NCBI GenBank assembly: GCA_018238155.1
Contig: JABCTZ010000032.1
Span: 96,001-160,000 of the forward strand
DNA: 64,000 bases
DNA from: Candidatus Heimdallarchaeota archaeon
GTDB taxonomy: Archaea > Asgardarchaeota > Heimdallarchaeia > JABLTI01
Reading direction: 5' to 3'
Below the pieces are notes generated by a model. That model searched no databases. It was not told the origin of the DNA and saw only the letters and a program-made list of their open reading frames with translations. The position numbers and the translations under genes were made by a program. Within the stretch, counting starts at the first letter, position 1. Each line of letters opens with the position of its first letter. Positions 1 to 64,000 of this stretch are shown here, piece after piece.

Positions 1-99
1 GATAGCATTCATTCTTGCTGTTTGGGACATCAATGTACTATTGAAAAGTGTATCATCGATATCAAATAACATCGCATCGAATTTTCTGAGTTCAGTCAA
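1..99 (-). CDS. HAD-superfamily hydrolase, N-terminal fragment (runs off the window edge)
   Basis: Not in the ORF track. Manual translation from TTG at 99 gives MTELRKFDAMLFDIDDTLFNSTLMSQTARMNAI, containing HAD motif I (FDIDDTL). Confidence 0.75.
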   Translation of the reverse strand, partial: MTELRKFDAMLFDIDDTLFNSTLMSQTARMNAI

Positions 100-171
100 A
101 CTGTAGCAACCTTAGTTATTAATCTCTAATAGATACTTAACAATTATTAAAGAAAGAAAGTAGAAAGAAGA

Positions 172-828
172 TTATCCTTTTTTGATAGCATCTTCTTCAT
201 CTGGGTGTCTAAAGAGCTCACCTTTAATATATTTTCTAGCACGTTCTTCGTATTTCTCTTGACAAATTGGACCGTCAAAGTACCGTTTTCTACCAAGGAT
301 CGCTTTTGAAAATACTTCGCCTGAAAATTCTCGATGACAATAATCGCATCGTATAACCAAATTTATGGGTGAACTCGGAAGTTCAATAGTTTTACACAAA
401 AATGTCTCAAGATTAATTGATGAAACAAGTTCAATAACTGATTCCCCTGGTAAAGAGTTAATGTGTTTGATAAAGTCCAATTTATTTCTATCATGCATGT
501 TGTGTGTTACAACAATTAGATTGTAATGTCCAGAGGAAATTGTCATATTAGCGATAAATGGACTTTCAAATAATTTTTTTGCAACATCATCTAAATGACT
601 TGGTTTGATTTTTAGCAGGAAAGTCATCGAAGTTCCTTTCATAATCATATTTTCATCAAGAATAATTGTGAATTTTTCAATCAAACCTGTATCGATGTAC
701 TTCTGTATTCGTGTTTTGATAGACGGAATTGTTAAATTTGTCTCTCGAGCGAGGGCTGCATAGCTTGTTCTCGAATTCTCGATTAAAGTTGTCAATATTC
801 GTAAATCTGTTTTGTCCAATTTGTGCAT
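172..828 (-). CDS. Lrp/AsnC-family transcriptional regulator with C-terminal TRASH-like metal-binding domain
   Basis: N-terminal LDKTDLRILTTLIENSRTSYAALA HTH, a RAM-like middle region and C-terminal CDYC...YFDGPIC. Confidence 0.8.
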   Translation of the reverse strand: MHKLDKTDLRILTTLIENSRTSYAALARETNLTIPSIKTRIQKYIDTGLIEKFTIILDENMIMKGTSMTFLLKIKPSHLDDVAKKLFESPFIANMTISSGHYNLIVVTHNMHDRNKLDFIKHINSLPGESVIELVSSINLETFLCKTIELPSSPINLVIRCDYCHREFSGEVFSKAILGRKRYFDGPICQEKYEERARKYIKGELFRHPDEEDAIKKG

Positions 829-1009
829 TCAATTGCCCTCTGGAAAATAGTATTACTTCAGTTTTTTATTAATCCTTTGGATATAATTCTTCATGATTAT
901 TAATACTTTTTTGAAAACCATTTAAATATTATTAATTTTCATTAAAATCATCGCAATTTATTCCACAAAATGATGTGTAATTGATTCGACAAATCTGAGA
1001 TGACTTTGA

Positions 1010-2044
1010 ATGAAAAAAATTGACCTTCGTAGTGATACGGTTACTTTACCTACCGAAGAAATGTATGAAGCAATGAGAGCCGCAAATCTTGGTGATGATG
1101 TCTATAGAGAAGATCCAACAGCATTAGAACTACAAGAAAAAGCAGCAAAACTTTTGGGAAAAGAAGCAGCCCTTTTTGTTAGTTCTGGAACAATGGGAAA
1201 TATTTGTGGTGTTGTCGGGCAAACTAAACGTGGAGATGAAATAATTCTTGAACAAAATTCGCATATTTTCCAATTTGAGCAAGGCTCCTCTGCAGTAATT
1301 GGTGGGGTTCATACTAAGACCGTTCCCGGAAAAGAAGGATTCTTAATAACTCCAGAAATGTTGGAAGCAGCTATTAGATCTCCTGACTCTCATCACCCAA
1401 TTTCTTCCCTCGTATCATTAGAAAATACTCATAACTTATCTGGTGGGAAAATTTGGTCAATCGAACAAACACAAGATTTAATCAAAACAGCAAAAAAACA
1501 CCATTTAAAAGTTCATATTGATGGAGCGAGGATTTTTAATGCCGCAGTAGGTTTGGGTGTGCCTGCACACGAGTTAGTTAAAGGCGCTGATAGTGTTATG
1601 TTTTGTTTAAGTAAAGGATTAGCCTGTCCTATAGGTTCTATTGTTGCAGGAAGTCAAGATTTTATTGATCAAGCTTATCGTGTTAGAAAATTATTAGGTG
1701 GAGGAATGCGACAAGTAGGCATAATTGCCGCACCTGGAATAGTTGCTTTAGATACTATGATTGATCGATTAGCAGATGACCATGCAAATTCAAGGATTCT
1801 TGCTAAAGGTTTGTCTGCAATAGAGGGAATTACTGTACGTGAAAGTCAAACAAATTTACTATTTATTGACATTGGTGGTTTTGGTGTAACCAGACAGCAA
1901 TTCAAAACGAATTTAGCAAAAAATGGTATAATTGTAAGTAGCAGATGGGATACTGAATTTCGTCTTGTAACTCACTATGGTATTGAAAAAGAAGACGTAG
2001 AATTTGTTATAGAAACTATTGATAATTTGAAAAGTAAAAAATGA
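1010..2044 (+). CDS. ltaE: Low-specificity L-threonine aldolase (PLP-dependent)
   Basis: IDLRSDTVTLPT, GDDVYREDP, SGTMGN, HIDGARIFNA, CLSKGL (PLP lysine) and GGGMRQ motifs. Confidence 0.92.
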   Translation: MKKIDLRSDTVTLPTEEMYEAMRAANLGDDVYREDPTALELQEKAAKLLGKEAALFVSSGTMGNICGVVGQTKRGDEIILEQNSHIFQFEQGSSAVIGGVHTKTVPGKEGFLITPEMLEAAIRSPDSHHPISSLVSLENTHNLSGGKIWSIEQTQDLIKTAKKHHLKVHIDGARIFNAAVGLGVPAHELVKGADSVMFCLSKGLACPIGSIVAGSQDFIDQAYRVRKLLGGGMRQVGIIAAPGIVALDTMIDRLADDHANSRILAKGLSAIEGITVRESQTNLLFIDIGGFGVTRQQFKTNLAKNGIIVSSRWDTEFRLVTHYGIEKEDVEFVIETIDNLKSKK

Positions 2045-2195
2045 TCACCAATTTAATTCAATATTCACCCCGAAAAGAATTAAATAGTGACGAACCATCT
2101 AAAAAATGACTCTGAAGTAAATCAGAATCAGTAGTAATTATATCTATGCGATTGAAATATCATCGTACCAAAAATAGCCTCGTTGGGAATAGTCA

Positions 2196-3287
2196 ATGAC
2201 AAAAATCTTTGTAACTGGTGCCTCAGGTCAAGTGGGTAGTCGAGTTGCGGAATATATAGTAAAAGAGAAGCTGTTAGGAATTGCGAGGGGAAAGGATGTT
2301 ATCTGTTTAGTAAGGAATCCTGATAAAGCTAATTTTTTGAAAGAGCTTGGTGTTACCATTATAAAAGGGGGCTTACAAGATAGCGATACAATTTCCTCAA
2401 TTATGGATAATGGTGTAGAATTTGTTTTTCATGTGGCAGCAAATTGCTTGTTGAATCAATCATATATGGAAATGTATATCCCCAATGTTCTTGGAACAAG
2501 GATTATGCTAGATGCTTTTATTAAATCAAAAGCAAGATGTTTTGTTCATACTAGTTCGATTGCCGTCTATTCTGTTTTTTTAGGTCGAAAAAAAGTCTAT
2601 AATATTGATGAAAATCATTCAATAGGTTCCTTAAAAGGAGATCCATATGCAGTTACAAAAAGAATAGCTGAAAATCTTGTCTCTTACTATTCGGAAAGAA
2701 ACACTGGGAAATATTTCATAACTACTAGACTAGGTCCAATAATAGGTGCAAGAGATAAACAAACTGTTCCTACCTTAGTTGATATACTGTCGTATAGATT
2801 CTTGCCAAAACTAATTAATGGTGGCAAAGATTTGTTTTCAATTACTTCTCCTTATGATGTCGCTCGTGCTCAAGTTTTTCTAGCTTCTAGAGCAAAATCT
2901 GTCTCAGGTCAAATATTCAATGTTGCAAGGGATTCAACGAATTACCGTCAAATGATGGCTGTAATAGCAAATTATTATCACAGAAAACCACCAACTTTTT
3001 CTATGAAATATTGGTTTTTTAAATTTACACTACCATTTTTAAAAATGCTAAGAACTATCTTTCCACATGTTCAATTAATTAAAAATGCGACTTCTCCGGT
3101 TTCAGTTAATTATATTGGAAAAAGTTACATATACAGTTCAGAGAAAATCAAAAAAATTGGTTTTGAATTTGTTGTATCTCCTGAAGAAGCTATTATTGAA
3201 TGTTTAGAACATTTAGACCCCGAAAAGAAACTGTTAAAGGTTGGTAAGAATAAAAAAAATGATTTAAGAGTAGATGACATAAACTAG
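2196..3287 (+). CDS. NAD-dependent epimerase/dehydratase (extended SDR, 3-beta-HSD-like)
   Basis: TGASGQVG Rossmann motif, FHVAA, NVLGT, TSS and catalytic YAVTK. Confidence 0.85.
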   Translation: MTKIFVTGASGQVGSRVAEYIVKEKLLGIARGKDVICLVRNPDKANFLKELGVTIIKGGLQDSDTISSIMDNGVEFVFHVAANCLLNQSYMEMYIPNVLGTRIMLDAFIKSKARCFVHTSSIAVYSVFLGRKKVYNIDENHSIGSLKGDPYAVTKRIAENLVSYYSERNTGKYFITTRLGPIIGARDKQTVPTLVDILSYRFLPKLINGGKDLFSITSPYDVARAQVFLASRAKSVSGQIFNVARDSTNYRQMMAVIANYYHRKPPTFSMKYWFFKFTLPFLKMLRTIFPHVQLIKNATSPVSVNYIGKSYIYSSEKIKKIGFEFVVSPEEAIIECLEHLDPEKKLLKVGKNKKNDLRVDDIN

Positions 3288-3360
3288 CTAGCTGCAATTG
3301 TTAGTAGAATCTTACAAATATTTTTCAAAGTGAATGAAACTTTAGATTTTGTGAAAAATA

Positions 3361-4083
3361 ATGATAAAATGCATCTCCTTCGATTTTGATAGAACTTTAG
3401 CTTACGTTCGACCACAAACCCATCATTTAGTACCAAAGCTACTAACTGAAAAAGGAATAAACATTTCTGCTGATGAATTTTTAAAAAAATGTGTAGAACT
3501 TCGTCAGAATATACCTGTTCATTTACAAGATCATTATTTTCGATTTGGTAGTCTCTCTAAGAAATTACGAACAGCTTTCTTAAAGGAATATAATAAAGCT
3601 CGAATTGATATGCTTGAACTTTCTGGCGATCAAAAAGAAGTTGATACATTGAAAGAATGGTTAACAAATCAAATCTATTTACAACAGAATAAAGTACTTT
3701 ATGATGACATTGTCGATGTGGTAAAACAATTGGGCAACTTAGGGATAAGACAATATATTCTTTCTGGAAACCATTCTGATGGCATCATTGAGTTACTTGA
3801 AAAATCAAATATCTTGCAATATTTTGAAGAAATAATTACTGTTGACAAATACTTTGATAAAAAAATCGCTAATTTCAGAATTTTACTTGAACATTCTCAT
3901 TTTAGCCCACAAGAGATTCTTCACATTGGTGATGATTTAGTAACTGATGGATATGGTCCTAGAGATTATCAAATAAAATCAATTATCATCCGTAGATCTA
4001 ATCAACTCGATTTTCTTGCAAAACACGATGAAAATTTTCAAGTTATAACAAAATTAAATGAATTAGTTAAATTCCTTGATTGA
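3361..4083 (+). CDS. HAD-superfamily hydrolase
   Basis: FDFDRTL (motif I), ILSGN (motif II) and HIGDDLVTD (motif IV). Confidence 0.82.
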   Translation: MIKCISFDFDRTLAYVRPQTHHLVPKLLTEKGINISADEFLKKCVELRQNIPVHLQDHYFRFGSLSKKLRTAFLKEYNKARIDMLELSGDQKEVDTLKEWLTNQIYLQQNKVLYDDIVDVVKQLGNLGIRQYILSGNHSDGIIELLEKSNILQYFEEIITVDKYFDKKIANFRILLEHSHFSPQEILHIGDDLVTDGYGPRDYQIKSIIIRRSNQLDFLAKHDENFQVITKLNELVKFLD

Positions 4084-4319
4084 TTATTTGTGGTGTAAAC
4101 CGATTGTAAAACAAGCTTTAATTGATTTATTCCCATTGTTATCTATTTATTCTATTAGATTGAATTTTTTTTATATAAACTTTTTTTCAATCATTAAACA
4201 TTTGCTTAAACATAAATCACTAAAATTCACTCTTCCTTGAATATAATATTCAGATAACAAATATTAAATATACAATGTATCATAACAAGTCAAAATTCCT
4301 AATAAAGTAATATCGGGGA

Positions 4320-5387
4320 ATGACAAACATGCTTTCAAAAATCATCTCGAGACAAGATTTACCAAAACTTGTAGATGCATTAGCTAAAGATTACCTTGTC
4401 ATCGCTCCCACATACGAAAAAAACGTTCCTACATTCTCTGAGGTAGAAAGTTCTTCAGAAGTGGAATTTGATATTCTTTTCAATGAAAAATTGCCAATGC
4501 TTCCGCCAAAGAAGGTATTCCTTCCTCCGAAGCAAACCATATTTAGATACAGCCTAACTAAGGGTGTAACAGATAGTTGTGCTGATATTTCAGATGCAGT
4601 TTCTCATAACAAGAATATAGTAATTTTTGGAGCGAGTCCATGTGATGTCACTGGCGTGGGTGTATTAAAGCGAATATTCAAGGATAATTATAGTGATGAT
4701 GTATTCCTACATGTGTATAATAAAACAACAATAATTAGCGTGAACTGTTTAGATCACTGCTATGAAAATTGCTTCTGTGAAACAATGTCAGCAAATGATC
4801 CAAAAAGTGGTTTTGATATTATGCTTACAGAAATTTCCAAGTCAAAATTAATCGCAGTACCAAATTCTGACAAAGGAAAACAAATATTACGAAATTATCC
4901 AGAAATCTTTACAAAAATAACTGAAGAAGACTCAGTAGCATATTCTGATGCATTAAAATTAAAGAATAAAAATTTCAAAACTGAATTTCCTGTTGAAGGA
5001 CTGGCAAGTCATGTTGAAGATAGTTTTGAATCAAAAATTTGGGAAGAATTTGCCCAAAAATGTTTGTTCTGCGGATCCTGTACATTCGTTTGTCCAACTT
5101 GTTATTGTTATAGTGTTAAAGATACAGTTTCAGTTGATTTGAAAGATGGCGAAAGACAGAGAGAGTGGGATTCATGTTATTTCCCTGAATTTGCACTTGT
5201 AGCAGGCAATCATAATTTCCGAGAAACAAAGGAACAACGCTTCAGATATCGGTACTTACACAAATTTGTTGATCTTCCCAGAAGATATAACTTCGAAGGT
5301 TGTGTTGGTTGTGGACGCTGTGTAACTTACTGCCCAGCTAATATTGATGTAAGAGATGTTCTAAAAAAAGTTAGAGGTGTAATGTAA
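4320..5387 (+). CDS. hydB: Group 3b [NiFe]-hydrogenase (sulfhydrogenase) beta subunit, 4Fe-4S protein
   Basis: CLFCGSCTFVCPTCYC and CVGCGRCVTYCP ferredoxin motifs, WDSC; first gene of a four-gene operon. Confidence 0.88.
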   Translation: MTNMLSKIISRQDLPKLVDALAKDYLVIAPTYEKNVPTFSEVESSSEVEFDILFNEKLPMLPPKKVFLPPKQTIFRYSLTKGVTDSCADISDAVSHNKNIVIFGASPCDVTGVGVLKRIFKDNYSDDVFLHVYNKTTIISVNCLDHCYENCFCETMSANDPKSGFDIMLTEISKSKLIAVPNSDKGKQILRNYPEIFTKITEEDSVAYSDALKLKNKNFKTEFPVEGLASHVEDSFESKIWEEFAQKCLFCGSCTFVCPTCYCYSVKDTVSVDLKDGERQREWDSCYFPEFALVAGNHNFRETKEQRFRYRYLHKFVDLPRRYNFEGCVGCGRCVTYCPANIDVRDVLKKVRGVM

Positions 5388-5388
5388 T

Positions 5389-6249
5389 ATGAGAGATGCT
5401 GCTATTACTCACAATGTTGGTGTTTGCACACCAAATAATGCTAAAATAGTTAAAATTACAGAGCTTACGCATAACACTAAACTCTTCGAGGTACAACTTG
5501 AAGATGAACATAGTAATAATTTCTTTGATTATAGCCCTGGTCAATTTGTATTGATAACTGTTTTCGGTGTCGGGGAAATTCCTATTGGTCTTACATCTTC
5601 ACCAACAAAACGTGGCTCATTTGAATTGGGTATTCGGAAAGTTGGTAATGTTACCAATAAAATTCACCAGATGAAAGTTGGTGATATTGTTGGTATACGA
5701 GGACCTTTTGGTAAGGGATTTCCAGTTGAAGAAAATAAACATAAAGATTTGTTGTTTGTTTGCGGCGGAACTGGTTATTTTCCAATTAGATCTACATTTA
5801 AATATGCAATAAACAAAAGGGAAAATTATGGTAAGATGACATTTCTTTATGGTGATCGGTGCCCAACTGATGTGCTATTTCCCGAAGAAAATGATGCTTA
5901 TAAAGAAAGGGATGACATACTCTTCCATCAATCTGTTGATAGAGATGATGATAAATGTTGGGATGGAAATGTTGGAGTTGTAACAACTCTCTTTCCAAAC
6001 ATTGCGAAAGAAGTTGATCCAGCAAATACTATCGTTTTTGTTGCTGGTCCGGCAATAATGTACAAATATGTAATCATTGAATTAGAGAAACTTGGAATCA
6101 AAAGTGAGAACATATTCCTTTCACTTGAAAGGAGAATGAAATGTGGTATAGGAAAATGTTGTCATTGTGGAATAGGTGATAAATTCGCCTGTTTGGATGG
6201 ACCTGTTTTCTCTTTAGATCAAATAAGAGGACTTTTGGAGGCACTATAA
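5389..6249 (+). CDS. hydG: Sulfhydrogenase gamma subunit (FAD/NAD(P)-binding, 2Fe-2S)
   Basis: PGQF, RGPFGKGF, GGTG, GP and ERRMKCGIGKCCHC...C-x-DGPVF motifs. Confidence 0.88.
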   Translation: MRDAAITHNVGVCTPNNAKIVKITELTHNTKLFEVQLEDEHSNNFFDYSPGQFVLITVFGVGEIPIGLTSSPTKRGSFELGIRKVGNVTNKIHQMKVGDIVGIRGPFGKGFPVEENKHKDLLFVCGGTGYFPIRSTFKYAINKRENYGKMTFLYGDRCPTDVLFPEENDAYKERDDILFHQSVDRDDDKCWDGNVGVVTTLFPNIAKEVDPANTIVFVAGPAIMYKYVIIELEKLGIKSENIFLSLERRMKCGIGKCCHCGIGDKFACLDGPVFSLDQIRGLLEAL

Positions 6250-6250
6250 A

Positions 6251-7060
6251 ATGGCAAGTAAACCGCAGGTTGGAATTGTTGGCTTCACAGGTTGTGCTGG
6301 TTGTCAATTAAGTATTCTAGATCTGGAAAACGAACTCTTAGATCTTCTTGGACTTGTAGACATTATTGATTTCAGAATGGCTATGAGTGGCAATAAGAAA
6401 GGACCATATGATATCCTCTTTGTTGAAGGTAGCATAGTAAATAAACATCAAGAAGAAGAGCTCAAAGAGCTTCGCAAAAAGGCTAAGGTACTGGTTGCTA
6501 TTGGTTCTTGCGCTTCATTTGGTGGAATACAAGCAATAAGGAGTTATCGAGATAACGAGAAAATCAAAATTGCTCAATACGGTAAAGAAAACATTGACAA
6601 AGTAGAGGTAATAAAAGTCAAACCTATAAACAAAGTTGTGAAGGTTGATCATTATCTTTTAGAGTGTCCTGTAAACAAATACGAATTCTTAGAATTTGTC
6701 AAATATTATCTTGTTGGTGGAACTCCTACATTACCAAATTATCCTGTTTGTCAACAATGTAAAGCAAATGGAAATCGATGTATCTTTCTTGAAGATGGTA
6801 TAATGTGTATGGGTCCAATTATTCAAGCTGGTTGTAATGCACTATGCCCCAGTTATGGAATGCCCTGTGATGGTTGTAGAGGTTCAACATTAGAAGCAGC
6901 TTATGACCAGCAAGTACAATTGATGATAGAAAAAGGAGCATCAGTTGAAGACATCACTCGTTATATTTTGAAATATAATGGTGAAGACAAACAAGTACAT
7001 GACTTCCTAATGGAGAAATGGAAGGAGCAAGATAAAAAATTAGTGTACCAAGAGGATTAA
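6251..7060 (+). CDS. hydD: Sulfhydrogenase delta ([NiFe]-hydrogenase small) subunit
   Basis: GCAGC, VEGS, GSCA, ECP and a C-terminal Cys cluster (CQQC..C..CMGP..GC..CP..CDGC). Confidence 0.88.
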   Translation: MASKPQVGIVGFTGCAGCQLSILDLENELLDLLGLVDIIDFRMAMSGNKKGPYDILFVEGSIVNKHQEEELKELRKKAKVLVAIGSCASFGGIQAIRSYRDNEKIKIAQYGKENIDKVEVIKVKPINKVVKVDHYLLECPVNKYEFLEFVKYYLVGGTPTLPNYPVCQQCKANGNRCIFLEDGIMCMGPIIQAGCNALCPSYGMPCDGCRGSTLEAAYDQQVQLMIEKGASVEDITRYILKYNGEDKQVHDFLMEKWKEQDKKLVYQED

Positions 7061-7064
7061 CAAG

Positions 7065-8378
7065 GTGGTAAGAAAAATGACATCAAAATCGTATCATATA
7101 AAACATATTTGTAGAGTAGAAGGTCATGGTAACCTCCTCGTTGAAATGGAAGGAGATGAAGTTAATCATGCTGAAATGCAAATTATTGAAGGAGCTCGCT
7201 TCTTCGAAGGAATTGCAGTTGGCAGAAAATATGATGAAGCAATTAACATCATGTCCCGAATATGTGCTATTTGTAGTACTTCCCATCAATTATCAGCTGT
7301 TGGTGCATTAGAAAGAAGTGTTGGAATTGAACCTAGCAAACAAGTGCATGATTTCCGTGTTCTTTTAGATCATGGTGAAAATCTTCAATCTCATATTTTA
7401 CATGTGGGAATGTTGGCTTTGCCCGACTTTTTAGGATTTGATGGAGCCATACAAATGGTACCCAAATATCCAAATGAAGTTAAAATGGTTTTATCTATGA
7501 AACGCACCGCAAACGATTTACAAACACTTATCGGTGGTCGTGAAATCCATCCTGTGAACATCAAACCTGGAGGATTTGGAGCTTATCCCACAACAAATCA
7601 ACTTAAAGAAATGAAAGAAAAACTTGTTGTGTTTAAACAGAACACTCAAGCTTTTGCTGACCTTCTTGCAACATTGAAGATGCCTGAATTTGAGAATAAA
7701 ACCGAGCAAGTAGCTGTATATGATGGAAAAAGCTATCCTTTCACTTTAGGAGATCATAAATGCCTCTTAAGTGGGAAAATTGTGAAACCCGAAGATTATA
7801 AGAAGAACTTCTTCAAAGAGGAAGTTAGAGGTTATTCTTCAGCTAAATTCTCAACCATTAATGATGGTGAAATATATTATGTTTCACCACTCGCTCGAGT
7901 AAACATTAACAACAAATTCTTGACAGATGATGCAAAGAAAGTATTAGCTCAATTTGATATGAAGATTCCAAATTTCAACCCATTCAATAATAATGTTGCT
8001 CGGGTTATCGAGCTAATGCATTGTGTTGATGAAGCAATTGAAATTACTGACAAGTATATAGAGAAACCACCCAAGGATGACAATAAAGAATTTACAATCA
8101 AAGCTGGAACAGGTTCTCTTGCTACAGAAGCTCCTAGAGGATTATTGAATCATTCTTATGATGTTGATAAAAATGGTATCATTAAACGAGCCGATGTAAT
8201 TACTCCAACAGCACACAACTTGAATAAAATCGAGGATGATGCCAAGAAATTTGGTTCATTGATAGCAGACAAAACAGATGAAGAAGCTGAATTATTGCTT
8301 AATATGTTGGTTCGTTCATATGATCCTTGTATTTCTTGTTCAGCACATGCGATTAGAATTGATTTACAAAGAAAATAA
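7065..8378 (+). CDS. hydA: Sulfhydrogenase alpha ([NiFe]-hydrogenase large) subunit; start is probably the ATG at 7077
   Basis: RVEGHG, L1 RICAIC, EAPRG and L2 DPCISCSAH, followed by a short cleavable C-terminal tail. Confidence 0.92.
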   Translation: MVRKMTSKSYHIKHICRVEGHGNLLVEMEGDEVNHAEMQIIEGARFFEGIAVGRKYDEAINIMSRICAICSTSHQLSAVGALERSVGIEPSKQVHDFRVLLDHGENLQSHILHVGMLALPDFLGFDGAIQMVPKYPNEVKMVLSMKRTANDLQTLIGGREIHPVNIKPGGFGAYPTTNQLKEMKEKLVVFKQNTQAFADLLATLKMPEFENKTEQVAVYDGKSYPFTLGDHKCLLSGKIVKPEDYKKNFFKEEVRGYSSAKFSTINDGEIYYVSPLARVNINNKFLTDDAKKVLAQFDMKIPNFNPFNNNVARVIELMHCVDEAIEITDKYIEKPPKDDNKEFTIKAGTGSLATEAPRGLLNHSYDVDKNGIIKRADVITPTAHNLNKIEDDAKKFGSLIADKTDEEAELLLNMLVRSYDPCISCSAHAIRIDLQRK

Positions 8379-8391
8379 CTTGGCTAATATT

Positions 8392-8430
8392 GGCGATCTT
8401 TATTGATCGCCCTCTCTTTCCTTTTTCTTT
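8392..8430 (+). terminator. Hairpin plus pyrimidine tract after the hydrogenase operon
   Basis: GGCGATC-tttatt-GATCGCC (8392-8411) followed by ctctctttcctttttcttt. Confidence 0.6.
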
Positions 8431-8538
8431 ATACAGTTTTTGTTATTTATAGAAAAAAGTTAATCTAGAAGAAATGTTTATGAGTCTAACTTCTCACTCT
8501 TTAAAAGAGTATTATAAAAAAGCAAAGAACAGAAAGAA

Positions 8539-11010
8539 ATGGTGCAAATTTCAATGGCATTCTCGGATATCTTTAATTTTAGCTTATGGTTTGATGCTGA
8601 TCACTATCAGTATACTTTGGGTTACATTTTGGCAATTCTATGTGGAATAATTATGTTAACAGAACTGTACACTATTATCACTCAAAAAACTGAACCCGAT
8701 TTATTGATGTTATTATTGGGTGGAGTTATTGGTGGTGTCGTTCAAGGATTAACTGGTGATTTATTATTATCTATTCTTTCAGCATTGTGTTGGTTAATGA
8801 TATTTTCAGTTTACACAATTCGCGAAAGCCCTGTCTGGCGTGAACTCATGCTTGCTTCGTTGATATCATATCTTGTAGTTTTAGGTGGAAGAATAATCCA
8901 AATTGTTTTAGAATGGCATGCAAGAGTAATTCTGAATTTTACAACACCAGAAGAAGTGCCATATTGGGGTTTAACCGGTCAACAGTGGTTTGGCATTGCT
9001 TGGAATGTTTTTATTTATGTTTTCTTTTTACTCTGCATCATATTCTTCGGAAGAAGATTCTTCCTCGTTTCTCGTTTAACTTCTCCACAAATTATCTATT
9101 TGATGTTCTTTGCATTATCTTATCTGGTTCTTTACAACTTTACAGATTTTCTCAATGTAACATACCCTGGTGTGCCGGAAGCTATTGGCGAACGGGTTCT
9201 TTTCGCATCATTTGGAACATATGAAATAATGATAGTTGTGAATTTTCTCTTGTATCTTGTTTCTGGACCTCTCCTAAATTTCGTTTTTGGTGTTAAAAAA
9301 GTTGAAGATAAACGTGTGTTAGGTCTAGTTCAGGAAGTAAAAGAAAAATTAGGGATAAAAAGTAAAATTCGTGTTGGAAAAGTAAAAGCACCTATACTTA
9401 ATGCCTTTGCTTTTGGAGCATTTTTTGATAAAAGAATTGCTTTTATGTCTCGAGACCTTTCAGATTTCACTGATGATGATATTCGAGGGATAGCAGGTCA
9501 TGAGCTTGTACATGCACAAAGAGTTCATACTCTTTGGTTATTTCTACTTACAACAGTGACATTTGCAATTACTAAAGCACTAAAACTTCCTGCAACAACG
9601 CTCGATTATATCTTCGATCCAAATGTAGGATTAGATTTTCTATGGTATTATCTGTACAATATTGTAATACTTGTGTTCTCATACCTATTTGTACGAATAT
9701 TGGAAGGTAGAGCCGATCTCCTTACAATGAGAGCCGGTTACGGAAAAGCTTTAGCAAAGTCTCTTGTGAAATTGGATGGATTCTATCAAGGAATTGCCAG
9801 TGAAATGGGTTTAAGTGTATACCTCTTAACTGATAAGGAGCAAACGAAAGCTGAAAAAATCAGATTCTTAGGTGATGCAGGTCGAAATATGTATGATATT
9901 ACAATTAAACCAAATAAGATGGACTTGCTAATCAACCTAATGGCAAGTCATCCTAAATCTGCTTACAGAGTTGTTGCTTTAACAGATCAAGAAAAATTAC
10001 CTCCAGTAAAAGCTGCTATGTTACCATTATTATTGTTAATACCATTTGTAAGAAGAAAATTCTTGAAGGAACTTCAAGAATCTAGAAGCGGTATTGCAGA
10101 ATTAATTGATCAAGCATTCATCGAAGCTTATGGTAAAAAAGCACCAAAACAATATGATGAAGTATCACACAAAACGTATCAATATAAATTCATTAAAGGG
10201 AAAAACATTGTAGCAGTTTCAAAGTTAAATAAAAAAGACTATCTTCAAGGTAAAGTTGTGAAATTAAAAATTTCATCAAACATTACAACATTGGTCGTTT
10301 TAGAAATTTCCACTGCTGAAGGTAAGAAGGAGATTACTCTAAGTGATTATAATATCTTTGAAATGGAAGAAGGACAAAAACAACTTTTCAAAGATGGTAA
10401 ATTTGGTATCATTAAACAATTAGGAACAGGTGAGAAAAATTTTGCTTTCAAAGCTCAAATGCTTGGAGACGAGAGTGAAATAAAGGAAATGTCTGTTTCA
10501 GGTGTACCAATTGACTATTTTGAAAATATGATTGGTAAAGATGTTCTGTTCCTTCAAAAAGGCGTTACAAGATCTGCTCGATTGGATAATATTGAATTTT
10601 CAGATGAAGGTTTAGCTGAAAGTAATTTTACTATTTCCATAGGCAATGAAACGAAAGTTATAAGCGGAAAAAGCTTCATCATAGAATTCAAACCTTTTGC
10701 GGTTTACCTAAAGAAAGGAAAAGCAAAACAACAAAGGTCAATGTTTGACTCCCTCAAAGGAAAGCAAATTTCATTTCAAACAAAAGATGATCTCGATACT
10801 TTGCTGAAAGGTAAATTAGTTGAAGTAAAAGAAGATTCTGTTATGGTTAAAACCATTAATGAAACACAAGAAGTTTTTATTGAGAGAATTGAATTCATCT
10901 ATTCTTACGAGGATACTATGCTCTTGATATACAAACCAAATCTATCTTTTGTAGAAAGGATAATGATGTTTTTCCAAAATAGAAAGAAATTGGCTTATAT
11001 AATTTCTTAA
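8539..11010 (+). CDS. Polytopic M48 (HtpX/Ste24-like) zinc metalloprotease with a C-terminal beta-barrel extension
   Basis: Several N-terminal hydrophobic helices, NAFA, HELVH (HExxH), EGRAD and SHP..AYRV, followed by about 270 aa of beta-rich soluble tail. Confidence 0.75.
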   Translation: MVQISMAFSDIFNFSLWFDADHYQYTLGYILAILCGIIMLTELYTIITQKTEPDLLMLLLGGVIGGVVQGLTGDLLLSILSALCWLMIFSVYTIRESPVWRELMLASLISYLVVLGGRIIQIVLEWHARVILNFTTPEEVPYWGLTGQQWFGIAWNVFIYVFFLLCIIFFGRRFFLVSRLTSPQIIYLMFFALSYLVLYNFTDFLNVTYPGVPEAIGERVLFASFGTYEIMIVVNFLLYLVSGPLLNFVFGVKKVEDKRVLGLVQEVKEKLGIKSKIRVGKVKAPILNAFAFGAFFDKRIAFMSRDLSDFTDDDIRGIAGHELVHAQRVHTLWLFLLTTVTFAITKALKLPATTLDYIFDPNVGLDFLWYYLYNIVILVFSYLFVRILEGRADLLTMRAGYGKALAKSLVKLDGFYQGIASEMGLSVYLLTDKEQTKAEKIRFLGDAGRNMYDITIKPNKMDLLINLMASHPKSAYRVVALTDQEKLPPVKAAMLPLLLLIPFVRRKFLKELQESRSGIAELIDQAFIEAYGKKAPKQYDEVSHKTYQYKFIKGKNIVAVSKLNKKDYLQGKVVKLKISSNITTLVVLEISTAEGKKEITLSDYNIFEMEEGQKQLFKDGKFGIIKQLGTGEKNFAFKAQMLGDESEIKEMSVSGVPIDYFENMIGKDVLFLQKGVTRSARLDNIEFSDEGLAESNFTISIGNETKVISGKSFIIEFKPFAVYLKKGKAKQQRSMFDSLKGKQISFQTKDDLDTLLKGKLVEVKEDSVMVKTINETQEVFIERIEFIYSYEDTMLLIYKPNLSFVERIMMFFQNRKKLAYIIS

Positions 11011-11025
11011 TATTACTTAAAGAAA

Positions 11026-11049
11026 AACTTGGGAATTATTTCCCAGGTT
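11026..11049. terminator. Hairpin between convergent genes
   Basis: AACTTGGGAA-ttat-TTCCCAGGTT, a 10-bp stem with one G:U pair, flanked by A-rich and T-rich runs. Confidence 0.55.
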
Positions 11050-11098
11050 CTTTCATTTTTTACCTGATAGAAAAAATTATTGCTTAAGAAAATTATTT

Positions 11099-14023
11099 TC
11101 ATTTGAGAAGATTTTCAGCTATTTTTCTCTTCCATTGAGTGGGTATTTTTTGCCCAAATAACTTGTTTAGTGCTCTGTTTGCTTCAAATAGGAATAATTT
11201 TGCTTCCTCAAGCGTTGGTATATATGGTAATTCGCCTGGTTTTGTGTGTTTAATTTTCTGTGCCCAGAATCTATTCAAACTCTTTAGTTCAACATTGGCT
11301 GGCAAAGATATTTTTGAAGTATCGGCGGCTCGTAGAATTTTGCCTAATTCCTTAGATTCTACAACATCTTGGAAGCGAGGTAATTTCTCAATATCTGATA
11401 TTTCTTGAATTTCAAGAAGCAATTTCTGTTTTAAAATAGATTCTACTACACTACCGATATCAAAAACAACTCTTCGAGTATCGCCTTTAGAGATATCTTC
11501 CACACTAGTTACTATCATTTCTTTCAATTGATCTGGTAAATTTTTCATACTGAGGAAAAGATCTTTTGTGAAAAATGTACCTTCAAGTTGATTTGTTTGT
11601 ATTAATTTTTCAATTAATATTCGAATCTCTTCTTTATCTTTAATTGTATATTCCTTAGCAAATTTTTCTAGATTTATACTACCTGCATTAGTTATTATTC
11701 TAGCAAGTAAGTCAAATACTACAAAATTATCTTCGTTTATGAATTCTCCCTTTACATACCCTTCTTCAGAAATCTTCTCAAAAATAATTCTAGTACTTTC
11801 CTCTGTAGTGTCATAAGATTTAGAGATTTCTTTTAATGATATTATCGGTGTTCTTTCTGCAACTTCAACCATTTCAGAAATTAAGTCTTCGGAAATTGAT
11901 AATAGCAATGAAGATCTATCCATATGTATTGGTGCAGGAATTTCTTTCCGCTCAACAAGATCTTTAAGAATCAATTTTAATGTTTTAATTTCAATATTAG
12001 TATCTTCTGCAAGGTTAGCCACTTTAACTTGTTTAATCTTCTTTAGATGCATTGCTCCTACTCTTTTCCAATAGGCTTGTCTAACTATTTCGCGTGCATA
12101 ATCTTTTGTAAGAATGAAATTCTTTGATTTATCCATAACATATCTATCATTAAGTAAAGGAATTGACTCAATGTAAGTAATTAACCGTTCCTCTGATAAC
12201 CATAACAATGAGATAATATCAGAAACTTTTGCTTTTTGTGTAGTTTTACTGGACTTTGATAGTTGTCTTCGAATTGTACTATCAATTATATTTGCTAAAT
12301 CATCATTGACTTCATGAAGTTTCTCTAATCGATTTCCAAAATCAGATTTTTCTTCTCGGAGTTTAGTTAGTACTTTTGTTTTTGATTTTTGGTCTTCTTC
12401 CAATCGATGGATTGTTTCAAGATCCTTTGCTCTCTTCGAATCTTTTTGAATTAGCTCTTCTCGATGAGTATTAATAGTTTCATCTCTAACTTTCAAAGCA
12501 TACTTGAGCGCTTTAACAGTTTCACCTTTTTCTTCATTACTAAAATATTTATCAAGTCTATTAGAAACCCAAGGAATTCTTTTTTCGGTAAAGAAATACA
12601 GAACAAATATTAGAATTATTATCATGAATATTGGTACTAAAACTGCTGAAATAATGGTTGGTATTAATTTATCCAATTCTATAATGGGAGTTGTTATTTG
12701 AGGGTTTATTAGTTGTACTCCAACTAATAATTGATAGTCTCCTTCTGCAAAATCATCTTCATCATAGTCACCAATAAAAGTGATAGAGATATAATAGGTA
12801 CCATTTTTTATCTCAATGAATGGAATTTTTTCTGCAGCACCATTGAGCACTCGTTTAGATTCGTCGATTTTAGTTTTTTCAGAGTCAAAGAGAGTTAAAT
12901 CAAAATTATGATCCTCTGGAACTTCGAGGAAAGCATAGAAGGTAGATGCACCAAAGACTGAGAAGGTGTAAAAGTCAATTTGGTCACCATTCCAAAATAA
13001 ACTACCATTAATTTCAATACTTGACAGAGGAGTAATAAATTCGGCTTCCTCTGCGGAATTACCAGCATCAATGCCATTGTTAGCATCATTTTGTGAATCT
13101 AATATAATTGATAAATTATAAGAAATAATATCAAAAAGATTAAGTGTGTCTATTAATTGTATTCCAATTTTGTATTCTCCTTCTAGAGAAATTGCCCAAG
13201 ATATTTTATCAATGAAACCTGATGTGTGTGTGGATTTACTAAGTTCTTGATTATTAATATCATAGAGAAAAACATCTACATTTGAAGTGTTTAATGATTC
13301 AAGAAGAACCGTGATTTTTTGTCCAGAAGTTATGGAAATCGAATAGAAATCAGAAGTATCACTGCCTTCAACAAGTGTCCCATTTGAAACTCCTTGAGTT
13401 ATAAGTAATGGAGAGCTTAAGTGAGCTGGCGCATCATGATTTGAATTAAAATCATTTTGTGTGATGAAGTACAACGAAAAACTATAGTTGCCAACTTGAT
13501 CGAAACTGGCCGGAATTATTGAAATCGAATAATTATCTGCTGATGCAGTGGAATAGAAAATAGTTTCTTTTATTCCTGCTCCTTTGAGGTTTTGAGGGAG
13601 CGGAACAAAATTACCATCGTATAATTTCAAATCGAAATTCATTGAGAGATTTAGTGGAATCATAGACACATCGATTATTGAACCTGCCTCTACTTCAAAA
13701 GTATAATAATCCTCATCACTAGTAACAAGTGATCCATTATAATCTCCAATAGTTATTGGAGTAGCAAGCGGAAGAGAATTGCCAGCATCTCCACCTGTGC
13801 TAGCATCATCTTCATCCCAATTTGGCGTTAGCAAACTTTCTCTAAAAGTAATAGATTTTAGTGAAATTGAATCAGATATTTTTGTATAGTCTTCATTGAA
13901 ATTATTGTCTTGAATACCAATTACACTAAGAGATAATACTGAAATAACAAAAATTATTACTACAAGTTTTATAATATTTTTATTTCTCAATTTGGGTGAC
14001 TCACGACATCTTTCTGATTTCAA
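11099..14023 (-). CDS. Single-pass membrane protein: 3 extracellular PPC-like repeats, TM helix, coiled coil, tandem winged-helix (PCI-like) repeats, C-terminal HEPN-like helical domain
   Basis: N-terminal hydrophobic signal; three (D/N)D-x5-DA...D(Y/F)Y...D-x3-(Y/F)D repeats; TM IISAVLVPIFMIIILIFVLYFF; heptad-rich segment; four wH-like units; helical C-terminal domain. Confidence 0.65.
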   Translation of the reverse strand: MKSERCRESPKLRNKNIIKLVVIIFVISVLSLSVIGIQDNNFNEDYTKISDSISLKSITFRESLLTPNWDEDDASTGGDAGNSLPLATPITIGDYNGSLVTSDEDYYTFEVEAGSIIDVSMIPLNLSMNFDLKLYDGNFVPLPQNLKGAGIKETIFYSTASADNYSISIIPASFDQVGNYSFSLYFITQNDFNSNHDAPAHLSSPLLITQGVSNGTLVEGSDTSDFYSISITSGQKITVLLESLNTSNVDVFLYDINNQELSKSTHTSGFIDKISWAISLEGEYKIGIQLIDTLNLFDIISYNLSIILDSQNDANNGIDAGNSAEEAEFITPLSSIEINGSLFWNGDQIDFYTFSVFGASTFYAFLEVPEDHNFDLTLFDSEKTKIDESKRVLNGAAEKIPFIEIKNGTYYISITFIGDYDEDDFAEGDYQLLVGVQLINPQITTPIIELDKLIPTIISAVLVPIFMIIILIFVLYFFTEKRIPWVSNRLDKYFSNEEKGETVKALKYALKVRDETINTHREELIQKDSKRAKDLETIHRLEEDQKSKTKVLTKLREEKSDFGNRLEKLHEVNDDLANIIDSTIRRQLSKSSKTTQKAKVSDIISLLWLSEERLITYIESIPLLNDRYVMDKSKNFILTKDYAREIVRQAYWKRVGAMHLKKIKQVKVANLAEDTNIEIKTLKLILKDLVERKEIPAPIHMDRSSLLLSISEDLISEMVEVAERTPIISLKEISKSYDTTEESTRIIFEKISEEGYVKGEFINEDNFVVFDLLARIITNAGSINLEKFAKEYTIKDKEEIRILIEKLIQTNQLEGTFFTKDLFLSMKNLPDQLKEMIVTSVEDISKGDTRRVVFDIGSVVESILKQKLLLEIQEISDIEKLPRFQDVVESKELGKILRAADTSKISLPANVELKSLNRFWAQKIKHTKPGELPYIPTLEEAKLFLFEANRALNKLFGQKIPTQWKRKIAENLLK

Positions 14024-14261
14024 AAACTAACTTTTTCTCTCTTCTTTTATAAGCTTAAAGAATTACTTTTAAATGCTTGTTGTGACTCTGTAAAGTACAA
14101 TACTTCATAATATACGTTATGGTACAATGATATTTTGTTATAAAAGGATAAAAATTTATCTTACTAAAAGTGAAATTAGAAATATACTACAAAATAACAA
14201 ACCAAAAAAACTTTAATGCTGAAGTTAAGTAAATAAACAAAAAATGAAAGAGTGAATAAAA

Positions 14262-14687
14262 ATGTCTACACGCCCAACAGATGCAAATTCCATCAAAAGA
14301 GGTAGTTATATTATTGTTGATGATGAACCTTGTGTGGTCTTAGATTTGAGCCATTCTAAAACAGGTAAACATGGTCACGCGAAGATAAGAATGGAAGTTA
14401 TTGGTTTATTTGACAAGAAGAAACGATCACCAGTTATGCCTTCTACACATAAAGTTCAAGTACCAATAATTGATAAACGAAATGCTCAAGTAATTACAAC
14501 TGAAGGTGATGAAATATCTGTAATGGACAAAGAATCATTTGAAACATTATCCATTCCAAAACCTTCACAAGATGAGCATATTGCTAAACTAAAAGAAATT
14601 ACCTCTGCAGGTAAAATAGCTGAAATAGAATATTGGATAGTTATGAATAGATTTCTAGTTAATAGAGTACGAGAAATAGAATTATAG
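14262..14687 (+). CDS. eif5a: Translation factor aIF5A/eIF5A
   Basis: Hypusine loop SKTGKHGHAK and VPIIDKR. Confidence 0.96.
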   Translation: MSTRPTDANSIKRGSYIIVDDEPCVVLDLSHSKTGKHGHAKIRMEVIGLFDKKKRSPVMPSTHKVQVPIIDKRNAQVITTEGDEISVMDKESFETLSIPKPSQDEHIAKLKEITSAGKIAEIEYWIVMNRFLVNRVREIEL

Positions 14688-14692
14688 TAAAA

Positions 14693-14714
14693 GTAGGTCG
14701 AAGAATCGACCTAT
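14693..14714. terminator. Hairpin between convergent genes
   Basis: GTAGGTCGA-agaa-TCGACCTAT, followed shortly by a T tract. Confidence 0.6.
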
Positions 14715-14729
14715 CTGTTACTTCTTTTT

Positions 14730-15185
14730 TTATTTAATGTTATTTATCTCAACTTTAATAACATTTGGAATTTCTTCAAGTTCGGAAATAACATTTTCCC
14801 TAGATAACTTAATTGATGATTTCATGACTAATCCATCCCAGAAGCAATCTGATTTTGCAATACAAACACCTGTTGAATAGATAATTTCAGAAACAATTTT
14901 ATTTAGCTTTGCTAATATTTTTCCACTTGTTTGTGGACTCACGCTATCAATTACTATTTTAATCCACCAAATTTCCTCATCATTCACAGGGAAAAAACGC
15001 AACATTCTACTTTTCTTAGAATAAACTGTTAAGAAAACATCTCCTGATTTTTTCAAGTCATTGCGTACGGCTTTAGGCAGTATTACTGAGTCACTCGCTA
15101 CATCAATTTTAACTTTATTACATTCAATAATATTCACTGTGATTCCTCGCTTCTTTTGCATTCCTTTAATTTGACCATTAGTCAA
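14730..15185 (-). CDS. Hypothetical protein, possibly an AbrB-like N-terminus plus ACT-like domain regulator
   Basis: ILPKAVRNDL resembles the AbrB IPK-x2-R motif; the C-terminus ELEEIPNVIKVEI is typical of ACT-domain ends. Confidence 0.4.
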   Translation of the reverse strand: MTNGQIKGMQKKRGITVNIIECNKVKIDVASDSVILPKAVRNDLKKSGDVFLTVYSKKSRMLRFFPVNDEEIWWIKIVIDSVSPQTSGKILAKLNKIVSEIIYSTGVCIAKSDCFWDGLVMKSSIKLSRENVISELEEIPNVIKVEINNIK

Positions 15186-15327
15186 TATTTTAATAAAATA
15201 CTGATTGAGGTAATAACTGTTATGATTAAGGAATTTCCTTTATAAAAATAGTATTAACTATCCACAAAAGCAAAATTAAATAATGAATCCATATAATGTG
15301 TAATATAGATTACATGGATGTTAAAAT

Positions 15328-16197
15328 ATGGCGATAGAAAATGTTTGGATAATAGATAGTTCAAGTGGAATTTGTATCTATGATTGGTATGCTAGACAAC
15401 AAGATAAAAATATTGATGAACAACTTGTTTCAGGGTTATTAATAGCCTTTAAAAATTTTTCAAGTGAAGCTGGTCTTGTAGATATTTCTGCAATTGAAGG
15501 TATTGACAAAAAACTTGCCTACAAAACAGATGAGCAGTTTATCATTGCCGGTGTTTGCCACACCAAAGATTATGAAGCATTAGTTGATAGAACTTTCTTG
15601 GGATTATTGAAACAATTCAGGGAGAAGTATAAGGATTTGTTAGATAGTGGTATGACAACCGATGTGTCACCATTTAGAACATTTGATGAAGAGGTTAAAG
15701 AAGCACTAATAGATGTCTCATCCTCGAGAAATATTATAACCATGGTATCTGGAGTAATCACTTCTTTATTTATAGCTGGTTTAATATTTACTGGTTATTT
15801 CTTTGCTATTACGCCACTTCAAAGTGTTGTGGATCCTGGTGTTGCAAATATTATTGGTTTATTTCTTCTTCTAATTGGAATGATGATCGCAGGATTTGCG
15901 GGTGGGTTAGTTGCTGGCGATAGGAAGCTTGGCATAATCGCTTCTGTTCTTTCAACATTGCCAATACTTGGTTTAATGATAGGGTCGTTCAGTCCTTCAT
16001 GGAACGATGTTGGTGGTATTACATCAATAGTATTCTATTCATTACTCTATTTTCTACTCTTTGGTGCATTGTCTGCCGTTGGTGGTATGTTAGGTGGTTA
16101 TATTAAGGAAAGTAAGTTCTTCTTTCCTCCTACCGAATCTGATGAAGATGACAATGAAGAGGATGAAGAAGAGGAAAAATATGAAGAATTTGATTAA
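15328..16197 (+). CDS. Longin-like N-terminal domain fused to about 4 TM helices, with an acidic tail
   Basis: WIIDSSSGICIY...DEQLVSGLLIAFKNFSSE pattern typical of longin/sigma-adaptin-like domains; hydrophobic C-terminal half; D/E tail. Confidence 0.6.
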   Translation: MAIENVWIIDSSSGICIYDWYARQQDKNIDEQLVSGLLIAFKNFSSEAGLVDISAIEGIDKKLAYKTDEQFIIAGVCHTKDYEALVDRTFLGLLKQFREKYKDLLDSGMTTDVSPFRTFDEEVKEALIDVSSSRNIITMVSGVITSLFIAGLIFTGYFFAITPLQSVVDPGVANIIGLFLLLIGMMIAGFAGGLVAGDRKLGIIASVLSTLPILGLMIGSFSPSWNDVGGITSIVFYSLLYFLLFGALSAVGGMLGGYIKESKFFFPPTESDEDDNEEDEEEEKYEEFD

Positions 16198-16259
16198 AAC
16201 AATTAATCATTTTTATAAAAATAAAACAAAGAGAAGAAGAAAATTCTTCTTCCATTTTT

Positions 16260-18839
16260 CTAAGCTATTTCTTGAGTATCAAATTGTAGTTGAGTCAATG
16301 CTGCAGTAATACCCGCATCATCTGTTATATCCATTGCATTGCTAATAGCTGTAAAAGCATCTCGCCATACTGCTAAATAGCTTTCAAAGTAATCTGGGAT
16401 TAATTCTGTATCAAGATTGCTAAAAATATCTGTTATTAGTATACTCTCAGCAGAATCCATTGTTGTTTGTGCACTGACGTAATCAGTAGCTTTATACTCT
16501 TCACAAGCCGTCCACAATAAACCTGTTGCATCAGCTAATTGTGCAGTATAATTACCAAATTCTTTTGGTTTGAAATCACTAATTAGTGTCTTTTCAAAAT
16601 CAGCACCAATATCATTGAAGAAACTACCATATTCGTTAGCATTTATCTTATTTCTAAATGATATTGCTGCAATATCAGCTAAGTCACCAAAGTTTTTTGT
16701 ATCTGTAGCATCAGCAATTATCGAAGGCATGGGTGAAGCTGTATAATCAACTGCAAGAATATCGTTTCCTTCTGTACTGAATATGCTTAAAACACTTGTA
16801 ATTCCAATATATGTGCTAGCAAAAGACTTCTGTTCATTGAGTAAAGGATCCATTAAGTCCAATAGATCTGTAAGCATCAATGAAAAACCATCTGTAATTT
16901 CAACAGCAAAGATAGCTCCTAATGTACCAGGATCAAAATCCTGAATACCTCCTTTTGATCGGATATCAGCGATTTTCATTGTTGCATTTTCGTAAGCTTC
17001 ATATGCTTCAACAAATCGATAATTCTTTAGATAGTCATTACCAACTAATGCGTAATATGAAATCCAGAGCATCTCCTTTGTAGGAGTTAAAGATTCATTA
17101 GCAAAACGTACAAATGATTGCAATCCATCAAGATGTCCTCGGTACTCGCCAAGTTTGTCTTGCAATTGAGATATAACATCACTTATTTTTTCTGGAAAAG
17201 TTGACAAATCTAATTCAGATAAGGATTCTGCAACTTCATCAAAAGAACCTGATACATCAGCTGTTTCTAAAACATTAAGAGCATAATTAAGGTTTTCTTG
17301 TGCAGCTTCCATACCTTCAATAGAGCTTCTGATACTTGCTCGTAAATCATCAGTATTTGTAACATTGTCTGCAAGGTAATTTGTGTCGCCATCACCAATA
17401 AAAGGTGAAGCGCTACTTGATTGTCCAAAATCAGCCATACTTCCAGTTGCATTATTGAAACTGTTAGTTAGTTGGAAAATTCCACTAAATAATGGATAGA
17501 GAACATGAGTAAAGGAAAGCGTAGCTAGTGCAAGCTGATCTCCTGCCTCAATCAATGGTCCGTACTGTCCAGATACTAGCACAGCAAAGTTAATCACACC
17601 AATATTTCTTAATCCTTGATAATTTATCTGAGAAATATTGAACCAATACCCTGCATCTTGAAGATTTCCTTCGATATTCTCTCCAAGAATAGATGGATTA
17701 TTATCTAAATCTTCAAAACTAGTAAATGCAGTTGTTAACTGTGATGATCCAGCCAAGAATGCAGTGCTTGCTTGTATAATTCCATATGTGGATGAAAATA
17801 GAATTGGTGTAAAAACAGCAAAGATTATTAGTCCAATACTGAGTAATGGAATTCCAATCCAATTGCCAACTTTCTTCTTTGGTTTTGCAATATTTTTGGT
17901 TAAAGCGGCAGCAATTGTAACCACAATTACCATCAGAACAAACATTAGAACTAAATCAATGATCCAAACCCATGTTTGAATTCGACCGAAATCAAAATTA
18001 ACATTAAATAGGCTTTGGAATGCCTCATATGCGCCTAATGCAAAATCCGTGCTTGCAAATAATGGTGTTAAAGGATTGAGTAGTGATAAATTAAATATCA
18101 AAGTTATAAACGGTAAAGCAAAGGTAACGGTAAAAATAATCAAAGCACCTATTAGTCCTTTCTGTATGCTTCTGCTAGCTAATCCTGGGATCATCAATGC
18201 AATAAGAACTACTACTAGCTCAATGTAATATAAATCAGGACTGCCTGCACCATTCTTCCATAATGGAATAGTGAACAATATTTCAGCTAAAATAGCGATA
18301 AATAGCCCTATGCCAAACCCAATCCAAAATGAAGTATTTTGTTTCTTCCTTTTCTTCTTCTTTTTCTTTTTGGGTTCTTTAATTTCAGTAACTTCAAAAG
18401 TATGCTCTTCGGCATCGATTTCAGCTACTTGCCCTTCTTCATCGAAATCAATTGGTTTTTCGTCAGGTAGGGGTATTGTAGGAATATCTAATTCTATTTC
18501 TGCTTCTTCTTCTGAAACTTCCTCGACTTCTTCCTCATCTTCAGTAATCTCTTCAATTTCAACAACTGGTTCAGTTTCTAGTTCTTCGTCTGTTTTCTCG
18601 ATTTCAGCTTCGCTTTCTTCGATAGAATCATCTGTTGTAACAGTTTCTTCTATTTCTTCTGAACTTTCTGTTGATTCAAGATCTTCAGCAATTTCTTCGC
18701 TGTCTTTCTCAACTTCATTGGAGATTTCTGCTTCTTCGGTTTGAAGAGGGTTTTCTTTGTCCTCTTCCTCAGTCACTTGAGTGGTTTCAGCTTCCTCTTG
18801 GGTTTCTTCTAATTCACCCTTAATATTTTCTTCGGACAA
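16260..18839 (-). CDS. Large membrane protein: Glu-rich disordered N-terminus, poly-Lys patch, about 5-6 TM helices, large helical C-terminal domain
   Basis: 859-aa ORF; call is based on composition and hydrophobicity pattern. Confidence 0.6.
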   Translation of the reverse strand: MSEENIKGELEETQEEAETTQVTEEEDKENPLQTEEAEISNEVEKDSEEIAEDLESTESSEEIEETVTTDDSIEESEAEIEKTDEELETEPVVEIEEITEDEEEVEEVSEEEAEIELDIPTIPLPDEKPIDFDEEGQVAEIDAEEHTFEVTEIKEPKKKKKKKRKKQNTSFWIGFGIGLFIAILAEILFTIPLWKNGAGSPDLYYIELVVVLIALMIPGLASRSIQKGLIGALIIFTVTFALPFITLIFNLSLLNPLTPLFASTDFALGAYEAFQSLFNVNFDFGRIQTWVWIIDLVLMFVLMVIVVTIAAALTKNIAKPKKKVGNWIGIPLLSIGLIIFAVFTPILFSSTYGIIQASTAFLAGSSQLTTAFTSFEDLDNNPSILGENIEGNLQDAGYWFNISQINYQGLRNIGVINFAVLVSGQYGPLIEAGDQLALATLSFTHVLYPLFSGIFQLTNSFNNATGSMADFGQSSSASPFIGDGDTNYLADNVTNTDDLRASIRSSIEGMEAAQENLNYALNVLETADVSGSFDEVAESLSELDLSTFPEKISDVISQLQDKLGEYRGHLDGLQSFVRFANESLTPTKEMLWISYYALVGNDYLKNYRFVEAYEAYENATMKIADIRSKGGIQDFDPGTLGAIFAVEITDGFSLMLTDLLDLMDPLLNEQKSFASTYIGITSVLSIFSTEGNDILAVDYTASPMPSIIADATDTKNFGDLADIAAISFRNKINANEYGSFFNDIGADFEKTLISDFKPKEFGNYTAQLADATGLLWTACEEYKATDYVSAQTTMDSAESILITDIFSNLDTELIPDYFESYLAVWRDAFTAISNAMDITDDAGITAALTQLQFDTQEIA

Positions 18840-19020
18840 CTGTAATCATTTCCTCCGATTTTTTATAATCTACATCTAAATCAATTACAAAATGAAAGCT
18901 AATATAGCAGCTCTAATTTTGTTACTAAACTATATTCTGAGCTTAGTGTATAATAAGATAACTGCCTTTACATAATTTAACAACAAAAAATCGAACCAAA
19001 AAAGATTTCCTTTCCAATTT

Positions 19021-19443
19021 TTATTTGAAAACAACTCTAAAGTCAGAAGCAATTTCTTTTTCAAATTGAAGTGCATTTTGGTAAAGCTTATGGATTGATC
19101 CAATCTCTCTCTTGTTCTTAGGTAAAAAAGCAATAATAGTAATTTTTGTATCAAGATTTTCTTTCCCTATTTGTGAGATAAAATGATAAGCAATATCAAT
19201 ATTTTTCTCTGATTCCCAAGCTTGTATTGCAGCTAATTTTTTCACTCCTCGTAAGTTAAGGAATTTTGCTACATCAAACATGAACCCTGGTTTAAGTGTT
19301 GCTTTGTATTCTCTCTCTCTTTGAGAGACAGGACCTTTAATATTCTGTCCAAATACTTTCTTTATATTCTCAAAGAGAAGTGGAAGAGTTTTAGTATCTA
19401 AAATTTTACTATGGGTAATTGATGAATTCGTATTTGACATCAT
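19021..19443 (-). CDS. Orphan NuoC/complex I 30-kDa subunit-like protein
   Basis: YHF...SIHKLYQNALQFEKEIASDFRVVF matches the S-x3-Y-x2-A-x3-ERE-x2-D-x-FG-x2-F pattern, but the protein ends before the GHP motif. Confidence 0.6.
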   Translation of the reverse strand: MMSNTNSSITHSKILDTKTLPLLFENIKKVFGQNIKGPVSQREREYKATLKPGFMFDVAKFLNLRGVKKLAAIQAWESEKNIDIAYHFISQIGKENLDTKITIIAFLPKNKREIGSIHKLYQNALQFEKEIASDFRVVFK

Positions 19444-19727
19444 TCTCTCTCAATAAATTCTCTAATTATTAATCTATTATTCTTACCTTTAGAGTTTTCG
19501 ATTTATTTTACCCTCTAGGAAAAAAGCATTAAATTCAATTAATGCTTCTTACTTTGTTATTGTCAGTATCAAATAATTACAGTAAAATTCCTATATAGTT
19601 CTGTTTTTAAATGGTTGATAGTATCTTAATTTAGGACACGTTTGGTTTCGTAGTTGTAAATAGAAACAATTTTTCTCCTACAGAATCTTCTATCCTGTAA
19701 ATCATATTGGGAAAATGATCGACAACA

Positions 19728-20003
19728 ATGTCTGTACAAAAAATATTTGGTTTGATTGTAACTGAACAAAAAGTTCCATTACTAGAAAAACCAGAAGAAA
19801 AAGATCAATGTTATTTATGCGGTTTTACATTTGGTGATGAGGATTGCGTATTGGTACTTGTAAATGAAGATCTCAATGAACGTAGAAAGACTCATCAGAA
19901 ATGTTTACAGAGTCATATACAATTAATATCTAAAGATACAAAAATAGCTCTCGTTTGTGTAGAAACAAATGAAGTAATCGCTTATACTACAAATGGGAAA
20001 TAA
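19728..20003 (+). CDS. Small putative zinc-finger protein (CxxC...HxxC)
   Basis: CYLC-x24-HQKC. Confidence 0.5.
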   Translation: MSVQKIFGLIVTEQKVPLLEKPEEKDQCYLCGFTFGDEDCVLVLVNEDLNERRKTHQKCLQSHIQLISKDTKIALVCVETNEVIAYTTNGK

Positions 20004-20140
20004 TCTAATAGAAGTCTGTTTTTTGGCTCCATTATTTCACAGCTTATTGATTTTGCATTTGAAATCCCAGAATAACAATTAAACATAAATTCTATATGTA
20101 AGATAATAGTATCATACATTAAATAGTAGAGTTATTCTAA

Positions 20141-21166
20141 GTGGAGTGTAAAGAATTGGCGCAAAAAGTTTTCGTTTCTACAAATTTGACCCCAAATATA
20201 TTGATGCATGTTTTTTCTTGCCTTGAAATTGAGGGGTCGTTTTACGATTCCGAGTATGGAATGAAGCATCATTTCACTTTGTTGGATGATGAATATGAAG
20301 AATGGAATGGACACGCAAAGAAATGCATGACTCTTGGATGCAATGCTGAACTTTATGCTGTTCTTTTTCAAATCCCAAGCTTTATTCCAACAGATGACAT
20401 TGATATGATACTTGGTTCATTTGATAAAATCTCTGAAGCTTTAACAGAAGGGTCAATTGATGTTTTAATAGCAAGTTACCCTGAATTATTTGATACATTG
20501 TCAACATATGCTCCAAAGGAAGTTTTTGATAATCATTTTAAAAAGCTAAACAATCATGTTGAAACCATACAAAAGGTAATAGTTTTTTTCAAGAAGATTC
20601 TAAGAGGGCTCTGGGAAAGGTTCTATTCTGAATACTGGGAAAAAGAAGGTAAAATTAAATTACTAAAAAGGGCCGAGCATTTAAATACCATAATTAACCC
20701 GATAAATATTGTAAGTGCTTGGCATAAGGTTTTGAAATTGGACTTTCCATATTCAGAATTCTCTGCTATTCTTGTAGAAGCAACAAATACCGTTGCTACG
20801 AACCTTTTAGCAGAACAAGTGATGATTTCATTAAAAGCCGAAGATAAAGACGTTTACAAAATATTGACTCATGAAGTTGGAAGAAGCTTCTTACTCAATA
20901 CAAAGCTATTTGAAAACGAAAAAATAAAAGTGATAGCTGATTCTAATATAGATCGACTTTCTATGATTATTGATGCAGCTTGTTTACATATTAAAGGGTG
21001 CTTATTTGATACTTTAAGAATTCGGTCTGATGAGCTTGATCCCTATGTTGTTCCTGGAATCAAAGAAATAGTGGATATCTTTGGTACAATTTGGGATACG
21101 ATGGATGAGAAGAATATTTTTGAAGTAATTTCTCAAACTTATAATAAATTATCACCTATTGCTTAA
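20141..21166 (+). CDS. Hypothetical protein with a degenerate zincin-like motif
   Basis: 341-aa ORF containing ILTHEVGR. Confidence 0.55.
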   Translation: MECKELAQKVFVSTNLTPNILMHVFSCLEIEGSFYDSEYGMKHHFTLLDDEYEEWNGHAKKCMTLGCNAELYAVLFQIPSFIPTDDIDMILGSFDKISEALTEGSIDVLIASYPELFDTLSTYAPKEVFDNHFKKLNNHVETIQKVIVFFKKILRGLWERFYSEYWEKEGKIKLLKRAEHLNTIINPINIVSAWHKVLKLDFPYSEFSAILVEATNTVATNLLAEQVMISLKAEDKDVYKILTHEVGRSFLLNTKLFENEKIKVIADSNIDRLSMIIDAACLHIKGCLFDTLRIRSDELDPYVVPGIKEIVDIFGTIWDTMDEKNIFEVISQTYNKLSPIA

Positions 21167-21254
21167 TCATCATCCTTTTTTTGCTATTTTTTTAAATAGT
21201 AAATATATAGTAACAGTTATTTTTTACTAGGATATCTATTATCTGGTTATAAAA

Positions 21255-22427
21255 ATGAATGTTGCAGAAATCGTAGATCAGATTGATTCTGAACTGATAA
21301 TTCGACTTACAAAAAAATTGGTTTCAATGGATAGTCAAAATCCACCTGGTAAATGTAATCACCATGCAAAATTCCTTGCAGAAGAATGTAAGAAGTTTGG
21401 TTTCGAAACAAAAATCTATCCGCTTGACGATAATCGTCACAATATTACTGTTTCTTTTGGAGAAGGTGAACGGGATATAGTACTAAGTGGTCATCTTGAT
21501 ACAGTTCCAATTGGTGATTCTTCCAATTGGAAATATCCGCCATTAAAAGCGACAGAAGAAAATGGACGATTGTATGGGCGTGGAACTGTAGATATGCTTG
21601 GAGGAGTTGCAACTCTGATTGGTGTTATGGAACTTCTTCATAGAATGGATATAAAATTTAATCACAGAATTGTTTTTGTCGGAACCGCGGATGAGGAGGT
21701 AGGAATGCTTGGTGCATTTCATTTACAAGAAAAGGGCATAATGGATGCTGCTGATTGTTTGATTATTACTGAAGCTACTGCCCTTAAAATAGGCATAGCT
21801 GAGAAAGGACCATATTGGATTAGGTTATATGTAAAAGGAAAATCTGCTCATGGAAGCATGCCTGATGTTGGAATTAATGCTATTGAAGGTGCATGTATTG
21901 CTATTAAATATCTAAAAGAAATTATACCTGTTGTAGAGCATGATCTCCTTGGGAGGACAACAGTAAATATTGGTAGTATAAAGGGTGGAGAGAAAATCAA
22001 CATTGTAGCTGATGAGTGTTATATTGACTGCGATTTTCGACTTATTCCAAGCGTTAATCGTAAAGAGTTTGATTTAGAAATAGAAAAATTAATGGTTCGA
22101 CTCTCAGAAGAGTATCCTTGTACATATTTTCATGAAGTTCTTCATGCAGTCCCAGCTCTTAGTACAAAACCAGATAATCTAATAATTCAAAATTTATTGA
22201 AATGGTCCAATAAAATTGCTAAGCATCCACCAGAACCAATAGGATTAGCTTATGCTACTGATGCCGCAGCATTAATTCCACCTAGGGATATTCCTTTTGC
22301 AATAATAGGTGGTGGCTCTCCTTCATTGCTCCACCAGGATAATGAATATGTGGAAATAGCTGAATTAATTGCTGCTGCTAAAATAATTGCCGGAGCAATC
22401 ATTGATACTTATGGGAAAGAGAAATAA
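21255..22427 (+). CDS. M20 family metallopeptidase (ArgE/DapE-like deacylase)
   Basis: SGHLDTVP, LYGRGTVDM, DEE, EKG, GKSAHGS, TD and a C-terminal His. Confidence 0.9.
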   Translation: MNVAEIVDQIDSELIIRLTKKLVSMDSQNPPGKCNHHAKFLAEECKKFGFETKIYPLDDNRHNITVSFGEGERDIVLSGHLDTVPIGDSSNWKYPPLKATEENGRLYGRGTVDMLGGVATLIGVMELLHRMDIKFNHRIVFVGTADEEVGMLGAFHLQEKGIMDAADCLIITEATALKIGIAEKGPYWIRLYVKGKSAHGSMPDVGINAIEGACIAIKYLKEIIPVVEHDLLGRTTVNIGSIKGGEKINIVADECYIDCDFRLIPSVNRKEFDLEIEKLMVRLSEEYPCTYFHEVLHAVPALSTKPDNLIIQNLLKWSNKIAKHPPEPIGLAYATDAAALIPPRDIPFAIIGGGSPSLLHQDNEYVEIAELIAAAKIIAGAIIDTYGKEK

Positions 22428-22517
22428 ACTCTTTCTTATTTCTTTTAAGAAAGTTTTTTATTGTATGTCGGGACTCAACAAATAGAGAAATGGCTCTTTA
22501 GCTGATAATTATTAGAT

Positions 22518-22976
22518 TTGGTGAAAAAAGAAATGTTAGAAATTAATAAAAGAGAAGATTGGGCATTTTTCTTCTTCTTTGTTGGTGGTAATATGATGGT
22601 CTTTAATGCAATTATCGGTTTTATTATTGCATTTGTTGAAGGCTCAACGATGTATTTCTTAGACGGTTTTGGATTATTTGCATTTATTACTACTACTGGT
22701 TCAAATTGGAATCTTATTTTGGGTGGTATAATTACTATATTTGTAGGAATAATTGCTATTTTAGTTGGCTTGAAACTATTTCTAGTACCTTTTAAAGCAT
22801 TTATGACTAAAATCGATTTAGCAATAACTGGATTGGTTCTTTTATTGCTTGGTGCAAGTTCATTTACTACTGGTGGTTTACTACTTTTTATAGGTGGAGT
22901 CTATTGTTTCATTTATAGATTAACTGTAGAAGGAGCAAAAAATCCGAAAGCAACATCTGCAAGCAAAACCACTTAA
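22518..22976 (+). CDS. Small polytopic membrane protein
   Basis: Three to four hydrophobic, Gly-rich segments. Confidence 0.6.
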   Translation: MVKKEMLEINKREDWAFFFFFVGGNMMVFNAIIGFIIAFVEGSTMYFLDGFGLFAFITTTGSNWNLILGGIITIFVGIIAILVGLKLFLVPFKAFMTKIDLAITGLVLLLLGASSFTTGGLLLFIGGVYCFIYRLTVEGAKNPKATSASKTT

Positions 22977-23092
22977 ACATCCTTTTTTCATTTTGATTTC
23001 CACTTTACTCAAAAATAACACTTTCCAAACTAAAAATCTTTTAAGGATAAATCATTAGGAAACCTATAAAACATATTTCGAGCGAAAGATCT

Positions 23093-25363
23093 ATGGATAA
23101 GGAAAAATATTCCGATGAAGATAATGCTCTTTCAGCATTTGATAATTTTGAAACTTTATCAGAAAGTAATAATTTTAAAATAAATTTTCTAAGTGGTGGA
23201 ACATCATTAGAAAAATCTCAGCATATTGTCTCGAAAATATCTGAAATTGATGATCTTGGTAATTTTCAAGTTATTTTACCTTATTTAAAGAAATTAGAGG
23301 GAATAGTTAAATCTAACACAAAAAACAATGAAATCTTTTTTTGTTTAATTGAAGGCATAACAATTGCATTACAATCACTTGAGGATGATAGAAATGAAGA
23401 AATTCTCATTCAAATAATGGATAAAATCATTCTACTACTTCAGATAAATGTTAAGAATGCAGATTATTTGGCTGCTTTGTGTGATGTGTTTCTTCTTGCA
23501 GAAGAGGTTTTCACAAACAATGATTTGTTAGAAGATCTAGAGAAATACACTCATTTTCTCATTAATTTCTCTCTTGAACATTCAAATAACATTATATTAA
23601 GAACTTCTGCTGCAGATGCAGTAATTATAACTCTCTCTGGATTCGGAATTGATTGGAATTATGAGAAAACTAAGCAATACGGAAAGCTATTGAGGGGATT
23701 ACTTCCGCCTTCTGAAACCAGTGGAATCTTCGCGGGAATACTGATTAAAGGGTTGGCAGAAGAAATTAAGTGTTATGGAGATATGCATGAATTTGGTGCT
23801 TTAGAACGTTCACTTACATTAATGAAAGAAGTTTACTCATCAAATTCAGATTTTAAAATAGAGCTGATTGAAGATTATACAAATGGTTTGATAAATGCTC
23901 TTCGTTGGTTTGGCGAACAAGAAGAAGATTACAATAAAATGATGGCATTACTAAATGAAGTAGCTCAACTTACAAAAGAAAATGCCTTTTTTGAACCGAT
24001 AAAAATTGCTTATGCAAAAGGTTTGAGAATTGCCCTCGACCTTTCCGGTATAATGGATGATCTCGATACTGCTACAAAATTAGCTAAAGCTTTGTATGTT
24101 CTTTCTGAAGAAAATCCAAATATTCGGAAAGTTCAGGTTATTGCTTCAATTGGTTTATTTAAAGCTGCAACTTGGGCGGGGGCATTTTGGGAAACGGGAT
24201 TTGTCACTTCTCTTCTTTCAGATGTAGGTAAAATTCACGAACGATTTCCAAACGATAATAACTTTAAGAAACAACTAGGAAGAGGCTTATTCAACTTAAC
24301 AAAAATATTGACAAAGGTTGGCAAAAAGAAGATTATTGAAAAAATTCTATTTGAAATTAGAAAATTACATAAAGATAATCCTGACTTAATTGAAGTAGCT
24401 CAATATTATTCCAAGTCAATTGTTAATGCGATATTTCTTTTTGGTGAAGTGTCCGAATCTAAAGAAGAAATTTTCTCTTATTTATCTCATTCCAAAATAT
24501 TAGTAAAGACATATCCTGAGGATGAAGAGATAATTTTGAATTACTCCAAAGCTCTTGTTAATGTCATTAGAATTCTAGGGAAATTTGGGCAGTTAGATAA
24601 AATGGAACAAATGCTTGATACTCTAAGAGATTTCAGTACAGAATATGACTCTCGAGTTGTGTTAATTCGTTTAGCTAAAGCATATATTGATGCCATAACC
24701 GCTTATGGAGAAATGACTGAACTCGAAAAAATCATCCCTCTTTACAATGAATTGATTAATTGGGCTGAAGACGATATAGAAGACGTTGTTTTTCAAATTT
24801 TATTAGCAAAAGCAATTGTGAATATTGTAAGCAGTTTTGGTAAAAATAGTAAATATACTGAGATGGAGGTATATCTCGATGATTTACGTTTATTGGTCAA
24901 TGAATTTCCTGAACTTTCGGATGTGAATGTTCAATTAGCTAAAGGATTGTCATTAGCAATACGTTGGTTCATCCAAGCTAATAATTCTGAAAAAGCATTT
25001 GAATTACTGAATGAGATTAATAGGTTACAGTTACAATTTGCAGATGAATTCGAGTTCCATGAGTTATATGCTCGTGCTTCTAGAAGATTATTAGTGTATT
25101 CCACACAAGAAGGAAAAATTTCAAGAGCAAGTTTAATGCTTGAAAATCTTAGAGTATTATTCAAGGCTTATCCAACTGCTGAAATTATTCAATTAGAATT
25201 GGCAAGAGGCTTGTCCTATACAATAATAAAGAAATCCAATGATTATAAAGATCCTATTTTACAATCCTTAGTGATGGAGATAAAAGGCTTGAGAATACAA
25301 TTTCCAAATAACGATAAATTGGAAGAAATCTATATTGCGGTAGAACCGATTTTTAAGGATTAG
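23093..25363 (+). CDS. Alpha-solenoid (TPR/HEAT-like) repeat protein
   Basis: Helical repeats of about 42-44 aa with recurring (A/S)K(G/A)(L/I)xN...G motifs over roughly 600 aa. Confidence 0.6.
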   Translation: MDKEKYSDEDNALSAFDNFETLSESNNFKINFLSGGTSLEKSQHIVSKISEIDDLGNFQVILPYLKKLEGIVKSNTKNNEIFFCLIEGITIALQSLEDDRNEEILIQIMDKIILLLQINVKNADYLAALCDVFLLAEEVFTNNDLLEDLEKYTHFLINFSLEHSNNIILRTSAADAVIITLSGFGIDWNYEKTKQYGKLLRGLLPPSETSGIFAGILIKGLAEEIKCYGDMHEFGALERSLTLMKEVYSSNSDFKIELIEDYTNGLINALRWFGEQEEDYNKMMALLNEVAQLTKENAFFEPIKIAYAKGLRIALDLSGIMDDLDTATKLAKALYVLSEENPNIRKVQVIASIGLFKAATWAGAFWETGFVTSLLSDVGKIHERFPNDNNFKKQLGRGLFNLTKILTKVGKKKIIEKILFEIRKLHKDNPDLIEVAQYYSKSIVNAIFLFGEVSESKEEIFSYLSHSKILVKTYPEDEEIILNYSKALVNVIRILGKFGQLDKMEQMLDTLRDFSTEYDSRVVLIRLAKAYIDAITAYGEMTELEKIIPLYNELINWAEDDIEDVVFQILLAKAIVNIVSSFGKNSKYTEMEVYLDDLRLLVNEFPELSDVNVQLAKGLSLAIRWFIQANNSEKAFELLNEINRLQLQFADEFEFHELYARASRRLLVYSTQEGKISRASLMLENLRVLFKAYPTAEIIQLELARGLSYTIIKKSNDYKDPILQSLVMEIKGLRIQFPNNDKLEEIYIAVEPIFKD

Positions 25364-25372
25364 AAATTTCAA

Positions 25373-25579
25373 TTATTCTAAAGGTGGAAAGATATCTTCA
25401 ACAGGTCCTCGTTTTCGTTGGTTCCGAGGTCTAGGAATTCTATTAAGTGGATCAGGTGGCAGATTGCGATAACACTCTTTACAAACAAGTTTTGGTCCAT
25501 TTGGAAAATTATAAACCTTTAATTCTTCACGCATAGCGACTTTGTGACATATACTGCAATGATCAAATGACTGAAGCAT
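25373..25579 (-). CDS. Small CxxC...CxxC zinc-finger protein
   Basis: CSIC-x20-CKEC followed by a Pro/Arg-rich tail; purine-rich GAAGGA just upstream of the ATG. Confidence 0.55.
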   Translation of the reverse strand: MLQSFDHCSICHKVAMREELKVYNFPNGPKLVCKECYRNLPPDPLNRIPRPRNQRKRGPVEDIFPPLE

Positions 25580-25726
25580 TTTTCCTTCAACTCTAATATA
25601 GATAATCCAAACTTATAATAATGCTACTCCGTTATCAAATAAAAAAGTTCCATTAATAGAAAGCTTTTTCAAAAGCAAAGATTTGTTCAGCAATTATCAA
25701 CTTTCAGTAAAACTTGAATAACTATC

Positions 25727-26992
25727 TTGGTGAAAAAAATGGTTAACTGGACACAAATTAGAGATGATTTTCCTACACTTAAAAGAAAAATCGATGACAA
25801 ATCAATTGTCTATTTAGATAGCGCATGTAATAGCTTAAAACCGCAACAAGTTATTGATGCCCTCTGCTATTATTACACAAATCTTGGGGCTTGTGGTGGA
25901 CGATCAATACATTCACTTGCACGTGAAACTACCGAATTGAGAGATGATGCTCGAGAGAAAATTGCTAAACACATAAACGCTAGAAATACAAACGAAATTA
26001 TCTGGGTTAGAAATACAACAGAAGCAATTAATCTTATTGCAAATGCATTACATTTCGAGAAAGGACAGGAAATTATAACAACGAATCTTGAACATCATAG
26101 TGGAGTACTTCCTTTTCACAAAGTTATGGGACGAAAAAATCTAAAACTAAAAATAGTAGAAGCAGATAAAAGTGGTTTGTTTGACATAGAGGATTTCGAG
26201 AAAACAATCAACAAAAACACACGATTAATTTCTATCGTTCATACTTCAAACACTACAGGTACAACTGCACCTTTAGAAGAGATCATTAAAATTGCTCATG
26301 ATTATGGCGCATTAGTATTGTCTGATGATGCACAATATTTCCCACACAAAAAAACTGATGTTCAGAAATCTGATGCTGACTTTTGTGCTGTTAGCATGCA
26401 CAAAGCATTAGGTCCCTCTGGTATAGGTTTCTTGTATGGCAAAGAGCATCTATTAAAAGAAATGGATTCTTTCTTAGTTGGTGGAGATACCATTGAAGAT
26501 GTCAAATATATAGATGGAAAAGTAGTACCCACTTATTTGGAACCACCTCACAAATTTGAAGCTGGTTTACAAAATTATGCCGGAGAAATAGGTTCAGGAG
26601 CAGCAGTTGATTATCTTGATTCAATTGGTATGGAAAATATTGAAGCAAGAGAGCACATTTTAACAGAAAAATTACAAAAAGCATTGGAAAGTATCTCAAG
26701 TATTAATACTATAGGACCAAAAGATCCAAGTCAAAGAAGTGGACTAGTAGCATTCCAAATGAAGAATATAGAAACAACAGGTGACATAGCCAATTATTTG
26801 GATTCTGATGTAGAAGGGAATAAAATAATGATCCGAGCGGGAGCACATTGTACCAATCCTTTCCATTATCATATTGGAATTACACCAAGCACTGGAACAG
26901 CTCGAGCATCGATTTATGTCTATAATAATGAGGACGATATCAAACTTCTCAAAGATGCTTTAGAGGACCTTGATAAAATAGTAAATAGTTAA
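25727..26992 (+). CDS. sufS: Cysteine desulfurase, SufS/CsdA type (class V aminotransferase)
   Basis: YLDSA, NTTEAIN, EHHS, SMHK (PLP lysine), FEAG and RAGAHC (catalytic Cys). Confidence 0.88.
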   Translation: MVKKMVNWTQIRDDFPTLKRKIDDKSIVYLDSACNSLKPQQVIDALCYYYTNLGACGGRSIHSLARETTELRDDAREKIAKHINARNTNEIIWVRNTTEAINLIANALHFEKGQEIITTNLEHHSGVLPFHKVMGRKNLKLKIVEADKSGLFDIEDFEKTINKNTRLISIVHTSNTTGTTAPLEEIIKIAHDYGALVLSDDAQYFPHKKTDVQKSDADFCAVSMHKALGPSGIGFLYGKEHLLKEMDSFLVGGDTIEDVKYIDGKVVPTYLEPPHKFEAGLQNYAGEIGSGAAVDYLDSIGMENIEAREHILTEKLQKALESISSINTIGPKDPSQRSGLVAFQMKNIETTGDIANYLDSDVEGNKIMIRAGAHCTNPFHYHIGITPSTGTARASIYVYNNEDDIKLLKDALEDLDKIVNS

Positions 26993-27020
26993 AAAGTAAA
27001 TATATTACCCTACTATACTC

Positions 27021-28592
27021 TTAACCATTCCAAAGGTTAAAGGGTAATTTCTCTTTTTCTTCATCGCTTGTTGAAAAACCTCTTTTTTCGCTTCTTACAG
27101 CATTTTCAAAAGAACCATACCTTTGTACTATTTGATCTTCTAGAGGTTTTGCAATTTCCACAGCAGCTTTTACATGCTTTGAGGTAATTCTATCATCACC
27201 ATTTGTCATCGCAAGATCACCTGCAACTTTAATTAAACCTGCAAGCTCTCTTAGACGTAACGTCAATGATGCTTCTTCCTTATCGACATTTTCAGCAATA
27301 TATCTGGCATATTTTATTATGTCATTGATACCTCTTCGATCCATTGCAGGAATTTTATTATCTCTTAAAATTTCTTGAGCAATAAATTGCATTAATTTCA
27401 TTCTGTTTCCTTCATTATCAAGCATGGCTGTTTTTAAGAGAATTTCATAGCCATCACCTTGAATCCTTGAACGCATAGGTGGTAATATTTTTGGAAGATC
27501 TGCAAGATTACAGGCAGCAACAAGAACGAAATCACAAGGAACATTATCTATTCTTACAGATGCACCTGAGCTTTGAGGATTTCTACCAATTATCGGGAAC
27601 TTTCGCTCTTGCATTGCTGTTAATAATGACCTTTGTAAAGCACCAAGCTGAGAAATTTCATCCACAAATAGAACTCCTTGATGAGCTTCATGTATACTTC
27701 CTGCTATTACTCGTTTGTATGGTGGAGTTCCTAGCTTATGATGCCCACCGTATGGATCATGCAAGCAATCTCCCAGTAATTCAGTTGCACTTGCACCTGT
27801 TGCTTGAACAAAAAGAGATCTCCTAATAGGAACTAAAACCTTCATTGGCTTTGTTCCTTTTTTAGCTTTAGAAAGTTCAATAGCTTCTTGGTCAAATACT
27901 CTAATACTATTTCCGGATTCTTCAAACAAAAGGATTTCTTCTCTGCCATCTGGAAGGTAAATCGCTTTTGATACCTTAGAACCATCTGTTGTTTTTGCAG
28001 TGAATGGTGAAAGTGAAAGCAAATCTCCAAATCTAGAAGATGATTTCTTACGTTTTGATTTATTACAATGAGGACATAACCGTGTTTCCGGGATAGAAAA
28101 ACCAGAACAGTGCTCACACCCATACCCTAGTTTTACTGCAACATCAAATGGTGCTTTAGACGGATGAATTAACTTTCCAAATTCACTATTTGTAGTTGTT
28201 TTTTGATTTCTCAGACGAAGTTCGTGTAATTGTTTAACTTCAAAAAATGGTCTTTCGGGGTTTTCTGGATTATGTACAATCCATATCTCTTCAGATGGCT
28301 GTCCAAGGTGAAAAGATAATGCTTGTGCTATCATTGACTTTCCAATTCCTGGGGGACCAATAAGCAATAAGTTTCTTCTTTGTTGAGCAGCCATACGAGC
28401 TACTTTAATAGCGAAATCTTGTCCGATTATTCTTTTCAGAGGGTCTTTTGGAATTGGAATATCAAAAGTATCTTCAATATCTCGTAATCTTACTATATGT
28501 GATTCATCTCGAGGTTGAGCTATTCTAGAATTCTCATTCTTGGTACTAGTAGATGATTGTTCCGATTGAAAAAAATCTTTGCCTCTTGACAT
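27021..28592 (-). CDS. LonB-like AAA+ ATPase lacking the protease domain, with a zinc-ribbon insert
   Basis: IIGQD, Walker A GPPGIGKS, AHQGVLFVDE, PCDF, LRLRELAGL and a CEHC...CPHC insert; no Ser-Lys protease domain. Confidence 0.8.
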   Translation of the reverse strand: MSRGKDFFQSEQSSTSTKNENSRIAQPRDESHIVRLRDIEDTFDIPIPKDPLKRIIGQDFAIKVARMAAQQRRNLLLIGPPGIGKSMIAQALSFHLGQPSEEIWIVHNPENPERPFFEVKQLHELRLRNQKTTTNSEFGKLIHPSKAPFDVAVKLGYGCEHCSGFSIPETRLCPHCNKSKRKKSSSRFGDLLSLSPFTAKTTDGSKVSKAIYLPDGREEILLFEESGNSIRVFDQEAIELSKAKKGTKPMKVLVPIRRSLFVQATGASATELLGDCLHDPYGGHHKLGTPPYKRVIAGSIHEAHQGVLFVDEISQLGALQRSLLTAMQERKFPIIGRNPQSSGASVRIDNVPCDFVLVAACNLADLPKILPPMRSRIQGDGYEILLKTAMLDNEGNRMKLMQFIAQEILRDNKIPAMDRRGINDIIKYARYIAENVDKEEASLTLRLRELAGLIKVAGDLAMTNGDDRITSKHVKAAVEIAKPLEDQIVQRYGSFENAVRSEKRGFSTSDEEKEKLPFNLWNG

Positions 28593-28738
28593 TGGTGTTG
28601 CACAAATAGATATTAGACATTGTTTTTCTTAAAACAATAGATTATCCATATATTATGAGAAACAATTAAATAAAAAAGAGAAATTCTTTAGCTGGTAGAA
28701 AAAAACTCGCTACCAACTAAATAAGTAATTAGAATTTT

Positions 28739-30196
28739 CTAAGCAAAACTAAATATTTTGGTTTTATTTGGTCTTCTTGAAAGTTCAGCTATTCGAGCCC
28801 CAATTAAAGTACTGATATTTTTTTCTTCACAAGCATCAATTAATCTTTGAGTTATAATGCCATCAAAAATAACTGTAATAACACTTGATTTTGCTTTTTT
28901 GATTTCATCATAGATTGAAATGACTTTGACTTTTTTCACTTGCTTTTTCTTTTCATTGAGGAAAATACCTTCTTGTTTTTCCTTTCCATCGATATCTTTA
29001 ACGAAGGTTAGTAATTCTTCGGGAATTTTAGGGGGTGGTGGACGACTATAATATTCACTTGAGCGGCTATCTCTCGAAGATCGTCTATCACCTCCACTTC
29101 GTGGGTGTGGTCTTCTACTTCTATTATCTCTTGATTGATATCTTGGAGATGAAGAGCTTCTTGAATCCCTTGACTGATAGGATTGTCTTCTAGTTCCTGA
29201 GGATGCTTGAACATGTGTTCTCTTCTTCTCTTGAGTAGGTTCGGGTGAAACTTTGGTTGCTATTTTTGGAGGAATTGTTTTTCCTTTAATTTTTGTTCCT
29301 CCTCTTGTTTGCTTTCTTTTGATTGCTTTTACAAGAATTTCATTAGCATGAATTTCAGTCACGAAACCTGCTTCTTCTATAGGAACTTTTTTGCCGAGGT
29401 GATCGACAATTTCCTTTGGTTTCAAATCTTCAACTTCAACACCTGTTGGTGCACGAGCAACATAATCAACTTCGCTATACATTAGAAGCTCTTTTAGTAT
29501 CAAATCTCCACCACGGTCTCCATCTAGAAACGCGATTGTTGTTTTTTTCTTGGTAAGATCACTAACAGCTCTTGGAACAGATGCTCCTTGGACCGCTACG
29601 GTATTTCTAACACCTGCTCGTAAGCAAGCAGCAATATCCGCTCTGCCCTCAACAATAATGATAGTATCTGAACTGTTCAATTCGGGTCCAGCTGGTAGAG
29701 GACCATAGTTGGTAATACCACCAACTCGAGCAGCTTTAATCACTTCATCGTGAATTTCACTTGAATCTTGAGAAGTCTCTGTTTCCCATTTCTTAAGAAG
29801 ATCTGAAGCACGTGAGATGATTTTCTTTCGTTTTTCTTCACGAACATCTTCTATTTTCTTTATGCTAATTTTTGCATTGCATGGACCAATTCTATCAACT
29901 GTTTCAATAGCTGCTGCTAAAATTGATGTTTCAACTTTATCAAGGCTGGATGGAACTGAGAGATTTCCTTTAGTTTTTCCTCCACGTATGATAAGGCTTA
30001 CTTGAATTCTTCCAACTCTTCCGCCTTTTTGCAATTCACGTAAATCAAGATCATCTGAGAGCAAACCTTCTGTTTGGCCAAATAAAGCACCAACGACATC
30101 AGGTTTCTCAACGATGCCTTCAATAGCGAAATCAGCATGAATCATGTATTTTGTTGTTGTTGATTCCTCGTTATTATGATTTTTAGTATATGGCAT
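28739..30196 (-). CDS. dnaG: Archaeal DnaG (TOPRIM, exosome-associated)
   Basis: VEKPDVVGALFGQTEGLL, VEGRAD, FLDGDRGG and DGIITQRL. Start reassigned to the ATG at 30196 (MPYTK), which is preceded by GGAGGT. Confidence 0.92.
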   Translation of the reverse strand: MPYTKNHNNEESTTTKYMIHADFAIEGIVEKPDVVGALFGQTEGLLSDDLDLRELQKGGRVGRIQVSLIIRGGKTKGNLSVPSSLDKVETSILAAAIETVDRIGPCNAKISIKKIEDVREEKRKKIISRASDLLKKWETETSQDSSEIHDEVIKAARVGGITNYGPLPAGPELNSSDTIIIVEGRADIAACLRAGVRNTVAVQGASVPRAVSDLTKKKTTIAFLDGDRGGDLILKELLMYSEVDYVARAPTGVEVEDLKPKEIVDHLGKKVPIEEAGFVTEIHANEILVKAIKRKQTRGGTKIKGKTIPPKIATKVSPEPTQEKKRTHVQASSGTRRQSYQSRDSRSSSSPRYQSRDNRSRRPHPRSGGDRRSSRDSRSSEYYSRPPPPKIPEELLTFVKDIDGKEKQEGIFLNEKKKQVKKVKVISIYDEIKKAKSSVITVIFDGIITQRLIDACEEKNISTLIGARIAELSRRPNKTKIFSFA

Positions 30197-30733
30197 TAAT
30201 TTTATACCTCCAATATTAACTTGGGTTAAATTGTTCAAATGACACATTTGTTGTAAAAATCGCTTTGGAGATTTTTTTCTTACACCTTTAAAGAGCAAGC
30301 GAAATAATAGGTTTTTTTTATTCTAACCTATGTATCTCAAATATCTCCTGATCAAAAAGAAAACGAATAGTCATCAATTATTGATATTTTTAGGAAATTA
30401 CCTTAGTAATTTTTCTTATATCTTTGAGCAATAGTAATAATTTGAAATTATTTTAATATTATTGCATTAATCCTATTTGATTATTTTATCTAAATTATTT
30501 CTCAACCACTTTTGTGGGAGTTAGTAATCGTGATTTGATGATGAGGCTCTGTTTATTTATTGTTTTTTTCTGTGAGCCTGTAATATTCTTAATTATTCTT
30601 TATGATCAATATATTCGATTCTTAGCAATCAATTGTCATTCGATTGTTAAGTCAAATGTGCCTAAGAGGTTTTTAAACCTTTGTCTGTTGCTGATTGCAA
30701 CCCGAAATTGAAATGAATTAATAGTTACAAAAA

Positions 30734-32917
30734 TTGATTAAATCGATTTTCACTCTTACAAAAGGTAAGTCTTTTATTGTTGAAACAAACATTTTTCTAT
30801 TGGATGAAGTAATTTATTTCCACTCGTTGATGTTGGAGGAAAAAAAGACTTTGATTTCAAGAAAGAAAAAAATGACCATTTTAACTTTATTATTGATTCT
30901 TTTAGCTGGGAATATTTCTACCTTTATATTTACTGCAGAAGATACTATAGCAAAAGTACCCTTTAGCGGAAGCGGTGGATTAGATACTCAAGGATATTAT
31001 TACTCGCATTGGAATGAAACCATTACCGTTGGAATGGATGGATCACTGCTAATTATTGAGGAGATGACATTTAGAATGGATCCCGGTTCTTATGGATTTG
31101 CTTATAGAAATCTGAACTGGAAACTTTTTGATAATGTAAACAGTTGGAAAATAGAATCTGGGAATAATGCACCAAGTATTACCTATTATAAGATGGAAAA
31201 AACAGCTGAAGAAATTCAGTTCTACTGGGAATTTCCGAGAGATTATTATTCATCACATGTTAGCTTTACATTTGTTTTGACCTATAATGTCTCATCTGCT
31301 ATGGATTTGCGAGGAGAAAGGGATAGAGTATATTGGAACGTTATTGGAGATGAATTTGAAGTACCAATAAATGACATTTCAATTCGTGTAATCTTTCCTC
31401 AAGAATATGCCTTAGCTGATGTTCGATCAACTACTTATTTTCAAGGAACAAATCCTGGTGATGATACTGGGTCAAAATTGAATGTAGATGGAAAAACTCA
31501 TGTGACTTTCCATCAAAGCTCTGTAGGTGCATACGAATCTTATACCATTGATGTTGACACACCACCTGCAGGGATAATTATGCCTTTTAGTTGGAGAGTG
31601 TATTTGAATACGAATTGGTATTTATGTATAGCATTTGGTTTTATGCCTGTTTTGCTCTTCTTTGGATTGCTCTTCATTTTTAAAGGACTTGACCCAAAAG
31701 TAAAAAGTATCCCAACATTGAATGAAGTTACGTACAAAAAATGCATCCAATGTGGGTACAAAGATGCTCGAAAAATTAAATTCTGCCCAATGTGTGGCGA
31801 TGATGTTAAAATAGTAAATGAAATTGGCCCACCAAATAATCTAAGCCCAGCAGAAGTAGGAACTTTACTGGATGAGAAATTTGATAAGATTGATTTTGTT
31901 GCTGAATTCTTTTATCTCGCAGAAAAAGGTTATTTGAAAATTATTCAAACAGATAGATCAAGTGAGATTTATTTCCAAAGAACGGAAAAAGATGCTTATT
32001 ATGGAGAATTGTCTAAATTTAATAAAAGCCTTCTAAAATTCATCGAAGATTATTCATATGATACTCTCTGGTTCAAAGATGAAAGCAAAAAGACAGATGA
32101 AATTCCCGTAGAAGTTATCTCATTATCTGTTATTAAGACAAAGGCAGTTATGCTCTGGAAAAATAAAAGTGAGGTATATAATAAATTATCCGGAGGAGAT
32201 TCTCCATACTTCACGAAAAATCCTGAGAAGGTTAGAGGTAAATATTCTATGTATGCAATAGGTATCGGTGTGTTAGGCTCAATCGGTTTCGTTATCGGTT
32301 CCTCATTCTTTTTCATTAATGGATTAGTATGGGGTGCCGCAGGTGTAATTGCGGCATCTTTCATTGGGTATCTAGTATCAAATAAAATGCCAAAACTAAC
32401 TAAAGAAGGAGCGAAAGCAAAAGCAAGTTGGCAAAGCTATTTGCAATTAATACGTGGACAAATGCTTGGATTCCCTGACCCATATGAACAATTTAGCTTT
32501 TCAATGGACCACTTCTCATATCTACTAATTGACCCTAAATTTGATTTACCACATCACCTTAAACATATCGCGAAAAAAATACCCAATAACACCCCTCCTT
32601 CTAACTATCATTATACCGCACCATATTGGTATTATTATCCTAGAATATACTTACCAAGGCAATCTGGAATGATGACTCACAGAACAATAACTGGATTCGA
32701 CAGTCTTGGTAGAGGTTTTGAATCAATGGTTAATGGAATAAGTAATTTAGCCGAAAGTTTACCAACGGCAATATCAAATATGGCTGAAGGATTAACTGGA
32801 GCAATTTCTTCTATGAGTGACGGTTTCACTCCTCCATCTTCGAGTGGAGGTATCAGTGGTTTCGGTGGAGGTTCCAGTGGTGGAGGAGGCGGAGGTGGCG
32901 GTGGAGGAATTGGTTAA
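30734..32917 (+). CDS. DUF2207-family membrane protein with an inserted zinc ribbon
   Basis: N-terminal beta domain (DGSL..EE, YWNVIG), PP-x2-LSPAE.G.L.D, TM pairs, T.EG...W and a Gly-rich GGGGG tail; CIQC...CPMC insert. Confidence 0.75.
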   Translation: MIKSIFTLTKGKSFIVETNIFLLDEVIYFHSLMLEEKKTLISRKKKMTILTLLLILLAGNISTFIFTAEDTIAKVPFSGSGGLDTQGYYYSHWNETITVGMDGSLLIIEEMTFRMDPGSYGFAYRNLNWKLFDNVNSWKIESGNNAPSITYYKMEKTAEEIQFYWEFPRDYYSSHVSFTFVLTYNVSSAMDLRGERDRVYWNVIGDEFEVPINDISIRVIFPQEYALADVRSTTYFQGTNPGDDTGSKLNVDGKTHVTFHQSSVGAYESYTIDVDTPPAGIIMPFSWRVYLNTNWYLCIAFGFMPVLLFFGLLFIFKGLDPKVKSIPTLNEVTYKKCIQCGYKDARKIKFCPMCGDDVKIVNEIGPPNNLSPAEVGTLLDEKFDKIDFVAEFFYLAEKGYLKIIQTDRSSEIYFQRTEKDAYYGELSKFNKSLLKFIEDYSYDTLWFKDESKKTDEIPVEVISLSVIKTKAVMLWKNKSEVYNKLSGGDSPYFTKNPEKVRGKYSMYAIGIGVLGSIGFVIGSSFFFINGLVWGAAGVIAASFIGYLVSNKMPKLTKEGAKAKASWQSYLQLIRGQMLGFPDPYEQFSFSMDHFSYLLIDPKFDLPHHLKHIAKKIPNNTPPSNYHYTAPYWYYYPRIYLPRQSGMMTHRTITGFDSLGRGFESMVNGISNLAESLPTAISNMAEGLTGAISSMSDGFTPPSSSGGISGFGGGSSGGGGGGGGGGIG

Positions 32918-32947
32918 CTTCATCAAAATCTAATTGAAATAAGATTG

Positions 32948-32969
32948 CTTTTGGGTGAAAACCCGAAAG
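32948..32969. terminator. Hairpin with GAAA tetraloop between convergent genes
   Basis: CTTTTGGGT-GAAA-ACCCGAAAG followed by attttctttt. Confidence 0.55.
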
Positions 32970-33024
32970 ATTTTCTTTTATCTAACAGTATTAAAAAAAT
33001 AGCTCTTTGAAAGAGATTAGTTAT

Positions 33025-33744
33025 CTAATCTTCTTTCTTTTGCTTCTCTTTTTTCTTTTTTACTTTCTTTTTTGGTTCTTCCTTTCTGTTGGTTTCAAGC
33101 TCTTCTTTCTTATCTTTTTCTTCTGTCTTCTTTTGCTTATCGTCTGTTTTCTCCTTCTTATACTTCAAAAGTTGATTAGCAATTATTTTTTCAAGAACTT
33201 CTTCTTCTAAATCTTCACTATCAATAACAACAAAATTCAATTTTTCATCTGCAAAAGTTTGAATTATGGGGCTCTTATTCATAAGAATCATACCAATTCC
33301 GCCAAAAAGTTGCATATCGACAAAAGAAAAAATGAATCGTTTGAAACTTAATAAAAGATCATTATTAGTTAAATAGAGAAGTTCACCACTTTGCTCTCCT
33401 GCAATTAGCATCAAGCGGATTCCCATAACTTTTTTACCAATTGTTAAACCATTTGTTTTAATTGGCCAATAAACAAAATAAGCAGAAGAAGCTAACGCTG
33501 TTACAACGCCCATAAGAGGCCAGAAAATATAGAGTAAAACCTCTAAAACAGGTTTAGCAGTTAAGACGAAGGAAACATGGAATACAAAAGGTAAGGCTAA
33601 ACAAACAAATAAGATTAGATCGATGATTAAAAAATCAATAATTGCAGCTATTATTCTATTAGAAATAGATGACAAGGGTTTCTTGATATTGGTAGTTTTT
33701 TTCTCCTCACTCATAAATAAGTCTCCAAATAACGATTGATTCAA
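33025..33744 (-). CDS. RDD-family membrane protein with a Lys/Glu-rich tail
   Basis: RIIAAIID, GLTIGKK.MGI, R and Q..AD motifs. Confidence 0.8.
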   Translation of the reverse strand: MNQSLFGDLFMSEEKKTTNIKKPLSSISNRIIAAIIDFLIIDLILFVCLALPFVFHVSFVLTAKPVLEVLLYIFWPLMGVVTALASSAYFVYWPIKTNGLTIGKKVMGIRLMLIAGEQSGELLYLTNNDLLLSFKRFIFSFVDMQLFGGIGMILMNKSPIIQTFADEKLNFVVIDSEDLEEEVLEKIIANQLLKYKKEKTDDKQKKTEEKDKKEELETNRKEEPKKKVKKKKEKQKKED

Positions 33745-33823
33745 GATTATAAAAATACATGTTGTTTTAAAAAAATTCTCTAAGGTAAGGAAAAAAGAAG
33801 AAATGAAGGAACTAGTAAAAAAA

Positions 33824-34360
33824 TTACTCAGTCCTTGGTTTCTTTAGAGGTACTAAAGATTCATCAACTTGAACGACAATGGTTTTGCCAAATTGATCTG
33901 CGAATCTTTGGTTGTTGTTGTCATTGGTAATAAAGTACCACGCGATCAAACCAAAAGCAAATCCAGCTTCTATCCAACCAATAAGGGCACGTATAAATAC
34001 TTTACTAAAATCACCTTCAGTAATTGATCTAAGCGTCCATTTAGCTTCATCCTCAATTAACATAAGCTTAATTTTTTGCATCTTTTTACCGATTGTTTGA
34101 CCGTCATTTTTATAGGGCATCCAAACAAAGATGTAAAACATTGCTACAAAACCTAATACGTATAGTACAAAGCTCAATAGATAACTAAGCCAACCACCAA
34201 TAACGGGGATAGTACCTATAACAAAATAGAGAATAACACCTAAAATATAAATGCCGAAAACGATACCATAATCAACAATAGCCGCAATAGCTCGTTCTTT
34301 AAAAGTAGCTAAAGCAACTTTAACATCTGGTTTTTCTGTTTTTTCAGTTTTTTCACTCAT
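33824..34360 (-). CDS. RDD-family membrane protein
   Basis: RAIAAIVD, GQTIGKK and QRFAD..KT.VV motifs. Confidence 0.82.
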   Translation of the reverse strand: MSEKTEKTEKPDVKVALATFKERAIAAIVDYGIVFGIYILGVILYFVIGTIPVIGGWLSYLLSFVLYVLGFVAMFYIFVWMPYKNDGQTIGKKMQKIKLMLIEDEAKWTLRSITEGDFSKVFIRALIGWIEAGFAFGLIAWYFITNDNNNQRFADQFGKTIVVQVDESLVPLKKPRTE

Positions 34361-34561
34361 AATAAACTAACTCCTACTAATAAAAGGATAATAGTACCTT
34401 CCTTTCGAACGAACTAGTATAAAAATAATTTCAGAAAGAGCAAGAAAAATAAGGAAAACTCGTGAATAAAAAAATCGGAATAACCTTTAAATGCGACAAA
34501 AATATCTCTGCTTAAGGATTTTCAATCAAAATAGGACTCAAATTTCAAACGGTGAAAATAT

Positions 34562-36067
34562 ATGGCAGATGAAGATATATATGCTGACGTTCAGTTAGCA
34601 AAGAAACCAGAAGATGAGTGCGCCAACTCAGCTTCAATTGAAGCAAAGAAAACAGGAAAGATTAATGTTTTCCTTTGGTTTTCATACGATGCTGCGGACA
34701 CCTACTTTTCACAATTAATAATTAGCCTTGCTTTTACACCACTAGCTCTTTTGTTAGGTATAGAAATAGGTTGGACATATACATTCACGTTTGTAATAGT
34801 CTCACTCTTTATGGCATTTTCAAACTTGCTAATAGCTGCTCTTGGACCAATTATGGGTTCTATATCAGATATTGCCGGCAAACGAAAAGGAGCAGTAATT
34901 ATTGTTGCAAGTATTATGGTTGCTTCAACAGCTGCAGTGACTCCTTTTGTAAGTTTTGGTACACCCATGTTTAAATTCTGGATGGCAACCATTCTATTTG
35001 TAATAGCAAACTTCTGCTATCAAGCGGGTAGAATGTTTTACGATGCCCAAATCCCTTTCATTGCAAAAACAGAGCAACGTTCATTTACACAAGCTTTAGG
35101 TGGTTCTCTTAGCTTCATCGGGTCTGTTCTTGGAGTTGTGACAAGTATGGTTTTAGTGGGTATCTTTGGCAAACCAACACATATTGATACTGCTATTTGG
35201 GCGAATGCCTCTATAAGACCTGAAGATATTGAATATGGTGGTCTTCAATGGATGTTTCTTATTGGTGCAATTGTCATGGTAATTATGGCATTACCTTATC
35301 TTTTCCATAAAGAAGTTGAAACTCCAACGAAAGTCACTTTGATAGACAATTTTAAACAATCACGAAAGATTTTCCGGACAACAGGAAAGGAAATTCTAAG
35401 AGATCGAAATTCTTTGCTTTTCTTTCTAGGTTGGTTCTTTATTACCGATGCTGCGAATACTGCAATACTTTATATGACTGTAACTATTCAAGGAGCTGTA
35501 GGATATGATTTAGCAACTACTAATTATGTTCTTTTCGCAGGCATTGGTGGAAGTTTAATTTTTGCTGTTATCACAGGACTTTTTATGAACAAATATGGTC
35601 CAAAGTTAACTTTCATTGTAAATGGTATTTCATGGGCAATTGCTGTTCTAATAATTATTTTCTCCGGTTGGGAGATTGGAGGTATTATGACTCCAAAATG
35701 GTTGGTGTTTTTCGGGGCGTTCTTTGTTGGTATTGGTTTTGGAGGTATCTGGATTGTTGGAAGACAATTCATTATGGTACTAGCTCCACCTTCGAAATTA
35801 GCTCAATATGGGGGTTTCCAAAAAATCGCTGGGCGAGTTAGTGCAATTGTATCTCCACTTATGTATGCTGGACTTATCTTTGCTTTTGAACCACAATTCG
35901 GCATTCGTAATGCCTATCGTTTTGCTTTAGCTTCTCTAATAATCTTTTTCATAATTGGAGTAGGACTAATTTCATTCATTAAAGACCCACACAAACGGTA
36001 TCTCTCTGGTGAGCGTGCGCCTTATACGGGCTTATATGATAAGCAACAAGATGAGGAAATCGCATAA
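34562..36067 (+). CDS. MFS transporter (UMF1/Atg22-like)
   Basis: About 12 TM helices, W.SYD.A and GSISD..G.RK MFS loop motif. Confidence 0.85.
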   Translation: MADEDIYADVQLAKKPEDECANSASIEAKKTGKINVFLWFSYDAADTYFSQLIISLAFTPLALLLGIEIGWTYTFTFVIVSLFMAFSNLLIAALGPIMGSISDIAGKRKGAVIIVASIMVASTAAVTPFVSFGTPMFKFWMATILFVIANFCYQAGRMFYDAQIPFIAKTEQRSFTQALGGSLSFIGSVLGVVTSMVLVGIFGKPTHIDTAIWANASIRPEDIEYGGLQWMFLIGAIVMVIMALPYLFHKEVETPTKVTLIDNFKQSRKIFRTTGKEILRDRNSLLFFLGWFFITDAANTAILYMTVTIQGAVGYDLATTNYVLFAGIGGSLIFAVITGLFMNKYGPKLTFIVNGISWAIAVLIIIFSGWEIGGIMTPKWLVFFGAFFVGIGFGGIWIVGRQFIMVLAPPSKLAQYGGFQKIAGRVSAIVSPLMYAGLIFAFEPQFGIRNAYRFALASLIIFFIIGVGLISFIKDPHKRYLSGERAPYTGLYDKQQDEEIA

Positions 36068-36073
36068 AAAAGT

Positions 36074-36091
36074 TGAAGGATTTATCCTTCA
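36074..36091. terminator. Hairpin between convergent genes
   Basis: TGAAGGA-ttta-TCCTTCA with an A6 run upstream and a T7 run downstream. Confidence 0.55.
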
Positions 36092-36123
36092 CTCATTTTT
36101 TTATCTAATTCAAAGTATTTTTA

Positions 36124-36492
36124 TTACTCAAGGTTTTTTTCATCTTCTAACATTTGAAGGCATTCTTCATATACTTCAACTGCTTTTCGGAGATGTGGTA
36201 TAATTATTGATCCACCAACAATTAGTGCAACATTCATTGCTTCGTAAAATTCTGCAGGTGTTACATCTTCCTTAACACAGTTGATAATATGGTAACTTAT
36301 ACAATCATTGCAACGTAAAACTGTAGATGCAACTAATCCTAGAAGTTCTTTTACTTTGATGGATAATGCTCCTTCATCATACGCTCGAGAGTCAAGAGCA
36401 AAGAACCTTGTTATTTGCTTGTTACCGCTGTTGAGTATTTTTTCATTCATTTTCTCTCTGTATTTTTTGAATTCTTCTAATTTGTCTGCCAT
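36124..36492 (-). CDS. Carboxymuconolactone decarboxylase/AhpD-like protein
   Basis: GAL..K.KEL..L, LRCNDCISYH and VGGSI.IPH. Confidence 0.85.
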   Translation of the reverse strand: MADKLEEFKKYREKMNEKILNSGNKQITRFFALDSRAYDEGALSIKVKELLGLVASTVLRCNDCISYHIINCVKEDVTPAEFYEAMNVALIVGGSIIIPHLRKAVEVYEECLQMLEDEKNLE

Positions 36493-36632
36493 TTTGTTAG
36501 CTCCAATTCTTTAACTCTATTCAAATGTTTTATTTCTTTTTCTATTACAGGTTAACTGTTTCCGATATCTTTTTGTAACACAAAGGTTTTTTTTGAATGT
36601 TGTTAATAGTAGTTTAGTTATTATCCAAATAG

Positions 36633-37337
36633 TTGGTGGAAACTCATATGGCTCGAACAGCTCTCAAATGGATACTTGGTTTAATTTTAACAGTTATTGG
36701 ATTCTTTTTTACGGGTGTAGTTGTCGTTTTCTATATATTGGGAAGGAATACCATGGGTGGATTAATCAGTGCTATAGTTATAGGTTCAATTGGATATATT
36801 CCTGGTTTGATCTTAATTATACTTGCATTGGTTGATGGAGCACACAATGTCTTTGACTTGCGGATTTCCAAACTCCTTGAGGAACATGACCGAATCACTC
36901 CAACTGATCTTGCAGAAAAAGCTCGAAGTCGTGAAGATAAAATAGAAGCATCTGTTTCAAGAATTATTGAGAAAGGTCTAATTATTGTTTATTTTGATAA
37001 GGCTACAGGTGAATTTGTTACACAAGAGGGTCGCGCTATAGCTGAACGTATAATGGGAATCATTATCTCCAAAAGACGTGTTACTCTACAATTGCTGTGT
37101 GATGAAACAGGAATGACTGAGGATGAAGTAAAGCGTATTGTAATTGGCATGGAGAAACGAGGATTGTTTGATGGTACCTACGACTGGCAAAGTGGCAAAA
37201 TCCTCTCAAGAGAAGGCACAACCCAGCTTACCGTTGCTAAAACTAGTTGCCCACATTGTGGTGCTCATTTGACTGAACCTCCACTGCCCGGAGAAGAAAT
37301 AAAATGTAATTATTGTGGAAAAATAATTACTGGTTAG
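36633..37337 (+). CDS. Membrane protein: 2 TM helices, 2 PCI-like winged helices, C-terminal zinc ribbon
   Basis: Two hydrophobic helices, two units ending G...D...G, and CPHC...CNYC. Confidence 0.65.
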   Translation: MVETHMARTALKWILGLILTVIGFFFTGVVVVFYILGRNTMGGLISAIVIGSIGYIPGLILIILALVDGAHNVFDLRISKLLEEHDRITPTDLAEKARSREDKIEASVSRIIEKGLIIVYFDKATGEFVTQEGRAIAERIMGIIISKRRVTLQLLCDETGMTEDEVKRIVIGMEKRGLFDGTYDWQSGKILSREGTTQLTVAKTSCPHCGAHLTEPPLPGEEIKCNYCGKIITG

Positions 37338-37349
37338 TAATTTAAAAGA

Positions 37350-37370
37350 AATCTCCTTACCTAGGAGATT
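37350..37370. terminator. Hairpin between convergent genes
   Basis: AATCTCCT-tacct-AGGAGATT. Confidence 0.55.
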
Positions 37371-37384
37371 CATTCCTTTATTTT

Positions 37385-37834
37385 TTACAACTCCTTTACC
37401 ATGAGGTATCCATCTGATAAATCATCATAATACTCTTTCAATTTGCTTTTTATCTTGAAATCATATTTCTTGTAAAACTGTATTGCGGGAACATTATCTA
37501 TCTTAACTTCTAATCTTACTCTTACAATTGGTGACTTGCGCATCACATCAAGAGTAAATACTAAAATTATCAAACCAATTCCTTTTCTTTGGTGATTCGG
37601 GTGGACAGCAAAGATCATTATATGGGCTGTTTCAATTGAATATATACCAAATATGACAAACCCAACAATTAGTTTAGAGGTGGATTCCACTGCAACATAA
37701 TAATGTTCAACTCCAATAAGTGATTCTGCAAGCTCAAAAGCATCATCTCCTGGGAAACACTTCTCGCAGATAAATTGAATTTCTTTCAGGTCTTTTTTCA
37801 TTACTTTTCTTATTTCTATTGTAGAGCTGCTCAT
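37385..37834 (-). CDS. RimI/Ard1-like GNAT N-acetyltransferase
   Basis: AVHPNHQRKGIG, LEV...N..AI.FY and YY.D..D motifs. Confidence 0.85.
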   Translation of the reverse strand: MSSSTIEIRKVMKKDLKEIQFICEKCFPGDDAFELAESLIGVEHYYVAVESTSKLIVGFVIFGIYSIETAHIMIFAVHPNHQRKGIGLIILVFTLDVMRKSPIVRVRLEVKIDNVPAIQFYKKYDFKIKSKLKEYYDDLSDGYLMVKEL

Positions 37835-38095
37835 CTAAACATTTACTTCCAACAAGTGAACCAAATTAATACTCACTAATCTATTTTTAAGAATTTTTGC
37901 AAGTAATACTGAACTAATTTTCATTAATCATTACTGCTAATGAGGAGTAGTTATATATATGGGTTAAAAACTTCTCAATTTGCATAATGCTTATTTACTA
38001 GAGGAAACTCCTCAAAGTATATTATTATAATCATTTGCAAAAGTAGTGAGTCATCTCTCTTTTTGTGAAGATTATTATTTATTGGTGCAATTACA

Positions 38096-39322
38096 ATGTC
38101 AGATAAAATTTCCGAACTTCTTACAAACTTGAAATCAAAAGATGCAACAATCAGAATTAAAGCAGCAAAAAATTTAGGTGGTTTAGGTGATCGTCGTGCT
38201 ACTCCTGAATTAATGAACACAATAAAAGAAAACCCCGATGTAGAAACTCGAGTTGCTGTTGCAGAAGCTTTAGGAAAAATTGGTGATAGGGTTGCAACAG
38301 AGCTTCTTATTGATACATTTAAGCGTGATCCTGATAAAAAAGTCAAAACTGCAATGCTAATGGCCTTGGGTGAACTTGGAGATGATAATGCATACGATCT
38401 TCTGTATAACGCCATTCTAACAGAAAAACTGTTAGTAATTCGTGAAGCAGCCATTATTGCTATTGGAAAATTGAATAATAAAGCTGTTGCTATTGAACTT
38501 CAGGAAATTGTTCTTGCAGAAAAAAGTACTAAATTAATCGTTGCAGCAATAAAATCACTCTATCTTTTAGGGGAAAGAAAAGCTGCACCTATGTTCAAAG
38601 AATTACTAGAAACATCTGATAATGCAACAATCAGAGCTGAAGTTGCAACAGGTTTAGGACGAATTGGAGGACGAGAAGCATTAACACCATTAATTGCTAT
38701 TCTTAAAAAGGAAAAGGATGAAAATGTTAGAAACTCTATTGTAATCTCACTAGGACGAATAGCCAATACTACGTCAGTAGATTCATTGATAGATGTCTTG
38801 AAAAATGATGAAAGTCCAATCATTCGAAAAAGTGCTGCTTGGTCTCTTAGACGAATTAAAGTTGGTCGAATTTCAAGTGTTCTTATGACTCAACTAGATA
38901 AAGAACCGGTTGAATTTGTTAAACAAGAAATTATTGCCTCTCTTGGTAAACACAAAGAAAGGAAAGCTATTAATGCTATTGTGGAAGTATTAGCAAATTC
39001 AAAAGATATTCAAGTTAGACGTGCAGCTGCAATAGCTCTTGGAGATATTAATGATAAAAAAGCGATTGAACCTTTACTAACAACCCTTGAAACAGATACT
39101 TCTGTTGAAGTAAGAAAATATGCTGCTTGGGCTCTTAGTAAACTGAAAAGTGTTAACTCTAAAGAAATATTAATTGAATATAAACAAAAAGAGAAGGATG
39201 ATTCGGTAAAAGAAATGATTCAAACTGCAATCAATACAATAGAAAATGCTATCAAACAAGCGGAAACCGAAGCTGCAAAAGCAGAAGAGCGTGCTAAAAA
39301 GGAAGAGTATTATTACTTTTAA
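38096..39322 (+). CDS. HEAT-repeat (PBS lyase-type) protein
   Basis: About 11 repeats of roughly 32 aa, (V/I)R..AA.ALG.IGD..A...L. Confidence 0.88.
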   Translation: MSDKISELLTNLKSKDATIRIKAAKNLGGLGDRRATPELMNTIKENPDVETRVAVAEALGKIGDRVATELLIDTFKRDPDKKVKTAMLMALGELGDDNAYDLLYNAILTEKLLVIREAAIIAIGKLNNKAVAIELQEIVLAEKSTKLIVAAIKSLYLLGERKAAPMFKELLETSDNATIRAEVATGLGRIGGREALTPLIAILKKEKDENVRNSIVISLGRIANTTSVDSLIDVLKNDESPIIRKSAAWSLRRIKVGRISSVLMTQLDKEPVEFVKQEIIASLGKHKERKAINAIVEVLANSKDIQVRRAAAIALGDINDKKAIEPLLTTLETDTSVEVRKYAAWALSKLKSVNSKEILIEYKQKEKDDSVKEMIQTAINTIENAIKQAETEAAKAEERAKKEEYYYF

Positions 39323-39343
39323 TTTTCCTTTTTTAGATATTTT

Positions 39344-39796
39344 CTATAGTAATTTCTCTTGTTGAAAATCACCAATCAGTTCTCCAAACGATATACCATT
39401 ACTTAATGCATGTGTATATGAGATTTTGTAATTAGTTCCATTGCGAACACTCAAAAGTTGATCTGGAACATGTAAGAATGAAAATCCTTTGCGACGATTT
39501 TTGAATTTTACACCAACATAAGGTTCAAAGCCAATTCTCTTGCTGAATGCAAGTAAACCGACGATTTGCTCCTTGCTAATATAAAGAGTATTTTTCCGTA
39601 TTGTCTTAATTTCAAGAACAAAGAATTTCTTTCGTTTAACTGAACCCGCAATTAGATCTGGTCTTGGAAGAATTGTGCCACCTCCAGATGCAGGCGCACG
39701 AAGAACTGCAAAACCCGCTTCCCAGAACATATGAACTAAATCTCTTTCTGCTTTAACACCACTTGAAGACAAATACACACCCATCATAATGTACAA
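39344..39796 (-). CDS. hjc: Archaeal Holliday junction resolvase
   Basis: G..AERDL, GFAVLRAPASGG, PDLIA and LEIK (PD-(D/E)xK). Confidence 0.9.
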   Translation of the reverse strand: MYIMMGVYLSSSGVKAERDLVHMFWEAGFAVLRAPASGGGTILPRPDLIAGSVKRKKFFVLEIKTIRKNTLYISKEQIVGLLAFSKRIGFEPYVGVKFKNRRKGFSFLHVPDQLLSVRNGTNYKISYTHALSNGISFGELIGDFQQEKLL

Positions 39797-39942
39797 TAAA
39801 TCAAATAAAAATTCTAGGAAGAGATGGCTAATGATTTTGTTGAAATCGTACTAATAAGAGTTATATTTGAAATCTAAGAGATAAAATTTGTAATTACATC
39901 TTTCTAAAAGATCAAAGGTTTGATTTAAAAATAGAGAATTGA

Positions 39943-40068
39943 TCTGGAAAGCGACAGCCCAAAAATCGACCATTGTTTCAGGGAAAACAATGGGGAGCGC
40001 GTATGGACGGGCTTATCGCAATCCAGAATGCAGGTGAACAGGTCTCATAATGAGACCGGTTTTTTTTT
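39943..40068 (+). ncRNA. Candidate structured non-coding RNA (strand uncertain)
   Basis: Four nested stems, then a separate hairpin and a T9 run; about 50% GC by hand count in an AT-rich intergenic region; no recognisable family. Confidence 0.5.
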
Positions 40069-40112
40069 GAACAAGGTCTCTCTTGTTACAAGCATGATTT
40101 TGGATTGATTTT

Positions 40113-40847
40113 CTAATTCTCAGCCATTTTCATGACCAGAGATATTGCTGAAATGACATCTTTAGCGGGAATACCTTCTCCTCGTTTGTAAATCAAAAGT
40201 GTGCCTTTATTAGATATTTGAGCACTAATTTGACTTCTATTTGGGAGATCAATAAATCCTCTAAAGTAGCTAATAACTCCTTGTCTTCTATAAATGGTCC
40301 ATTCTGCACTATCAAGAATATCGCCATTCAATTGAATTTTATTAAGAGCTTGGTTCTCTAAATCGGATATCTGTACTGTTTTAAGTAAAGCCGCATCCTT
40401 GCATAAATTAACCATAGCTGTATCATTTAAATTTACACTATCGAATTCAACTCCAAGGAGCTCCATTAATGGCACTAATCCTTTCTTAGACACCCATGAA
40501 GTTCCTCGACATTCGAGATATTTTTGTTTAGTATGAATAATATATTCGCATTTTCCTTGTGAATATACTACTTCATTTGTAATTTGATCATCCTTCATTC
40601 TTTGCACTGTGATTGGTTGTCCAATTGTATAGTAGACACTTATCATATTGCTATCTGTATCTACATCTGAAAATCCCTCGTAGAATTTTCTGTTTTTAAA
40701 TTCAACTGGATGTTCTTTCAATTTTTTGACAATCGTTTGTGCACTACCTAAAGTTCCGCCATTAACATGATATAATCTTAAAGGTAAGACCATACCTCGT
40801 GGAATTATTAAACCATTTACTTGGAGAGCCATTTTTTCACCTTGCAT
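40113..40847 (-). CDS. Hypothetical alpha/beta protein; start is probably the second Met (MALQV) after AGGTGA
   Basis: 244-aa ORF with an upstream TTTATAAA box near 40911. Confidence 0.6.
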   Translation of the reverse strand: MQGEKMALQVNGLIIPRGMVLPLRLYHVNGGTLGSAQTIVKKLKEHPVEFKNRKFYEGFSDVDTDSNMISVYYTIGQPITVQRMKDDQITNEVVYSQGKCEYIIHTKQKYLECRGTSWVSKKGLVPLMELLGVEFDSVNLNDTAMVNLCKDAALLKTVQISDLENQALNKIQLNGDILDSAEWTIYRRQGVISYFRGFIDLPNRSQISAQISNKGTLLIYKRGEGIPAKDVISAISLVMKMAEN

Positions 40848-41078
40848 TAAAGTCCGAGGACTCCTAACTGACCTCGGTTTCTATTGGAATCCAACTTATG
40901 TGGTTCTCTCTTTATAAACTTTACTCACCTCTCCTTCCATTGGAGCCTTTTTTTTTCGTTGTCTAAATATAATAGAAGATGAAGAGAAGGAATGATTTTA
41001 CAAAAAATGTGAGTTAAAAAGCTAAAAGGACAACCTTAAATCAATGAATGTACCAAACATATTAGTGAGGAATTTATA

Positions 41079-42251
41079 ATGGCAATCAAAAAACTCCAAG
41101 GGTTGAAAGTAGGACGATTACTAGTACTGATATTGTTAATTGGCATTCCTTTAGCTTTTATTTTAATGGTTGTTGGCTCAGAACTTAATTGGTTTGGTCC
41201 GATACTGACTTGGGATATGTTTCTATATATTGGAACTACTGATATCGCTTTCTTACCTGAAGGTTGGGCGAAATTTTTCGTTTGGTTTGGTGCTCCTGTA
41301 TTCTTTAGCATTCCATGGGTAACTTTTCTCTTCATCGACAAAGATCGAGTAGGAGAAACCTTTGATAACATGGGCAGAGCTTTGAGAAAAGTGAGCATAG
41401 GTTTGAACATCTTCTATAGTGTGAATACAATTTTCATATTTATCTTCTTCATATTACCATTTGGTTCTCCAGCAATAGCTGTCTTTGCAGCATTTGGTCT
41501 TGTTCCCTGGTTAGTTAAAAAGAAAACTGGAGCGAACATTCCTTGGTGGCTTACAATGATACCAGGGCTAATATTAGCAGCAATACCTATTGTACTTTCA
41601 GTTGGATATTATGCAAATTATGCTGAAATTTGGACTGGCATTTGGGGAACTTGGACTGGTGCTGGAGCTGGTAATGGAGAAACTCTCTTAGAGCAATTTG
41701 GTTTGATTCATTATCTGTATGGCTTTGGTTATTCTGTTGCAATTGGTGCAGTAGTAGCTGGTTTCTTTTCCTTCATTTATGAAGGGGCATCTCAAGTGGA
41801 TCAACACAACCAGAGACCAAAGGGATTACTCTATATCGTAGAATTTGCTGTCGGTGCAGGAATATTAGCACTATATTTAGCATTACCTATGAATGACTCT
41901 CGAGATATTGTCTTTTATGTGATAAGCGGGATTGCAATAGGTGTAGGTGTGTTAGAATTTCTGTTACGTTGGTTTAAGAAAGTCAAACGAACCGATAAAA
42001 ACAATGTACCAATCGGTGCATATGTTATGTTACCTCTTTTCATTGGGGTCGATTTAATTCGAACAGGAAAAGTCGGTGCAATAAGAAATCATGCACTTAC
42101 TGTAGCATTGGCATTAGTTTGTGTAATATATCTCATCCTATTCATTATGGCATATTCATTTGCCGGAGAAGCTTACCCATCTCGTTGGAGTAAATCTGGT
42201 GATGATGACGACGACGATGATAGTGACGATGATGATTCTGATGAAGAGTAG
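41079..42251 (+). CDS. Polytopic membrane protein with a poly-Asp C-terminal tail
   Basis: About 9-10 hydrophobic segments; ends GDDDDDDDSDDDDSDEE. Confidence 0.65.
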   Translation: MAIKKLQGLKVGRLLVLILLIGIPLAFILMVVGSELNWFGPILTWDMFLYIGTTDIAFLPEGWAKFFVWFGAPVFFSIPWVTFLFIDKDRVGETFDNMGRALRKVSIGLNIFYSVNTIFIFIFFILPFGSPAIAVFAAFGLVPWLVKKKTGANIPWWLTMIPGLILAAIPIVLSVGYYANYAEIWTGIWGTWTGAGAGNGETLLEQFGLIHYLYGFGYSVAIGAVVAGFFSFIYEGASQVDQHNQRPKGLLYIVEFAVGAGILALYLALPMNDSRDIVFYVISGIAIGVGVLEFLLRWFKKVKRTDKNNVPIGAYVMLPLFIGVDLIRTGKVGAIRNHALTVALALVCVIYLILFIMAYSFAGEAYPSRWSKSGDDDDDDDSDDDDSDEE

Positions 42252-42353
42252 GAAATAATCCTAACTCTTCTAAAATTTCTTTTTTATTTATGGAAAAATA
42301 GTTATTTAGCTTGTATTATTATTCTTTTCTAGTAGCTTTCTTGAGGTTGCCAA

Positions 42354-43844
42354 GTGGTTAATGATAATTGGGTTACATTATATGAAAAATCAATTGACAA
42401 AGTTGCTATAAATCTGTCAAATCTTAAAGGCATGTTTGTTGGACTAAATGTCAATGTTGACGCAATTCTTTTTGTAAATCCTGAATTGATTCTACAGCTA
42501 AAACAAAAGTTAGATGTTGATTCAGATGTTCTGGTTCAAAGAATAAAAGAATGGAAAGGGATTATTGAAACGCCTAGTGATTTTTTAACAGGGCTATGTG
42601 GTTGTTTTTCTCAAGGTAAAGCAAGTGAATGGATAATTCAAAACAAAAAAACTTATGATTATTTATTAAGAAATCTCCCCCTTGACACTGAATTGCGGAT
42701 GGGTGGCAATGCAGGTATTATGTCAGAAATTTTGGCTCAAATTGATGTTCCTAATATCTATGTTCATGCAGTATCTCTTTCAAAAGAGCTTCGAGAACTT
42801 TTCTCTGAAAAAGAAAAAATCAAAATACCTATCTTAGCGGACAACAAGAATATTATCTTTGAACATCCTAAGAAAGCTGAATCAAAGAATGAAGATTTGT
42901 ATTTACATATAATCTCTGAATTTGATCAAGGTGATGTGTTACGCCTTTCAGAAGATATTATTTGGAAATGTCCTCGAGATAATCGTTTCATTGCGACATT
43001 TGATCCTCCAAACTCCAAATTAGATTTAATCAAAGGCTTTGAATACGGAATAGATTGTTTAGCAAATAAATGTGATGCATTTATTATTTCTGGTTTTCAT
43101 ATGCTTGATATCAAGGATAATGATATTATTGGTATTCGCGAAAAAATAGTTAACATTTTTAATTTATTATCACAAGCAAAAAAAGCGAATCCACAACTCG
43201 TTCTACAGCTAGAATTATGTAGCACAAAAAATAAAGAAGTCCTGAAACAATTAATCTTTCTTTCAAAAGAAAGAGAAATTTGGAATAGCTTAAGTTGTAA
43301 TGAAAGAGAACTTAGTGAGATACTAGAAATTTTAAACTATGAAAAATTATCAAAATCAATAAAACAACATTGTTATCAAAGAGATATTATTGAAGGGTGT
43401 TTAGAAGTTTCCAAAGACTTGAAGTTAAATAGATTTCATTTACATGAATATGGATGTTATATACTACTTGCTGATAAAGTTAAATTTGATACACCGGAAA
43501 ATCTGACACAAGCATTACTTTTTTCATCTCTACTAACAGCATACAGAGCAAGTACAGGCGAGAATTTAGTATTAGAGTTGGTTAAAAAAAAGGCAGCTAG
43601 TTTTCTACTTAATTTCAAACTTACTAATCAATTTATTCAGATCGCTGAACATTTGGATGAAAAGTATTCAATTGACAAAAATGACTTTATGAAAAATGGT
43701 CGAACAATAATCGATAGCTATCATTTGATAGCTATACCAACAATTCTTATTGATCTACCTCAACTCACAGTAGGATTAGGAGACACTATATCATCAACAG
43801 CTTTAACTGCACAACTTGCATTACAGAAAAATAATTTAGGTTGA
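42354..43844 (+). CDS. ADP-dependent phosphofructokinase/glucokinase
   Basis: N.NVDAI, RMGGNAGIM, PRDNRFI, ISGFH, NE.EL and TVGLGDTIS. Confidence 0.9.
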   Translation: MVNDNWVTLYEKSIDKVAINLSNLKGMFVGLNVNVDAILFVNPELILQLKQKLDVDSDVLVQRIKEWKGIIETPSDFLTGLCGCFSQGKASEWIIQNKKTYDYLLRNLPLDTELRMGGNAGIMSEILAQIDVPNIYVHAVSLSKELRELFSEKEKIKIPILADNKNIIFEHPKKAESKNEDLYLHIISEFDQGDVLRLSEDIIWKCPRDNRFIATFDPPNSKLDLIKGFEYGIDCLANKCDAFIISGFHMLDIKDNDIIGIREKIVNIFNLLSQAKKANPQLVLQLELCSTKNKEVLKQLIFLSKEREIWNSLSCNERELSEILEILNYEKLSKSIKQHCYQRDIIEGCLEVSKDLKLNRFHLHEYGCYILLADKVKFDTPENLTQALLFSSLLTAYRASTGENLVLELVKKKAASFLLNFKLTNQFIQIAEHLDEKYSIDKNDFMKNGRTIIDSYHLIAIPTILIDLPQLTVGLGDTISSTALTAQLALQKNNLG

Positions 43845-44033
43845 AATCCCCTCTAATCAATTATTCGATATCATTTTTGTGTGTGAAAACAAATTCAAAA
43901 TACAATTCTAAGAAATTACAATAGATTTTTTAGTGCAATCCATTCTCAAAAGCAAAACGTATTCTAGTAATGATATGTCAATATTATTTAGGCTTTTATT
44001 AGCTAAGTAAAGAATATACTTAGGTGTTAAATA

Positions 44034-44543
44034 ATGCAACATCATAGCCCAGAACAAGACATAAAAATTGTGGTAACTGGACCTTACAATGCCGGGAAAT
44101 CTGAATTCGTACAACGTTTTGGTGATAGACCAATCAATGTTGCAATAAATGGAACAACAGTTGGAATGGATTTTACTCATGAAATGATTGATGATTTTCA
44201 CGTGCACATTTTTGGTACTCCAGGTCAAGATCACTTTAAAGATGTACAACAATGCGTAGCAAAAGGTGCTGCTGGAATAATAATGGTTGTAGATAGTTCT
44301 GATCCTGCTACTTTTGGGCAAGTTGAAACTCTCACAAAGAGAATAAAAGCTGTTTGTGGTCGTGTTCCAATCATCATTTGTGCAAATAAACAAGATAAAG
44401 CAGGTGCTATTGCTCCTGAAAAAATAAAGCAAATGATTGGGTTCAAAGGAAAAATAATCGGAACATCTGCAGTTAGTGGATCAGGAACGAAATCATCTAT
44501 TATTGAGGTCTTAAAACAAATTCGTAAAGAAAAAGGGATGTAA
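44034..44543 (+). CDS. Small GTPase, MglA-like
   Basis: G1 GPYNAGKS, G2 TTVGMDF, G3 FGTPGQ, G4 NKQD and G5 TSA. Confidence 0.88.
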   Translation: MQHHSPEQDIKIVVTGPYNAGKSEFVQRFGDRPINVAINGTTVGMDFTHEMIDDFHVHIFGTPGQDHFKDVQQCVAKGAAGIIMVVDSSDPATFGQVETLTKRIKAVCGRVPIIICANKQDKAGAIAPEKIKQMIGFKGKIIGTSAVSGSGTKSSIIEVLKQIRKEKGM

Positions 44544-44615
44544 CGAGATTTTCAAAGTATTTTACCATCCCCAATTTTTTTTCTTTTATAGCTTTTTTTT
44601 AAAAATAGAATAAAA

Positions 44616-44640
44616 AAGTAAATGAACTGATCATTTACTT
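44616..44640. terminator. Perfect 10-bp inverted repeat between convergent genes
   Basis: AAGTAAATGA-actga-TCATTTACTT. Confidence 0.5.
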
Positions 44641-44643
44641 AAT

Positions 44644-45636
44644 TTAATAATATAGCACTTTTTCAGGATCGATCTTAGCGTCATCATGTACTTCCCAAAC
44701 AATTTTCTTCTGTCTTTTCTTGGAAGATTCGAAGATTTTATCTTCTTCTTCTAATTGTTTCATATGGGCTTTAAGTGTTAAATCTTGCACTAAATATTTC
44801 CACGGTTTGTACCATTCGATTCCTAAACTAAGATTTACTTCTTCTCGTATTTCCTCAAATGTACTTGCACCATTTGTTGTGAGAGTGACTAAAATTGTTT
44901 CTTCATAATTATTGTGGGCACTAAGTGCCTGTTTTATTAGTTCTTTAGCTTGTCCACCGAGATAAGCTCCATCATAAGCGGGGCAAAGCATATCTATATT
45001 TGCTCGAGATATAAATGCCAAAGCTTTCTCTCTTTCTACGGTACTACCCGTGAGATCGATTAAATAATTACTAAAACTCATTGGGTAGATGTAGAGTTCT
45101 GCACCGGCAAAAATAGCCTTTTGTTTTGAACTGAAAAACATTGAATGTCCTGCACTAAATCCTGGATAACAGACTGTGAAGATTGTTGTTCCTCCTAATT
45201 GGAATTTATCACTATCATCAAAAACCGCATGTGGTTTTACTCCTTTCAACCTTTCCCAGGGCTCATAGGAAAATTTACCACCTTTTCTATTTGGTTCAAA
45301 GTGTTTCTCAGGTAAATACAAATAGGGTTTTCTAATAGTATCCTCAGCGTCTTTGTGACAAACTAATTCAGCTTTAGGAAACATCTGCTTTAGTTTCACT
45401 GCACCACCAATTGCATCATGATGCTCTCGAGTAAGGAAAATATATTTCACATCTTTAGCTTTTCTTCCAGCATGATCAATACATTCTCCAATTTCATGCT
45501 GTATTGTGTTGCGGATGCCAGTATCAATAATGGCTATTTTTTCATCCATTACTATGTAAACTGCATTTCTTTCTCCTCCTGGACCGTGTTCACCATACAC
45601 ATTCCAAATGCCATCATTAATTTCATTAAATGTCAT
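44644..45636 (-). CDS. Metallo-beta-lactamase-fold protein with degenerate metal ligands and a C-terminal winged helix
   Basis: IIDTG, TREHHDAIGG, PGFSAGH, PAYD and a wH-like tail LKAHMKQLEEEDKI. Confidence 0.75.
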   Translation of the reverse strand: MTFNEINDGIWNVYGEHGPGGERNAVYIVMDEKIAIIDTGIRNTIQHEIGECIDHAGRKAKDVKYIFLTREHHDAIGGAVKLKQMFPKAELVCHKDAEDTIRKPYLYLPEKHFEPNRKGGKFSYEPWERLKGVKPHAVFDDSDKFQLGGTTIFTVCYPGFSAGHSMFFSSKQKAIFAGAELYIYPMSFSNYLIDLTGSTVEREKALAFISRANIDMLCPAYDGAYLGGQAKELIKQALSAHNNYEETILVTLTTNGASTFEEIREEVNLSLGIEWYKPWKYLVQDLTLKAHMKQLEEEDKIFESSKKRQKKIVWEVHDDAKIDPEKVLYY

Positions 45637-46417
45637 TATTAATTACAACACCTTTGATTAATTGTTCTTTTAGAAACTATTCTTTCTTGTATTAGCTAGA
45701 ATCTTGAAAATACACACAAAAGATGCTATAAACATTTCACACACCGTGAAATATTCACTCTTCTTCTATATGATTCGTTTCTAGATGTAATTATAATACA
45801 TGATGTGGTATTTATTCCTTTTCAAAAGAAAAAAAGTATTATCTTCTCATTTAAATAGGGATATCAATAAAAAAATTGATAATAATTCAAGAGATGCAAC
45901 TATGCCAAAAACAGCTGAAATGAAATTTGATTTCTTTGCTTTGTTAATTTTTTCTTGAGATAAAACATTTGTTTATTATATTAAAAAACTTCAATATCCC
46001 TTTTCTTAATACCATTGATTTCTCTTCACTGATTTCTTTAAATCTAGCTAATTACTGGTTCAATAATGCAAAAATTTCATTTTTTTGTTTCAAAACTGTG
46101 TGGAAATATAGGCTTCTTAATTAGTTGTTTCTTAAAACATGTGGGATTGTTTCAATTTCCACCAACTATATCTGTAACACTTAATTTGATTGAATTAAGA
46201 TTCCTAATTATTTTTAATTCAATAAAGAAAATGATATAGTAAATTACAACAAACACTATATTTCTCCAAATTACTAAGGAATTTCTTTGTTGTTCTAATT
46301 TCTGGCATCTGTTTTATTGACTTTCTGAAAGTCAATGCAATTTAAATCCATTATATCATCTATAATCTCTGCGTAGTGCAGAATAATTTTTAGATTAGTT
46401 TGTCTTAGAATTTTGTT

Positions 46418-47995
46418 GTGATTAAAATGAAAAACAAGAGAAAAGATAGTTTGATTTATTTGATTTTTTTATTGGGAGTATTAATTTTTTCAATATACTC
46501 ACTAAACAATGTCCAAAGTAAAGGAATAGATCAAAATAACGATTTTATCTATAGGATAGCATCTGATGTTGAACCAAACAATAATTTTACTCAAGCTTAC
46601 GAAGTATATAATTATGATAATTGGACTGGAACATTTGATGAACATGGATCTGATCCATGTGATTATTATAAGATATATCTACAAAATTCCGACATTCTAA
46701 CTATAAAATTGAACATTTATCCTGATTTTGAATTTTATTTCCAAGTTTATAATACAACCTTTCAAGTAATTTTTCATACTTCGGATTATCAAGATAGTTC
46801 ATATGAGATAGATATTACCGCAAATACTACAGGATACTACTATTTTAGTGTGAGTGGTTATAGTACATCTTATAATTTTGAGGTTTTAAGAACAAATGGA
46901 AGTGGGGGGAATCCTGGAGAAGACGAATTAGAACCAAATGATGATTTTGGAAGTGCTACTCCACTCACTTTAGATGGAGATGGAAACCCTATAGACCAAT
47001 TAACTATTGATCCTGCAGGTGAAGTGGATTTTTATTCAATTGACCTGGATCAAGGGGATGACATTAACATTCTATTATGGAATCTCCCTGCAAATTATGA
47101 TCTCGCTCTATTTTATCCTAATCAAACGCTTGTAAGTGAATCTACCAATACAGGCACAACAGATGATGAAATTGATTATGAAAATGCAGAAGTATCTGGG
47201 GCTTACTATATTCGCGTTTCAGATTCAGATTATTATGCAGGAGTATATAATCTTAGAATTTTGTTGGAAGAATATACACCACCAAATAATGATTTTGAAA
47301 GTGCTGCTCCTCTCACTTTGGATGATGATGGAAAAACAACAGAACAACTAACAATTGATCCTGCAGGTGAAGTGGACTTTTATTCAATTGATTTGAATCA
47401 ACGAGATGATATTGAAATTTTGCTATGGAATCTACCTGCAAATTACGATTTAGCTCTATTTTATCCTAATCAAACACTTGTACATGAATCAACCAATACA
47501 GGCACAACAGATGATGAAATTGATTATGAAAATGCAGAAATATCTGGAACTTACTATATTTGCGTTTCAGACTTAGATAATTATGTCGGAGTATATAATC
47601 TAACGATATGGTTGAAATCAAATATATCACCAAATGCAAATTTCACAGTTAATTCAACTATCATAGATCAAGGAGAATGGGTTTTCTGCACTTTCATAGG
47701 CGCTCTGGGAGATCTTCCAACCGAATACCTTTGGAATTTTGGTGATGGTACAGTAAACATAACGACTCAAAATTCTACACATCAATATTTGAGTTTTGGG
47801 GAATTTAAAATCACTTTAATAATTACTGACTCAGATGGTGAAACCTCAACCTTTGTAAAAACAGTAATTGTTAGAAGTTCAAGTAGAACAAGTGGATATT
47901 CCTCTATTTTTGGTTTATCCTTAACCGTTGGTTTCATATATATTCTATTTATGTTTGTAAAAAAGGAACGGGATGGTTTACGAAAAAAAAACTAA
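46418..47995 (+). CDS. Cell-surface glycoprotein: signal peptide, 3 PPC-like domains, PKD domain, C-terminal TM anchor
   Basis: EPN(N/D)xF repeats, D(Y/F)Y, WNFGDG (PKD), many N-x-S/T sequons, and SGY-hydrophobic-basic tail. Confidence 0.8.
   Translation: MIKMKNKRKDSLIYLIFLLGVLIFSIYSLNNVQSKGIDQNNDFIYRIASDVEPNNNFTQAYEVYNYDNWTGTFDEHGSDPCDYYKIYLQNSDILTIKLNIYPDFEFYFQVYNTTFQVIFHTSDYQDSSYEIDITANTTGYYYFSVSGYSTSYNFEVLRTNGSGGNPGEDELEPNDDFGSATPLTLDGDGNPIDQLTIDPAGEVDFYSIDLDQGDDINILLWNLPANYDLALFYPNQTLVSESTNTGTTDDEIDYENAEVSGAYYIRVSDSDYYAGVYNLRILLEEYTPPNNDFESAAPLTLDDDGKTTEQLTIDPAGEVDFYSIDLNQRDDIEILLWNLPANYDLALFYPNQTLVHESTNTGTTDDEIDYENAEISGTYYICVSDLDNYVGVYNLTIWLKSNISPNANFTVNSTIIDQGEWVFCTFIGALGDLPTEYLWNFGDGTVNITTQNSTHQYLSFGEFKITLIITDSDGETSTFVKTVIVRSSSRTSGYSSIFGLSLTVGFIYILFMFVKKERDGLRKKN
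46934..47605 (+). repeat. Intragenic tandem duplication, period 348 bp (116 aa)
   Basis: Copies start at 46934 and 47282; for example ATTGATCCTGCAGGTGAAGTGGA occurs at 47006 and 47354. Confidence 0.9.
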
Positions 47996-48227
47996 AACCT
48001 ATTGATTCCTAAACCAATCTGACGGTTGATTACAGAATATCTGAAAATGAAGCCGTTTTGATTTTTTTTTGAAACATATGAAATACTCAGGCAGATAAAG
48101 AAAATATTGTAACATCCAGTATTTTTAAATGAACTCAATATTTAATTATTAATGAATTTTAATAAGTTAGTTTCTAAATAAGTTACCAAACGCACAAAAA
48201 GTGGGAAATAATCAGGTGTAGAAATCC

Positions 48228-49784
48228 TTGTCACAGTCATCTCGAGAGGTAAAAAAAAGGCTCTTTGAATTTGCTAAAAAAGAATTTTCAACTAAATCAC
48301 CCTTATATGTTGAAGTTCGAAAAGCTAAAGGGGCAAAAACATTCTATAAAGGTCCAGTTCCACAACTCATTTTAACAAAACATAAAGCAATTCTCTTCAC
48401 AGTGTTTGCAGATTATGATTCTCTCTCCCGTTTATATTATTTCAACAGAGATGGCTATTGTATCAAGGATACAAGTTACTCAATGGATAATATCATTAAG
48501 ATAAAGAACCACCTCAAGAAAACAACTACTCGTGTTTTAAGATATCCAAAACAAGAAATAATCCATTCCAAAAGTGAAATCTCTGTTGAGCTAGATAAGA
48601 AATTTGCAAATATTATTGAGAAGATAGAAAAAATAATCAAAAAAAGATTTGAGAGCAGGTCTATTATTACTATTAATGATAATCTTGAATCCCAAACATT
48701 TGGAAAGACATTTGATGTATTGAATGTGAGGGATAGTTTCTTAGAATTACCATTTGGTGCAGAAAAGGAACCCAATATAGGCATTATTCTTGTTTATGAA
48801 GCTTTTAAATTAACTATAGATAGTAAACTACAGTATCCACTTTTATCAAAAGAATTAGCTAAAATAGGAACACTGCTATTTTTAGATGAAAAAGAATTAC
48901 TAGAAAGAGCAATTACAATGAGTGCAATTAATTCTTTTAAATTTGAATCTTTTACACAAAAGTTGTCAAGTAAATTCGTAGAAATAGCTATTTTATTTGA
49001 TCTCGTTGAACTGATAAAAGATTTCACTGATTACAAATTACTTATTCAATCTAGTGATGCTGCTGTCATGTTTATTGAGAGCTTAATAGCCAATCTATTC
49101 TCAAATTCCGATAGCAAATATCGTTTAGCAACATTCATCTATAAATCGATACAAGAAGATATTATTTCAAAGTCTAATGAACAATTTATCGATTTGGCTC
49201 TTGCCGTTTGTTGCTTAGTAGAGAATTTATCTGAAACAACAGACAAGATGGTTTCTCTAAGAATATCCATTGATAAGAAATTTAAAACTAAAGCAAAGGG
49301 TGAGATAGTTGCAGAACTAATAGATTCAATATATAATAATCAAGTTAGAAACGTTGCTGAAAAATGGCAAGCGGTATATAGTCTCTTCTCATCAAAAACG
49401 GATGATTTAATGGATTTAGTTATTGAGAATATGTTCAAGAAAGCGATTTCAATTGACACTGAATATACAACCGAACACTTGGAAAAACATGGGGATATTA
49501 TTTTAACTTTCAAAAATAATTCAGATACGAATCTTGGAACTTTCACAGTAAGTGAGCTTCATTGGACGCCAAGAGAGTCAATGGAAATAATAGGTGTGAA
49601 AAGAAGATTAAAACGCGCAATACTGGAAATTGGCGAAGAAGTGGAATTAAGGATTCCTTTTATACCCAAAAATAGCGGTACAATAAATTTCACGAATTTG
49701 GATGTAAGATTCAATGATCACTCAAGTTTGAAGCATTATATACGTATATCTCTGCCACCTTTAAAAATAAAAAAAAACAGCTAA
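48228..49784 (+). CDS. Hypothetical cytoplasmic protein, helical middle with a C-terminal Ig-like beta-sandwich
   Basis: 518-aa ORF without a signal peptide; C-terminal LTFKNNS...LEIGEE...PKNSG.INF pattern. Confidence 0.55.
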   Translation: MSQSSREVKKRLFEFAKKEFSTKSPLYVEVRKAKGAKTFYKGPVPQLILTKHKAILFTVFADYDSLSRLYYFNRDGYCIKDTSYSMDNIIKIKNHLKKTTTRVLRYPKQEIIHSKSEISVELDKKFANIIEKIEKIIKKRFESRSIITINDNLESQTFGKTFDVLNVRDSFLELPFGAEKEPNIGIILVYEAFKLTIDSKLQYPLLSKELAKIGTLLFLDEKELLERAITMSAINSFKFESFTQKLSSKFVEIAILFDLVELIKDFTDYKLLIQSSDAAVMFIESLIANLFSNSDSKYRLATFIYKSIQEDIISKSNEQFIDLALAVCCLVENLSETTDKMVSLRISIDKKFKTKAKGEIVAELIDSIYNNQVRNVAEKWQAVYSLFSSKTDDLMDLVIENMFKKAISIDTEYTTEHLEKHGDIILTFKNNSDTNLGTFTVSELHWTPRESMEIIGVKRRLKRAILEIGEEVELRIPFIPKNSGTINFTNLDVRFNDHSSLKHYIRISLPPLKIKKNS

Positions 49785-49798
49785 TTTTCTAAATTAGC

Positions 49799-51001
49799 TT
49801 AATAGAGCTCGTATGATCTATTCAAGAATCCTTTCCAAATAGTTGGCATTTTATTTAACTGCTCTTGAACAATTTCTTCAATTCTTCGTTTAGTTTTGCT
49901 ATCAGAATCATTACCTACGATAGCAAGCTCTATAATTTGTGGTTCGGTAATTTTCTTACCAATTTTACTTACAAGATAACAGTCCACACTTTCAACACCT
50001 AATTCATGGACAACCTGTTCAGAAATGTTTCTTGCTGCAATATTATATGTTTTACCAACATGACTTACGGGATTTTTACCTGCAGCTGCTTCCAAGGTCA
50101 TAGGTCGATAAGGAGTTATTAATCCATTTGTTCTATTACCACGACCAACTTGACCATCATCTCCTTGCTCTGCTGAGGTACCTGTAACAGTCAAGTATAA
50201 ACAGTCTTCTTTATCAGCAACATCTGCTACATTAACATCAACGGAAAGATCGCCGCCCCAAACCTTTGAAGAGAGATCACGAATTAACTCCTTGACATCT
50301 TCTTTTGTTTGCCAATAGTGATCAGTATCTACAAGCTCTGTACAAATCATTGCACAAGCAATTGTTAAGTCAATTTTCTTACCGTTTCTAACGCCCATTA
50401 CTTTGATATCTTGACCAATTGCCGGGAATTTTTTCTTGGTTTCAGGATCATTAAGCATCAATTCTGATTTGTAAGTCAATTCTTCAACTTTAGTAAAAGG
50501 TGCAAATCCAATTCCAATGGAAGTATCATTAGCTCGAGGTATTTCAGAATCCTCATCAAAATTACCAACTAAATCTGTACTTCCTGATCTAATCTTATAA
50601 TCAATAATTATATCATGCTCAATGTTAAGATGAGGTAAATCTTTTTTGAGCCAATTCTTTGTTGTTTCAATAACCAATTTACCAATTGGTAGGTATTTAT
50701 TGTTAATTCTTGTATTAACACCTACAGCTCTACCAACGAGAAGAAGATAAATTGGTTCTAGAACTGCTCCATGACCAATTCTTGCTTCAGATTGTCCACC
50801 ACATAATATTGCTTTGTCAACATTGTGGTGTTGTATACCACCTAAATTTTCGACATACCATTTGCTTAAAGCAATGCTTAATTCTTCAGATGCTTTATCG
50901 CACAAAAAATCAGGATGTCCTTTTCCTTTTCGTTCAACTATCTCAACAGGTAATTTTGAAGGGATAACATCGCGATTGTAACTAATAACTAAATTCTTCA
51001 T
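49799..51001 (-). CDS. mat: S-adenosylmethionine synthetase, archaeal type
   Basis: EIVERKGKGHPD, HHNVDK, ANDTS, GDDGQVGRGNR and GKNPVSHVGK. Confidence 0.95.
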   Translation of the reverse strand: MKNLVISYNRDVIPSKLPVEIVERKGKGHPDFLCDKASEELSIALSKWYVENLGGIQHHNVDKAILCGGQSEARIGHGAVLEPIYLLLVGRAVGVNTRINNKYLPIGKLVIETTKNWLKKDLPHLNIEHDIIIDYKIRSGSTDLVGNFDEDSEIPRANDTSIGIGFAPFTKVEELTYKSELMLNDPETKKKFPAIGQDIKVMGVRNGKKIDLTIACAMICTELVDTDHYWQTKEDVKELIRDLSSKVWGGDLSVDVNVADVADKEDCLYLTVTGTSAEQGDDGQVGRGNRTNGLITPYRPMTLEAAAGKNPVSHVGKTYNIAARNISEQVVHELGVESVDCYLVSKIGKKITEPQIIELAIVGNDSDSKTKRRIEEIVQEQLNKMPTIWKGFLNRSYELY

Positions 51002-51166
51002 TATAAAATCAGCTTCCTTCTTAGGGATTCCTTGTAGGAAAAATTGGTATTTAAAGTCTTTTCATCATTAAGCAGTAATAAATGAAATTTTGTAGTATCT
51101 TTTTCATCAATTGCTATTTTTCCAATATATTTTTATTTTATGATTTCATAAATGTGTTAAATTCAA

Positions 51167-51961
51167 ATGAATAAGGGATTCGAGTTGACGAGAAACGAAA
51201 CAATCTATGCCTTTTGTCCAAAATGTAATGCTAATCTCGTTATAATGGATGGAATTTATGTCATCACTTGTAATGATTGTAATATAAATCTAGAATATGA
51301 TCTTGAAATGAGGAGATTGGAAATTCTTGGAAAGAAAGTTGAATTTGTATCTGGGAAGGTAATCAAAAGTACAAACATAAATTCAACATTAAGCTCACCA
51401 AGAAGATATTTTCCTTATCTTTTACTTGGAATAGTTACACTTGGAGTTGGATTAATTTTCTATATGATGATAAATTTACGTGATTTAGAAAGTCATGAGG
51501 CACATAGCGAGGAAGAAAAAGGCGCAGAGCCCCTTTTACAATCAGGAGAAGCTTTTCTAAACTTCCATCAAATCTTGCAGAATAGAGTTTTTTACAGTGT
51601 CCGGTATATGGCAATATTATGTGTTATAACAATTAGTTATGATTTAATCTCTGCTGCTGAAAGTAAATATTCCAGTCTTTATTTTCATCTGAAAGGACAA
51701 AGTAAAGAAACAGCTCCGGTTAAATCTCCTCATGCAATGATCTTTATATTTGCATTTATTCTGTATGTTATTTCAATTGCAGTAGTTTTGCCTTCTGCAA
51801 TAACAAGTCTAGTTTACTCTTTACCATCCGTTAGTTTAGTATTCTATATAATGGCTGGTGTTGCTGGAGCTTCATTTCTTGTTATCCTTATTTGTGGTGC
51901 AGTTTGGCAGAAAGCGTTTAATGAACATATAAAAGCAATGAGGAAATTAGGATTTCAATAA
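51167..51961 (+). CDS. Membrane protein with an N-terminal zinc ribbon
   Basis: CPKC...CNDC, then LLLGIVTLG and further TM helices, ending Q..FN.H. Confidence 0.6.
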   Translation: MNKGFELTRNETIYAFCPKCNANLVIMDGIYVITCNDCNINLEYDLEMRRLEILGKKVEFVSGKVIKSTNINSTLSSPRRYFPYLLLGIVTLGVGLIFYMMINLRDLESHEAHSEEEKGAEPLLQSGEAFLNFHQILQNRVFYSVRYMAILCVITISYDLISAAESKYSSLYFHLKGQSKETAPVKSPHAMIFIFAFILYVISIAVVLPSAITSLVYSLPSVSLVFYIMAGVAGASFLVILICGAVWQKAFNEHIKAMRKLGFQ

Positions 51962-51969
51962 ATCAATAA

Positions 51970-53079
51970 TTATTTTTTGTTAGATTTATTTTTCTTGTTT
52001 TTCCAAGTTTCTTTCATTTCAGAGAACATTTCCTTTTCACGTGCAGAAAGTTTGGTTGGAGTAACAACTCGAATAATGATATGCATATCTCCTTTACCAA
52101 AACCTTGGAGGTTTGGAAATCCTTTGCCCTTGAGACGATAAATTGCACCATTCTGAGTGCCTGCCTTTATACTAATTTTTGCTTTCTTACTTTTAATTAA
52201 TGTAGGGACAAAAATTGTCTCCCCTAAAGCTGCTTGTGCAATGTTAATCTTCTTTTCGAGTATTAGCTCGTTTTCCTCTCTCTGGAAGTATTTGTGTTCT
52301 TTTAGGGTAATATTTACAATTAAGTCTCCAGGAGGAGCTCCTTGAGGACCTGGTTCACCTTCACCTGAAACTCGTAATGCAAAACCACCATCAATACCTG
52401 CAGGAACTGAAACTTTGATTTTCCTAGAACGTTTTACCATTCCAGATCCTTTACATTGGCTACAAGGAGTATCAATAATCTGTCCAGCACCTCGACATTG
52501 CCTGCAAGATGTTTCATTAACCATCATTCCGAAAGGTGTTCTCTGTTGAACCCTCTCTCTTCCAGATCCACCACAAGTACCGCATTTTCTAGGAGTTGTA
52601 CCCACAGAAGCACCGGAACCTTTGCAAAGATAACATGTAACATTCTTTTTTAATTCAATCTCTTTTTCTATTCCTGCTGCTGCTTCTTCAAAGGTAATTG
52701 GTAAGCTAATTCTAAGATTTCGACCTCTTACGGCTCTGCGTGTTCTACTTGAACGTCCGCCACCAAAGAAATCATTAAAGAGACTTCCAAAAATATCACC
52801 AACCCCTGCGCCTGCAAATGGATCACCACCAGTTCCTCCAGCAGTATGACCTAAACCACCCCACCCTAATCGATCATAAGCTGCTCTTTGGTTGGGGTCA
52901 CTTAAAACGGAATAGGATTCGGACACTTCTTTAAAGCGTTTTTCTGCACCTTCATCACCAGGATTTGCATCGGGGTGATTTTTTCGAGCAAGTTTTCTGT
53001 AGGCCTTTTTTATTTCATCTTGATTTGCGTTTCTTTGAACGCCTAAAACTTCATATGGATCTCTTTTGGAACTGCTCAT
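51970..53079 (-). CDS. dnaJ: Chaperone DnaJ (type I)
   Basis: J domain with HPD, G/F region, four CxxCxGxG repeats and C-terminal domain. Confidence 0.96.
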
Positions 53080-53402
53080 TTATTAATCACCATGATTATC
53101 TGATTTTCTTTCCTATTCTTCTTACTCTTGAATAATAATTAATTTTCAATCCAGATTTTTTCACTATTTAATCATAGTGATTTTTCTTACATTTATACCT
53201 ATTTTAATTCCAAATTTATTGAATTAAAATGACTATGTTCTATTTTTAATTATTTTGAAACAATACTTTTTGATTTTTTTTAAAAAACTATCCAGAAAAA
53301 TTAATGATGGATGGTATACAAATCTATAAATAACTATTGGTGTAGTGGAAAGCAGATTTCAGAAATAATTTCTGAAAGAAATCTCGGAGAAGTCGAAAGA
53401 CA

Positions 53403-54659
53403 ATGGGTCAAACAGTAATAGAAAAAATTTTTTCCGCTCATTCTAAAGATGAGGTAGAACCAGGCAATATCATTTGGTTAGACCTCGATGTTCGGAGTGC
53501 CCGTGATTTTGCAGGAGCAAATGTTGTAGGTAATCTACGTAAAAATTACCCTGAAAAATCAAAGTTTGAGAATAAAGGGAAGACGGTCTTCACTTTTGAT
53601 TGTGTAATCCCAGCCAATAATCTTGGATACGCAGAGAATCAACAAACCATTAGAGTTTTTGCAGAAGAAGAGGATATAAAACTCTATGATTCTGAATGGG
53701 GTATTGGCTCTCATGTTCTAATTGAGGATGGATATAGTTTACCTGGAACAACAACTGTAGGCACAGATAGCCATTTGAATATTATGGGTTGTATAGGTGC
53801 TTTTGGTCAAGGAATGGGCGATCAAGATATTGCTTTTGGAATGAAAGCAGGGAAAACTTGGTTCGAAGTTCCACCAACAATGAAGGTTATTATTGAAGGC
53901 GAATTAAAAGCTCCTTGTTCTGCAAAAGATATTACTTTAGCAGTGATTCGTAAATTGACTTCCAAAGGCGCTTTAGGGAAAGCAATTGAATTTGAAGGCA
54001 AAGCTATTGATAATCTCTCTTTACCAGGTAGAATAACTCTCTCATCAATGGTTACTGAAATGGGTGGCATTGTTGGATTTATTCCACCAAGTGATGAAAT
54101 CCTAAAGTACTGTAAAGAACGCGCAAAGACAGATTTTACACCACAATATGCTGATGAGGATGCTAAATATGTTGAAGAGGTTGTTGTGGATATTTCAGAT
54201 TTACGTCCTTTAATTGCCAAACCATTTAAACCTGATAATGTAGTTGAGGTTGAATCTCTAGAAAAAGACAACATTCATGTTGATTCCGGATTCATTGGTT
54301 CTTGCACAAATGGTCGCTATGCTGATATGAAAGTAGCAGTAGATATGCTTAGAGGTAAAGAAGTAGCTCCAAAAACTGTGCTAAAAATTGTTCCGGCAAC
54401 ACGACGAGTGCTTGGTGATATGATTGCCAATAATGATATAAAAGTTCTATTTGATTCTCGAACTGTAGTAAGCAATCCTGGTTGTGCAGGATGTGCATCT
54501 GGTCAAATTGGTATGACTGGTAAAGGTGAGATTCAAGTATCAACTGGAAACCGTAACTTTAAAGGAAAACAAGGTTCGGGAATGACCTATCTCTGTAGTC
54601 CAGAAACTGTGACTGCTTCATCAATTGCTGGAAAAATAATCAGCCCAGATAATCTTTAG
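53403..54659 (+). CDS. LeuC/HacA-family Fe-S hydro-lyase large subunit (atypical motifs)
   Basis: GTDSH, EMGG, FIGSCTNG, PGCAGC and STGNRNF.G. Confidence 0.85.
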   Translation: MGQTVIEKIFSAHSKDEVEPGNIIWLDLDVRSARDFAGANVVGNLRKNYPEKSKFENKGKTVFTFDCVIPANNLGYAENQQTIRVFAEEEDIKLYDSEWGIGSHVLIEDGYSLPGTTTVGTDSHLNIMGCIGAFGQGMGDQDIAFGMKAGKTWFEVPPTMKVIIEGELKAPCSAKDITLAVIRKLTSKGALGKAIEFEGKAIDNLSLPGRITLSSMVTEMGGIVGFIPPSDEILKYCKERAKTDFTPQYADEDAKYVEEVVVDISDLRPLIAKPFKPDNVVEVESLEKDNIHVDSGFIGSCTNGRYADMKVAVDMLRGKEVAPKTVLKIVPATRRVLGDMIANNDIKVLFDSRTVVSNPGCAGCASGQIGMTGKGEIQVSTGNRNFKGKQGSGMTYLCSPETVTASSIAGKIISPDNL

Positions 54660-54671
54660 GAGGAAAAATAA

Positions 54672-55202
54672 ATGGTAAAACCAATTATACTCAAAGGAAG
54701 GGCAGTAGTAATACGCGAAACTAGCGGAGAACCTATCGATGATGTTGATACGGATATGATTTTTCACAACAAGTATCTTCATATCATTGATATAAACGAA
54801 ATGGGTCAATATGCACTTGACAACCTTGATGGGTGGAAGGATTTTGCAAAAACAACTAAAAAAGGTGATATAGTATTCTTTGGAGCCAATTTTGGTTCTG
54901 GTTCTTCCCGCCAACAAGCAGTTGATTGCTTTACAGCACTTGGTGTTCAAGCTCTAGTTGCGAAATCTTATGGTGCAATCTATAAGAGAAATGCTATCAA
55001 TGCCGGTTTGCCCATACTTCAATCTGATATTATTGATGACAAATCAATAATTGAAACTGGTGATGAAGTTGAAGTAAATCTAGAAACTGGGATGATAAAA
55101 AATCTTACAAAGAAGAAAGAGCATTCCAATAAAGGTATGTCTAAAGTACAAATGGATATCTACAAAGCAGGCGATCTCTTTGCGTATGCAAAGAATCTAT
55201 AA
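54672..55202 (+). CDS. LeuD/HacB-family hydro-lyase small subunit
   Basis: DDVDTDMI, NFGSGSSR and IY.RNAINAG. Confidence 0.85.
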   Translation: MVKPIILKGRAVVIRETSGEPIDDVDTDMIFHNKYLHIIDINEMGQYALDNLDGWKDFAKTTKKGDIVFFGANFGSGSSRQQAVDCFTALGVQALVAKSYGAIYKRNAINAGLPILQSDIIDDKSIIETGDEVEVNLETGMIKNLTKKKEHSNKGMSKVQMDIYKAGDLFAYAKNL

Positions 55203-55296
55203 CCTGTTTTTTTTTTCCTCTTTCATTTTACTTATAACTAATTAGCACAATCATTATAGTAATGAATTACTATTTGTTTCTAAAGGTGTTTAGTGA

Positions 55297-55626
55297 ATGT
55301 CCGAATTAGATAAGAAGTTACAAATAATTGAAGATAGAATGAAAGAGCAACTTTCTTCATCAAAAGACGCAAAATTGATACGAACTTTGATGGAAACACT
55401 CATAGATATTCGCGAAGCATTTGAGGAGTTTAATCGCTTCTTCAAGATTGACATTAACTTAGAGGAATTAGAGAATTTTAAACCACGAGAAGTTCAACAT
55501 TCTGGTGAGTGGGCAGATTCACTAATTAAGATTTGTGAAGTATTAATTGATCTATACGATAAAATCGACAAAGTTGATCTTGCTAAAAAATGGCAGAAAC
55601 GACTCGAGGAACTTAAAAATATCTAA
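55297..55626 (+). CDS. Hypothetical helical protein
   Basis: 109-aa ORF with upstream AAGGTG and amphipathic helical composition. Confidence 0.55.
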   Translation: MSELDKKLQIIEDRMKEQLSSSKDAKLIRTLMETLIDIREAFEEFNRFFKIDINLEELENFKPREVQHSGEWADSLIKICEVLIDLYDKIDKVDLAKKWQKRLEELKNI

Positions 55627-55648
55627 TAGTGAAAAGTTTTTTTACCTT

Positions 55649-56128
55649 TCACTCTTCTTTCTGTTCTTCTAGTGAGTCGTCAATTTCTTTATCACTAAAG
55701 ATAACTTCTTGCTGTGTTTCTTCCTCTTCTTTTTTTGAAAGGGGTTGTTTTTCGTTTACGTCTTCTACAGGAGTTCTCATCCATCCAAAATAAATACCTA
55801 AACCAAGGAAAAGCAAATCACAAACTAACATTAATGTAAGCACAAGTGAATATTCAAGAACAACTTTATTGGCAAGTGGGTCTGGTCTATCAAAAGGGAA
55901 AATACCGATAAAACCACTAATAACAATATATGCCAATAAACCCGCAAATAGGAACATGAATGCGAATCCCCATTTATTGATGTTGATTGCCAGATCGATT
56001 TCTTCTTTTGATTTTTTTACACGGGATGATACATTGGTAATTGTTGCTTGCTCTTTATTGTCTTCTTGGTCTGGTTTACCTGTTTCTCGAATGATTATTT
56101 CCTCCTTAGATATTTTGATAACTATCAC
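55649..56128 (-). CDS. Two-TM membrane protein with charged termini
   Basis: Two hydrophobic segments and an acidic tail. Confidence 0.55.
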   Translation of the reverse strand: MIVIKISKEEIIIRETGKPDQEDNKEQATITNVSSRVKKSKEEIDLAININKWGFAFMFLFAGLLAYIVISGFIGIFPFDRPDPLANKVVLEYSLVLTLMLVCDLLFLGLGIYFGWMRTPVEDVNEKQPLSKKEEEETQQEVIFSDKEIDDSLEEQKEE

Positions 56129-56206
56129 TTGTAACTTTATGATTTAAAATTTAGCTTTATTTAACTATATTTTTAACTTCAAAGTTAGAATAAGCTTAAG
56201 GAAAAA

Positions 56207-56917
56207 TTGTTATTTGAGGTTAAAATAATGTTACATAATTTTGTTTTTCGAAATAAAATAGTTCGAGTTCTCGAGGATAGATTTACTAATTGGGAACAGA
56301 AAGGCTTAATGATTTCATCTTTAATCGAGAAAGAAAGCAATGGATTAGCAATTTTTGTACGTTTAGTAGAAAAACACAGAAAAGTAAAAATAAGAAAGGG
56401 AGCTGCATCTGTTGCTGCTTATATGAAATATAAACAAGTAGCACCACAATTTGTCGAAAGGATTTTTTTGGAGAAGGACTGGAGTGTTAGATTTGCTCTC
56501 TCAGCTACAGTTGCTCGTTTAATTGGTGGTGATGCAATTAAACAATTACAGAACAAGTATAATGAGGTTCTATTGCAATTGACTGATAGTAATAAGAAAT
56601 ATTATTTGACTGTACATTTTGCCGAGGGTTTAAGTTCCATGGGTTTAGAAGAAGCTATTCCTATTTTAATTGGGATGCTTAACCAAGCAATTAACCATCA
56701 ACGGAAACAATCGAATACTCTCATTGTACAGATTCTCTATGGTTTAGGAGAAATTGGCAATGAAGAGGTTATTGATGTTTTACTTGAAAAAAGAAATGCG
56801 AATGCTTTCTTTGCAGAGAATGTTAAAAATAGTGCTCATCATGCATTGGATAAACTTGCCAAGAAATATGGGGCAAGCTCAATTGCACGATATATAGAAA
56901 AAAAGAAGAAAAATTAG
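56207..56917 (+). CDS. HEAT-repeat protein
   Basis: DWSVRFAL, AEGL..MG.EEAIP.L, GLGEIGNEE and A..AL.KL units. Confidence 0.65.
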   Translation: MLFEVKIMLHNFVFRNKIVRVLEDRFTNWEQKGLMISSLIEKESNGLAIFVRLVEKHRKVKIRKGAASVAAYMKYKQVAPQFVERIFLEKDWSVRFALSATVARLIGGDAIKQLQNKYNEVLLQLTDSNKKYYLTVHFAEGLSSMGLEEAIPILIGMLNQAINHQRKQSNTLIVQILYGLGEIGNEEVIDVLLEKRNANAFFAENVKNSAHHALDKLAKKYGASSIARYIEKKKKN

Positions 56918-57032
56918 TATAAGGTTTTGTTCACGTGCATCCAAACTTATTAAAGGAGCTAGAATACAATTTCGTCTTGTATCTCAATACCATCTCATCT
57001 ATTCCTAAATATCACTAAGAAGAGGGTAATTT

Positions 57033-58427
57033 TTGTTTACCAATAGAGTAATTCTCCAAGCACATCTAAAGATGCACATATCTAACATCTTATTCTTTGC
57101 GTTAAATGTATTTCATATTATTTTAGCTTCAACATCAAATATTGTTACCCAAACTGATACTTTTCTAAAATTCAGAATACTATTTTTTAATGATTTTAAC
57201 ACTACAAGATTTCTTTTAGCTTTAGGAATTGTAATATCTCAAATCATTTTATCATATATAGTTTTGTTTAGAAAATTCCGAAAAACAGAGCTGGTATTAA
57301 TAACAGAAAATGGTTTAACTGGAGAAAATAATGATAAAATTCTCCATGATTTGCGAATTAATTCCAAACAAATTTATCAGTGGGTACATTCGCTTGCAAG
57401 TGAACAAGGTATTAAATCTATCAAAAGAATTTATCTTACTGACACAAGTATACCTAATGCACTAACTCTTGATGTCTTGCCACTACCTTTTATCAGGAGA
57501 TCTTGGATTGTTTTAGATGCAAATGTTCTAGAAATACTTGAAAAACGAGAGATAAAAGCTGTTATTTCGCATGAATTAGGTCACGTAAAAAGATTTGATG
57601 GCATTGTGAATCTATTTAGATTTGGAGTTAATTTTCTTGTGTTATTAGCATATGCTTTTTTCATCATATCAATAGTATATCATATAATTGCTGTTCAACC
57701 TATCGTAGCATTAGATATTGCCTTGAAAATTGTTTATTTACTAGTTGTTTTATTCATTATTTATATTTTAACAATAATTAACAATCTTTTAATCAATTTA
57801 TCAAGAAGACAATCTGAATTAATTGCAGACCATTATGCTGCTAGAACTACAGGACGAAATCACATAATAAATGCTTTAGTTTTAATAGGGCAAAGAATGG
57901 ATACAATTTCTGCTTTTGGGACTGAATTTAAGTGGTTAGGCAGCCTAGAAGGAAAAGAAAATCTAACAAGAGAATTTATTCAAGGGTTGAAAACTCTTCC
58001 AACAAAGGAAATATCCAAGAAAATTTCACGAGAAAAAGCAGTATCAATTTACGTTAGTCAACGATTGAAAAATATCCGTGATGATTTATTCGTACCTCTA
58101 AGTGATGAACAAATCAATACATTAACAGAGGTTTCAAGTAAGAAGCTCTTGAAAGTTAGGGAAGACTCTGTAGAAAATGGATTTGCTCTACATAGACAGC
58201 TAAAAACTGATATACATAAACTAACAATTAATTGGTTATTAATAGACAAAGATAAAGATTTGTACTTAAATGATGAAGAAATTGATAGTTTAATTAAGAT
58301 TATTAAGAGTAATCCTGAAAAGGAATTATTTGAGGAAGAAATACAAAAGAAAAGAACAATAATTGGTTATGATCATCCTTCTATAAAACAACGAATACTC
58401 TTTTTATACGAATCATTAAAAAAATAG
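57033..58427 (+). CDS. M48/HtpX-family membrane metalloprotease with a helical insert
   Basis: PNA, E..AVISHELGH, SR..E..AD and HPS...RI; about 150-aa insertion before HPS. Confidence 0.85.
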   Translation: MFTNRVILQAHLKMHISNILFFALNVFHIILASTSNIVTQTDTFLKFRILFFNDFNTTRFLLALGIVISQIILSYIVLFRKFRKTELVLITENGLTGENNDKILHDLRINSKQIYQWVHSLASEQGIKSIKRIYLTDTSIPNALTLDVLPLPFIRRSWIVLDANVLEILEKREIKAVISHELGHVKRFDGIVNLFRFGVNFLVLLAYAFFIISIVYHIIAVQPIVALDIALKIVYLLVVLFIIYILTIINNLLINLSRRQSELIADHYAARTTGRNHIINALVLIGQRMDTISAFGTEFKWLGSLEGKENLTREFIQGLKTLPTKEISKKISREKAVSIYVSQRLKNIRDDLFVPLSDEQINTLTEVSSKKLLKVREDSVENGFALHRQLKTDIHKLTINWLLIDKDKDLYLNDEEIDSLIKIIKSNPEKELFEEEIQKKRTIIGYDHPSIKQRILFLYESLKK

Positions 58428-58544
58428 CTCCCACTTAGAAAATACTTTTTGAATACTTTCAGTTTACTCTTCAGAAAACCTTCCTAAATAAGAAAAGCTT
58501 ATTCTATTCTGAATTGTGCTTATGTTAATTGTTCCATTGGGTGA

Positions 58545-58823
58545 TTGATAATGGTGACCAAAGATTATACTCAGAAAAACACTAATCGTGATGTTTCTGT
58601 AGATGATCATTTAGAAACAAATGATTTTTGCAATGAGTGTTTATACAGTTGGTGTTCCAAAAGAGATAAGGTTTCATATTGTACAATGAAATCAAAAGGA
58701 TTATTTGAGTGCAGAAGTTGCATGATAAAATTAATGAGTGCTTATGAAAAAGAGATTCTAATTAGTGCTGAAATTAAAATCGCTAAAAAAGAGAAAATAT
58801 CTTCAATAATATACTCTTTTTAA
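58545..58823 (+). CDS. Small Cys-rich protein
   Basis: CNECLYSWC-x8-C-x9-CRSC. Confidence 0.45.
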   Translation: MIMVTKDYTQKNTNRDVSVDDHLETNDFCNECLYSWCSKRDKVSYCTMKSKGLFECRSCMIKLMSAYEKEILISAEIKIAKKEKISSIIYSF

Positions 58824-58921
58824 TAGGATTTCACTAATTTAGTCACAAGTCATATTATTTCGAGAAAATTTTCTATCGTTCTGCACAATTCCAAAGGGTT
58901 TTATTTAGGATAAGACACCTA

Positions 58922-59371
58922 TTGCTAAACAACTTAGCGGAATTAAACTTGATAATCAATTTACATTTCTACTACTGGCATGAGGTAATGGGTCCATTAT
59001 CTTTCTACTCTTATGGTGATTTTGAGATTACTCAAGAAGATATTTTCATGCTCTTAAGTTCAGTGGAACCTTATACTGTATCAAGTGAATCAACAATTTC
59101 CGGACCATATTTTATTGATGATAAGATCATTATGGTCTATAACAGAAGTATAAATTATCCTGAAGCAAATGATGAACGATTGCGAATTATGGGTACTGAT
59201 TGTTGGGTCATGCTTTCCTGTGAAATTGAGAATGAATTAGTTCTTTTGAGTAAAGTAGAAATTGTTAAAATGATTTTAGATATTGAGTTTGGTACCATAG
59301 AAGAAATTAGTCAACTAACCACTGAAATGGCTGAACAATCTGCGAAAGCAATTCTAAACATCTATAGTTAA
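58922..59371 (+). CDS. Stand-alone uDENN/longin-like domain protein
   Basis: LHFYYWHEVMGP start resembles the beta1-(F/W)-x4-GP signature; D.RL...G motif. Confidence 0.45.
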   Translation: MLNNLAELNLIINLHFYYWHEVMGPLSFYSYGDFEITQEDIFMLLSSVEPYTVSSESTISGPYFIDDKIIMVYNRSINYPEANDERLRIMGTDCWVMLSCEIENELVLLSKVEIVKMILDIEFGTIEEISQLTTEMAEQSAKAILNIYS

Positions 59372-59543
59372 TCTTTTTTTAACATTCAAAGCTATCGGAA
59401 TGATTATTATAATATTAATCTTCTATTAATACGAGAAAACGCCCTAATCTAATGGTCACTTTTGTCCAAAGAAGTCAAAAATGGTGCCCAGAGATAGATA
59501 GGGTTGAATAGTTTATATTAATACAATAACTGGTGAATGTTAT

Positions 59544-60968
59544 TTGTTCGATTTACTAAGATATGGTATCACTACTGGAGAAAAGTTAGGTGCAGCTTAC
59601 GTTGAAGCGCGTTTTGATGACCTACAACTTCGAACTCTAGTAAAAGAGAACCAAAAAATTAAGGAAACAAATCTCAACAGACGTAGAGGACTGGGAATAG
59701 TCGCCTATTATCAGGGTGTCCCAGGGTATTCCTTCACTGCGAGTTTAGAACGAAAGGCAGTAAAAGACTGTGCAAAAAATGCAGTGGGAATTGCAAAAGC
59801 TTCATCTAGTATTGCTAGTATAAAACTTGATTTTGATCGCAGAGAAAAAACAACAAAAGTACATGATCTTAAATTACCAATCAAAAAACATCCAAAGGAT
59901 TTTGATTTGGAATATAAAATCGATTTAATGAATCGTATTGAAACAACTGCACTTGCTGATGTTGACTGGGTTAAATCCTCAAGAGCTTTTTATGGAGAAT
60001 CTTATGGTAAAAAGGTCTTCATGAATAGCGATGGAGATGAGATTTCTTGGGAACCATTAGTTATCGACTTAAGAGTAGGATTAACTGCAGCAGGTTCAGG
60101 AGATAATCTCGTAAGTGGAGGAAATGGAAAAGGTGGCTCAAAGGGATTAGAGCTCTTTGATCTTAAAGAAAATACTCCTGAATACTTAGGAAAAGAAGTT
60201 CATAAATGGACAAATGAGCAACGAGAAGCGAAAGCTGCTCCTGCGGGAAAAAACCGAGCACTATGTGATAATAACTTAAGTGGTGTTTTAGCTCACGAAT
60301 CCTTTGGTCACTGTACAGAGGCAGATTTCATTTTGACAAATAGCTCTGCATTAAAGGATAAAATCGGTGTTAAAATTGGAACCGATATAGTGAATATTTA
60401 TGATGAAGGAACACCCGAAGGTGATTACAATAGTTTCTGGTTACCTTATGATGATGAAGGTACGAAAACAACAAAAACAGTTCTAGTAGAAAATGGTATA
60501 CTGAAAGGATACCTTCACAATAGATCTACAGCAAAAATGCTTGGAGCTGAACCATCTGGAAATGCAAGGGCAATACATTATCGTTTCAATCCAATTCAAA
60601 GAATGAAAAATACCTATTTTGCTCCTGGCAATCTAACTGAAGAAGAAGCTATTGAGCAACTTAAAGAAGGGATATATGCAATCCAAACATCTGGAGGGCA
60701 AGTGAATCCAAGTGACGGGACATTCCTGTTCAAAGCAAGAAGAGGATACTGGGTGGAGAATGGAGAAATTAAATATCCTATTAAAGATGTTACAATCAAA
60801 GGGGATATTTTAACGCTATTAACGAACGTTGAAGGATTAACAAAAGACTTAGAGATGTCTAGTGGATACTTTGGAGGATGTGGGAAAGGAGGACAATACC
60901 CATTACCTGTTGGTTTTGGCGCATCTAAGATACTTTTCTCCGAGGCAATTTTTGGAGGCGAACAATAA
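59544..60968 (+). CDS. tldD: TldD metalloprotease subunit
   Basis: HESFGH..EAD, DDEG, GNAR, RM.NTY and CGKGGQ. Confidence 0.9.
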   Translation: MFDLLRYGITTGEKLGAAYVEARFDDLQLRTLVKENQKIKETNLNRRRGLGIVAYYQGVPGYSFTASLERKAVKDCAKNAVGIAKASSSIASIKLDFDRREKTTKVHDLKLPIKKHPKDFDLEYKIDLMNRIETTALADVDWVKSSRAFYGESYGKKVFMNSDGDEISWEPLVIDLRVGLTAAGSGDNLVSGGNGKGGSKGLELFDLKENTPEYLGKEVHKWTNEQREAKAAPAGKNRALCDNNLSGVLAHESFGHCTEADFILTNSSALKDKIGVKIGTDIVNIYDEGTPEGDYNSFWLPYDDEGTKTTKTVLVENGILKGYLHNRSTAKMLGAEPSGNARAIHYRFNPIQRMKNTYFAPGNLTEEEAIEQLKEGIYAIQTSGGQVNPSDGTFLFKARRGYWVENGEIKYPIKDVTIKGDILTLLTNVEGLTKDLEMSSGYFGGCGKGGQYPLPVGFGASKILFSEAIFGGEQ

Positions 60969-62329
60969 TGAATTTTGATACTTTAAAAGATGATCTTTTA
61001 TCCCTTGCTGATACAGGTTTAAACTATGCTAAAAGCAAAGGTGCTGAGCAAGCAGAAATTTATGTTAGCAGTATGCATAATATCAATATTAACAACCAAT
61101 CCGGTATGATTGAAGCCAAAGATGGTTTAAACGAAGGTATTGGTGTTCGTATTGCTATGGGTAAATACCTCGGTTTTGCTGCTATGAGTGGTTTAACAGA
61201 AGAAGCGTTAAAACATGCTGTATCTGAAGCAATGTCGGTAGCAAAGTCCGTGAAACAAGAAAACAAAGGTTTTGAGTCCTTTATTTCAAAAGGAAAAGTA
61301 GGCAAAGATGGTCTTCTTGATTCCAATATTGTTTCTATGTCTACTGAAGAGTTAGTTAATAGTGCTAATTTGGTTTTTCAAGATGCAAAAGATTTTGACA
61401 AAAGGGTTATCTCTCCCTCTGCTCAAGTTCAATCCTTCTATGGTGGACATGCAGTAGTAAATTCCGAAGGAGTTGCAGGTGCATCCAAAGCGACAGTTTT
61501 TGTCATTGTGACTTTCATCACTGCTGCAGAAGGTGAGAAGCGTAAGAGTGCTTTTGATTTCAAAGTAACTCGTGAAGTTCCTGAATTTGAAAATTTTGGT
61601 GCTAAAGCTGCTGAGAAAGCAGTAAAGCTTCTTGATTCAAAACCTATGGGACATACTGGAGTACTTCCCACTTTATGGAATCCAAATGTTATGTCTGGTT
61701 TCTGGCAAATGTCTCTTGCTCAATCTATCAATGGTAGGCAAGTTGTCGAGAAGAACAGTTATTTCATGGATAAGCTTGGCGATAAAGTTGGCATTGATAA
61801 ATTATCAATAACTGATGATGGACAATTACCTGAAGGTTTGAACACAACAGCAATTGATCATGAAGGTTCCACCAGACAAACTACACCTATTATTGAGAAA
61901 GGTGTTTTACGTTCCTTTTTATATGATAGTTATTACGGACGATTAGGTAAGGTTCAGAGTACTGGAAATGCTGACAGAGGTCAGGGATATGAAAGTACGC
62001 CAAATATCTCTTCATCTACAGTAGTTATCACTCCTGGAACAAAAAGCTTTGATAAAATGGTATCCAGCATCGATAAAGGTGTATATGTTATGGATAGTGT
62101 TATGGGTATGGGTCATTCAAACCTCATTTCTGGCGATTTCTCAGTTGTAGCGACATCTGCTTATTTGATAGAAAAAGGTGAAATCTCTCATCCTTTAGAA
62201 CCCATTACCATTGCCGGAAACCTTTACAAGAGCTTTAAGGATATCCAAACAATTGGTTCAGATTCAAAACTCTTACAAGCAGTTAAGACGCCTTCAATTT
62301 TATTTGATGGTTTTACTATTGTAGGTTAA
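60968..62329 (+). CDS. pmbA: PmbA/TldE subunit
   Basis: Stop/start overlap with tldD (TAATG); D.EG, STGNA, GDFS and IAGNL motifs; no HExxxH. Confidence 0.88.
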   Translation: MNFDTLKDDLLSLADTGLNYAKSKGAEQAEIYVSSMHNININNQSGMIEAKDGLNEGIGVRIAMGKYLGFAAMSGLTEEALKHAVSEAMSVAKSVKQENKGFESFISKGKVGKDGLLDSNIVSMSTEELVNSANLVFQDAKDFDKRVISPSAQVQSFYGGHAVVNSEGVAGASKATVFVIVTFITAAEGEKRKSAFDFKVTREVPEFENFGAKAAEKAVKLLDSKPMGHTGVLPTLWNPNVMSGFWQMSLAQSINGRQVVEKNSYFMDKLGDKVGIDKLSITDDGQLPEGLNTTAIDHEGSTRQTTPIIEKGVLRSFLYDSYYGRLGKVQSTGNADRGQGYESTPNISSSTVVITPGTKSFDKMVSSIDKGVYVMDSVMGMGHSNLISGDFSVVATSAYLIEKGEISHPLEPITIAGNLYKSFKDIQTIGSDSKLLQAVKTPSILFDGFTIVG

Positions 62330-62337
62330 AAAAATAA

Positions 62338-62372
62338 CACCTCTGGAAATTCCCGAGGTGAAACAATTTTTT
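62338..62372. terminator. Hairpin between convergent genes
   Basis: CACCTC-tggaaattccc-GAGGTG flanked by an A7 run and a T run. Confidence 0.55.
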
Positions 62373-63428
62373 TTATCTTTTGCCACCACAAGCAGAGCAA
62401 ATTCGTTCGTATTTTTCAAATTTCTCGCCACAGAATGGACATTCATAAATGAAATTGTAGTCTTTATGTATATCTCGCACTGGAGTAATTTTTTTACCTT
62501 CCTCATCTGTAAGGATATCATCTTCAATTTCTTCTAATTTTTCTTCATCCTTTGAGGAAACACCATAATCAATTTTATTAAATCTTTTTTTAGCATAGAT
62601 AATTCCAATTAAAATTAAACTGTATATCCATTGAAAACCAAAAGAAGTACAAAAACCTACCAAGAAATTCTGAAAGAATGAATATCCAATACTCATATTT
62701 GACTCTGTTAAGGTTATAGTAAATGCCATCATACTTGAAGATGAAACTGATGATAAATTTACTTCATACTCAAGCATAAATCCATGTTTTGCAGAATAGA
62801 CGAGACGAAAATACCCAATAAATTCCTCGCCAAAATGTGTTTGAGAAACATGCCCTTGGAAAATATAAACATCTGCCCAAATACCTTGGAATGGATATTT
62901 GGTATGATGAGTAACATTTCTTCTTGGTATTGATGAGAGTGTAGTACTATATATATAGAATTCTTGTTGTTCTTTCCAATTGACAGAAATCATAGATATT
63001 GGTGCAATAATATCTGCAACCTTTAATGTGGTTGCAGAAGAATGATTTCCTTCAGTTCCAAGAGGCAACATTTTCAAAGCGTCATTTGGGTTAATAATTG
63101 GTGTTCCAACTCTATAACCACTATCTGAATAATTTAAATTGAAATCTCCATTAGATTGAACTTGAGCAACAGAAAGTTCAAAGCTATCAATATTTGCAAA
63201 AGCTACAACACTAAGACCAACAATGTCAGTTCCAGTATAGTTAAAATCCCATTTAAAAGCACTTCCTGCTTTTATGCCACCAACTACGATGGCTCCTTGA
63301 GATTCTGATATTGAAGAAATAGTTGTGCCTACTCCTAAGCATATCAAGATTACTAATGCTGTTTTTATAATCACAATATGTTGTTTCATTTCTCCCAAAT
63401 TCCATGGTTTTCTAATTAAATGATACAA
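62373..63428 (-). CDS. Membrane protein: signal/TM, external beta-rich domain, TM helix, cytoplasmic zinc ribbon
   Basis: Hydrophobic N-terminus, TM near the C-terminus and CPFC...CSAC. Confidence 0.6.
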   Translation of the reverse strand: MYHLIRKPWNLGEMKQHIVIIKTALVILICLGVGTTISSISESQGAIVVGGIKAGSAFKWDFNYTGTDIVGLSVVAFANIDSFELSVAQVQSNGDFNLNYSDSGYRVGTPIINPNDALKMLPLGTEGNHSSATTLKVADIIAPISMISVNWKEQQEFYIYSTTLSSIPRRNVTHHTKYPFQGIWADVYIFQGHVSQTHFGEEFIGYFRLVYSAKHGFMLEYEVNLSSVSSSSMMAFTITLTESNMSIGYSFFQNFLVGFCTSFGFQWIYSLILIGIIYAKKRFNKIDYGVSSKDEEKLEEIEDDILTDEEGKKITPVRDIHKDYNFIYECPFCGEKFEKYERICSACGGKR

Positions 63429-63502
63429 GTTAGAACATTTTTATATTTATTTCCTTAACTAACAAATATCTTCTTTTACAAAAATAGAGCTAAGAATTAG
63501 CT

Positions 63503-64000
63503 TTATTCTTTCAAATTCATATCTTTAATTAGCTTATTCATTCCATGAAGATATTTTAATAGATTGTTTTTAATTATATGAACATCACTTTGAATTTCCT
63601 TAATTTCTGCTTTAATATTTTCAATCTCTAAATCAATGATTTGTATTCTTTTCTGTAAACCAAATGTGCTTATTTCGTCGATTTTCTTCTCTTCCTTTGG
63701 TAATTGAAAGTTTATCTCAATTTCAGTGTTATTCTTTTCGTCCCGTTTGTGAAGATCTGAAGCTAATTTCTTGATTTTGGATGACTCTTTGCTTGCTTCA
63801 AAAAGTAGTTTTTCGGTTATTTTGTTGAATAATAGGTCAATATTTTCACCTGTTAATGCACTGGTATTAATATGTAATATTTCATGACCCATTTCCTTTG
63901 ATAAATTTTTCAGAAAACTCTTGAGATAATCATCATCTATATTTTTGTTGTTAATCAAATCGTACTTATTTCCAACTATAACAAATGTTTCGATTGAACC
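63503..64000 (-). CDS. Ras-superfamily (Rab-like) small GTPase with a C-terminal coiled-coil extension; 5' end lies outside the window
   Basis: Frame is open to the window edge: GSIETFVIVGNKYD (G4)...TSALTGENIDLLF (G5), then about 95 aa of charged/heptad tail. Confidence 0.8.
   Translation of the reverse strand, partial: GSIETFVIVGNKYDLINNKNIDDDYLKSFLKNLSKEMGHEILHINTSALTGENIDLLFNKITEKLLFEASKESSKIKKLASDLHKRDEKNNTEIEINFQLPKEEKKIDEISTFGLQKRIQIIDLEIENIKAEIKEIQSDVHIIKNNLLKYLHGMNKLIKDMNLKE

Follow-up and report, generated by a model that had tools for sequence, protein, structure and literature searches.

An experimentally proven case of a 3'UTR acting on the ribosome-binding site of its own mRNA is that of icaR in Staphylococcus aureus, in which a UCCCCUG motif pairs with the Shine-Dalgarno (SD) sequence, blocks ribosome loading and triggers RNase III; the pairing was demonstrated by gel shift and compensatory mutants (PMC3868564). 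Among the archaea, cooperation of the 5'UTR and 3'UTR is reportedly needed for haloarchaeal translation (PMC2636863), and sRNA162 of Methanosarcina is an archaeal sRNA that acts on mRNAs (PMC3510493). A search of the literature yielded no account of structured RNAs or riboregulators from Asgard archaea. In bacteria, the 3'UTR-derived sRNAs CpxQ, SroC and DapZ depend on RNase E for processing and on Hfq as a chaperone.

The RNA described here lies next to the gene F0 in a 64-kb window (the whole stretch of DNA that was analysed) of the genome G000, which served as the reference for the nucleotide identities of the element. With icaR it shares its place in a (here putative) long 3'UTR of a single gene and a short pyrimidine-rich motif, predicted to be unpaired and complementary to the SD region of the same mRNA, although the motif reads UCCCCUG in icaR and UUCACCUGCA in the F0 element. 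icaR is bacterial and RNase III-dependent, whereas the F0 element is archaeal and has three covarying hairpins and two further invariant loops that icaR lacks. Blocked ribosome loading is the outcome for icaR and only a proposal for the F0 element. The two have no sequence or structural homology, so the likeness is one of possible mode of action and not of membership. The haloarchaeal UTRs and sRNA162 have in common with the proposed function of the element the archaeal control of translation by RNA-RNA contacts, but they belong to other lineages, are unrelated in sequence and are based on experiment, unlike the F0 element, which is restricted to one family and known from sequence alone. CpxQ, SroC and DapZ likewise combine a structured, conserved mRNA 3' end with a terminator shared with the gene and an exposed seed; however, their dependence on RNase E and Hfq is bacterial, and the F0 element is known as a DNA sequence, not as a separate RNA species.

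A conserved structured RNA with three covarying hairpins

The earlier note had drawn attention to a GC-rich region with nested stems. The stems TCTGGA/TCCAGA (39943-48/40022-27), GCGA/TCGC (39951-54/40016-19) and AGCCC/GGGCT (39956-60/40009-13), the cap stem CCATTGTTT/AAACAATGG (39970-78/39985-93) and the second hairpin GGTCTCA-TAA-TGAGACC (40041-57) lie exactly where it had placed them, the T9 run is present in G000 at 40060-68, and TGAACA(A)GGTCTC occurs twice, at 40035 and 40068. The GC content of 59/118 in 39943-40060 was also confirmed and compares with 33% across the whole window. The plus-strand fold (136 nt) has a z-score of -3.82, with 1 of 200 shuffles equally stable, and the minus-strand fold (156 nt) a z-score of -5.61, with none of 200. 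The element proved longer than first described: conservation passes T9, extends about 30 nt beyond it to approximately 40096, and adds a third hairpin. Its features are collected in Table 1.

Table 1. Features of the element and of the adjacent F0 gene (positions in the window)
Feature	Position	Strand	Description
F0 ribosome-binding region	40836..40848	-	AAUGCAAGGUGAA; SD AGGUGAA at 40842-40836
F0, 239-aa gene	40113..40832	-	stop codon 2-17 nt upstream of the RNA; predicted RdgC/TBP-like fold
Whole conserved RNA element	39942..40096	-	match to minus-strand covariance model R2 (152 positions, 39 bp)
Hairpin A	40067..40091	-	UUG-U-AACAAG [AGAGAC] CUUGUU-CAA; core CAAGAGAGACCUUGUU invariant
Variable spacer	40060..40068	-	A9 on minus (= plus T9)
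Hairpin B	40041..40057	-	GGUCUCA-UUA-UGAGACC
Single-stranded motif	40029..40041	-	CUGUUCACCUGCA; nearly invariant; between hairpins B and C
Hairpin C	39943..40027	-	long rod: three lower stem segments, asymmetric internal loop, 9-10 bp cap
Internal-loop 5' strand	39992..40004	-	AUACGCGCUCCCC; final CC paired; ACGCGCUCCCC invariant
Internal-loop 3' strand	39960..39969	-	U-rich tract (A/C)U4-7G
U5 run	39927..39931	-	12-16 nt after hairpin C; putative archaeal transcription stop

The match of the whole element to R2 scores 152 bits (E 6e-36). Homologues, approximately 155-190 nt in length, were found in 10 of the 11 relatives searched within the same GTDB family: 9 of the 10 other genomes of the genus carry one copy (BLAST and covariance model R1), as does the sister-genus genome G011. 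G008 (85% complete) is the sole family relative searched that lacks the element. Across 71 other genomes of the class R1 gave a single match, at chance level (E 0.008), and R2 gave none in the 149 other genomes sampled from the phylum, where the filters were strict and weak relatives could be missed. After pattern scans and a protein-guided look-up the collection comprised 16 distinct element sequences. The pattern-scan matches L056, L058, L065, L069 and L073 were discarded as chance; the three that were read (L065, L069, L073) lie inside coding sequence. Marine sediment and cold seeps are the source of the metagenome contigs and DNA runs that hold the element. No RNA data set is listed as holding the locus, and two metatranscriptome runs, whose sample or study also holds related DNA, contained no contig on the element; neither result is informative about expression.

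The element is more conserved than the neighbouring coding sequence: it shares 76-96% of its nucleotides with G000, compared with 66-82% in the adjacent, itself well-conserved CDS and 44-67% at the third codon positions of that CDS. The earlier note had proposed covariation among homologues as a check on the structure. In the model-fitted alignment A7 (16 distinct rows, 39 pairs; an alignment that leans towards the model) 16 of the 39 pairs change on both sides, compared with 5.6 +/- 1.7 in shuffles (0/500), and standard pairs make up 95.8% of the pair cells, in comparison to 32-51% with the partners slid. Compensations are also visible by eye in plain MAFFT alignments, in which AGCCC/GGGCT is replaced by GGTCCC/GGGACC or GATCCC/GGGATC, GCGAT/ATCGC by TGGGG/CCCCA, and CTGGA/TCCAG by TTGGA/TCCAA. 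The element is a real, conserved, structured RNA whose three hairpins A, B and C covary.

The outer three base pairs of hairpin A change together, GCUUC occurring with GAA in 10/10 sequences and GCUUG with CAA in 6/6. Hairpin B is kept despite insertions, with 8 bp in L070 and L090; its sequence is wholly replaced in G011 by GUGUUUCC/GGAAACAC (also given as GTGTTTCC/GGAAACAC), and in the L052 group it reads GGUCUUU-GAAA-AGAGACC on the minus strand, with a U.G pair and a GNRA loop. Changes on both sides affect 10 of the 16 lower-stem pairs and 6 of the 9 cap pairs of hairpin C. The 5' strand of its internal loop has an unpaired probability of 0.73-0.95, and the variants of the 3' strand (AUUUUUG, CUUUUUG, CUUUUUUUG, CAUUUUG) are all U-rich. 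A pseudoknot partner for ACGCGCUCCCC was sought, and no consistent complement was found in the element, the F0 mRNAs or the genome, in which GGGGAGCGCG occurs once, as the opposite strand of the element itself.

The pairing of GAGACC with either copy of GGTCTC, suggested in the earlier note as an alternative fold, is real in most homologues, and in L053, L060 and L057 it is the predicted minimum-energy fold. It is lost in G011, hence a switch is not a conserved requirement.

Strand and relation to the F0 gene

The base pairs and loops place the element very probably on the minus strand. In A7 there are 21 G.U cells that are possible on the minus strand only, reading C.A or A.C on the plus strand, against 1 reverse cell, and a hand-checked minus-strand intermediate runs from U-A (L052) through U.G (L063) to C-G (L064). 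On the minus strand hairpin C is capped by c(UUCG)g in L072 and G011, u(UUCG)g in L052, UCCG in L064, GCAA in L053 and L060, GAAA in L067 and GUAA in L090, all of them UNCG or GNRA tetraloops; on the plus strand the same caps read CGAA, CGGA, UUGC, UUUC and UUAC. In favour of the plus strand there is one clear U.G pair, in L057.

Of two possibilities raised in the earlier note, the plus-strand sRNA with the hairpin and T9 as its own terminator is not supported, as these wobbles and tetraloops point to the minus strand. T9 is confined to the closest relatives; elsewhere the spacer reads ATATTTC, ATTC or CTTC on the plus strand (GAAAUAU, GAAU, GAAG or AAGU on the minus strand), and therefore it is not a conserved terminator. 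The other, an element on the minus strand in the gap from the 244-aa gene to hjc, was right as to the strand, but the constant association is with the 3' end of the 244-aa gene and not with hjc, as seen in G011. The 244-aa ORF corresponds to F0, whose start is M6 of that frame according to the orthologue alignment.

In every genome with the element the RNA follows the F0 stop codon on the same strand within the short distance given in Table 1, and most lineages, among them those with a distance of only 2-9 nt (e.g. L052, L053), leave no room for a promoter between them. F0 and the RNA are co-distributed, both being present in 10 of the 11 family relatives and both missing from G008. The 71 other genomes of the class contain one distant F0 homologue (32% identity). 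The element is still present on a contig whose F0 is 53% identical, and no such element was found downstream of F0 homologues at 30-33% identity (L075, L077, L089). In the homologue with 43% identity F0 is followed by a 247-nt gap and then hjc. The Holliday-junction resolvase gene hjc lies downstream on the same strand in the 15 variants of the genus g1 and in the P0001 and P0002 lineages (53% and 43% F0); in G011 the element is intact and the next gene encodes an LRR protein instead. The adjacency to F0, the co-distribution with it and the replacement of hjc in G011 indicate that the element belongs to F0 and not to hjc.

A T4-T6 run is found on the minus strand within about 20 nt past hairpin C in every homologue, and this U-run is a putative transcription terminator. 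Since the RNA starts just past the F0 stop codon, comprises three hairpins and ends at a U-run, it would be transcribed as the 3'UTR of the F0 mRNA. On these sequence features the element probably forms the minus-strand structured 3' tail of the F0 transcript, which we infer to be either the 3'UTR itself or an sRNA cut from the F0 mRNA.

The F0 protein has no Pfam match at E <= 0.01, RdgC (PF04381) included, and is rare, with only 16 representative clusters among 1.8 billion. An AF2 model built with 11 orthologues (pLDDT 67.5) is closest in fold to RdgC (Foldseek E 2.5e-7; VIA Z 10.8 with an rmsd of 5.8 Å across 196 residues), followed by TBP (Z 8.6) and CENP-L/Iml3 (Z about 8). F0 is predicted to have a tandem TBP-like, RdgC-like fold, the likeness to RdgC being at fold level only, and because of this predicted fold it probably binds nucleic acid.

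Comparison with known RNA classes

No match was obtained in the whole window with the 4227 models of Rfam 15 at gathering thresholds, in agreement with the suggestion that the RNA is novel. At permissive thresholds there were three chance-level matches only (E 1.9-8.8), none of which spans the hairpins as a unit. ARAGORN found no tRNA or tmRNA genes in the window. The element is not a MITE, as its own genome (4.08 Mb, 46 contigs) holds one full copy, with other matches of 14-24 nt at E > 0.08, and each relative genome has one copy.

C/D box sRNAs carry C (RUGAUGA) and D (CUGA) boxes near their ends. Neither RUGAUGA nor CUGA is conserved in the element alignments, as the earlier note had anticipated, and a match to SNORD108 at E 7.5 is chance.

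Archaeal H/ACA guide sRNAs resemble the element in having a large internal loop (the "pocket") with a stem on either side. In these RNAs the ACA box lies immediately 3' of the lower stem, at about 14 nt from the pocket, and the upper stem contains an L7Ae-bound K-turn or K-loop. On neither strand does the element have an ACA at the required place, or any ACA or ANA box past the stem: the lower stem is followed by AUCAAUU or CCAAUU on the minus strand and by (AA)UGCAGG on the plus strand. Its upper stem is a regular helix of 7-10 bp without tandem G.A pairs, capped by UNCG or GNRA and without a K-turn or K-loop; a search for a K-turn on the minus strand found none. It differs further in its lower stem (15-17 bp against about 9 in H/ACA), in having one loop strand that is merely U-rich, and in matching no Rfam family.

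Archaeal SECIS elements accompany genes that have an in-frame UGA and lie in their 3'UTRs. The F0 frame is uninterrupted: it can be aligned over its full length in 11 orthologues without an internal stop, hence without an internal UGA, and ends with UAG or UAA; no SECIS model was matched. A small ORF or stop-codon read-through was rejected as well, since the spacing from the stop codon to the RNA varies by non-multiples of 3, the AUG of the G000 element is ACG in other homologues, and the in-frame extensions end after 9-15 codons.

With no match in Rfam, the RNA motif is new, and it is confined to one Heimdallarchaeial family and close metagenomic relatives. Its likely class is that of structured regulatory 3'UTRs or 3'UTR-derived RNAs with an anti-SD seed. 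Bacteria have known examples of this class, and there are hints of it in other archaea.

The UUCACCU core and competing readings of its role

The core UUCACCU of the single-stranded motif (complement of 40032-40038) is the same in each of the 16 variants, with a second copy in G011, and the flanks of CUGUUCACCUGCA vary only in L067 and L050 (last base U) and in G011. The predicted mean unpaired probability of CUGUUCACCUGCA is 0.74-0.90 in 12 of 14 homologues. The 16S rRNA of the same genome ends with GGAUCACCUCCU, and UCACCU is common to that tail and to CUGUUCACCUGCA, so that the core looks like an anti-SD sequence.

The ribosome-binding site of F0 is strong, and 11 of 12 orthologues keep it as AAGGUGAA or UAGGUGAA. 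For UUCACCU(GCA) the complement in F0 is (UGCA)AGGUGAA, with predicted duplex energies from -9 to -15.6 kcal/mol, and the F0 site often has extra upstream GYA complementarity to the motif. The duplex comprises 10 contiguous bp in L090 (-15.6 kcal/mol) and 4+6 bp in G000 (UGCA-A-GGUGAA against UUCACC-UGCA). The last A of AGGUGAA finds a partner in the 3'UTR motif (UUCACCU) but none in 16S (AUCACCU). When intramolecular targets are ranked, the F0 site comes first or within the top three in 8 of 12 mRNAs and falls outside the top three in the remaining 4. Genome-wide, it ranks in the top 1% for the 13-mer (145 of 14,486 candidate starts) without being unique, a ranking that does not separate cis from trans action. 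In G000, 144 further candidate starts pair with the motif as well or better, a match of 7-8 nt being easy to get. Because the motif core is invariant, compensation with the ribosome-binding site cannot be read from it, and there is no covariation between the two. Prediction of long-loop duplexes that join the 5'UTR to the element was too permissive to inform. Pairing of the motif with SD sequences, in cis or in trans, is suggested by this complementarity as a plausible, if tentative, function.

The reading we prefer unites a structured 3'UTR of F0 with anti-SD masking of translation; taken as one statement, its chances would be a little below even. Hairpins B and C would hold CUGUUCACCUGCA single-stranded between them, and the UUCACCU core would mimic the anti-SD tail of 16S (AUCACCU). 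The motif could then pair with SD-type sequences, the simplest target being the AAGGUGAA site of F0 itself, which would close the mRNA 5'-to-3'. Such pairing would reduce translation or alter the stability of the mRNA, as the icaR 3'UTR does in S. aureus. The 3'UTR of the F0 mRNA may later be trimmed to a stable 3'UTR-derived sRNA and, alternatively, the processed RNA might act in trans on other GGUGA-type sites. The invariant ACGCGCUCCCC strand and the loop of hairpin A would probably bind a protein or a second RNA as a tuner. The anti-SD mechanism as such leaves ACGCGCUCCCC and the AGAGAC loop of hairpin A unexplained.

Among the competing readings, the 3'UTR could be a platform bound by F0 itself, at hairpin C or the invariant loops, for autoregulation or as a stable ribonucleoprotein, with the anti-SD-like motif secondary. 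The strict linkage and co-distribution of gene and RNA point this way, as do the loops ACGCGCUCCCC and AGAGAC, which look like recognition sites and not spacers, the DNA-binding nature of the best structural matches (RdgC and TBP), and the occurrence of GGUCUC also in a 5'UTR hairpin of F0 in five lineages. On the other hand, RdgC and TBP bind double-stranded DNA and not RNA, the model is of moderate confidence only, GGUCUC is missing from the 5'UTR of G000, L068, L051 and L053, and the invariance of the UUCACCU core and its duplication in G011 are left unexplained, which makes this reading rather unlikely. Binding by F0 could coexist with the preferred explanation.

It is less likely again that the element is a terminator or stability module only, which ends F0 transcription, protects the mRNA 3' end and insulates hjc, and has no pairing target. 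Its position at the gene end, the U-run past hairpin C in all homologues and the stable tetraloops, fitting for a protective hairpin, would suit such a role. Oligo-T, however, suffices for archaeal termination, three separate conserved hairpins exceed the need by far, and such hairpins are not normally more conserved than coding sequence; nor would a terminator need (nearly) invariant unpaired segments such as the 11-nt loop strand and the 13-nt linker.

We consider improbable the further idea that the tail of F0 is cut to a stable RNA which joins the F0 protein in a lineage-specific Heimdallarchaeial ribonucleoprotein, with the 13-nt seed (perhaps also ACGCGCUCCCC) recognising nucleic-acid targets. 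The layout of such a module, a protein gene with its adjacent RNA, would be analogous to TnpB/omega-RNA, but in a recombination-gene neighbourhood near hjc.

There is little chance that the element is a minus-strand leader, attenuator or riboswitch for hjc, reached by read-through from F0. The hjc gene does follow on the same strand in the g1 variants and in P0001 and P0002, and the GAGACC/GGUCUC alternative would provide a switch in the three homologues in which it is the minimum-energy fold. That alternative is nevertheless lost in G011, where the element stays intact in front of an LRR gene, so that the association with hjc is not constant; moreover, the element abuts F0 and is separated from hjc by about 130-150 nt of poorly conserved AT-rich DNA with TATA-like boxes.

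An independent plus-strand sRNA, convergent with F0 and ending at the GGTCTCA hairpin and T9, would fit the folding of the plus strand (z -3.8), the hairpin and T9 of G000, an A-rich TATA-like stretch upstream (39924-39933) and two pairs, the U.G pair of L057 and an ambiguous one in L070. It is very improbable in view of the wobble cells (21 minus-only against 1 plus-only), caps that are UNCG or GNRA on the minus strand only, C.A mismatches at 5-6 independent places on the plus strand, the absence of T9 from most homologues and the conservation running well past it. A DNA-level element, with the GAACA(A)GGTCTC direct repeats and the palindromes as protein-binding or recombination sites near hjc, is scarcely credible even though the repeat is present twice and conserved within the genus and the neighbours (hjc and the RdgC-like gene) are DNA-related, since the compensatory changes preserve pairing and not sequence, a strand-asymmetric pattern of G.U pairs is a property of RNA, as are tetraloops, and in G011 the first GGTCTC is lost while the hairpin is kept.

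The covariation support is unusually clean for a motif outside Rfam, and the covariance model R2 together with the alignment A7 could seed an Rfam family. The RNA also flags the gene of an uncharacterised protein of predicted RdgC/TBP-like fold next to hjc as one that may be under special post-transcriptional control. Closed-loop regulation of mRNAs is the rule in eukaryotes. If the preferred reading, a structured F0 3'UTR with anti-SD masking, is true, it would extend translational control by contact between the 5'UTR and 3'UTR to the archaeal lineage closest to eukaryotes.

Direct repeat and 5′UTR of F0

The promoter and 5′UTR region of F0, the 239-aa gene, carries a direct repeat, TCCAATRGAA-N5-AGGTNAGTWA, on both sides of a TATA-like AAAGTTTATAAA box, and the repeat is kept in all F0 orthologues, including the one that is only 53% identical. 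Similar motifs were found at a few other sites in the genome (C11:6578, C9:2445, C7:85210 and C44:1593), and the repeat could be the operator of a small regulon. The AGGTAAGT core of the repeat resembles the eukaryotic 5′ splice-site consensus, probably by coincidence.

In five lineages (L052, L064, L060, L057 and L062) the F0 5′UTR contains a hairpin (AGAAAC...GUUUCU) carrying AAGGUCUC, which is complementary to GAGACCUU in hairpins A and B of the 3′UTR element. Judged from this complementarity, the two sequences could form a second 5′-3′ contact in the F0 mRNA. The 5′UTR hairpin with AAGGUCUC is absent from the F0 5′UTRs of the window's own genome, L053, L068 and the sister-genus genome G011.

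Features of the F0 locus and of the sister-genus copy (positions in the window unless a sequence is named)
Feature	Position	Strand	Remark
HEAT protein gene	38096-39322		F0 neighbourhood
hjc	39344-39796		F0 neighbourhood
U-rich internal-loop strand of hairpin C	39960-39969	-	GAUUUUUGG in the window's own genome, (A/C)U4-7G elsewhere
F0 promoter and 5′UTR	about 40865-40960	-	direct repeat around TATA-like box
Element copy in sister genus (G011)	L051:4227-4413	+	38-nt insertion

Variation and a candidate protein site in the probable 3′UTR element

The insertion in the sister-genus copy doubles the anti-SD-like motif, giving CUGUUCACCUAC and GAAUUCACCUGC, and a small hairpin, UGUCCA-GAU-UGGACA, lies between the two motif copies. 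The U-rich internal-loop strand of hairpin C looks like an Sm/Lsm-binding site, and on the strength of this resemblance its binding by an archaeal SmAP is conceivable.

The F0 coding sequence, protein and gene neighbourhood

In two DNA metagenome runs the summed contig depth reached 55-62 at window 40218-40271 in comparison to about 3-5 on the flanks, since a 49-nt contig of depth 98 aligns with the part of the F0 coding region at 40235-40268. This contig may represent a short sequence common to F0 and abundant other organisms.

F0, encoded on the minus strand at window 40113-40832, is a rare protein with 16 representative clusters among 1.8 billion; no match to a Pfam family was obtained. The fold predicted for it is RdgC-like or tandem TBP-like and is also similar to CENP-L/Iml3. 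The F0 gene shares a conserved block with a HEAT-repeat gene, hjc and a gene for a membrane protein. The position of a gene with a predicted RdgC-like fold beside that of the Holliday-junction resolvase hints at a role of F0 in recombination.
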